DNA from: Lingula anatina
Lineage: Eukaryota > Animalia > Brachiopoda
Direction of reading: 5' to 3'
DNA: 64,000 nucleotides
Assembly (NCBI GenBank): GCA_051362555.1
Contig: CM120644.1
Coordinates: 132,954-196,953, forward strand
Shown: positions 1 to 64,000 of the stretch, in pieces
Position numbering within the stretch: the stretch's first letter is position 1
Layout of the letters: each line of letters opens with the position of its first letter
Made by a program: the position numbers and the translations under genes
The notes under the pieces: generated by a model
Seen by the model: the letters and a program-made list of their open reading frames with translations, nothing else
The model's database searches: none
Told to the model about the DNA's origin: nothing

Positions 1-34
1 ATTCAGTGATTCAAAATTATGTAAACATTCTTAC

Positions 35-8674
<8,640 letters not shown>

Positions 8675-8681
8675 GTTGTTT

Positions 8682-8700
8682 CGCAATGCATTGTGGGAAG
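8682..8700 (-). promoter_or_regulatory. ZNF143/Staf (SBS) motif at the PRPF40 5' end
   Basis: Minus strand CTTCCCACAATGCATTGCG matches the ZNF143 consensus TTCCCAYAATGCAYYGCG and lies just upstream of the ATG. Confidence 0.6.
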
Positions 8701-9095
8701 ACCGGTAAAAATAAAAGGACTCTCCATAATTTGGCCTCATTTTCGGTACGTTAGCCCACATTATAAACCGAAAGCGAAAGGGATTTCTTTTTTTCTTCCC
8801 TTTTTTATTTTATTTTAAAGAAGTCACATAATGCGATATACCTGGATCGGCTTTTTTAACACAACCTTAATCACCACGTTCGGTATATATTGTCCCTAAG
8901 CTTCCTATTTTATATTCAGTAATTGACCTTTAAACATGTAACGTTGCTTAACAGATTTAAAAGACAAAAATTGATTTTTTAAACAATTTTGTACCGTCCA
9001 GAAGCCAGGGCCGTAGCCTGAGCAAAATGCCAGGGGGGCAGTAAGCGGACACGAGAGGGCGAAGCCCCCGAGAGGGGAGGGTGTGGGAGGGGGTG

Positions 9096-9923
9096 TGTTA
9101 CTGCCAGAGCAGTGTTTTATAGATAAATCTTATTTCTTTACTTCGGACGCGCTACTCACTTGTTTGTCGCATCGGTGTTGAGTAACAATTGTTTTTAGCG
9201 CGCTTATGATAATGATGGGATAGAATGTGATTCCATGTGGAATGAGATCGGCTGATATTAAATGCTGAGACAGCCGTAATTACAAGTGTTTTTGTAACAG
9301 GAATCTGGCCCATAAGGTTAGCAATTAATTTTAAGTTATGAAAGTTCATTTAAAGATAATTGCGAGAAGATAAAATTAGTTTTCCATTGTAAACTGCAAC
9401 TTTGAGTAGCGTTAGAAATGCCGGTCTGATGTACAATGCACAGTACATGTAACACAATCACTGTGCCTTTCAGTATTGGAGTAAAGAAAGTTCAGTAAAG
9501 TGTAGTGTATTGTTTAGAAACGAGAATGTAGCTGTACTAGTTGCGAGTTAAAGATTGTTTGTTTTATGTTCGTAATCAATGTTATTTTTTAAAAGCGTAT
9601 TTTTTCCATTGTGTTAGTTGCGCCAGATGAGATTTACTACACAATCATTTAGAACCCAGTCGCTTGCATTACACTAGAATAGCCCAAAGTCGGTAAGAGT
9701 TACTTATATTTTGGAGATAAAGATAGGATAACATGCAACTGTTAAGTAAAGATGTTATTTAAGCGACTTAATAGCATTATATAAAAGAACTAGGGCAAGA
9801 ATATGAGATGATTTTCATATTTTATTTCAATTATTCTTTTCAGTTGACGGTTTAAGGTTTAATAAATCAGTAAAAACGACGCAAAGCTGTTGTTGTTGTG
9901 TGTGAGTATTGCAAGTGGCTACA
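9096..9923 (+). repeat. 5' LTR of BEL element
   Basis: TG...CA; no differences from the 3' LTR seen by eye; AATAAA at 9861. Confidence 0.95.
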
Positions 9924-10537
9924 GTCAACGACTGGGATTTGAGATAGCCCATACCAATAGTCCGCAACTAAAGCCCTGAGACGGCCCGTACCGAACAACC
10001 GAACCAAGAAGACAGAATTTATGACCTATTTCCAACCTGTGGTAACTCTAGATATCTGAGATGCCTGGAGCCAGTCAACAGCCATTATTTAGATGACCCG
10101 GCCCAGTCAAGTACTAGCAGTTACTGGTGGGACTGTAATTAAGGAAATTGAGCTAAGATCCAATCCGCAGCTTGCAATAAAGCTGAAATTGAGACTTTCT
10201 CGAGTATATGTTGACACTTGATTTCATATCCACAGATAACTATAAATACTAGTAGACCTCAGTGTAGCTGAATATATTATTGGCTATCTAAATATACATA
10301 TGATTATTAATTTATTTGTTTGTTAAAATTAAGATACTCGGCAATTTGACATGTTTGCTGTTGATGTTCAAATGTTTTAGCTAGCTTATTACTTATAGAG
10401 AAACTGACTACATTTTGAAATTTACTTGACTTGTGTAGTGTAGATAAGTTTATTTGAATCCAAATAAGTTACGCTGCCCATACCACCTGCCCCCTCCCAC
10501 CTTTCTAAGAATACCTGCTCACTGCTTGACATTAAAA

Positions 10538-13500
10538 ATGGATGCAGCTACCATTACCAAGACTCCCAGCACTAGGACAGTTCCTTCTCAGACACCAACT
10601 GACCAAGAAGTAACATTCAGAAACATATCGCCTAAAGATGATTTGAGAAGAAGACTAATTGAGGAATTAGATCCAGATGACTCCGTCAGTCAAGCCGGCT
10701 CAAACGTATCTTTTAAGGAGCGACAGTTAGAAGAAGAAGCTAGACAGGCTGCTTTGAAGGAAAGGCTGAAGTACCTTACAGCACAGCAAGAAATAGAAGA
10801 GCAACAGATACGTTTAGAGCAGAGAAGAAAGCGGCTCTTGTTAGAATCAGAACTGAATGAAAGCAAGAAAAGGGAAGAAATCTTTAGGAAAGCATTGGGA
10901 GGTGAAGATACTACTAAGAAGGAGTCAGACAGCAGCTATAGCCATGATGTTTTGAGGGCCTTAGAGAAGTTGAGCCTGAGTAGATTACCGATTCCAGAGC
11001 CACCTGTATTTGAGGGAAATTATCTAACATATGTAACATGGCGACTAGCATTCAAGACTCTAATAGAAAGCAGAAACATCCCACCCAGTGAGAGGCTGTA
11101 CTACCTAAAGAGGTACCTCAGAGGAGAAGCTAAAGAGACAGTGGATCATTTGTTTTACTTAGATTCAGAAGAGGCTTACATTGAAGCCCTTGAGATACTT
11201 GAAGATAGATATGGTGATAAATTTTTGATAGCAGAGGCTTTCAGAGACAAATTAGAAAAGTGGCCCAAGATTAACAGCAGAGACAGTAAGGGACTTAGAA
11301 AACTATCAGATTTTCTCAGGCAGTGTTTAGCAGCAACAGATCATGTAGGAGAGTTGAAGATCCTGGACGACTGTCGGGAAAATAGGAAGTTACTTCAGAA
11401 ACTACCTGAATGGATCACACGAAGATGGGCCCGAATTGTCGAAGAATCACAAGGTTTCCCAAGCTTCAAGAGGTTTGTAGAGTTTGTAAAAAAGGAATCC
11501 GACATTGTAAATAACCCTGTTATGAGACCAGCTGAAACTGCATTTAGCAAGAAAACCCCCATTTCCACCAGCCTTATGACGAAGACGAGCGATCAAGCTA
11601 TACCAACGCCTCCTGTCACGAAAAATGCCTGTACATTCTGTGAGAAAATAGGACACGACATCAGAGAATGCCGAAACTTCGAAAGAAAAACGCCACAAGA
11701 AAGAATGGAGTTTATAAAGAAAAGAGGTCTTTGCCTAAGCTGCCTTAGAAACGGTCACTTAGCCAAGGAGTGTAAAAGGAAGGAACAATGCAGTAGATGT
11801 GGTCGTAAACACCCTGCCATACTACATGGGGACTACGAAGCCCTACACCCAGAAGATCAACATGTAAGAACATTGTCAAGTACTTGCCAAGAGGGAGCTA
11901 TCAGTTCAATGACAATTCCAGTCTATGTATCTGTAGGAAATTCCGGGAATGAAATCCTGACATATGCTCTTCTAGATAGTCAAAGTGATGTTACATTCAT
12001 TAGCGATGAGTTAGCAGCCAAGCTGAATGCAGAAAGCGTACCTACAAGTATCAGGATTTCAACAGTCAACTCCAGCTATGTAGTCAAAACTTCAAAGGTT
12101 CCAGGATTGACTGTAAGAGGTTTTAACTTAACAGAAACTATAGCACTACCAACCTGTTATACAAGAGAAAACATACCATTCAACAAGAAACATGTACCTA
12201 GACCATCGGATGCAAGAAGATGGAATCATCTGCAAAATATACAGAGCCAAATTGCACCGCTCCAGAATTGCGACGCAGGTTTACTTATAGGTTACAACTG
12301 CTCTCGTGCATTGGTACCCCTTAGTGTCAGAGTAGGAGCAAACGAGGAACCCTATGGAGTACAGACACCCCTGGGATGGAGCGTCGTGGGAAGGACCGGA
12401 CGAGAAGACACAGATGAATATCACCTCAGTCACAGAGTGATGAGGAAAGAAATACAAAAGGATTTGAGAGTCGATGATAGAGGAGAAGTGACTTTTGTCC
12501 ACAGAACAAAGGTTAAAGAGACAGTAACTGAGCCAGAGATAATTCAGTTACTGGAAGCGGACTTCAGGGATGAGCACAAGTCAGAAGAGTCCTTGTCCCA
12601 GGATGACTTGAAGTTCTTAAAGAAGATGAAAGACACAATCTATCAAGACCAAGACAATTTCTATACCATGCCTCTACCATTTAGAACTGATGCCCCACAG
12701 TTGCCTGACAACATGCCCATGGCCATGAGAAGACTTGAGCATCTGAGAAAGAAATTTGCAGACAAAGAATTTGCCGCCGAATATAAGAAGTTCATGGACG
12801 CGATGATAGAAAGCGGAGAAGCTGAACCTGTTCCAGACAAAGATGTAGCTGGAGGACACAGATGGGTCGTGCCGCACCATGGAGTTTACCATAAACGTAA
12901 AGGAAAGCTCAGGGTAGTATTTGACTGCGCAGCGAGATATAAGAACATTAACCTGAATGAGAACCTCATCTCAGGTCCAGACCTCACCAACAGTCTGATA
13001 GGATGTCTCCTGAGATTCAGAGAGGGATCAGTAGCCGTTGTAGGAGACATAGAACGAATGTTTTATCGGTTCAAGGTAGACCCACGAGATCGTAACTACT
13101 TCCAGTTCCTGTGGTGGGATGGAGACCTAGAAGGCACACCTAAGCTATTTAGGATGACAGTTCACCTGTTTGGAGCTGCCAGTTCCCCTGCGTGTGCTTA
13201 CTTTGCTTTGAAACAACTGGTTGAAGACTATGGAGAAGAATTTGATGAGAAGGTTTGCTGGGTAGCTGGTAATTGCCTTTACGTAGACGACTTGTTATTA
13301 AGCATTGATTCTGCTGAGGAGGCAAAGCAGCTTATTGAAGGCGTACGTCAGCTATTTCAGAAAGCAAATATAAGACTTCACAAGTTTATTAGCAACAACC
13401 AAGAAGTTTTGGAGAGTATTCCCGTATCAGAAAGAGGGGCACAGAGCACCACTGTTGATTTGCCTTTACCTGCCACAGAGAGAGTATTGGGAATTCAGTG

Positions 13501-15859
13501 GGATACCCATAGCGACCAGCTCAGATTTCAGTTAACACTGAATGAAAGACCGATGACTAGAAGAGGAATTCTTTCGACTGTTGCCTCTGTCTATGATCCC
13601 TTGGGTTGTATAGCACCATTTATCCTATTAGGCAAACAGATACTGCAGGAGATGTGTGCGACCAAAGCCAGCTGGGATGATCCAATATCAGAAGAACTCA
13701 GACCAAGATGGGAGAAATGGCTGCGTGAATTGCCAAAGCTAGCAGAAATTCATTTATCAAGATGCTATATTCCCCAAGACTTTGGAAAAATTGTCACAGC
13801 AGAGATACACCACTTTTCGGACGCAAGTACCAGAGGATATGGCCAATGCTCCTACCTTCGAGTAGTGAATAACAAAAACGAGTGCCACTGCTGTATCATG
13901 TTGGGCAAATCTCGAGTCGCGCCACTCAAGATTACTACAATTCCGAGATTAGAGCTTACAGCAGCCACAATGTCGACCAAGATGAGTACTCTGCTGAAGT
14001 CTGAAATAACCTATGAAAACCTCAAGGAGTATTTCTGGACAGACTCCAAGATAGTGCTAGGATATTTGAAGAACAATGTAAGAAGATTTCATGTCTTCGT
14101 AGCCAACAGGATTCAGACGATTCAAAACGCTTCTGACCCTAGTCAGTGGCACTACGTGCCAACCAATGATAACCCGGCCGACCATGCTTCTAGAGGGCTG
14201 TATCCAGAGGAACTGATGGCATCAAATTGGTTTAAAGGCCCAGAATTCCTGAGAAACCCAGTTCTAAGCATGGTAGAGGAAAATCCAGAGGTTGATCCAA
14301 ATGATCCAGAGTTGAAGAAAGCAACAGTAAATGCAGTGGAGACTACAGAAAAGGCAGGAACATTTACACAGAAGTTCAATAGATTTTCATCCTGGACCAA
14401 TGCCATTACAGCAGTGACAACCATTAGAAAACGTCTACTCAAAATGGGTTCATCATTGTCTGCTGACCGACGAAAGGCAGAACTTACTATTCTTAAGCTG
14501 CTTCAGGCTGAACGGTTCCAAGACGAAATTAGGCAAATCAAAGATGGATCGCTTCCGAAGAAAAACCCTCTCTCCAAGCTGGATCCTTATATTGACGAAG
14601 AAGGAACCCTGCGAGTAGGAGGACGTCTGACACGATCCTCACTGTCTTACGAAGTACAACACCCTGTAATTTTGCCAAAGTCAGGACATATTGTAGACCT
14701 AATTGTGCGTCATTGCCATCAGAAGGTAGCCCACCAGGGAAGAGGTTTTACTCTGAATGAGATACGTTGCCAAGGGTACTATATCATTGGTATAGGCAAG
14801 ACGGTTGCTTCTGCAATACACAGATGCGTAACCTGTAGAAAAAACAGGGGCAAAAGTGAAGAACAGAGGATGTCAGATTTACCAAGGGATCGAACAGAAC
14901 CTTCACCCCCATTCAGTTACTGCGGCATTGATTGCTTTGGCCCCTTCTCTGTGAAAGAAGGTCGCCGTGAAGTTAAGCGATATGGATTGATAGTGACCTG
15001 CATGGCGTCGAGAGCAGTACACATCGAATGCCTGGATGACATGACGACAGATAGTTTCATAAATGCTTTAAGATGTGTGATAGCTTTGAGGGGTCCCATA
15101 CAGCAAATCAGATGTGATCAGGGATCAAATTTTATCGGAGCAAGAGTGCTTTTAGATAAATCACTAGAAGAGATCAAAAATGACGAGTTGAAGAAATTTA
15201 TGATTGAGAACAAGTGTGATTTTGTGTTTAACAGCCCACATTCAAGCCATATGGGAGGTGTGTGGGAGCGACACATTAGAACCATCAGAAGTATACTAGC
15301 AGCAATGTTGGAGCAACATGGTTCTCGTATTGACACAACCACCTTAAGAACCTTCCTATATGAAGTCATGGCCATTATTAACTGTCGACCTTTGACCGTA
15401 CAGAACCTACATGATCCACTTGGTCCAGAATCACTTACTGCGAACCATTTGTTGACAATGAAGCCAAAGGTAATATTGCCATTGGGAGAGTTTAGACCTG
15501 AGCACCTGTATGCAAGGCAAAGATGGCGCCAAGTACAAGTGTTAGCGGATAATTTCTGGAGTCGCTGGAGGAAGGAATACCTTCTTAATCTGCAACAACG
15601 AACAAAGTGGAATGGGAAACGAAGAAACCTAGGAGTGGGAGACATTGTTTTGCTCAAAGATGAAGGATTATACAGAGGAGACTGGCGACTTGCCAGAGTG
15701 ACAGAGGCGAGCATAGATGAGGATGGATTAGTTCGCAGAGTGAAGATTCTTTTGGGGAATCCTGATCTTTCTGCCAAAGGCATCCCCTCCTCTACGTCTA
15801 CTATATTAGAACGTCCAATCCATAAACTAGTTTTGTTGTTAGAAGGGGATAAGTTGTAA
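10538..15859 (+). CDS. BEL/Pao gag-pol polyprotein (gag, 3 Cys-His knuckles, protease, RT, RNase H, integrase)
   Basis: Uninterrupted ORF (open from 10454, first ATG 10538). Motifs: CTFC..H....C, CLSC..GH...C, CSRC..H...LH; protease ALLDSQS; RT VVFDCAA, GDIERMF, YVDD; RNase H FSDAS, TIPRLEL, WTDS, NPAD; integrase HHCC, GIDCFGP, CDQGSNF, GGVWER. Confidence 0.97.
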   Translation: MDAATITKTPSTRTVPSQTPTDQEVTFRNISPKDDLRRRLIEELDPDDSVSQAGSNVSFKERQLEEEARQAALKERLKYLTAQQEIEEQQIRLEQRRKRLLLESELNESKKREEIFRKALGGEDTTKKESDSSYSHDVLRALEKLSLSRLPIPEPPVFEGNYLTYVTWRLAFKTLIESRNIPPSERLYYLKRYLRGEAKETVDHLFYLDSEEAYIEALEILEDRYGDKFLIAEAFRDKLEKWPKINSRDSKGLRKLSDFLRQCLAATDHVGELKILDDCRENRKLLQKLPEWITRRWARIVEESQGFPSFKRFVEFVKKESDIVNNPVMRPAETAFSKKTPISTSLMTKTSDQAIPTPPVTKNACTFCEKIGHDIRECRNFERKTPQERMEFIKKRGLCLSCLRNGHLAKECKRKEQCSRCGRKHPAILHGDYEALHPEDQHVRTLSSTCQEGAISSMTIPVYVSVGNSGNEILTYALLDSQSDVTFISDELAAKLNAESVPTSIRISTVNSSYVVKTSKVPGLTVRGFNLTETIALPTCYTRENIPFNKKHVPRPSDARRWNHLQNIQSQIAPLQNCDAGLLIGYNCSRALVPLSVRVGANEEPYGVQTPLGWSVVGRTGREDTDEYHLSHRVMRKEIQKDLRVDDRGEVTFVHRTKVKETVTEPEIIQLLEADFRDEHKSEESLSQDDLKFLKKMKDTIYQDQDNFYTMPLPFRTDAPQLPDNMPMAMRRLEHLRKKFADKEFAAEYKKFMDAMIESGEAEPVPDKDVAGGHRWVVPHHGVYHKRKGKLRVVFDCAARYKNINLNENLISGPDLTNSLIGCLLRFREGSVAVVGDIERMFYRFKVDPRDRNYFQFLWWDGDLEGTPKLFRMTVHLFGAASSPACAYFALKQLVEDYGEEFDEKVCWVAGNCLYVDDLLLSIDSAEEAKQLIEGVRQLFQKANIRLHKFISNNQEVLESIPVSERGAQSTTVDLPLPATERVLGIQWDTHSDQLRFQLTLNERPMTRRGILSTVASVYDPLGCIAPFILLGKQILQEMCATKASWDDPISEELRPRWEKWLRELPKLAEIHLSRCYIPQDFGKIVTAEIHHFSDASTRGYGQCSYLRVVNNKNECHCCIMLGKSRVAPLKITTIPRLELTAATMSTKMSTLLKSEITYENLKEYFWTDSKIVLGYLKNNVRRFHVFVANRIQTIQNASDPSQWHYVPTNDNPADHASRGLYPEELMASNWFKGPEFLRNPVLSMVEENPEVDPNDPELKKATVNAVETTEKAGTFTQKFNRFSSWTNAITAVTTIRKRLLKMGSSLSADRRKAELTILKLLQAERFQDEIRQIKDGSLPKKNPLSKLDPYIDEEGTLRVGGRLTRSSLSYEVQHPVILPKSGHIVDLIVRHCHQKVAHQGRGFTLNEIRCQGYYIIGIGKTVASAIHRCVTCRKNRGKSEEQRMSDLPRDRTEPSPPFSYCGIDCFGPFSVKEGRREVKRYGLIVTCMASRAVHIECLDDMTTDSFINALRCVIALRGPIQQIRCDQGSNFIGARVLLDKSLEEIKNDELKKFMIENKCDFVFNSPHSSHMGGVWERHIRTIRSILAAMLEQHGSRIDTTTLRTFLYEVMAIINCRPLTVQNLHDPLGPESLTANHLLTMKPKVILPLGEFRPEHLYARQRWRQVQVLADNFWSRWRKEYLLNLQQRTKWNGKRRNLGVGDIVLLKDEGLYRGDWRLARVTEASIDEDGLVRRVKILLGNPDLSAKGIPSSTSTILERPIHKLVLLLEGDKL

Positions 15860-16050
15860 GTTATGAGGTTCGAGTATGGTTTTGTGATACATGATGTTCA
15901 AGAACTTATAAGTGAAGATCTAATGTTATTTGGGAGTACCAAAGCTATTGTATAGTGAGTTAATAGTTACAGTTTACCAGTTACATTGTTTCATGTGTAA
16001 GTTAGTTTTGTTTGTTTGTATAGAAAATCAATTAGATTTTGGCTGGGGAG

Positions 16051-16878
16051 TGTTACTGCCAGAGCAGTGTTTTATAGATAAATCTTATTTCTTTACTTCG
16101 GACGCGCTACTCACTTGTTTGTCGCATCGGTGTTGAGTAACAATTGTTTTTAGCGCGCTTATGATAATGATGGGATAGAATGTGATTCCATGTGGAATGA
16201 GATCGGCTGATATTAAATGCTGAGACAGCCGTAATTACAAGTGTTTTTGTAACAGGAATCTGGCCCATAAGGTTAGCAATTAATTTTAAGTTATGAAAGT
16301 TCATTTAAAGATAATTGCGAGAAGATAAAATTAGTTTTCCATTGTAAACTGCAACTTTGAGTAGCGTTAGAAATGCCGGTCTGATGTACAATGCACAGTA
16401 CATGTAACACAATCACTGTGCCTTTCAGTATTGGAGTAAAGAAAGTTCAGTAAAGTGTAGTGTATTGTTTAGAAACGAGAATGTAGCTGTACTAGTTGCG
16501 AGTTAAAGATTGTTTGTTTTATGTTCGTAATCAATGTTATTTTTTAAAAGCGTATTTTTTCCATTGTGTTAGTTGCGCCAGATGAGATTTACTACACAAT
16601 CATTTAGAACCCAGTCGCTTGCATTACACTAGAATAGCCCAAAGTCGGTAAGAGTTACTTATATTTTGGAGATAAAGATAGGATAACATGCAACTGTTAA
16701 GTAAAGATGTTATTTAAGCGACTTAATAGCATTATATAAAAGAACTAGGGCAAGAATATGAGATGATTTTCATATTTTATTTCAATTATTCTTTTCAGTT
16801 GACGGTTTAAGGTTTAATAAATCAGTAAAAACGACGCAAAGCTGTTGTTGTTGTGTGTGAGTATTGCAAGTGGCTACA
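16051..16878 (+). repeat. 3' LTR of BEL element
   Basis: Copy of 9096-9923 at offset 6955. Confidence 0.95.
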
Positions 16879-17252
16879 GGGTGTCCCCCTCCCACAGTGT
16901 GGAAAATTTTTAAAAACTGTATGTATAATACTGCATTCTGGTGCATTTTAACTGTTATTTATTGGTCAATCAGAAGTCAGAAATTGTGGGTTCATTTTGC
17001 CATAAGTACAGTCATTTTTTCAACACAACACGCCAATTGGCCTGGGGGATAGCTCCCTCAGGGAGGGTGAGCTTTTTGGCATGAACTGAGTTGGCTAAAA
17101 ACAGTGCACCTTTGTAAACAGATTGTTGATGATTGTCTAGTGGCCATGAGTGCCTTTTCTCACAGAATTGATACCAACTTTGCAATTATTTTTTTTACCT
17201 TTGCGATTATTTTTTTTGCACCCCAATTTCCAGGGGGGGGCAGCTGCCCCGC

Positions 17253-17286
<34 letters not shown>

Positions 17287-17829
17287 AGGCTACGGCCCTG
17301 GAAGCTGAGAAGCTTTGAAGTCTCGCATCCTTATTAAAAGAAAAAAAGCTGTGTATCTTGATTATGCATTAATTTAGAAGCTGGATTCAATGAGATCAAA
17401 TAATTATAAATATTTTCTTGTGTAAATTAAAAATTTTGTAACAAATATTCAGTGTCCATATTTTTTCAGTCTTTGTGTAAAACATTTCTATTGATTTATG
17501 AAACTTCTATATTAAAAATTCAAGTGTGGTCCTCGATCTTTATTCACATTAATTCTCTCAGATGTGTACCAAATATATTTGGCCATATCCATCCAAGAAT
17601 AAAATAGAAATATAGAATAAACTTACTAAAATATAGTGATGCAGGGCCTATTTTGCTCATACTTTTGGTCAATTTCTGATTTTCACAGAAAAGCAAAACC
17701 TCATTTTCCCTGTTTTTATAGTTTTAAAATGATTTTATGTATTTTGCTTATTTAATTGGTCCTTTTATAACTTTGTCTGAAATAGTGTGTAAAAATTTTT
17801 TATGCAAAATGTCAACTGAGTTACTATGA

Positions 17830-18105
17830 CCACATTCAGATTCAAACATTGTACCAGCTAGATCGATCCAACTCCGCGCGGCGGACTCTCGTGAAGTGTT
17901 TCCGACACGCCTCCTTGAGTACTTAATTACTTAACTACACCCTAGAGCTCGAGGAGACGTGTCAGACATTGAAGTCAGTCATAGCAAGGAGTTATAATTG
18001 TTATAACTCCTTGGTTATAGTGACTGCGCTTAGGATCTACCGTACAATCTCCAGCTGGGTTGGATATAGATCCAGCTAGAATGTTGGGTTTATCTGAACA
18101 CTCCC
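17830..18105. mobile_element. Degenerate MITE with internal palindrome
   Basis: Imperfect TIRs ttcagattcaaacattgtaccagctagatcgatccaact / gttggatatagatccagctagaatgttgggtttatctgaa; palindrome caaggagttataa-ttg-ttataactccttg near 17985-18013. Confidence 0.5.
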
Positions 18106-18339
18106 TATTTTCACTTGACTTTTAAAAATCACACGACCTTTGTCTTAAAATGTTTTCAAATAGAGATGGTAATTTATCTGACAACAGTGACAATTACGCA
18201 GAAATCTAAGGAGACAGTCACTAAGGAGTGCTCTTCTTAATTGCGCATCGGATGTGCCAAGTGTCTGTGATCACAGCTAACACAATGCAGACAATCAGAG
18301 GTCAGAGTTCCATTCACTGCGGAGAACAGAAGCAACCGG

Positions 18340-18455
18340 AAGTAGAGATGAATCATCTTCTCTCTCAGGAAACACTCTTATCTCCTCTCGAATTAAATCA
18401 TGAAATTTTCAGAAAACAGGATATATAGACTCTTTTCGTGGATAGTTTAATTCGG
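18340..18455 (+). other. Candidate non-coding first exon of the MRL gene
   Basis: CpG-richer region ending in strong donor CGG|gtgagt at about 18456; the first coding exon (22646) has an acceptor and only 8 nt before the ATG, so an upstream exon is required. Confidence 0.4.
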
Positions 18456-19611
18456 GTGAGTATTATTTCTCACAACGATTATATGAATTTTGTGTTTTTA
18501 CTAATTTGGAGCGTAGATGAACTGAATTTCCTTCTAAATAATCCTAGTCTAGTGTCTAGTTCAGAATATTGCATAGAAAATGCCGATTCGTCAGATGTCG
18601 GTGTTATCGTCTGCCTGGCCGCGGAGTCTGTAGCTCAGCGGGTTGTGTGATAGTTTACTCTAAATGGAAGGTATCGTCTGCCGGCTGATAAACGCTCACT
18701 TTTATAATACTTTATTTGAACTGAAGTCATATGAAGAGTAGCGTCTCAGTGTTCGCAAGGGAAGTGCGTATCTCAGAATTCTGTTTTTTCTTTACGTGAA
18801 AATGGAAAGAACAGAGTAATATGAATAATTTTAGTAGAGCTTTTAAGAGCATTTTGTTATTATCTGTACATCCAGTTTATGGTGATTTCATTGAAGAAAT
18901 CACCGCAAAATGCCGGTATCACTGTGCTGAATTAGAATAAACTGTAAGCTGATCAATATTGGATAAACTATCACCATAGTATGTTCACCTCTTTATTGAC
19001 CCTTGAAAATGCCTGTCACAACATAATATGATTATCCACATTGACCTTTATTTTGCACTTCTAATAAGCAATGTGCACATGCAATTATTTTGCTACCATT
19101 TCAGATATTTAATTTTTTTTTCTTTTCGTTTAACCAAAATACATTTGATTGGGTGCATAGCCATGTTCACATACAACCCTTTTCACCCACTATTTATTTA
19201 TCCACTAGGAAAACAAAACTTATTTCAGAACAGAAAGATGAACAAAATTACTGATATTATTGGCAAAATGGTTGAAATATTTTACATTTTGCCCTACCCA
19301 GTCCAAATATATTTCCCATTTGGTTTAAATCTACATCAGTAATTACTTGATCTTTTCAAATTAAAAAAAACAAAAAACTTTCAGATACATAATTTAATAG
19401 TCACAAAAATTATATTTCTATTTGGCATTTTTAGTGCATCCATTGCATCGAATAGAACTATATCGTAGCCTGCTTTTTAATTTTGTTGTTACTACTCATG
19501 GGACTGATATAATTGTAAGAAATTATGACATATCTGTAATTTTAACATTTTTCCCCCTTATTAGAAGTATCGAGCAATTAAGGTATACATGTCACCGAGA
19601 GTCTTAACATC

Positions 19612-21257
19612 CTCTGTACATATAGACTATAGTACACTCTATCTGTCTATAGCCAGCACAGTGAATCCAAGTAGAACAGTCTTCACATATTGTGTGTATA
19701 TAGACTATAGTACACTCTATCTGTCTATAGCCAGCACAGTGAATCCAAGTAGAACAGTCTTCACATATTGTGTGTATATAGACTATAGTAAACTCTATCT
19801 GTCTATAGCCAGCACAGTGAATCCAAGTAGAATAGTCTTCACATATTCTGTGTACATATAGACTATAGTACACTCTATCTGTCTATAGCCAGCACAGTGA
19901 ATCCAAGTAGAACAGTCTTCACATATTGTGTGTATATAGGCTATAGTAAACTCTATCTGTCTATAGCCAGCACAGTGAATCCAAGTAGAATAGTCTTCAC
20001 ATATTCTGTGTACATATAGACTATAGTACACTCTATCTGGTCTATAGCCAGCACAGCAAATCAAAGTAGAATAGTCTTCACATATTCTGTGTACATATAG
20101 ACTATAGTACACTCTATCTAGTCTATAGCCAGCACAGCAAATCAAAGTAGAATAGTCTTCACATATTCTGTGTACATATATAGACTATAGTACACTCTAT
20201 CTGGTCTATAGCCAGCACAGCAAATCAAAGTAGAATAGTCTTCACATATTCTGTGTACATATAGACTATAGTACACTCTATCTGGTCTATAGCCAGCACA
20301 GCAAATCAAAGTAGAATAGTCTTCACATATTCTGTGTACATATAGACTATAGTACACTCTATCTGGTCTATAGCCAGCACAGCAAATCAAAGTAGAATAG
20401 TCTTCACATATTCTGTGTACATATAGACTATAGTACACTCTATCTGGTCTATAGCCAGCACAGCAAATCAAAGTAGAATAGTCTTCACATATTCTGTGTA
20501 CATATAGACTATAGTACACTCTATCTGTCTATAGCCAGCACAGCAAATCAAAGTAGAATAGTCTTCACATATTCTGTGTACATATAGACTATAGTACACT
20601 CTATCTGGTCTATAGCCAGCACATTGAATCCAAGTAGAACTGTCTTAACATATTCTGTGTACATATAGACTATAGTACACTCTATCTGTCTATAGACAGC
20701 ACAGTGAATCCAAGTAGAACAGTCTTCACATATTCTGTGTATATAGACTATAGTACACTCTATCTGGTCTATAGCCAGCACAGTGAATCCAAGTAGAACA
20801 GTCTTCACATATTCTGCGTATATAGACTATAGTACACTCCATCTGTCTATAGCCAGCACATTGAATCCAAGTAGAACTGTCTTCACATATTCTGTGTACA
20901 TATAGACTATAGTACACTCTATCTGTCTATAGATAGCACAGTGAATCCAAGTAGAACAGTCTTCACATATTCTGTGTATATAGACTATAGTACATCTATC
21001 TGGTCTATAGCCAGCACATTGAATCCAAGTAGAACTGTCTTCACATATTCTGTGTACATATAGACTATAGTACACTCTATCTGTCTATAGATAGCACAGT
21101 GAATCCAAGTAGAACAGTCTTCACATATTCTGTGTATATAGACTATAGTACACTCTATCTGTCTATAGCCAGCACAGTGAATCCAAGTAGAACAGTCTTC
21201 ACATATTCTGTGTATATAGACTATAGTACATCTATCTGGTCTATAGCCAGCACAGTG
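19612..21257. repeat. About 78-81-bp minisatellite, about 20 copies
   Basis: Unit tatagactatagtacactctatctgtctatagccagcacagtgaatccaagtagaacagtcttcacatattctgtgtaca, with subfamily blocks. Confidence 0.95.
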
Positions 21258-22091
21258 AGGCATGGTATGATGTCTGTACATGTGGGAGACTGATTGATCA
21301 TTTTGTCAATATTTATAACAGACCTTTGTCTTTACAGGCAGCATAGCATTCCTGCTACACTTTAGCCTGAATAAGGCACATATCCTGGGTGCATGGAATA
21401 TCACATTGGGGTTAAATTAAATTGAAGGGTAATGAAGATTACAAACTTTTTTCTTTTTCTCCTTCTTTGAGTACATACTTGTCTCAGGCTCAGTTGAGCA
21501 TGGTGTATTGTAAATATTTTGTTCAACTGACAACATTTGGTTTGGTGATAGCAGTCCTGCTGTAGATAAAGCGTCCAGCTATAGATAAAAGATAATTGAA
21601 CAAAATAGAGAGTAATAGTACATTTTAGGACTTTGTAAACATGTTGAATTTTACAAGGGTGAAACTTTCAGCTCATTTTTTAAAGTTAAAAAAAATTCAA
21701 GTTTCAGTGTAACATGTACTGGTATACCTATCTTTGACAGAGATTCACATATGGACTCGTATAGAACCAAGATATTGATTCTTGTCTCATGCTAAATGAG
21801 AGATGATAAATGAATTTGTACTTGCCATCATCAGTATTGTTACATGATATTCAGGATGCATTTTTATCAGGAAGATTTCTGGCACAGAGAATTAATGCAC
21901 AGGATATATCTGGCAGGAGATGTGAAAGATTCTTTTTTTTTTCTGAAATACTTTATAAGTTCCCTGTTCAGTTATATAAAAGAATATGATGTATCAACAA
22001 GGAAGCTTCCTGGATCAATTTCTAGAAATATTTCTTCCTTTTTATTGGCCCCAAAAAGAATCAAATTTGGTAAGTAGTTTGTAAGCTGCCT

Positions 22092-22602
22092 GTGTAGTGA
22101 CTGATTGTGTTAGCTGTGACAGTGTGTTAGATGTGGTGACTGATTGTGTTAGCTGTGACAGTGTGTTAGGTGTGGTGACTGATTGTGTTAGCTGTGACAG
22201 TGTGTTAGGTGTAGTGACTGATTGTGTTAGCTGTGACAGTGTGTTAGATGTGGTGACTGATTGTGTTAGCTGTGACAGTGTGTTAGATGTGATGACTGAT
22301 TGTGTTAGCTGTGACAGTGTGTTAGATGTGGTGACTCACTGATTGTGTTAGCTGTGACAGTGTGTTAGATATGATGACTGATTGTGTTAGCTGTGACAGT
22401 GTGTTAGGTGTGGTGACTGATTGTGTAAGCTGTGACAGTGTTTTAGGTGTGGTGACTGATTGTGTAAGCTGTGACAGTGTGTTAGGTGTGGTGACTGATT
22501 GTGTTAGCTGTGACAATGTATTAGATATGGTGACTGATTGTGTTACTGTTTGCTGTGACAGTGTGTTAGGTGTGGTGACTGATTGTGTTAGCTGTGACAG
22601 TG
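22092..22602. repeat. 39-bp TG-rich minisatellite, about 13 copies
   Basis: Unit gtgactgattgtgttagctgtgacagtgtgttaggtgtg ends just before the acceptor of exon 22646. Confidence 0.95.
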
Positions 22603-22653
22603 GATTGTTATCTGGTTGTGTCAAGTACCCTGATTTTACTTTCAGATCCCTCA

Positions 22654-25394
22654 ATGGAGAGTACCAGTGATGACAGTGATGTGGAAGGGCAGGAGGATGA
22701 GTTGGGAGCTTGGCTTGGACAGCTGGAAACACTGAGTCTGGTGAGTACAGACTGTCAGTGTGTTAGGTGAGACACGGAAATTGTGTCAGCTATGATGCTA
22801 GAAATGTGTTGTAGATGTGATTAAAAATTGCATGTCACATCATCATTATACATTAGAAAGAGTGATCAAATCATGACCCCCCAGAAATGGATGGGGATAG
22901 AGGATATATAACAGTAGAAGTGGTAGAGTGATCAAATTATGACATAACAGTAGAAGTGGTAGAGAGATCAAATCATAACTCCCCAGAAATGGATGGGGAT
23001 AGAGGATCAGGTCTACCCAACTACCAGACTCAGCACCGAATGATCCAGAATTCACCGGTAGATCAGACCACACTACCCATTTTCAAGGTGTGTATCAGAT
23101 CGCATTACACAGTATCATACCCTGAACAAATTTTGAGTGGTGATGCAATGCTTTTCAACCCCGCTGAGAATCATCACTATCACATCGCATACTAGGCAAG
23201 AGCGGTGTCGCGTCTGGGTAGGCCTGGAGGATACATAAATTGCAGGTGGAATGCTATAGTGTAGCATAATGATTGAACATTTGGATGTTTTTTTACCTGT
23301 TGTCCAATTTTATAAGAACAAAACACAATAATAGATTATTGAGACCCTTTGTATAGAAGTTCACCAGTTAATATTACAGACGTGCTGAAAACTTTTCAGA
23401 ATGGCCGGACATTTGGACCGGCAGTAATGAAAAAATTTGCCAGACCAAATGAATTTTTGTCGGACCGAAAATCACCCTATTCGTTTGAGACATATCACCA
23501 GTATGATTAGGTAGCTTACTTTGTTTGTGGATGTGATAGGTTTGAAATGGAGGGGAAAAATGCTTTGGGTTTTATATAATTTTATTGGTGAAATATATCT
23601 AATGACGAATGCAAATTCAAAATTGTGGTTCTTAAAACTCTTGTCGGTCTTTTGGACCGACCAAGTCCAATTTTTTACTGGTCCAGACAAATTTTCCCGG
23701 TCATGACTGCTCGGACCTACAGCTTCAGCATGTCTGTATTATAGACAGGTCTTCAAGGGTCTGGATAATTTTATTTTTGTTCTATTCCATTATGGCTAAG
23801 CTTGGCATTGATCACTGACTGCCATGTCTGGAATAGCTGTATCCAACACATTTGATTTGATTTGCCTTGCGCTGCATAAGAATTATGGTAGGGTTACCAG
23901 TTTCCCAGCCATTCTCCTGGAGGCATAGATCTACTTTTCTCACAGCTGTCTGATGATTAAGTTTGGATATGACTGTCAGATAATACATATTAATAATTGT
24001 TAGTCCTTTTTGGTAATTAGCCAGTCTAAACATAGAAATAAAAATATATTGTTTAGAGAAAATTTAGGCAAAAAGACAAAGAAATGAGGGCATGTGGTGT
24101 TTTAATCTGCTGATGAAGGGCAGATCAATAGTGATGTTGGATAGACTTGAGAGACAACACTGCCAGCAGCAGCAGCAGATCATTTAAGGTTGTTTTATAT
24201 CATCTGTTTGAGAGGTATATTATGTATGTAGGATTAATTAGAGAGCAGGATATTATTTGGTGAATATATCAGTTTGGATAGAGAAAAAATCTGAAATCTG
24301 CATAACACACTTACAGGCAATATGTAGATTGGTTAAAATAAATGAAATCTTAGATCCAATGTTTTGATAATGAGCTGTTACACTTACATCAACAATGAGA
24401 TATTTTTGAAATGATGTAGATCTTGGATTAGTACTAGTAAGAATATTGTAGAATTTTACACTAGATATAAAGAGGCACTATAGCCTCCAAGCTCAGGTCC
24501 AGACATCACAGATTTATGCCTGGTAATAGACTGTGGCTGGCAGCTTCACGTAGCTTCAGGTAGCGTTAGGTAGCAGAGGCCAGGTGAGCTGTCACTCAGA
24601 CCAGGTGTTAACACTGTCTGCTCACCTGGACAGTTAATGTCAACAGTCTTGATTACCTGACAAATATCCCTGTTAACACCTCAAGATAATGAGGACATTG
24701 ATGGTTGTAGATCTGTCAATGATTCTTTTCCTGCAGTCATGGAGCTTGCGTACTAGTACTGGTAGACTGCTGACTACTGTGAAGTCCATCTGGCATTATT
24801 GGTCTGAGAGCATTTTACCAATGAAAAGGCCACATGTATATATTTTTAAATTAAAATAAATGAACTATTGTTGCCAGTAGAAGAATGAAAACTATTGTCC
24901 ACACAGTCCCAGTTTAACAGGAACTCACTAGGAAGCTGTCCTCAGGTGTAAGATGAGGACAGTTCCTACATGTAGTGAGGCAGGCAGTTTAGGTTTAAAA
25001 TTTTTGTAACAAAGTTTTCTCCTCTTACCATCTTAATCAGTGATAAGTAGTAAATTTTTGTTGGAATAATGCTAGAGCAATTCCATGGAAAAAAGGGCAA
25101 TTTTTTCATTTACTTTGAACTTAAGCATAGTTAATATATATAAATTATGTTCAGTGTTATTGTTTGGCTTAATATACAGTACTAGTAGTAGTACAGCACA
25201 CTATTGGAACAAATGGCATGATAATGACCAGATAATAACCAGATACACTGTATAAGGGCCATCTGTCACTTGGAACATACATATTGCACTTATCCTGAAC
25301 ACTAATGTGTGTGTGTGTGTGTGTGTGTGTGCATGTATATGTGTGTGCGTGCATGCTAGTATGGAGTACGTGTATGCTTGTGCGTGTGTGCATG

Positions 25395-25465
<71 letters not shown>

Positions 25466-27182
25466 CACTTATCCTGAATACTAATGTATGTGTTAGTATG
25501 TAGGTATGTATGTATGTATGTATGTATGCACATATGTGTGTGTATGCATGCGTGTATTCATATGTATGTTGCATGTGTGTGTGTGTACTACTAGTCTAGT
25601 ATGAAGTATGTAAGTATACGTGCACTTATTCTGGCTGTATGTCTATGTGTCCAGTCCTCAATATAACATCTCTAGCATACATACTGTACAGAAATACATA
25701 CGCACACATGCATAAAGTGACAATACATGCAAAAGAGTGTAATAGATAGGGCACTGTAAGTGTTTAATTTCCAAGCAAAGGCAATAACCTTCATTCACAG
25801 TAACAGTACATTCATGTACTAGTTCAGTAGGCAGACACAGTCCAATCCTTAATGAGACTTATGACTACCACTGAAAATACCATTAAACCAACCAGCAGAG
25901 TATGTGAGGAAATACTACACCATAATGCCTGCTTTTAGACACATTAATTGATCTGAATGTGTGTTTTGACTTGATAGTGGTCACTGTTCATTACTAGTAG
26001 TTCATTGCCAGGCCTCAGTTAGCAGTCAGACAGTATAGTATAAATCCTAGGTCATTGAAGGAGGGGCCAGTAACTATAACTGAGGCTGCACACCCCGACT
26101 AGTATATCCAAGTTATACAGTGGTCTACTTTCTGACAATAGATGTATATATATATGTAATACTCAGGGTGTACAATATCACTGGGTGTGGAATGGAAAGC
26201 TGTAGAACTATTTCCTCTATAACTCAGGGTGTACAATATTACTGGGTGTGGAATGGAAAGCTGTAGAACTATTTCCTCTATAACTCAGGGTGTACAATAT
26301 CACTGGGTGTGGAATGGAAAGCTGTAGAACTATTTCCTCTATAACTCAGGGTGTACAATATAACTGGGTGTGGAATGGAAAGCTGTAGAACTATTTCCTC
26401 TATAACTCAGGGTGTACAATATTACTGGGTGTGGAATGGAAAGCTATAGAACTATTTCCTCTATAACTCAGGGTGTACAATATAACTGGGTGTGGAATGG
26501 AAAGCTGTAGAACTATTTCCTCTATAACTCAGGGTGTACAATATAACTGGGTGTGGAATGAAAAGCTGTAGAACTATTTCCTCTATAACTCAGGGTGTAC
26601 AATATAACTGGGTGTGGAATGGAAAGCTGTAGAACTATTTCCTCTATAACTCAGGGTGTACAATATCACTGGGTGTGGAATGGAAAGCTCTAGAACTATT
26701 TCCTCTATAACTCAGGGTGTACAATATCACTGGGTGTGGAATGGAAAGCTCTAGAACTATTTCCTCTATAACTCAGGGTGTACAATATCACTGGGTGTGG
26801 AATGGAAAGCTCTAGAACTATTTCCTCTATAACTTAGGGTGTACAATATTACTGGGTGTGGAATGGAAAGCTGTAGGACCATTTCCTGTCCCATGTTAAT
26901 TAAGGCTGCAACTGTGTGCCCACAGACCTTTTTATTGCAAAATAAAAAAAGAAAGATAACTTAAGTAAATGTTTAAAAAATGGAAACAGCTGTTTTGTTG
27001 CCAGTGTGTAGAGAAACTGTTTCTTTTAACATATAGAGAAAAATAAAGAATAAGCACTAAAAGCCAAAATATATGACCAAACCCTTGGTTAAAGAAATGA
27101 AAATAATGTCACAACTTTTGCATCTGTTCTTGTAGCTATTGAGGAGGTTGAACTACCTCAGTCAGGTTACTGCTCTAGCTCC

Positions 27183-27221
<39 letters not shown>

Positions 27222-27603
27222 GCTAGCTCTATGGCCCCATTCAGATTGAGAAGAGCCGAGTGCTAACAAGGCCACGACCTACATGAAAGGAAGACCGCTT
27301 AATCCTGTAATGGTCTCCACGCCTCTCACACAACTCCCCATGCATTGTCCCTCAACCAGTTGAATTGAGATGAGATTTAATTAATGTGCCCCAGCAGGGA
27401 CGACGTGTGGAGAAGCATGTGAAAGGTGGAGAGACCATTACAGGATTACTGGTAAGCATTCTTCCTTTCATGTAGGTCCGCCATATTTAGGTCATGGCCT
27501 AGCTAACACTCGGCTGTTCTCAATCTGAATGGTCCCTACCTAGCTCTCTCTCTCCTATCTCTCTCTCTCTCTAGCTCTCTCTCTCTCTCTCTCTCTCTAG
27601 CTC

Positions 27604-27634
<31 letters not shown>

Positions 27635-27947
27635 AGCTCTCTCTCTCTCTCTCTCTCTCTCTCTAGCTCTCACTCTCTCTCTCTAGCTCTCTCTCTCTCT
27701 CTCTCTAGACAGCTGCTATGCCAGGTGTTCCATACAATGTTTATGTAGTCTGCGGATGCTTAGCTGATGTACAAATTATTATGTTACACCAACACACCTG
27801 ACAGCTGGAGTTGTGTTCATTATGGCTCCCCCCCCTCTCTAGCTCTCTCACTCTCTCTCTCCCCCCACACTCTCTCTCTCTCTCTCTCTCAGTAATCTTG
27901 AATTAATGTTACAAGGATAGCATCTCTGCATATGTACAGAAAACACA

Positions 27948-27995
<48 letters not shown>

Positions 27996-29124
27996 CACAT
28001 TTCAATAAATCTTTTATTCAGAATTACCAATCAGAATTTACTCTTTCCCAAGTATGTTAAGCCGACACACCTGGCCTAGTAGCTGATATACTAGTACTCA
28101 CAGACAGCAGAAGTGCCAGCTGTATACTAATACTAGTATGTGTGCAGTAGAGAGATAGACAAAGATTGGAAACTGTTCTTCTTACTCCATCTAGATCAAA
28201 TGATTGGGCCTCTTGAACAGAAAGTAAAAGGGGGCAAACTGAATATTATCCTAGTCTGTGTTTGTGTAAAATATAATAAATAAAATGAATTAAGAAAAAA
28301 AGGATAAAAAAAGAAGTAAATGTGAGGGGGGAGAGAAAATATTGGCATCAATGTGAATGTGACTCAATCTCATGTCTCCGGCTAAAGTCTTACAACGGAT
28401 TTGATTATAGACTCATCACTGGTAGCCCATTGTTTTGGTCAGGTCATGTGGAATTTTCACAAAGTGTTATTCTGTCTGCTGTGTTTCCCAACAGCTTGGA
28501 TAAAGTGAAATAGGAAAATGGTAATTATCAGTGAGGAATTTAGCAAAATTGATTTTTGATTTAACCTTGTTAATGTTTTAGATATTTTAATTTAGGTTAT
28601 ACACCAGAATGTGATCGTACAGTTCATGTTCAGTATGTAATCCATTGTAGACTCTAGAAATGTCTTAATTCTCTGGAAGAACTACCAGTAAGGATTTAAG
28701 TTTTCTAATGTAGCGACTTTAATAGTAAGGTAAGAAGACACCAAGAATAATCTCAGTTCCATAGATTTCTATTCATTTTCAGTGGCCATTAAAATGTTTT
28801 GGGTTGATATTGAACATTACTAAGACCAAATGTATATTGTGTACATATACCTTACATAACCTGTCTTTGTCATGGCATATGATAGTGGATAGCAGAACAT
28901 TGAACATTTCTAAGATCAAATAGATATCATGTACATATATACCTTAGGTAACCTGTCTTTGTCATGGCATGATAGTGGACATCAGGTATTTGAGTACAGT
29001 ATTGTTATCAACACCTTATATGTATTATATACTAAGCCACTTCATCACTGCTAGTGTGTCCTGTTGGTGTGTCTGCCATTCTTTACCCAGGCAGTGACTT
29101 ACTGTACTCATACTAGTAGCTATG

Positions 29125-29178
<54 letters not shown>

Positions 29179-30576
29179 CCATCCACTATGAAGATACTAA
29201 ATATCAGTAATCAATATTACAAATTAGTGTCACCAATCATATCACTGTCTCTTCCTGTAAGTGACATATAACAGCCACCAGTTCCGTGTCTCTTAGGGTG
29301 TAATCATCCCAAACTGAAGACTAGGTAAACAGCAGTCAATTACAACTGGTAGACCCCTGAGGTCACCTCTGAACCTTGAGGGCCTGTTAAGAACCAAGTT
29401 GAACCGCGGCCTACTAGTAACTGAGCTGTGAATCAAATACGGCCGACCCACTAAAAGGTTGTGGCTGGTGGGAATCTATTAAGGGATTATAATCAGCAAG
29501 CTTTCATTTGGGTCAGCCATATTTGATCTTCTGATCAGTTAGTCCAGAAATCAATTTGGTTCTGAACAGGTCCTTAATATGTGGAGTTAAAAACATCAAT
29601 AGTAATAATGAACACATAACTCCACCTGTCTGTATATATATTAATAGACTGATAGAGAGATAACAAAGAGATTTGTCTTTGTGTGTATTGACCTGGAAGC
29701 CATATTGACTGTATTTACATTTACTTTGTAGAAAGACAGGATATGCTGCCAGAAGTTCTTGTACAGTGTTGTTTTCCTGTGTTGTGTTGAATAATTTACA
29801 TTTATACCTAAAAGAAGAAGAAGAAGAGAGAGAGAGAGAGAGAAAGAGTAAGGCAGAGGAGGGGGGGTGGTATATCAAGAAGTACCTAAGCCAAGCAGAC
29901 AGAGTAAGATCATTGTAATACAGCCTGAGGAATTCCATGTCATAGTCTGGAATACAATAGACACACATTCTTCTTTACCCTATGTGAAAGGAATGAGGCT
30001 AAGAGGATATCAGATACACTGAGTCTGTCAGGGCCTGTTCAGTACCAAGTTGATCCACAAACTAAGTGATCTACACATCAAATACACTGATATCAGATAC
30101 ACTGAGCCTGTCAGGGCCTGTTCAGAACCAAGTTGATCCACAAACTAAGTGATCTATGCATCAAATACACTGATATCAGGTACACTGAGCCTGCCAAGAC
30201 CTGTTCACAACCAAGTTGATCCACAAACTAACTGATCTGCACATCAAATACACTGATATCAGATACACTGAGCCTGTCAGGATCTGTTCAGTACCAAGTT
30301 GATCCACAGACTAACTGATCTGTACATCAAATACGGCCAAACCACTTGAAAGGTTGCCATGTAACCCCTTAATAGATGCCCCACCAGGATAACTTGGCAA
30401 GCTGTAAAGTAGGTTTGGGCATATTTGTTCCGGCATCAGCTAGTTACTTGGTTCTGAACAAGCCCTAAGAGAATCAGATATAATCTGAGTTTGTAAGGAT
30501 ATTACTGTATATACTGGTACATATCCCTTTTTTAACCTAACATGAGCAGCTTCTGTTGTAATTTACTTAAATATAA

Positions 30577-30610
<34 letters not shown>

Positions 30611-32949
30611 TTGTAAACCACTTTATCATGATTGGATTATAGTTATAATTATTGATAACAGACAATAAACATGAAGTGATTTGTTCCATATCTGATGAAA
30701 ATAATAACTTGCTTTTATGTTCATTAATAATAGATTTCAGGGATCAACTTCACAAATGACAAGAGGATAATTTCAGAAATTGATAGAAATAGATTTTAAT
30801 GCCATGTTTTCCAACAAAGCATTTTCTTTTCCTCTCAAGGTTAAGTTACTCCACACCCAGGCTCTTGATATTGGTATGATGGTCACTTGGGTAACTTTTT
30901 AGTTAAATCAGGGTATTTCCCCCATAGCATTTACAAGGATACTTTATGTTGGTCGTCCAGAAGATATATATATATATTGGTGTAAGATGGAAACCATTAT
31001 GACATTTCAAAAGAAGCAGCTACTTTGATGAAGATAAAACTTGCATCTCTCTTCATGGGGAGATTGTGGATGTTAAGAAAAAATGATAGTCTACAAAAAG
31101 GAAGCATGTAAAGATTTTTCCTCTCTCCATGCAAGACAAGATATATGCATTGAATCTAAGGTTATCGTTTCAGCAGTCGCATTTTGTGTGTATGGAATAC
31201 ATACACATGTGCAACAAAGATCAGCATCTAGACAGCAATTTTGTACAAAAAAAAGGCTCACCTTTCATCCCAGACTTAGTAGGATAAAACAACTGCAATG
31301 CAGTGATAGAACAGCAGATAGATAGATATTTAAACCCTGAGTTGCAGAGATTAATTTTAGACTGTTGCAACATGTGAGATCAAACAAACCCATGCAAGTT
31401 GTCAAAAACTGCTAAAACCAATATGTTGTACAATAAAAACCACGGTGGCCTTTAGGGTGCCTTTTAGTGAATATAACTTGGGATAGATAGGAAGTATTGG
31501 CACAGTTCTGACATTGGATGAGGAAAACCACAGCAATTCACTTCCCACTTCAGAAACTGTGTATGCCAAGCTATCATTTCTCACCGTAGAATTATAGTTT
31601 AAATGTATAGTTTGTCAGCATGTGAGTTTGTTTTTGTGTAAAATATGTCCTGGTCCAAGGTTCTGCCTGTTTTCCTGTTGACAGTGACACTATTTTAAAG
31701 TCATGTTACTCTGTTCTAAGATGGAGGCCAAGGTTACAAGTAAGTTTATAAACATGAGGAGGGCATAGAGTTTTCAACAAGTTCATACTAGTAAAGAGAA
31801 AAGATTAATTGAAGTAAGTTAGGGTCATGAGGTGAAGAAATGACATGGCCAGATGTAAATTAATATCTTCTCAAACTTAAAAAATAATTCATAGGATAAA
31901 AAGTTATCTGGAAAAGCAGCCTCATTGGATTCTTTTTCTTGAATTTCTAGAGTTTTTTATGAGTTTTTTCATTTTTCACATTTTGGCATTTTTGTGTTAA
32001 GCGTATGTAATAATTGCATCAAAATTGACAACAATCCTATTTTGTGCATCATTGTCATTTTTTTCTGTTCTATGTATGAAAATTTGATAGCTTTGCTGCC
32101 TTGTTTCAAATAAATTGCAAGTGAAAATTATCTAGAAATGATTTAATAGCCTAAAATTGAGTTTTTTTTTCTCTTACTTGAGATCATCAATTGAGTCATT
32201 AATATGTTGTCTTGGTCTGTGTATTTGTAGGATTTGGACAGATCAGGTGACACGGAACCCAAGAAAACAGTGATGACCCCCAAGGCAGACAAGCTGGACA
32301 CATTCCGATTCTCCATCATCAACTTGGAAGGCAAGTCAACAGTCAATTAGTCCAAGTTCAGGCATACCCTCATACACACATATACATTCAGGCATATCCT
32401 CATACACACATATACCCTCAGGCATACCCTCATACACACATATACCCTCAGGCATACCCTCATACACACATATACCCTCATACACACATATATACCCTCA
32501 GGCATACCCTCATACACACATATACCCTCAGGCATACCCTCATACACACATATACCCTCAGGCATACCCTCATACACACATATACCCTCAGGCATACCCT
32601 CATACACACATATACCCTCAGGCATACCCTCATACACACATATTACCCTCAGGCATACCCTCATACACACATATACCCTCAGGAATACCCTCATACACAC
32701 ATATACCCTCATACACACATATACCCTCAGGAATACCCTCATACACACATATACCCTCAGGAATACCCTCATACACACATATACCCTCAGGCATACCCTC
32801 ATACACACATATAGGGATTTTTTTCCCCACTTTGAATCAGAAATGTAGAGAGCATGCTTGCATACACAGACATGTATCAACACACACACACACCCACATA
32901 TACACACAAGTATACATACACATGCACATGCTGCACACACACATACACA

Positions 32950-32981
<32 letters not shown>

Positions 32982-35900
32982 TACACACACACACACATGT
33001 GAAAAAAGGAACACAGTGCAGTCATCACTTAACTTTTTTGTTGCTTTGTAGCTATTAAATATTTCACATATATGATAATAATGATAATAATAATATTAAT
33101 ATCTGAATAAACCAGTTGTTTACAATTACAAATTCTGCTATAAGCCTGTTAGCTGTCTAAATCATGTTAGCCTATTGTTTGTGTGTGTTGTTTTCAGAGA
33201 ACCCAGACTCTGATTTAGATGCTCTGTTAGGAGAGCTGTGTCTACTGGAGACTCAACTGTCTTCTGCTCAAACAGAACTTAGCCACTCTCTGGAAACAGC
33301 TCAGCCAACTAAACACACACAGGAAAGTAAGGTGACAGTGGACTTTGATCAGCTCTTCAACTCCACTCAAGCTGAATTAGCAGAGCTGGACTCTCAGATA
33401 GAAAGCTTGACGTCAAAACCCACTGGACAATCAGAAACTAATGAGAACTTATCTGACCAATCACAGCATTGTGTGAAGAATAATGGACATGTCGGCCAAA
33501 CACATGTAGAACATATCTCTAGCCCTAAAAAGGAGGGCAGCCAATCGGGGGCTAAGTTACTATACAGTTCAGGACAAAAAGGAAGTAGTCACTATGTGAG
33601 TAGCGAACAAGAAAACAGTGGTGGTGATGGAGACTCTATTTGGGAACCGCAAACGCCTTCAACACTCACGCTTCCTGTGTCGCCAGTCTCATCTGTTACC
33701 ATGGCAACAGGTCAGCCTATCAGAGTCAGCGTATCATCTGAGGTGGAGAAGAAAGCAGAAGAGCGAGATTCTGTATTTTCTGAGGTGACGCCTTCCAATT
33801 CTAATACATCCATGGCGACCATGAGTAGTGGGTCCTCGGGTGTTCAGGTCACTCCAACAGAGGTTTGTTCTACTTTGTTGTCTTCCATTGGTACTCTTCT
33901 GATAGAGATTTATTACTTATGGTAATTACTCAATCTTTTCAATGGACAAAAAATATCAAACTTCAGATGTAATTTTATAATCACAAAATTATATTTGTAC
34001 ATAGCATTTGTGGTGCTTTACTACCTAGGATAGATTTATAAAGTGGCCTGCTTTTTAATTTTGTTGCAAACATTCAATCTGTCTAGTTCTAAGAAATCAT
34101 GACTTAAAAAATACAGTATTGGTCCTTGAAATTTACAATTTTCTTCCCATTGAAGAGATCTAGTAATTTCCATATATAATGCATGGAAAATGGATATCGG
34201 TTAAACCTTCTTATAATAACTTAATGTGAATGTTATAAAGTACAAAATGACATCAAGTAATCATAAGCTGGCTCCATGTAAGACTCTCTGAAGATGACAT
34301 AGAGGCTGGATAGTGGAGTGCTGGTCACATGATCTCATTCCGTGCTAGAAGGTCATTACTGTGTAATTGGAAGTAAATCAAATATTATTTGAGTTATGAT
34401 TAAATGATGTCATTTTGATGATACTTGTCAGGCATTGTGCATCTTTGATAATTATGTTTATTTCTTGATTTGTTCTTCATATTTGCTAGATGTTGTAATT
34501 TTTAGTTCTTGTAGCTCACTTTTATTTGGCTATCAGAATGAATGTTTTAATGATTTTTACAAATTTAATAATTTGTTTTATTTCAAGTATGGTTCAAGTT
34601 TCTGCATGTATCAATCAGTTTTGGTTTGTATTTTTCACACAGAACAGCTGACTTATAATGTGACTTATATACTGAATTTTATATCCAGAAAGAATGTTTG
34701 GGACATTTATTACCAGTGATTGGCCTAAAATATTTATATTAATTTTTAATTAACAGTTGGAAATGCATAATTAATATTAAAATGCTAACACAAAAAGCCA
34801 AGTCTACCCTCAGCAGTTGTGTGTGTGAACTGTAGGGAATTTATTCATTGTGATATTTTGCATGTCTTTCTAACTGTCCTATTGTCTTGCTCTTAACTTG
34901 ACCTTGATCTAGTTTCTCTGCATGCAAGCCTGTTTGCCACATTGGAGTTGACAAGAAATAAATAACAAATCTTGTCCACAATTCGAGAGGGAGTCAGATC
35001 TGAAATAGAATATTGCATTCAACCTGTTACCTCATGCACCTAGAAGTACAATATCAGTCCAACCTGTCTACACTACAACTGTACTCATATGTTCTATCAT
35101 AAGGTCACAGTAACAGTGTACTGGATACAAGTATAATATCAGTCCAACCTGTCTACACTACAACTGTACTCATATGTTCTATCATAAGGTCACAGTAACA
35201 GTGTACTGGATACAAGTATGATATCAGTTCAACCTGTCTACACTACAACTGTACTCATGTGTTCTATCATAAGGTCACAGTAACAGTGTACTGGATACAA
35301 GTATAATATCAGTCCAACCTGTCTACACTACAACTGTACTCATATGTTCTATCATAAGGTCACAGTAACAGTGTACTGGATACAAGTATGATATCAGTTC
35401 AACCTGTCTACACTACAACTGTACTCATATGTTCTATCATAAGGTCACAGTAACAGTGTACTGGATACAAGTATAATATCAGTCCAACCTGTCTACACTA
35501 CAACTGTACTCATATGTTCTATCATAAGGTCACAGTAACAGTGTACTGGATACAAGTATAATATCAGTCCAACCTGTCTACACTACAACTGTACTCATAT
35601 GTTCTATCATAAGGTCACAGTAACAGTGTACTGGATACAAGTATGATATCAGTTCAACCTGTCTACACTACAACTGTACTCATATGTTCTATCATAAGGT
35701 CACAGTAACAGTGTACTGGATACAAGTATAATATCAGTCCAACCTGTCTACACTACAACTGTACTCATATGTTCTATCATAAGGTCACAGTAACAGTGTA
35801 CTGGATACAAGTATAATATCAGTCCAACCTGTCTACACTACAACTGTACTCATATGTTCTATCATAAGGTCACAGTAACAGTGTACTGGATACAAGTATG

Positions 35901-37103
35901 ATATCAGTTCAACCTGTCTACACTACAACTGTACTCATATGTTCTATCATAAGGTCACAGTAACAGTGTACTGGATACAAGTATAATATCAGTTCAACCT
36001 GTCTACACTACAACTGTACTCATATGTTCTATCATAAGGTCACAGTAACAGTGTACTGGATACAAGTATAATATCAGTCCAACCTGTCTACACTACAACT
36101 GTACTCATATGTTCTATCATAAGGTCACAGTAACAGTGTACTGGATACAAGTATAATATCAGTTCAACCTGTCTACACTACAACTGTACTCATATGTTCT
36201 ATCATAAGGTCACAGTAACAGTGTACTGGGTAAAAGTTATAATACTCCCCATTGTTTAAGAGATGATTCATTAGATTAAGATGGTTAAGAAAAGCATTAA
36301 CATGCAACATATTGTGATCTTTAATTGCTTCAAGGCTGATTCAGAATAAAGAAAAAAGCTACATAGATATGCCATTTTCAGTCTTGGTATTTCACTTGTT
36401 TAGATAAAATGAGGAGCTCAAAACTTTTTTGATTGTATTAAATTTGAATGGTGCACAAGGGGACATTTATTTTCATTTGTAATTCTAAATATTTTAGAAA
36501 TCAAGAATCAAGTCAAGAAATATTTATTCGTCTATCAATCCGTCTTTACTAGATCAATCTTCATTAATTGATCTAAATTTGATTTCAGTTTTACTTAAGA
36601 TTTAATATATAGCATATTTGAAGTATGAGAAGTTGTCAGTGTGGACATGGGCCCCAGCTCTATTGAGATGACAGGCTTGTGTGTATTCTAAAGTTGTCAG
36701 TGTGGACATGGGCCCCAGCTCTGTTGAGATGACAGGCTTGTGTGTATTCTAAAGTTGTCAGTGTGGACATGGGCCCTAGCTCTATTGAGATGACAGGCTT
36801 GTGTGTATTCTAAAGTTGTCAGTGTGGACATGGGCCCCAGCTCTATTGAGATGACAGGCTTGTGTGTATTCTAAAGTTGTCAGTGTGGACATGGGCCCCA
36901 GCTCTATTGAGATGACAGGTTTGTGTGTATTCTAAAGTTGTCAGTGTGGACATGGGCCCCAGCTCTATTGAGATGACAGGCTTGTGTGTATTCTAAAGTT
37001 GTCAGTGTGGACATGGGCCCCAGCTCTGTTGAGATGACAGGCTTGTGTGTATTCTAAAGTTGTCAGTGTGGACATGGGCCCTAGCTCTATTGAGATGACA
37101 GGC

Positions 37104-37160
<57 letters not shown>

Positions 37161-38787
37161 TTCTTATATGGCGCCTTACATTCTATCTCAAGGCGCCTTA
37201 CAATAATGGCTAATATACTAAAATCATTAAAATGACTACAATATTTTAATCATAAACTCTCATTGGAAACCATTTAAAATTTACACTACTAAAAATCAAT
37301 CTTATTAAAAAAAAAAAAAAAAAACATATATATATTAAAATAAAATCTAAGAGATATAGACAGAATTAAAAAAGTGGGTCTTTAAAAGAGATTTAAAATT
37401 GTCAAAGTCTTCTGTTTTCCTAATAAAATTTGGTATTGTGTGTATTCTAAAGTTGTCAGTGTGGACATGGGCCCCAGCTCTATTGAGATGACAGGTTTAT
37501 GTGTATTCTAAAGTTGTCAGTGTGGACATGGGCCCCAGCTCTATTGAGATGACAGGCTTGTGTGTATTCTAAAGTTGTCAGTGTGGACATGGGCCCCAGC
37601 TCTGTTGAGATGACAGGCTTGTGTGTATTCTAAAGTTGTCAGTGTGGACATGGGCCCTAGCTCTATTGAGATGACAGGCTTGTGTGTATTCTAAAGTTGT
37701 CAGTGTGGACATGGGCCCCAGCTCTATTGAGATGACAGGCTTGTGTGTATTCTAAAGTTGTCAGTGTGGACATGGGCCCCAGCTCTATTGAGATGACAGG
37801 TTTGTGTGTATTCTAAAGTTGTCAGTGTGGACATGGGCCCCAGCTCTATTGAGATGACAGGCTTGTGTGTATTCTAAAGTTGTCAGTGTGGACATGGGCC
37901 CCAGCTCTGTTGAGATGACAGGCTTGTGTGTATTCTAAAGTTGTCAGTGTGGACATGGGCCCTAGCTCTATTGAGATGACAGGCTTGTGTGTATTCTAAC
38001 TCCTTCCACAATATTTACAGTAATGGCTCTATCATTTCAATAGGAAAAATTATCAATTTTTCAGATACATGATTTTGGAATCATTAAAAATGAATTTTTA
38101 TGGAATATTTTGGTGTTTTGACTATTTAGAACTAATAGGTAGTCTGCTTTTCAATTGTGTTGCTATCACTCAATTAGAATTTTCTAATTTTAGGAATTTA
38201 TTACTTCAAAAATACAGAATCTGACAAATTCACAATTTTCTCCATTGAAAAGATGGAGTCATTACGGTGTTCTAATTCCTTCCACAGTATCCTGCTTCTA
38301 ACTGTCCTATCTTATCATTTGTGCTTTCCATGTGATTGCTTTATACACTAGGTGTCACTGTGTATTGATGCGATGATGCATGATCCCAATGTGCGTGCAC
38401 GACTTGATAGCGTGCAAGAAGAATTGAAGCAAGCAAACGTCCCCCCAGTAAGTGCATGGTACACACCTCTGCAGTTCACCTTGACGCGGTGCTGTATTTT
38501 AGTACTTAATATAATCCATTACACCTACTGTAACATAATGATATGGTGCTGTATTGTAGTAGTATAATCCATTACACCTACACAAGTAGTGAATTTATGA
38601 CAAGTTATATGTATTGATAGAATATATGCATATTAAGTTTACTGCAAGGTCTAACCATAATACTATGTATTACTTTATTTCCCGAATACACAGCATAAAT
38701 AAATATTTTAATAAATGGATAGCTGATTAGATAGAGAAATTATTAATTTGATATTATGTAAAGAAAGAAAGAAAGAAAGAAAGAAAG

Positions 38788-38839
<52 letters not shown>

Positions 38840-40813
38840 GAATATTGAAAGATGGTTAATAAATGATTTCAACTGTGCTATGTGCAGTTTTTTTATATGG
38901 CAGAACATTTTTCTTGTTTTCTAAGAAAGATAAATATTTTCAGTACTAAATATTCAAAGTTTGAGGTAAAGGCTGCTAAGGCAGGTTTTCTGCCTGGTCA
39001 TCATAAATCTGTCAGGGGTCTTTTATGAAGTTTTATCCCAGCTAGGAGAGACCTCTGGTGGAGAAACCTTGGAGGGAGCATTGGTATACAGAGGGTTTCT
39101 TTAGGACAGTTCACACTGGACTCTTTTGGACCATAAATCAGTTCACACTGGACTCTTTTGGACCATAAATCAGTTAGATAGGTACTGGAAGGTGGTGGTA
39201 GTGATGTATCAGGCATGTGACATTCTAGTACACAGTGGGGTCTCTTGGTGATCTTGCAGTCTGATGATGCCTTTAGACCTAAATTAAGTCCAGAATGTAG
39301 TGTTTGTCTCAACAGGTCTTAATCAGACATCAGATGTTCAGTTTTTCTGCCAAACAGAGTTTTATTGCATTTTATGCCAACATTAGAGCAGTGCTGTATC
39401 CCAGCTGATGGAAAGATGAACTGCTGCTCTCTAAATTACCAACTTAAACTTATCACTTATATTTTATAAAAGCACAGTTTATTTGTAACAATTAACTTAT
39501 AGGGTAACCTAATTATTCATAATTTATTAATTGAAATGTGACGATGCATTAAATAAGTAATGGGTAGGGTTTGGTTATGACTAAGTGAAGAAGCTTGAAG
39601 ATGTTTCATTTAAAGATGTGGTTCAGAGTAAAGCAGTGGGTGTAATATTTCAGAATATCCTGGTACACATGGTTTTACATATATAACAAAGATCACAACA
39701 AATATATATACTAGTTGGTTAAGGAATCCATACTTGGTTTATAATTCACTTCTGAAGTATACATGATCCATTTAAACAAGGTTATGGTAAAAACATGGTC
39801 ACATCTTTTATGAAGTCACATGTCTTTAAATAATGTCCATGTCTGTCCATGTGTTAACTAGTGTACATATATGTTTATTTCAGGCAGAACAAGCTGCTAG
39901 GCTGAAGTCAGAGAAGATCAAGATAGCTCTGGAGAAGATAAAGGAAGCCAGTGTGAAAAAGGTACACAGTGTTCTGAATTCAAACTTGGCATTTCTAAGG
40001 AGATGGTGAAATAAATCAAAACCTGTTCATCTCATGGCTCTAGTTGATGTAGCAGAAAACACTAGAGAGAACTTAGAATTTACAACTTAAGTCTATATGG
40101 GTACTAAATACAAAGAGAGCTGTAAACCGTGCTATTTCTTGTGCGTGGTCTATACAGTCAGTTTTAGGCTGCAACTGGCTGGAGACAGTCTTTGGTTTGA
40201 TTGAATCAGTTTGGTTCAGTATGTCAATATCAACTACTGGTCCCATGTATTCCATGTGAGTGAGCTATGTGGCTGGTTGATATCCTTTATCTCTCCCAAA
40301 CGCTATGCAGTGTATCCACCACAATATTTAATTACTCTATATCTAAACAATTCAAATGTGCTAACTATCATTACAGTAATTACCTGATCTATTCAATGGA
40401 GTGTATTGTGTATTTTACAGATACTGCATTTTTAAGTCATAATATCTTAAAATTAGAACCTTTCTATTGAGTGGTAACAACAACACTGAAAAACAGCCTA
40501 GAATTCTATTCTATGCAGTAAAAACAACACAAATTCTGTATAATAATATAATTTTAGTGATAATTAAATTATTTATCTAAAAGTTTGATAATGTTTGCCA
40601 TATGAAAAGATAAAGTAAAACTATATTTCCACTGTTGTCCCATTTCAGCTGTTTGTCCAGGCCCATGCAGCAGATGGCAGCAGCAAGACCATTCTGGTGG
40701 ATGAGAAGATGACTTGTGGTCAGGTGGTCAACATGCTGATAGCCAAGAACCACTGTAAACCTAATCTTAACTGGGCAGTGGTGGAGAGAATGCCAGACCT
40801 GCTCATGGGTCAG

Positions 40814-40849
<36 letters not shown>

Positions 40850-43800
40850 AGTCTATCAAAGTGTTTAATTTATGTTTTTGTTTATTTTTTGTTTGTTTTG
40901 TTTTTTGTGTTATGTAAAAATGAGAAGAGATAACTAGTCAGAGGTCAGATTTTATGAAATAAGAAAATGTCAGGTATATGATAACTGACCTTACCTGAGC
41001 CAGGTGTAGGCAGAGAAGATGTCCTATCTTCCTGCTGTGAGAGTGTTAAAACAAAGATGTCTCCCCTGTTTCCTTAACAACTGACTGTTATAAACAGTGA
41101 TTGGTACCAAGAAAATGTTATAATACTGTGTATGTTGGTCTTCAGAGCGGCTCCTGGAGGATCACTACTTGCTGGTGGAGCACCTATTGTCTTGGTCCAG
41201 AGACTCTAAGAATAAACTGATGTTCTTACAGAGGACAGATAAATATGAGTTGTTCAGACACCCAGAGGTAACTAAAGCTGACCAGCTATCATATGTCATA
41301 TCACATAATAGGTTTATAATTCTGGTAACTAAGGCTGACCAGCTCCCATATGTCATATCACATAATAAGTTTATAATTCTGGTAACTAAGGCTGACCAGC
41401 TACCATATGTCATATCACATAATAAGTTTATAATTCTGGTAACTAAGGCTGACCAGCTACCATATGTCATATCACATAATAGGTTTATAATTCTGGTAAC
41501 TAAGGCTGACCAGCTAGCATATGTCATATCACATAATAGGTTTATAATTCTGGTAACTAAGGCTGACCAGCTATCATATGTCATATCACATAATAGGTTT
41601 ATAATTCTGGTAACTAAGGCTGACCAGCTACCATATGTCATATGTCATCAGTCCATCACGTAGTAGTTTTATATTTCTGGAAAACATACTAAATTATTTT
41701 GCAAAGAAAATAATCAGCTATGTTATTGTACCACCAGCGTAGGCGCTGGCGGTACACATGGTTTTAGTCCCGACCCGTATGTTCCGCCGGCTCCTGCGGC
41801 TCCTGCGGCTCCGCCGCCAAGTCACCGTTACCGCTTCTCCTCCTAGACGGTAAGGGCCTCCATACCCATCTCTTGGATTTAGGTCACCTATAATCTCAAC
41901 TCGTTCCACGTAAAATTTGGGCTTTGTCGGTATTGGGGTCTAGGTGTGGCACTCATTGCAATGCACCCTTGTCCAAAAATGGCAAAATTAAATGCTAATT
42001 ATCTCCCCTACAGAAGGAATTATGGGAAAAATTTCTACAGACAGCTTTCCAAAAGTCATAGGTGTAGATTTCAAATATGCCCTTGGATTTGACCTTTGAC
42101 CTTTATTTTAAGGTCAAACGGGCAAAAATTTTCAAAAAAACAAAATTTTTGCCGAAAAAAAAATTATTTGCGGTCTTATTCAGACACCACACAGACTTAA
42201 CTAATAATATTAATGGAAAGTGTTACCCTTCAGGTCATCTTTCATCTCCGTGAATTTGGGGTCAATCGGTGCATTTTCACGGGAGTAGCGGCCATAAGAT
42301 ATCGAAACTGAAAACTGTCTCTAATTCGGGAACCGTTAATGCTAGACACCCATTCTTTTTTGCATTTTGTAGAGCATGTAAAGCCCAACACTGGAGGTGG
42401 TCTCCGTTTTTTTGTATTCCATACGGTTTTCGAGTTACGCTGTATCAAAAAGTACATATTGGTGGTGAAAGCAAAATGTGCAGTACAGTAATGGATAATA
42501 AATTTTGAACTCCGGAAAAATAAAACATAAGGCTTGGCAAAGCAGACAACTTGTGGTCAAAAATGACATCATTTCATCAAATTTGAACATCTGGAACTTC
42601 AGAGCACCTCCCATTTCAAGAATTTTGACCAAAATGACCTTTTCTTTATTTTAATTAATTTTTTTTGTAGGAAATTTATGGCACATTATGGTAACTCCAA
42701 AATTATAACATTTAGTCCCTTATATCTCCAAAACTGGCAGAGATAGGTCCATAGTTACTATTGAACTTGAATAGGAAGTCATACACTGGCAATCTAAATG
42801 TGACCTTAAAATTGACCTTTGACCTACTTTTCACCATGAACTGAACTTTGCAAATTTTGCTTCCTTTTTATCTCCAAAACTGGCAGAGATAGGTCCATAG
42901 TTTCTATTGAACTTGAATAGGAAGTCATATACTGGCAATCTAAATGTGACCTTAAAATTGACCTTTGACCTACTTTTCACCATGAACTGAACTTTGCAAA
43001 TTTTGCTTCCCTTTTATCTACAAAACTGGCAGAGATAGGTCCATAGTTACTATTGAAGTTGAATAGGAAGTCATATACTGGCAATCTAAATGTGACCTTA
43101 AAATTGACCTTTGACCTACTTTTCACCATGAACTGAACTTTGCAAATTTTGCTTCCCTTTTATCTCCAAAACTGGCAGAGATAGGTCCATAGTTACTATT
43201 GAACTTGAATAGGAAGTCATATACTTGCAATCTAAATGTGACCTTAAAATTGACCTTTGACCTACTTTTCACCATGAACTGAACTTTGCAAATTTTGCTT
43301 CCTTTTATCTCCAAAACTGGCAGAGATAGGTCCATAGTTTCTATTGAACTTGAATAGGAAGTCATATACTGGCAATCTAAATGTGACCTTAAAATTGACC
43401 TTTGACCTACTTTTCACCATGAACTGAACTTTGCAAATTTTGCTTCCCTTTTATCTCCAAAACTGGCAGAGATAGGTCCATAGTTACTATTGAAGTTGAA
43501 TAGGAAGTCATATACTGGCAATCTAAATGTGACCTTAAAATTGACCTTTGACCTACTTTTCACCATGAACTGAACTTTGCATAGTTTGCTTCCCCTTTAT
43601 CTCCAAAACTGGCAGAGATAGGTCCATAGTTACTATTGAACGTGAATAGGAAGTCATATACTGGCAATCTAAGTGTGACCTTGAAATTGACCTTTGACCT
43701 ACTTATTATCATGAACTGAACTCTGCTAATTTCTTTCTCTTTTAACTCCAAACCTGGCAGAGATAGGCCCATAGTTACTATTGAAGTTGAATAGGAAGTC

Positions 43801-46800
43801 ATATACTGGCAATTTACTGTGACCTTGGAATTGACCTTTGACCTACCTTGCGATGAACTTAACTTTGATTGTACCATTTTTAGTAATATATATATTTTTT
43901 GCATATTTTGAAAATTCTTGTTGATTGCATTTTTACAGCTTGTCAAGCACAAGACTGGTGGCTGTGTTCCTTATTTTGTATATGTGGGGGTCTATATGAA
44001 TGCGCTTGCTCCAGCTGGTGGTACAATATTCGGAGGCGGTATCGCCTCTCTGATCCTCTAGTTCACTTTAAGTTATAATAATTCTTCAGAAATATACATC
44101 TTCTAATTTTGCTTAAATCAGAGTTATTACCACTGTGAGAGTCTAATATTTTGATGACCTACAATACTCCTCCATAGCTTTATGTGTTGTTGTTAGGAAT
44201 GATAATATTTCAATGACTTGCAGGACACCGTTATCTTAGAAATTAAAGCTATATTTAAATGTTATAATTGTAATTATAATAAAAAGATGGCAAAATTGTA
44301 GCTGTTGTTGGAAGAACCTATTTTATAATAGCTAAATACCTTGTAATTTTTGTGTAACTGTTTCAGGACTTCCTGCTGGTAGGTACAGCCCAGGCACAGA
44401 GCTGCTCACTGGATGAAAAAGGCAGGATTAACTTGATAAAGGTATCTTATGATCAACATTAATATGGAATGGGGTTATGACTGGTTGTTGAAGTTACATA
44501 TCTTAAAGATAGAAGCCAATTTTTTTAAATCAATATTTTCAGTGCAAAGATATAAAAACAAACAGGAACCAACCTTGAAAGTCACAAGTGATCTTTACAA
44601 TGACTTTGTCATATTACTCAGAAACCAGTAATAAATAAATATATAATGACAATTATGGTATAATATGGTTTTGCATCATCTCTTACTTTAGGAATTCTTG
44701 TCAGATTCCACGGGTACCAAAGTTCCTGAGATGGAAGGAATGATGTATATCAAGGCAGAAGGCAAAAAAGTTTGGAGGAAACACTTCTGTATCCTGAGGT
44801 CCTCTGGTATATATGTCAACTCCAAGGGAAAGAGTAAGGTTAGTTTACATTGTGTTAGCTGTGACAGCAGAAAATTATGTAAATGATGACATTCGATGAT
44901 TGTGTTAGATGTGAGTGAAAGTACATTGTGTTAGATGTGACAGCACATTGTGTTAGCTGTGGCAGTACATTATAATAGCTGTGACAGTACATAATGTTAA
45001 GGTGTTAAATGTGATAATTATGATGTAAGGTTGTGTTAGGTGTGCCAACAAATTGTGTAAGCTGTTCTTCTCTGTTTGGTTTCAGTCCTCCAAGGACCTG
45101 GTATGTTTGTGCCAGTTTGAGTATGTTGAGCTGTACACAGGACTGGACTGGAAGAAGAAGTACAGAGCTCCCACAGAGTTTGGGTTTGCTCTCAAGGTGA
45201 GGCATCAGATTGCAGTGTTTATATTTAATGAGTAAGGAGATATCTACAGGCTAGTTATAGAACTGCCCTGTGAATACATATGATTACATCAGACTGCAGA
45301 TATTCTACTTCAAAAGTGTTTATATTTAATGAGTAAGGAGATGTCTCCAAGTGAACATCAATCATATTTATTCACAGGGCAGTTCTATAACTAGCTTGAT
45401 GATATTACATTAATACGACATTATATTTGATGTTCACTTGAAGTGATAATATTTTACATACAAAATGATATACAGACACTTGCATACTACATTATATTTG
45501 ATGTTCACTTGGAGTGATAATATTTTACATACAAAATGATATACAGACACTTACTACATTATATTTGATGTTCACTTGGAGTGATAATATTTTACATACA
45601 AAATGATATACAGACACTTACATACTACATTATATTTGAGAAATCAATATCCTTATGTGTAAATAATATGTATATTCACCCGTTTTCTTCAATAAACCTT
45701 TAATTTAAATTTAAATTTAAATTATTTTGAAATGTTGTTTTTTTTTTTTTGTTTGTTTTTTTTTTTTTTTTTTTTGGTTGTTTTTCTAATAAATAGTATT
45801 GTACATCAATTTTCCAACTCTTAGCTTAATATTTCAGCATCCCCAGATTCAGAAGAAATGTAAATATATCAAATATATCTGCACAGAGGATGCAGAGACC
45901 TTAGTACGGTGGATGACAGCTATCAGGATTGCCAAGGTTAGGCCTAGGCTAGGATGATGCTGTGGTTGAGATGGTTGATTGTTTTAGATGTGACTGAACA
46001 GAATGTGCTAGCTGTGCTTGTGTTAGATATCACTGTCCTTAATGTGACAGTGGTAACTGCTTGTGGTGGGACTGTTTTGAATGTATAAGCTGTGCTATGT
46101 TGACTGTAACTGCTCTTAATGTGACAGTGGAATGCTTGTGGTGGGACCGTTTTGAATGTATAAGTTGTGCTGTGTTGACTGTAACTTTTCTGAATATGTT
46201 TACTGAGTTGCTTGGCAATTGTGACTGAATAAATTATTATTCCTGTTATTTTATTTTTGTGATTTAACAGAAAAGTAGACTGTAATCACTAACTGATATG
46301 ATTACATGTAAAGGTAAGTTTTTTCTTCAGATCTAATGCTATCATTATTTGAATATTTTCAGTTTGGCAAGCAGCTCCTGCTGAATTACAACCAGTCTGT
46401 GTCAGAGTTCAGAGACTGGAATTCCAAACTGCTGGAACTCACACCAGGCAACTACATGTTACAGCAGGTAAAGAATGAAGAGCAGAGACTTCAGGAGATC
46501 TACCAGCAGCCAGGCACTCTCCTTCGCAGTCACCGTGACAGCATCAGCTCAAAATCCTCTTCAGATTCCTCACGCTCCTCATCTAGTCATGGTAGTCATG
46601 GTGATCGAGGATCATCTTCTATGTCCTGGACGGCCTCCAGTCCCCGTTCAAGTGTCCAGTATGACCAGAGGATTTCAGCCCCGGTCAGTGTCCAGTACAG
46701 TGGTCAGAATTTAATGGACATTGAGCGGGGGTCAGTGCACATTGAAGGTGGTCCTGTGAAGCGTGACTCACATAGCAGGACATATAGTGACAGTGACCAG

Positions 46801-47787
46801 GCTCAGAGTGAGTTAAGAACAAGTAGTGCTAGGATTCCTGTGACCACTGACACCACAAGGCATCTCAATAATGTTAGTGGGGCAGCCAACAGATTACAAC
46901 AGCAACATACCAGCCACCAGGAGGAGCCAGTGACACCAGACTTCCCGCCACCGCCTCCTGACCTTAGTCTTCCATACATAGAGGGAGGATTGCCCACAGC
47001 GCCCAGCATGGATGAGCTCCCACCCCCACCACCCCCACCACCACCACCCCTGGCCACGGAGGCTGCAGGAGGGACAAGAACATCCATTCATAGTCATTTA
47101 AAGTCACAGCCCAAGCTTGCCCTCATAGCTGAGCTGAAGAAGAAATCTCCAAAAAGCAGCCCCGATTCTTCACCTCTTGGTTCAACTCATTCTTCTCCCA
47201 GGGGTTCACGTCAGGATGTTTCCACGAGGATAGGAGGAGCCACTTTACAAGAGGAGCGCGTGGTTCACCAATCAGGAGAGGCAGAGGCTGCTAGCCCAGG
47301 CCAGCCCCCACCAGTGGCTAAGAAACCCAAGGGAAAGGTGCCTCCCCCTGCTCCTGTCAGGAGAGATATCTCACCAGTGCCACCTAGCAGTGAGCAGTCA
47401 GACCAGGGAAAACCCCCGCCACCTGTCCTGCCTAAACCTAAACCCAAGGTGGCAGCAGGGGGTGGTGGAGAACCCCCTCAGTGTGGTCAGTCCTCTGTCC
47501 AGTCTGACACCAAACCACCACCCCCTGTAGCAGCCAAGGCAGCCCTCAACTCTCCCTTCATGGCTGACCTGAAGAGTGCCTTAGCACGGTCTGCTGCTGC
47601 TGCTGCTGGGAAATACCCTGGGGACAGAGTACAGACCCTGGGGAGCAGACCCCCAGCAGGGGAGGGACACAGCAATATGGAGGACCTTCCACCACCTCCA
47701 CCTGAACTGCTCCACCAGTCACCTACCCCAGGGAAGAAGAAGCCACCACCCCCACCCAAGAGGAGTGAGAAAACACAGTTGTCTTAG
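22654..47787 (+). CDS. RAPH1: MRL-family adaptor (lamellipodin/RAPH1, RIAM/APBB1IP, pico/MIG-10 ortholog): RA and PH domains plus Pro-rich tail
   Basis: Exons: 22654-22740 ([12 protein letters not shown]), 32231-32330 (FRFSIINLE; GC donor), 33198-33862 ([10 protein letters not shown]), 39884-39961 ([19 protein letters not shown]), 40649-40808 and 41146-41267 (RA), 44367-44441, 44692-44838, 45086-45196, 45838-45936 (PH), 46363-47787 (FPPPP/LPPPP EVH1 motifs; ends [17 protein letters not shown]). All phases are consistent. Invertebrates have one co-ortholog of RAPH1 and APBB1IP. Confidence 0.93.
23377..23736. mobile_element. 360-bp MITE with CAG termini
   Basis: TIRs cagacgtgctgaa / ttcagcatgtctg; flanked by TATTA on both sides (a TA TSD also fits). 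Confidence 0.7.
25305..25590. repeat. Compound (TG)n/(TA)n/(TATG)n microsatellite
   Basis: Direct inspection. Confidence 0.9.
26158..26888. repeat. 61-bp minisatellite, about 12 copies
   Basis: Unit actcagggtgtacaatatcactgggtgtggaatggaaagctgtagaactatttcctctata. Confidence 0.95.
27232..27536. mobile_element. Foldback MITE with long imperfect inverted repeats, embedded in (CT)n
   Basis: ccattcagattgagaa..gccgagtg..cctacatgaaaggaaga..aatcctgtaatggtctc pairs with gagaccattacaggatt..tcttcctttcatgtagg..cactcggc..ttctcaatctgaatgg. Confidence 0.75.
29380..29574. mobile_element. PIF/Harbinger-like MITE
   Basis: TIRs gggcctgttaagaaccaa / ttggttctgaacaggtcc; related copy at 30031-30465. Confidence 0.65.
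30006..30465. mobile_element. Second copy of the same MITE, with its left end and flank amplified 4x (83-bp unit)
   Basis: gatatcagatacactgag..gggcctgttcagaaccaag at 30006, 30089, 30172, 30255; single right TIR cttggttctgaacaagccc. Confidence 0.7.
32358..32812. repeat. 30-bp minisatellite, about 15 copies, followed by (CA)n
   Basis: Unit caggcataccctcatacacacatataccct. Confidence 0.95.
35044..36229. repeat. 85-bp minisatellite, about 14 copies
   Basis: Unit aagtataatatcagtccaacctgtctacactacaactgtactcatatgttctatcataaggtcacagtaacagtgtactggatac. Confidence 0.95.
36630..37999. repeat. 61-bp minisatellite, about 17 copies, interrupted by an L2 fragment
   Basis: Unit agttgtcagtgtggacatgggccccagctctattgagatgacaggcttgtgtgtattctaa. 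Confidence 0.95.
37106..37436 (-). mobile_element. 5'-truncated L2/CR1-group LINE 3' end
   Basis: Minus strand encodes [22 protein letters not shown] (typical L2 ORF2 C-terminus), then tgtaaggcgccttgaga...aaggcgccatataa and a (TTA)n tail. Confidence 0.8.
38352..38447 (+). CDS. Candidate alternative exon of the MRL gene (paralogous coiled-coil exon)
   Basis: tag|GTG...CCA|gtaagt, 96 nt, phase 0-0, no stop; [32 protein letters not shown]. Confidence 0.6.
41268..41645 (+). repeat. 57-bp minisatellite starting exactly at a 5' splice site, about 7 copies
   Basis: Unit gtaactaaggctgaccagctaccatatgtcatatcacataataggtttataattctg; first copy begins at donor GAG|gtaact. Confidence 0.93.
41722..44063 (-). 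mobile_element. Second Helentron/HINE-like element (inverted), about 9 internal ~121-bp repeats
   Basis: Reverse-complement homolog of 4963-6842; hairpin at 41728-41755; tandem core about 42715-43865; ends ggtatcgcctctctgatcctctagtt. Confidence 0.78.
45413..45640. repeat. About 70-bp tandem repeat, 3 copies
   Basis: acattatatttgatgttcacttggagtgataatattttacatacaaaatgatatacagacactt. Confidence 0.8.
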
Positions 47788-48615
47788 TTATTACAGTGTC
47801 CTTGCCTCCTCTTTGAACTCTGAGCAGATAATTTCAGCAGGTGTCATAGTGACTACAGTGTCCGTGTCTCATCTTTGACCTGTGAGCAGGGTTTCAACAG
47901 TTGTCCTAGTGGATACACGGTGTCCGTGTCTTATCTTTGACCTGTGAGCAGGGTTTCAACAGTTGTCCTAGTGGATACACGGTGTCCGTGTCTTATCTTT
48001 GACCTGTGAGCAGGGTTTCAACAGTTGTCCTAGTGGATACACGGTGTCCGTGTCTCATCTTTGACCTGTGAGCAGGGTTTCAACAGTTGTCCTAGTGGAT
48101 ACACGGTGTCCGTGTCTCATCTTTGACCTGTGAGCAGGGTTTCAACAGTTGTCCTAGTGGATACACGGTGTCCGTGTCTCATCTTTGACCTGTGAGCAGG
48201 GTTTCAACAGTTGTCCTAGTGGATACACGGTGTCCGTGTCTCATCTTTGACCTGTGAGCAGGGTTTCAACAGTTGTCCTAGTGGATACACGGTGTCCGTG
48301 TCTTATCTTTGACCTGTGAGCAGGGTTTCAACAGTTGTCCTAGTGGATACACGGTGTCCGTGTCTCATCTTTGACCTGTGAGCAGGGTTTCAACAGTTGT
48401 CCTAGTGGATACACGGTGTCTGTGTCTTATCTTTGACCTGTGAGCAGGGTTTCAACAGTTGTCCTAGTGGATACACGGTGTCCGTGTCTCATCTTTGACC
48501 TGTGAGCAGGGTTTCAACAGTTGTCCTAGTGGATACACGGTGTCCGTGTCTCATCTTTGACCTGTGAGCAGGGTTTCAACAGTTGTCCTAGTGGATACAC
48601 GGTGTCCTTGTCTCC
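47774..48615 (+). repeat. 62-bp minisatellite in the MRL 3' UTR, about 13-14 copies; first diverged unit overlaps the stop codon
   Basis: Unit acagttgtcctagtggatacacggtgtccgtgtctcatctttgacctgtgagcagggtttca versus CDS end acagttgtcttag. Confidence 0.9.
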
Positions 48616-48803
48616 TGTCTGTCATTTTAGCAGAGAGTTTCAGTGGCTGTTTTTACTTAAACTGCTTGTTAACAATTTACTTTTCAGCTTGCCTGTGTTC
48701 AGTTGCATATATTGTTAAGATACCATAGAACAAGGTAACAACAAATCAGTTAAGCATTTGGAATGTAATAGTAGAACACTTCTTGAATTAAGAGGTGGGG
48801 ATC

Positions 48804-48902
48804 ACAGTTTTTATCATGATATTAAAGTTTGCTTTGTATCCTCCAAAACTATTTTAGTTTTTAAGGATACAAAGCAAACTTTAATATCATGATAAAAACT
48901 GT
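48804..48902. repeat. Perfect 39-bp inverted repeat
   Basis: 48804-48842 is the exact reverse complement of 48864-48902. Confidence 0.9.
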
Positions 48903-51640
48903 ATGTATTTCAAGGAGGTGGTGGTTATTTCTGCCCTTTTGAAGACAAACTTTTTCTTTATTAACAAGGTATTCTATATGCTATGATCTCTTTATCATGC
49001 CAGGTATGTGGATGCTCCTCTTTATATTGTAAGAAAGATTATACTGTTGGAGTTGGTTTTTTAAAACCTAAAATACATACACTGTAATCCTTCTTATTTA
49101 AAGATAAGACCGGATATGGCAATTCTTTTAATAATGGAATGCCCTAAATTTGAACTGAAAACTGCTGAAATGTAAGACAAGCCTGAAACTTGTCAGTCCT
49201 GTCTTGAACACAGTGCCACCTATAGATGATATTATTGTGTATGATGCAGTGCCGTAGCTCTCCCCACAAAAATGGTGATTTCTGCCTTGCAGCTTTACTA
49301 ATGAATTACTGACAATACTAGGAAAAGCTTTAACATCCCTTTAACTAAATAAACTCAGAAAACCAAAATGAGAACTTTCTGTCAAGAAGCCATATCAGTC
49401 TTGCCCACTGTAAGAATTAATCTATCAATTTTTTGTCACAGGGACAGTTCCTTATTGCGGAAACATTTATACTACTTTTATATACAGTGCTAACTAACTC
49501 AAAGTATTGCCATATTTACCTGACTGATTTTTTTGTGTATCTAACTTGATATATATATTTTCATCAACTTGTGCCATAGATACTAAATAATGCATGGGAG
49601 TGACTGAATTGCCAGCCAAAAGACGTATCATGATACAGAATCAGATATCCAGCTTTAGCATTTTATTTTTAGTTGAATTGTATTACAATGTTGTCTGTAC
49701 ACTGCCTGGAATATTTTGATATATAAAATGTTTTTATTATTATTATTATTATTTTGAAGTAATGAAGAAGTAGGTGGTCAAAGTTTTTTATACGTTTTGC
49801 TTTCTGAGCATAAGCTCAACTTGAGTCTCCATCTTTTCTCAGTTCAAAAGGCAGTAGGTACCTGTCTGGTAGTTGGTATGGGGCTGGCTGGCTAACTGTT
49901 TTCCTGAACTTACTTCAGCATTGCCAACTCCGGAACCAGCTTGTATTTCTTTATAATCTGTCTTTTTGCATTTACATTAAACTTAACTGCCATTATAAGA
50001 AACCTTTTTACGGTTTATCTCAGTGAGACTGCTGATGCGTTGTTCTAACCTTTAAATTCTCTACTCTGCTGCTTGAATATACCATGTCTCAGAGGAGGTG
50101 TAGTATGAAGGTCTCTGAATGGTTCTTTTTAATACAACACTCATACCACTAATAACTGACACTTTTGAACTTTTTATGTTCACTGCTTAGTACTAGTTGG
50201 CTAAGTTTTTTCTAAAATATTCATTGTTAGTTCATTTATTGTACAATGTTGAACAGTGTATTTGAAATACTCAAAGTATTGTTTTAGTAGTTTTGTAACA
50301 TATCAGTGTGTTTTTAAGACTATAACATACATCCTATGTTATATCATCACTGGACATTCACATTACAGCTTGTCTTATCAGTGTTCTTTTTGCCATATTT
50401 TTATCTTGTGTAATGTTCAGAGATGTTATTTTAAAGCTGATATTAGCTCACAGTCTGTAATAAAACTGTACTAAGATGGGATTTTAATAGGATGAAGACA
50501 GATAGTATAAAGACTGGAGTGATTAATTATCACAATTGTTTTAAGTTTAAAGAAATTAATTTTTTACATCATTATACTAAATTTGGGATTTCCATGGAGA
50601 TGTCAAGCTCCATTTATTGGTATAAGTAGGGGAATACTGGGTGAGCAGCATATAGTAAATTAAGTCGACAGTTTCTGTATACCATTGAAGTTATTCAGAA
50701 TAGTTTCTTTTTTTCGGGGAAAGTGTTTTTGGGTTGACCCGAATCTCATGGCAATAGAGTGATCTTTTCGCTTAACTTACTAATGTGCAATAATCTGCGC
50801 GAAGATGTGATTAGTCGTTAACGATATCTTGATTTTTGTACAGTGTAATTTTTTATTTACTTTTAGTTTGAAATTAATTATAATATCGAGCAATTGCTTG
50901 TTTGTGACATAGGTAAAATGATTGTGTGAAAGTCGATCTGTGCTTGAAGTCGAGAAATGAGACCACACCGTGATACGTCTGTATACGAGATCTGTCTTTT
51001 AGGAAAAGATGACGATCAGATCGCACTTACTGAATGCAATTCAATATCTTTGATTTGTCTGTGTTAATAGTTTAAAATCTTGAATGGGCATCTTTAATAC
51101 CCCTGTGGATGTTTATTGTACATTTTAAGGTTACTGTAGAAAAGCGTAGTCTAGTTTTCTACTAGTGTACATTGAAAGCTATACACAGAGCAGATCTAAC
51201 CTATAGACCCCTAGTATGCCGTGTACGGTATACATGTACATGCTAGGTCTTATATAGAAATGATGTCATGATGCTACACTCTAGGTGCTTCGCGCGTGTA
51301 TAAACCAAGATTTATGAATAAAATAATTCCTATAGGTTCTTGTGTTCTGTTGTAATCTTGATCTCAGAATATTTGATATCATATTTAAGTGTACTCTGTC
51401 CTTGTTTTCTATGATTTTGGGATGGTGAGTAAATTATTCCTTTTCTCACACTATTTCCTGACATCCAAGATTGGTCAGGCGGTAGATTAGTAAAATACGT
51501 GAATGTGATAGCTTTACTTTGAAGTAGATCTATCAGTATTTTAGAAGTCTCTTGCGCTGCGTCACGTCGGCCAAACTATTTATAAAAGTCGGATTGACGT
51601 CGCTGTGTATTACGTCAGCTAACCTTTGAAGGACAGATTG

Positions 51641-51648
51641 TGACGTCA
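51641..51648. promoter_or_regulatory. Full CRE (TGACGTCA) upstream of TSSK copy 1
   Basis: attgTGACGTCAct, identical 14-mer upstream of copy 2; extra CRE-like half sites at 51558-51617; CCAAT at 51841. Confidence 0.6.
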
Positions 51649-51978
51649 CTGTCATAATATTCTTCGCCTGCAAGTCAACCCCTGCTAACTCCATATGTCA
51701 TCTTAAAGAATCCATGATCGGTTGAGGTTTCTGTCTTATTTACCCCGAAATATCTCGAACGGCTCCTTTCCAAATTACATGCCCAAAGAACTTGACATAT
51801 ATCTTGTTAAGTAAATGATTTTGATGGCATTGTTCAGTAACCAATCGGGAACGTCGTTTTGGTTGCCAGGACGACGCTTCGCATAAAAAATCCAGCCGAC
51901 AAGAAGAAACACCGTACAAGTCGGCTGGAAAGTTTGCCTTCTAAGAACAAGATGGCAGATCAATGAAAAAAGTTGATA

Positions 51979-53535
51979 ATGGCAATAAGAGGCGAAGAAG
52001 ACCGAGCAGATGAACACCTCAAAGACAAAGGATATATTCTTGGGGACGTTTTAGGTGAAGGGTCCTATGCGAAAGTCCGGAACGCTTATAGTAGAAATCA
52101 TAACTGCCGTGCAGCAGTGAAAATCATCAACAAACGTAAAGCACCTCGAAATTTTGTGGTCCGTTTTCTTTCCCGTGAACTGGAGATTATACAAAAGCTT
52201 GACCACCCCAACATTATAAAGGTGTTCGACGTCATAGAGCTAGGGCCGAAGGTAAAATCGTCCGAATAAAAACACCATGTCATAAAATCTATATCTGTTC
52301 GCTTTCAATAATAAGATAATATTAGTACTGCGGAACTGAGGAAAATACTACGTCACCTTTTCATCCTATATCAATTATTTTCTCACAAATGTCATAAAAA
52401 TAAAGGTCAATATACATGTATGATTGTCGCTAGAGGTGAAGCATTCTTAAGACGATCATTATGATCTGTGTAATTGTAAAAAGTCAGCACATAGTGAGCG
52501 GATGTTAAAATGTCAATACTTAATTTTTTTCACAAATTGTTGATACTTGATTATTGGTCAACCCTGAAAATTTCAAGTTTTAAAGTGAAACAGTTTTGAT
52601 ATTATCATGAAGTAAAAAAACACTTTGAAAAGCTCGGCGTTTGAGCATTCGGCGCCCGGCATTCAGCACCCATAGGCTTTTTTTTTTTTTTTTTCGGTCT
52701 TTCAAAATTAAGGAATGTACAGTCATAAAATTATCAGTATTTAAAACATTTTTCCTAAATGTGCCAATGAAGTTATTGACCTTTAAAATTAATGTTTTTT
52801 TTTGCCACCTTATACATGTATTTGTCATGATTGAGGTTATGTTTCAATAAAATTCTCTTATAATTTCAATAGATACTGACACCTCTATCTTCAGAGCTGC
52901 CCATGATACGTCGTTTAGTTACTTGCAGTAACACTAAATAGAAATCATGTTTCCAGTAGTATTAAAAGGAGCGATATCTCTGAGTTTTAGGTGTACATAT
53001 GTATGGAGATCGCGGGCCACGGAGACCTGTTGGAATACATTCGGCTACGAGGCTCGGTGCCGGAAGAAACTGCAAAACTCATGTTTCTAGAATTTGTAGA
53101 GGCCGTAGATTATTTGCATAGTAATAACTTGACGCACAGGTGGGTAGAAGGATATGTTTTCTAGACGTTGTTTCACGTTACAGATGAAGTGAGCAATCGA
53201 CAATGTAGTGACCAACACTAATCATTTTTAGAGACACTCCATAATCGTTTGAATGGTAGATAATTGCATGAAATAAATATAATAACTGAAAAATGAGAAG
53301 TTTAACTTTTCTTCAGGGATCTTAAATGTGAGAATATTCTGATTGACACCCGCAACAACATCAAGCTGTCTGACTTCGGCTTTGCTCGGACTTTTACTGA
53401 CGGCGAGTTCAGCCGGACTTTCTGCGGCAGTGCTGCATACGCCGCCCCAGAGATATTACAGGGACACCCGTATAACATGCCGGCCTATGATATATGGAGT
53501 ATGGGAGTCGTTTTATATATCATGGTAAAATACTA

Positions 53536-53574
<39 letters not shown>

Positions 53575-53944
53575 CCCTCTGGATCTTTAAGGAAACGTAC
53601 TTTATATTGTTGGACGTTCACCTCAGTATTCTCATGCGGTGGTAACAAATATTAAGGAAAGCCTCAATTAATTAGATATATGTTTACAAATATTGGAAAC
53701 CGACTTTCTTCAGGTAACGGGCTCCATGCCGTACGACGATTCCAGCGTCAGACGTATGATCAAGGAACAGCTGGAGAGACGCGTGAGGTTCCCTAGGGGT
53801 GCTCGCGTTGCGCCCCCCTGCAGGAGCCTTATTCATCACATGCTAACTGCTGACGTCACACAGCGTGCTACGACACAAGACATTCTCGCCAGTGATTGGT
53901 TGAAAGATGTCCGATCTCCAAAAAAAGATAAACCAGTGGAATAG
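51979..53944 (+). CDS. TSSK1: Testis-specific serine/threonine kinase (TSSK1/2-like), copy 1
   Basis: Exons 51979-52251, 52991-53139, 53317-53524, 53714-53944; [65 protein letters not shown]. One-to-one orthology is not resolved. Confidence 0.9.
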
Positions 53945-56240
53945 TAATTATTTCATATATAGCCAGGATGTAATTTCAAAGTCAGCAATGCTTGAAGTAA
54001 CTCTTTCTTAGTGGGATTTTTGTTAAACTAAAAAAAGTTCAACAAAAGTGTCTTTTAATGAAAACTCTGGAAAATGGTTTTCAACGAAACCTGTTTTTTT
54101 AGGTGACCTGAAAATGGCTTGTGAAAGATAAGTGTCGGAATGTAATCTATCTTGTGAGTGCAAGGAAAGTAAGCCGGCAGAAAATCCTGTTTCTTCCTCA
54201 TATTTTTGTCACACATTCAAGCAAACAAAATCTAACGGTAAAGGAACTAATTCAATCATGTCATAATTTACTAGACTAAATAATCATTTTGTTGTAAAAA
54301 ATGAATCGAAAGAAGTATTTGATGTTTTCTATGAAAATGATGAGTGCGCTCAAGACATGCAAAAACAGCTTTTGTGTTTCCTTAATGAACAGAAGTAAAC
54401 GTACTTAGAAATATACTCATGATATTCAATGAAGGCCTAGAGCTACTGTTTCAAGAAAAGAACACTGATGTCCGTATTTCATCTTCATCTGGAGCTATCA
54501 TTGATGGTAAAGTGTTTCAGACTTATCTTATTATGAATAAACGCAGAAAGGTTGCCACGCCCCCTCTGTTGCTATGACCGTACCGTAAAAAAACTCGAAA
54601 ACTTTCTTGAAGTGGATATATTGTATTTCGCTGCAGAAAAACTGTTGAAAACTGATAGAAACTGATACTGATGTGAGCTAAAACTGAATCAAACTGATTT
54701 AAACATAAAACAATATGGTCCGGGGAGACCCGTGTTGCTGAACTGAACTTTTATACCTGTGTGTCATGTGACACATGAACACATCTCACTATGATGTACT
54801 CTAACCTGTAATTACTGCACGTGCTGCAGTTACACCCTCCCTCGCGCGCACGTGTGTGTGTGTGTGTGTTCGTGCGTGCGTTCGTGTGAGGAGAGAGTGA
54901 GAGAGAGAGAGAGAGAGAGAATGGGAAGTATTTTACAGTTAACAGTTAAATATAACTTTAGTTTCCGAGGCTGACAAATGCGTGATCATGACTGATAACA
55001 ATCGGAGTCCTTTTAATGTGCTTTGGACATACATGTCAATAGATACGTACTCATTCTGAAGAATGCCCTTCGCTGGACATTTAATATGATGCGAATGCGA
55101 TTATAGTATCACTTTTGTTACCATAATTTTCAAGCTTGCATTATGTGTTTAGATTCATAGGAAGTAAAACAGACTCGGTTCGAAAATCCCCAAAAAATCT
55201 GGAAGCGGTGTAGCTAACCTTACATGACTGCCCTATATTGTCAGATTGATAATGTTTATTGAACTTTGCGATAGTACTGCAATTTCGAATTGATAAATGA
55301 ATAAATAATGTTATAATATATTTCAATAATGCATTTGTGCACAAGCCATTTTCCATTGAAATATCAAGTAGACTTTACAAAAAAGTGACAAGTAACTGGA
55401 CCAGCTTGCCTAAAACATATACGTCACAAATTACGGGTTTCAATAAAAGTTGATCTACTGATACGAGTTTGTGTTAGTAATATTATATAGGAAACAAACG
55501 TGATATAATAGCTATTTCAGAACTATTTCCCAACACACGACAGTCTATTCGCTCATGTCTTCGCTAATGTCAACAGTAGTCGCCCTTTAACTCCGTTGCC
55601 AGGGAAACCTCCATAACCTCTGCCGTCACGTGATGGCTGCTAAGGATATCCCAACCGCGCCTTCTTTTTCACTTATCATGATCATTTAATAAATACCCCT
55701 AGCCTTTTTTGGTTAAAATCACCACAGATTTTGAATATATGCACGATGCACATGGAGGTGACTCAGAAGCGAAGCTAAACAAGATACCAAATCACCGTAT
55801 AGATCTTTGAAAAATATATAACTTATCATAATAATGCATCTATGAAGATCTTCAGGGATTTCAAAAATGATGAAGAAGGCCTAGGGGCCGAAAGCTTGGA
55901 TAGGGTATTACATCTTTTTAGTAGTATTGTTATGCATTATTATTATGACTTACTTAGAACAAAACATAAAAACGCATTTTGAGTATTTACATCTATAGTA
56001 TGTATTTTATTATGTATAGATGTTAAAATCCTACAAGAATCGACTCCCTTTATCAGAGAAAAATATAATAACTTTTACAAATCAAGAATAAAGATAGGAT
56101 GTCCATTTGGACATGGACAAATATTGACTTTGTTTTACTTTTCCAAGATTAGAAAAAGCTAAGTGGCGCCAGGTTTTTCGACTGAAAGCGAGGCTAGCGC
56201 TGATCAACATTTCTTATGACAAAAATTGGAGTCGTAATTG

Positions 56241-56248
56241 TGACGTCA
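56241..56248. promoter_or_regulatory. Full CRE (TGACGTCA) upstream of TSSK copy 2
   Basis: attgTGACGTCAct, 365 bp before the ATG (338 bp in copy 1); CCAAT at about 56458. Confidence 0.6.
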
Positions 56249-56605
56249 CTTATCAGCATTCCGACACTAAGGAACAAATTTCACTCTCACAGTATTCCGT
56301 ATCCATAAAAAAGCATTAAAATTAGCTTTCTAAATGTGAGAGACTTTTAATACATTATTTTTCAATAGCAATAGTTCATAAAACATATAATTATGATACC
56401 AGTAATTTAAAAACCGCAAAGACGAGAAATAAAACCTCACCCTGCATTGTTTTGCAGCCAATAGGAGAACGACGTCTTCGTCTCCAGGACGACGTCTTGT
56501 TTCAGAAGTCCAGCCGACAAGAAGGAACATCGCAGACGTCGGCTGGAATATTTCTATCAAGGATACAACATGAATGCGCAGTAAAGTAAATAAACCGCGA
56601 TCATA

Positions 56606-58741
56606 ATGGCGTTTAGGGACCCAGAAGGCCGGGCAGAGGAACAACTCAAAGAGAGAGGTTATGTTCTTGGGGAGGTTTTGGGAGAAGGATCTTATGCGAA
56701 GGTCCGCGCCGCTTTCAGCAAGAATTACAATCGTCGTGTAGCAATGAAGATCATCAACAGAAGAAGAGCGCCTCGCGACTTTTTAGCCCGTTTTCTCCCA
56801 AGAGAACTAGAAATTATACAAAAACTTGATCATCCAAATATTATCAAAACGTTTGACATCATGGAATTCGGCCAGAAGGTAAGACCTTTAGCTTACACAT
56901 GCCGCAAATTCTTTTCACTTATCCGTCCTCAATGCTTAAGAAAACACTTTTGCTTTTTTTACCTACTTTAAAGCTTGTTAACATTTCTTTTTTTATCATT
57001 TTTAAAGCACGCTTTTTAAATCATTAAAACAATAGTTATTCTTCTAATGATATATAATTAAAACTAAGTAACGTATATACGATCACAATCAACTCAGACC
57101 AAATTAAGAATTGTGGAAAAAAAATTAGACCAAACCTGAGTGAACTGACGCAAATTTAGAATATATGGAAAGTCAGGATGTAAAAAGTGTTACAATCCAT
57201 GTTTATCACAACATTAATTTTTCGATCTTTTTTACCTGTTACTGACAATCTTTTCTAACAAAATTAAATAAATAAATAAATACATACATAAAATAAAAAA
57301 GAGAGACGGGGAGATTTGTGGCATTCTTAAGTCTTCAGACTATGTTTCAAGGTGGTCTTTTTTCCCTGTTTTTTTTTCCTTCTTTTCTTTCATAAAGACG
57401 CGGGTGCTGTAACCGCCGCAATAATTCTGATTCTAAAATCGTTCTGAGAAATTGCAAATTTTGACTAACGTTTAAACATTAACGTCATGTGAGGGGGGGG
57501 GGGGGGAGGGGGGTTGAAACTAGAGTTTAGAGTGAGGTATTGGCCTGGTATAGATGTGGTCTGGACAATCAATTTGGGATTTTAACCAAACAAAGTTTTT
57601 ATCCACACCATCTTTATACTTGCCGGTCTAAAAATTCATAGGAGGCAAAACGTTAAAACGTTAATTTTATTTCCTCGAGACAGAAATATTTCCACCTCTT
57701 GTGAGTGATCCCAAATATCGAAACCCCTTTTGTCTTTTGTTTACAGTCAATAGAGTTTAAAGCAATATAGTGGAAACCCGGAAACCACTCAAACCTCATA
57801 TAGATGCAAGAGATGGTCATTCTGCGGGTGGGATAAAACAATCATTTATAATCTTTGTTTTAGGTATTCATCAGCATGGAGATTGCAGGCCACGGTGATT
57901 TGCTAGAATTTATCCGGTTACGAGGCGCCATTCCAGAGGAAACAGCTAAAATCATGTTTCTAGAATTTGTAGACGCGGTAGATTATCTGCATTGTAACGG
58001 TGTTACTCACAGGTAGGTAGTGACTGCTATATCAGACTACTCTGGAGATAAAATGGACGCACGCGTCTTCTGTGCTCTGAACGTCACTGATCTTGTGATA
58101 CAGTTTAAAGTGGACTAGACAACTCTTTACATTTCTAAGGGTGCATTCCCAGAGATTTAGATCGATCCAAGGATTAAGATTTATATCTACCTAACTCCCT
58201 GGGGGTTCACGCAGTCAGCAGAGCGCGCACCATAGTTAATTACCCCTTTACAGTTTTTAGTAGGCGGGACAGACGCTTAAGCCGGCTAAGCTGACAGTAA
58301 TTTAGTGAGACTCCCCACAGGGATAGATCGATCTTAAATCTATGGAAATGGGGTCTAAGAGTAAGATCTAGATTTTAATTTTTAAAAGTTTGAAACTGTG
58401 AATACTTCAGATCATTGTTCTTTTTGAACTTTGTTACTAAGTGGAAATAAAAGATAACATGTTTTCATTTCTACTTATTAATAAAGTGGAAATGAAAGCT
58501 AACATGTTTTTATATTTTAGGGATCTTAAATGTGAGAATATTCTGATCGACGTACATAACAACATCAAGCTGTCTGACTTTGGCTTTGCTCGGACTTTTA
58601 CTGACGGCGAGTTCAGCCGGACTTTCTGCGGCAGTGCTGCATACGCCGCCCCAGAGATACTACAGGGACACCCGTATAACATGCCGGCTTATGATATTTG
58701 GAGTATGGGAGTCGTTTTATATATCATGGTAAAATACTAGC

Positions 58742-58786
<45 letters not shown>

Positions 58787-59828
58787 CCCAAACCCAATAT
58801 AGAGGTGCAATTGATGTCACAAGCATGTTATTAAAAATATTTACTGCACAGATTGCTAACTGTGTTTGATTATTTTAGGGTCCCACATGAAGAAGCTTGT
58901 ATTAAAGTTTCACTCTCCTGGAACCATGAATAATTAAAAATAATTCATCGTTTAACCCCAAAAGGGAACATACGTTACTGTCACAAATACAAAACGTCCA
59001 ACTGTGAAACGTTCTACTCACTTTGAAAATTCAGTCATCACTGGTTTGTTCATTGATTTATCTCCTACAAGTATAACGTTGCTAAAAATTATAATAATCT
59101 TCTGTATAGAGCAGTTAATTGTTTTTGAGCGACTTTAGTTTGCCTGTCACAGAATATTTAAAAAATGGGGAAAATACACCCTACCGACAGTAAAATAAGC
59201 ATTTAATAAAAAAATTTCCCTTCATAATACAAATATTATATCAGAAATGTCAAACTATCATGGAACCACAATATATTGTTCGGTCAGCAAAAGAAAACAT
59301 TGTATCTCTTGCACACAAGTACTTGAACAAAATGAAACATTTTGACAATTTTTCTAGGGAACATACGTTACCTACTAGTATAACTGATGACGCAAAGCCC
59401 CTTGAGATACAGTTTAAATATTTATAAAAACGTCCTTACGTCATGTCTAATTTACCATTACTGAACCGTTAAAAAATATATCGGAACGCGGCATAAAAAT
59501 GAAAATTAAATGGCAAGAACATACGTTACCCTACGGTTTTTGGAACATACGTTACCATATAGGGCTCTTTGCGTAATGTTAAAGACATGGTAAAATTTAA
59601 AAATTGAATTTCAGTTGAGACAGTCGTGGATTTTTGTTCTATACACATATAGCCTATGTTTTGAAATATTGTATACAATTTTGAATTCATTCATTTTTAT
59701 TTTTTGACACTTCAGCATGTGAAATGCACCTTTATATTGGGTTTGGGTGTCTCTCTCTCTCTCTCTCTCTCTTCCTTAAATAGTTATATTATGATTTTAA
59801 GTAAAAGTCCTTAATCATCTCTTCAAAA

Positions 59829-59892
<64 letters not shown>

Positions 59893-60334
59893 TTTTTGTT
59901 GTTGTCAGGTAACGGGTTCCATGCCTTACGACGATTCCAACATTAAACGGATGATCAGGGAACAGCTGGAGAGACATGTGAGGTTTCCTAGGGGTGTCCG
60001 CGTGACCACCCCCTGTCAGAGCCTTATACATCACGCGCTGACTGCTGACGTGACAAGACGTGCGACCATAGCTGATATACGAGCTAGTGAGTGGATGGCA
60101 GGGGCACGTGCTCTGCTAAACGAGAAACAAAAGAAGTCCGGACCCCAAAACAAAGTTGAGCAGCGGTCAAAACCCAATAAAAATGAACGCAACATTGTTC
60201 AGCAGATGGCCAAAAAGCTAGATACTGTGAATAACAACGTAGCATCTTCCAGTAAGGATACTTCTGATACGACGGCGAGGCAAGGTGTCTCTAGTGAGCT
60301 GGCAGCCGATATGAAAGGGTTATCCACGGAGTAA
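56606..60334 (+). CDS. TSSK1: Testis-specific serine/threonine kinase (TSSK1/2-like), copy 2, with longer C-terminal tail
   Basis: Exons 56606-56878, 57864-58012, 58521-58728, 59909-60334; same kinase motifs ([16 protein letters not shown]) and same intron positions as copy 1. Confidence 0.9.
58139..58355. mobile_element. Degenerate Tourist/PIF-like MITE in TSSK copy 2 intron 2
   Basis: Imperfect TIRs gggtgcattcccagagatttagatcgatc / gatcgatcttaaatctatggaaatggggtc; TAA on both flanks. Confidence 0.55.
58785..59749. mobile_element. 965-bp non-autonomous EnSpm/CACTA-like element (CACCC ends) inserted in (CT)n
   Basis: TIRs cacccaaacccaatatagaggtgca / tgcacctttatattgggtttgggtg; TC on both sides; repeated motif gaacatacgttac at about 58966, 59359, 59517, 59543. 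Confidence 0.8.
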
Positions 60335-62187
60335 TAGCATTTTATTATCATAACCCAGGCAACTGTCACCGTTTTTACACTGTTTTGATCTATGGTCTCC
60401 GTGGTCTCATCAAAATGGGGAAATGCTTAGGAAAAAGCTCGTCTCAAGATCAAGAGTTTTACCTTTAGTTCTCAAAGCAATACAAACCAGGATATCATTG
60501 TAAACTCATTGTGGCCGGATGTTCCAATCTGACAATTGTGTTCTACACAGCTATGTCGCAGCTGATGCAATTATCAACTGACAAAATTGACCCCAACGAA
60601 CATTACATTAAACAGGAAATTCTGTCTCTCAGTACTGAAATGAATCGTGCAAAGTTATTCGTAATATAAACTAAAACCATGGGACAAGTGTTAAGTTGGA
60701 AACCGCGCTGCCTTATCTTATATAATGATAATAAAATTAAAATAAATTATTATTTGGCTCTTACTGGTATATATTTGATAATGAAAGCAACTTACCATGC
60801 CTGGCAATAAAAGAACTATGACGCAGGAACTGACAAATGTCTGTATAGGCCTAAATTGGCCCCCTATAGCATTGACAACAAATAAAACCCTGGATAATAG
60901 CGTGTATTGATATCAGTGTGTACATTTACCACCTCATCTACATTTTGGTATCTTTTCTTTACCTATTTTATTCGCGATTGGTTCTAATAAAACAAACCGG
61001 AAGGATGCTCTCTCATATAGCATCCCTTATTACACAATTGTTACAATGTCATTCTTAAATCAACATCAAAGCACGATGATTCTAAGGCATATCACCAATG
61101 AATAAAATAATTTATCTTAGTAGAAGAATCAAGGGGACAGCAACTTCCACAAATAATGGGAAATGTGCTGGTGCAGTGTTATGACAAAAATCATCGCATT
61201 AGTTATATTTACATTAGTTATATTACTTATTAAACATATAAGACATATTGCGAGTGTTGATGAATATTCTGATTATGACAAGGTTATGTAAATATAACAC
61301 ACACCATTTGAAATCTTTCCTTTTCACTTCCACTCCCCGAATTTGCCCTCCGTATGACGACATTTGTCAGTCCTAATTATGTCGTGAAAGTTGAAGCGTT
61401 TTTCTCATAATGCTTAAAACGCAACTTGCAGTTTATATTCACATTGTAAATCGAGCACTATTACAAAAAATTTAAATGGGAGGGTGAATTACACATAGCA
61501 TTGCGTTATATAGCACTATAATTTTTAGTTATCATCTTAAGAAATAACTTAAAAGCATAAAAGCATATTTCTTTTGTAAATATCTTTGGCTTTTACTTAA
61601 ATCATAACGTATCCATACTAAATTAAATTCGTTACGACAGAAATATTTATTTTTGCATGTTTCTGTCAAGATAGAGCAATATAAAGTAAATGTGAAGTTT
61701 TGCGGGACGCTACCTCTAGAAAACCGTCTGGATTATACCCCTCTCTCCATTTTTTTTCTTTTTTGCATATCTTTACTTCTATGGTCTCTATATTAAATCT
61801 CTCAAATTTTATCAGAGACCCGTCTCACAAAGCTCTCGTTAGCCTCTCGTTATTTATGAGTGCCGTTTCAAGAAGCTGTCGCTAGTTAGTTCTCTCGTTC
61901 GTTATTGTCTCATTTTAACCATGAATATTTAACGAGTGGATCAGACCACTCGCAGAGTTTTATCGTACGCATGCTTAATGAATGAAACAAAAAGGATGCT
62001 TAGTTACCGTTTTTTGTCGTCTGTCTTTGTATGCGGTATTGAGGCTGCCATGCCGCCAGACGACAGCAGAGACTATGACGTTTTCATCAGAGGCAGAAAC
62101 TATTAGAATATATGAACAATGATGCAATTTACAAAAGGTTGCACCTGACAGAAGTGGTGTTTCTGAAATATGAGACAGCCAGGCATT

Positions 62188-63925
62188 TGCTATAAAGGAC
62201 GGGTATAACAAGTGTTTTCTATAAAGGATGGGTATATCAAGTGTTTTCTATAAAGGACGGGTATAACAAGTGTTTTCTATAAAGGATGGGTATAACAAGT
62301 GTTTTCTATAAAGGATGGGTATAACAAGTGTTTTCTATAAAGAACATGTATAACAAGTGTTTTCTATAAAGGATGGGTATATCAACTGTTTTCTTTAAAG
62401 GATGGGTATAACAAGTGTTTTCTATAAAGGACGGGTATAACAAGTGTTTTCTATAAAGGATGGGTATAACAAGTGTTTTCTACAAAGGATGGGTATATCA
62501 AGTGTTTTCTATAAAGGACGGGTATATCAAGTGTTTTCTATGAAAGACATGTATAACAAGTGTTTTCTATAAAAGATGGGTATAACAAGTGTTTTCTATA
62601 AAGGACATGTATAACAAGTGTTTTCTATAAAGGATGGGTATAACAAGTGTTTTCTATAAAGGACGGGTATAACAAGTGTTTTCTATAAAGGACGGGTATA
62701 TCAAGTGTTTTCTATAAAGGATGGGTATAACAAGTGTTTTCTATAAAGGACGGGTATAACAAGTGTTTTCTATAAAGGACGGGTATAACATGTGTTTTCT
62801 ATAAAGGACGGGTATAACAAGTGTTTTCTATAAAGGATGGGTATAACAAGTGTTTTCTATAAAGGATGGGTATAACAAGTGTTTTCTATAAAGAACATGT
62901 ATAACAAGTGTTTTCTATAAAGGACGGGTATAACAGGTGTTTTCTATAAAGGACGGGTATAACAAGTGTTTTCTATAAAAGACGGGTATAACAGGTGTTT
63001 TCTATAAAGGAAGGATATAACAAGTGTTTTCTATAAAGGACGGGTATAACAAGTGTTTTCTATAAAGGATGGGTATAACAAGTGTTTTCTATAAAGGACG
63101 GGTATAACAAGTGTTTTCTATAAAGGACGGGTATAACAAGTGTTTTCTATAAAGGACGGGTATAACAAGTGTTTTCTATAAAAGACGGGTATAACAAGTG
63201 TTTTCTATAAAGGACGGGTATAACAAGTGTTTTCTATAAAGGATGGGTATAACAGGTGTTTTCTATAAAGGACGGGTATAACAAGTGTTTTCTATAAAGG
63301 ATGGGTATAACAAGTGTTTTCTATAAAGGACGGGTATAACAAGTGTTTTCTATAAAGGATGGGTATAACAAGTTTTTTTCTATAAAGGATGGGTATAACA
63401 AGTGTTTTCTATAAAGGATGGGTATAACAAGTGTTTTCTATAAAGGACGGGTATAACAAGTGTTTTCTATAAAAGATGGGTATAACAAGTTTTTTTCTAT
63501 AAAGGATGGGTATAACAAGTGTTTTCTATAAAGGATGGGTATTACAAGTGTTTTCTATAAAGGACGGGTATAACAAGTTTTTTTCTATAAAGGATGGGTA
63601 TAACAAGTGTTTTCTATAAAGGACGGGTATATCAAGTGTTTTCCATAAAGGACGGGTATAACAAGTGTTTTCTATAAAGGATGGGTATATCAAGTGTTTT
63701 CTATAAAGGATGGGTATATCAAGTGTTTTCTATAAAGGACGGGTATAACAAGTGTTTTCTATAAAGGATGGGTATAACAAGTGTTTTCTATAAATGACGG
63801 GTATAACAAGTGTTTTCTATAAAGGATGGGTATAACAAGTGTTTTCTATAAAGGACGGGTAGAGTCTATATCAAGTGTTTTCTATAAAGAATGGGTAAAT
63901 CAAAGTGTTTGCTATATAAAGAAGG
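62188..63925. repeat. 29-bp minisatellite, about 58 copies
   Basis: Unit tataaaggaYgggtataacaagtgttttc. Confidence 0.97.
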
Positions 63926-64000
63926 GTTATTTTGCTCTATATTCCAATGACCGGGGGGGGGGGGGGGGGTTACGCGCGTGGAGAAACCATGTGTTCGTAT

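Follow-up and report, generated by a model that had tools for sequence, protein, structure and literature searches.

A spliced intron in the long terminal repeats of a Lingula anatina BEL/Pao retrotransposon builds a predicted self-primer

Analysing a 64,000-nt window of the Lingula anatina genome, we describe a BEL/Pao retrotransposon in which splicing of an intron in the long terminal repeat (LTR) joins two exon ends into the exact complement of the bases following the 5' LTR. The joint occurs in RNA reads, its complementarity is in register with the LTR end, and it covaries with the post-LTR bases across related families; we regard it as a real, conserved feature. Judging from sequence patterns and from the analogy with the retrotransposon Tf1, the best explanation, and in our view a probable one, would be self-priming of reverse transcription by a primer assembled through splicing.

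With less assurance, though still on the favourable side, we propose a widespread aquatic-animal BEL/Pao lineage in which the primer would exist only in the spliced 5' LTR copy while the 3' copy is held unspliced, the primer-binding site (PBS) would be rewritten at each cycle, and replication would be gated by position-specific splicing, independent of tRNA and of tRNA-fragment defence. If true, this would give a large lineage a third route of priming, in which the primer is put together across an exon joint. It would also explain BEL/Pao elements that appear to have no PBS and link retrotransposition to host splicing control.

Background

Self-priming has been described for Tf1/sushi elements, Tj1 and the plant elements Tcn1 and TAR (accessible portions of PMC4600332, PMC7175516 and PMC6317226). 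In Tf1, according to the part of PMC7175516 available, the transcript's initial 11 bases pair with the PBS, and RNase H cleaves between bases 11 and 12. For Belpaoviridae, the ICTV profile (PMC8742986) reports priming by host tRNA at an 18-nt PBS for tRNA-Arg or tRNA-Gly, and calls the replication of the family poorly understood. Among the matches listed in a literature search covering sources other than subscription journals, Repbase Reports and supplements, none described a splice-built primer or BEL/Pao self-priming. The accessible text of PMC8220671, PMC6934838, PMC3601003, PMC3286476 and PMC9094657 held nothing on BEL/Pao priming, and by term look-up primer, tRNA, intron and splicing were all absent from that of PMC3118150. 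The available portions of the Sinbad and Sailor papers (PMC554778, PMC6238403) make no mention of tRNA; "primer" does not occur in PMC6238403, and that of PMC554778 refers to laboratory primers.

Materials and methods

The window comprises positions 132,954-196,953 of the forward strand of CM120644.1 (assembly GCA_051362555.1), and window coordinates are used throughout. Chance complementarity was evaluated by substituting each internal 20-mer for the post-LTR sequence. Six RNA runs labelled as the same species were mapped on the LTR, 6-25% of each run being read; LTR reads are not assignable to 5', 3' or solo LTRs. Folding was computed with ViennaRNA at equilibrium on the letters of the window copy only, chaperoned annealing lying outside the model. 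Relatives were searched with an RT-RNase H alignment built with 31 of the 120 listed homologues, retrieving 13 loci from prokaryotic genome bins and 79 from metagenomes (best 80 of 558 kept); no relative was retrieved from viral contigs.

Results

An intact BEL/Pao element with a non-tRNA primer-binding site

The element occupies positions 9096-16878 of the plus strand and, as read from its sequence, is a recent, intact insertion. Its features are as follows.

9091-9095, unstranded: left target-site duplication, 5 bp, identical to the five bases at 16879-16883
9096-9923, plus strand: 5' LTR, 828 bp, TG..CA, identical to 16051-16878
9317-9617, plus strand: candidate upstream LTR intron, 301 nt, GT..AG, with two joined reads in RNA run X17 and loose ends at 9616
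9655-9666, plus strand: second, imperfect complement of 9926-9936, with predicted pairing to 9929-9936 in the window copy
9688-9692, plus strand: 5' half of the predicted primer, closing the upstream exon; complement of 9929-9933
9693-9843, plus strand: spliceosomal-type intron, 151 nt, splitting the predicted primer; joint found in RNA reads
9844-9848, plus strand: 3' half of the predicted primer, complement of 9924-9928; predicted cut after 9848
9861-9866, plus strand: candidate polyadenylation signal AATAAA, 17 nt past the acceptor, identified from sequence
9924-9933, plus strand: predicted PBS of non-tRNA type, starting at +1 after the LTR and exactly complementary to the joint
10448-15859, plus strand: single gag-pol frame, 1803 codons from stop to stop, first ATG at 10538
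16041-16050, plus strand: polypurine tract, directly abutting the 3' LTR
16051-16878, plus strand: 3' LTR, 828 bp, identical to the 5' LTR, with the intron copy at 16648-16798
16879-16883, unstranded: right target-site duplication, 5 bp, matching 9091-9095

The gag-pol frame contains Pfam-type domains DUF1759, RVT_1, Peptidase_A17, zf-H2C2, rve and DUF5641, in the order protease, RT, RNase H and integrase with Pao-type domains, as in BEL/Pao. Its translation holds LLDS, YVDD and DAS motifs and a triple Cys-His box in Gag, whose three Cys/His knuckles follow the pattern given in the accessible part of PMC554778. Among the 120 listed homologues, the closest named proteins are those of fishes, Priapulus, a hemichordate, a sea star, Lingula and a coral.

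These protein features place the element in BEL/Pao, and it departs from the description of the family in its PBS. As in Belpaoviridae (PMC8742986), there is a single gag-pol frame with this domain order and Pao-type domains, an LTR size within 0.2-1.2 kb, a polypurine tract and a target duplication. By contrast, neither the window element nor 11 relatives possess a tRNA-type site: none of these 12 families begins with TGG after the LTR, where an 18-nt site for tRNA-Arg or tRNA-Gly would be expected. The first-pass annotation had likewise seen a BEL element lacking a tRNA-type PBS, and its coordinates for the LTRs, intron, joint and PBS were all correct. No tRNA gene lies within the 64-kb window, and an Rfam scan of the window returned a single weak match (E 0.8), outside the element.

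The exon joint is an exact complement of the post-LTR bases

Once joined, positions 9688-9692 and 9844-9848 form the exact reverse complement of 9924-9933 (10 nt), with the 3' end of the joint pairing to the first base past the LTR. The intron between them runs from GT to AG, with a pyrimidine-rich acceptor. In the same register, the longest contiguous match in unspliced RNA is 6 nt, as had been noted from the sequence, though a bulged duplex with the acceptor region is still possible there (-14.2 kcal/mol), so that 6 nt understates what unspliced RNA can offer. When every GT and AG of the LTR was admitted as a splice site, 28 of 3036 control 20-mers (taken at every second position), about 1%, reached at least 10 nt; with consensus-like sites (four donors, three acceptors), none of 6071 reached 10 and the best was 7.

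The predicted joint is spliced in RNA

Splicing at exactly 9692|9844, predicted from the sequence alone, was found in two of the six RNA runs, belonging to two studies. X17 contained six reads with the joint, from five starts (151 nt skipped, GT..AG), all six oriented as sense RNA would be in most stranded libraries; X20 contributed two reads, originating from a variant copy. The joint was not listed in X14, X15 and X18, with zero depth over the acceptor, nor in X19, with a depth of 2-8 there and a listing threshold of three reads. DNA contigs of X3 and X5 span the region and the joint is in neither, but because rare variants are lost from contigs, the joined reads might still stem from an intron-less genomic copy. 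RNA of X17 mostly retains the intron, with six joined reads against a depth of ~39 just inside the donor and ~9 near the acceptor. At the low depth available, neither RNA nor DNA runs displayed a pile-up of read starts or ends, and no cut RNA end or RNA-DNA junction was seen.

Since the joined reads extend up to 62 bases on their shorter side, at least some RNAs start well upstream. Two joined X17 reads point to the upstream intron at 9317-9617, as do loose ends at 9616 (X19 and one X5 contig); these reads imply that some RNAs start before 9316, and such RNAs may be host read-through transcripts. In X19 the acceptor of this upstream intron apparently takes splicing from varied upstream sequences, and one contig of X5, a set guessed to be DNA, carries 9317-9617 in joined form. 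A 7-nt tandem duplication (9849-9862) immediately follows the predicted cut, and the joined reads of X20 come from a copy with one unit.

Allelic variation and predicted folding

No variant is listed in the ten paired bases, on either side, across the six RNA and two DNA runs. Position 9934 is A in RNA reads (8/8 in X17, 2/2 in X20, 6/6 in X19) and in every covering DNA contig of X5 and X3, the G of the window copy being rare. A bulged extension of the pairing between CCC at 9683-9685 and GGG, suggested by the first-pass annotation, rests on this rare G and is not conserved in the family. The second complement that it had pointed out at 9655-9666 is present and predicted to pair in the window copy, but is mismatched with the PBS side in the common haplotype, where 9657 is mostly C; the T that would restore this pairing is the minority state (4/4 in X20, 3/13 in X19, 0/33 in X17 and 148 of a depth of 929 in X3). 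As 9934 is mostly A, both the CCC/GGG extension and the 9655 complement are ruled out as conserved features, and 9655-9666 is probably a competitor or a relic rather than a primer.

Predicted duplex energies were -19.4 kcal/mol for the joint, -20.3 kcal/mol for the 9655 stretch and -14.2 kcal/mol for the unspliced, bulged acceptor region. In the ViennaRNA fold of the spliced RNA of the window copy, the joint/PBS helix is not formed; instead, 9655-9662 pairs with 9929-9936 (p 0.45-0.98) together with 9916-9919 with 9924-9927, or local hairpins form. The competing 9655 helix is strengthened by the rare 9934 allele. The modelled fold of the window copy does not support self-priming by the spliced joint and counts against it.

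Joint and PBS covary among relatives

In 11 related families the LTR end could be fixed independently, where the 5' and 3' copies diverge. Nine of them display an exact match of 11-14 bases between a canonical GT..AG joint and the post-LTR bases, across introns of 78-536 nt, a length that random coding 30-mers reached in 0-11 of 600 cases per family. The other two are L005, with 10 of 11 bases matching and one mismatch (by eye), and L067, with a contiguous match of 10 bases and no intron. The matching letters vary among families, each post-LTR sequence fitting its own joint when compared by eye, so the complementarity that the first-pass annotation had made a condition of its model recurs in the relatives with different letters. 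L007 and L008, sister families at 87% protein identity, are unlike each other at two of the three exon-end bases, and the PBS bases opposite these differ accordingly. Match length is mostly 11. In five of the ten exact-match families it begins at +1 after the LTR, and in the remaining five, all from one subclade, at +2 to +5; a polyadenylation signal lies 8-104 nt past the acceptor in all ten.

A blind scan of upstream regions recovered the pattern in 15 of 59 loci, compared with 2 of 118 controls made by reversing or reverse-complementing the sequences, and a looser scan in 32 of 63 compared with 11 of 126, the non-matches including contigs not individually confirmed to contain an LTR. The match of L030 in the first scan was rejected as false, and that of L022 is weak; L030 has a changed first PBS base. 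In the looser scan, the top rows for L008, L009, L046 and L077 were judged wrong or unrelated. L057 contains an LTR start and no match. L069 and L074 were left out of the 12-family count because their repeats are not LTR ends, as was L076, whose end was unclear and which was later read by eye as intron-less. After curation, 20 families besides the window element carry an exact split match, the LTR end being deduced from the pattern itself in 11 of these 20 and L022 being a weak case. As the families are related, such counts do not represent independent events.

Several side observations accompany these alignments. Almost all families have AC as the last two bases of the predicted primer, facing a PBS-initial GT, which may reflect a constraint on the cut site or on the integrase end. 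By eye, L007, L008, L038, L058 and L089 have a second short helix past a bulge. L009 contains an 18-bp perfect inverted repeat ~1290 nt upstream of its coding region, which came up in the looser scan. L001-L013 consist of animal BEL/Pao coding sequence inside bacterial genome bins, probably host DNA contamination.

Phylogenetic spread and intron-less forms

In a tree of 76 rows, holding no named reference anchor and leaving out L005 (short alignment), the 21 split families are spread over the whole sampled diversity. The 24 signature-bearing rows share 40-87% identity in RT-RNase H, with a median of 50%. Three families, L067, L076 and L089, are intron-less and carry the complement as one stretch; they fall at two places within one subclade that also contains split families. 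Because these three keep a contiguous complement, the pairing outlives the intron. Within DNA contigs, precisely intron-less LTR copies were found for the 3' LTR of L024 (compared with L032) and the 5' LTR of L088 (compared with its own 3' LTR); on sequence grounds they suggest that spliced RNA gets reverse-transcribed, collapsed assembly of different copies being a possible cause. The existence of intron-less families and LTR copies indicates that the lineage does not strictly depend on splicing. The idea of a "splicing-licensed" self-primer thus holds for the splice and the conserved joint/PBS match, and is too strong as a rule.

The subclade formed by L007, L008, L067, L076, L077, L081, L088 and L089 has a spacer of 2-4 bases from the LTR end to the GT of the PBS. 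The polypurine tracts of L007, L008, L076, L077 and L081 are unlike those of the zero-spacer families.

Discussion

A proposed replication cycle

In the cycle that we propose, transcription would start upstream of 9688, as the joined reads suggest, and the spliceosome removes intron 9693-9843, the step seen in RNA. The joint would then anneal to 9924-9933 in the particle, probably helped by the Gag nucleocapsid, and, by analogy with Tf1, the RNase H of the element would cut the RNA after 9848 and the primer would be extended. The resulting short cDNA would copy 9923 back to 9849 and jump to the identical stretch located before the poly(A) site in the 3' LTR. The 3' copy would usually be kept unspliced in the RNA, so that both new LTRs regain the intron; we infer this from the presence of the intron in both LTRs, the rare intron-less copies representing leakage. 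Competition from the nearby poly(A) signal is our guess as to how the 3' copy would escape splicing. Finally, at each cycle the primer sequence would be written back to the PBS during plus-strand synthesis, since the plus-strand cDNA of Tf1 ends in PBS sequence (accessible part of PMC7175516). Such rewriting would preserve the match between joint and PBS through mutation and would account for the clean covariation. The scheme creates a new problem, namely how one RNA splices the intron of its 5' repeat yet keeps the identical intron of its 3' repeat, and makes the question testable at a named base, 9848/9849.

Alternative explanations

The pairing might instead be a structural switch, acting in packaging, in dimerisation or in hiding the 5' poly(A) signal, with reverse transcription started by some other primer. 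This would fit the position of the poly(A) signal, which lies inside the loop closed by the pairing in 10/10 exact-match families, and cleavage is not among our observations. However, the match sits at +1 (5/10) or +2 to +5 (5/10), where a primer must end, its length is mostly 11, as in Tf1, and no alternative primer site is evident; we consider a switch improbable. Self-priming could also proceed from unspliced RNA, through the bulged acceptor region or the 9655-9666 stretch, as intron-retaining RNA is abundant, the two duplexes (-14.2 and -20.3 kcal/mol) may be set against that of the joint (-19.4 kcal/mol), and the fold favours the 9655 helix. Yet that stretch falls short of the LTR end by two bases and contains a mismatch in the common haplotype, and in relatives the PBS varies together with the exon bases before the donor, which lie 78-536 nt from the acceptor, a pattern that an unspliced primer leaves unexplained; this reading appears quite improbable.

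Priming by a host tRNA fragment or another small RNA, the LTR match being secondary, would agree with the tRNA-primed status given to the family in the ICTV profile (PMC8742986) and with the half-tRNA primers known in Ty1/copia lineages (accessible part of PMC6317226). It would face 12 of 12 families without a TGG start, and the family-specific matches between post-LTR bases and joints would demand many host RNAs and equally many coincidences, which makes it very unlikely. Chance complementarity gains something from the ~1% of controls (28/3036) that reach 10 nt when any GT and AG are allowed, but splicing in RNA takes place at the predicted joint, which also recurs in 9/11 relatives; we regard chance as extremely improbable. 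Self-priming by the spliced joint is the reading that we retain.

Comparison with known elements

Like Tf1 and Tf2 of Schizosaccharomyces pombe, Tj1 and the Tf1/sushi elements, for which the accessible literature describes no tRNA site and a PBS of ~11 bases complementary to their own LTR RNA, the BEL/Pao families studied here have a self-complementary PBS of 10-14 bases, in their case after splicing. The Tf1 primer, in the portions of the sources available, is the contiguous 5' end of the transcript, whereas here it is split by an intron (six contiguous bases in DNA) and probably internal. Moreover, Tf1/sushi elements are Ty3/gypsy chromoviruses, whereas the window element is BEL/Pao by its domains: it works like Tf1 without being a member of that group. 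For the plant elements Tcn1 (gypsy) and TAR (copia), self-priming was likewise predicted from sequence, in an account whose accessible part mentions neither BEL/Pao nor an intron-split primer (PMC6317226). With the Sinbad/Sailor BEL/Pao elements, as presented in the available text of PMC554778 and PMC6238403, our element shares an occurrence in aquatic animals, the triple Cys-His box, YVDD, DAS and the lack of env, a likeness based on shared features rather than on a phylogeny with named reference elements. With the signature, LTR ends, introns and primer sites of such elements can also be located by a simple rule.

Other features of the window

Outside the element, the open frames at 46318-47787 (489 codons) and 33161-33925 (254 codons) had no Pfam match. 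A repeat family with a 146-bp unit occurs as inverted copies at 4963-6835 and 41728-44063, ~36 kb apart, set amid many minisatellite arrays.
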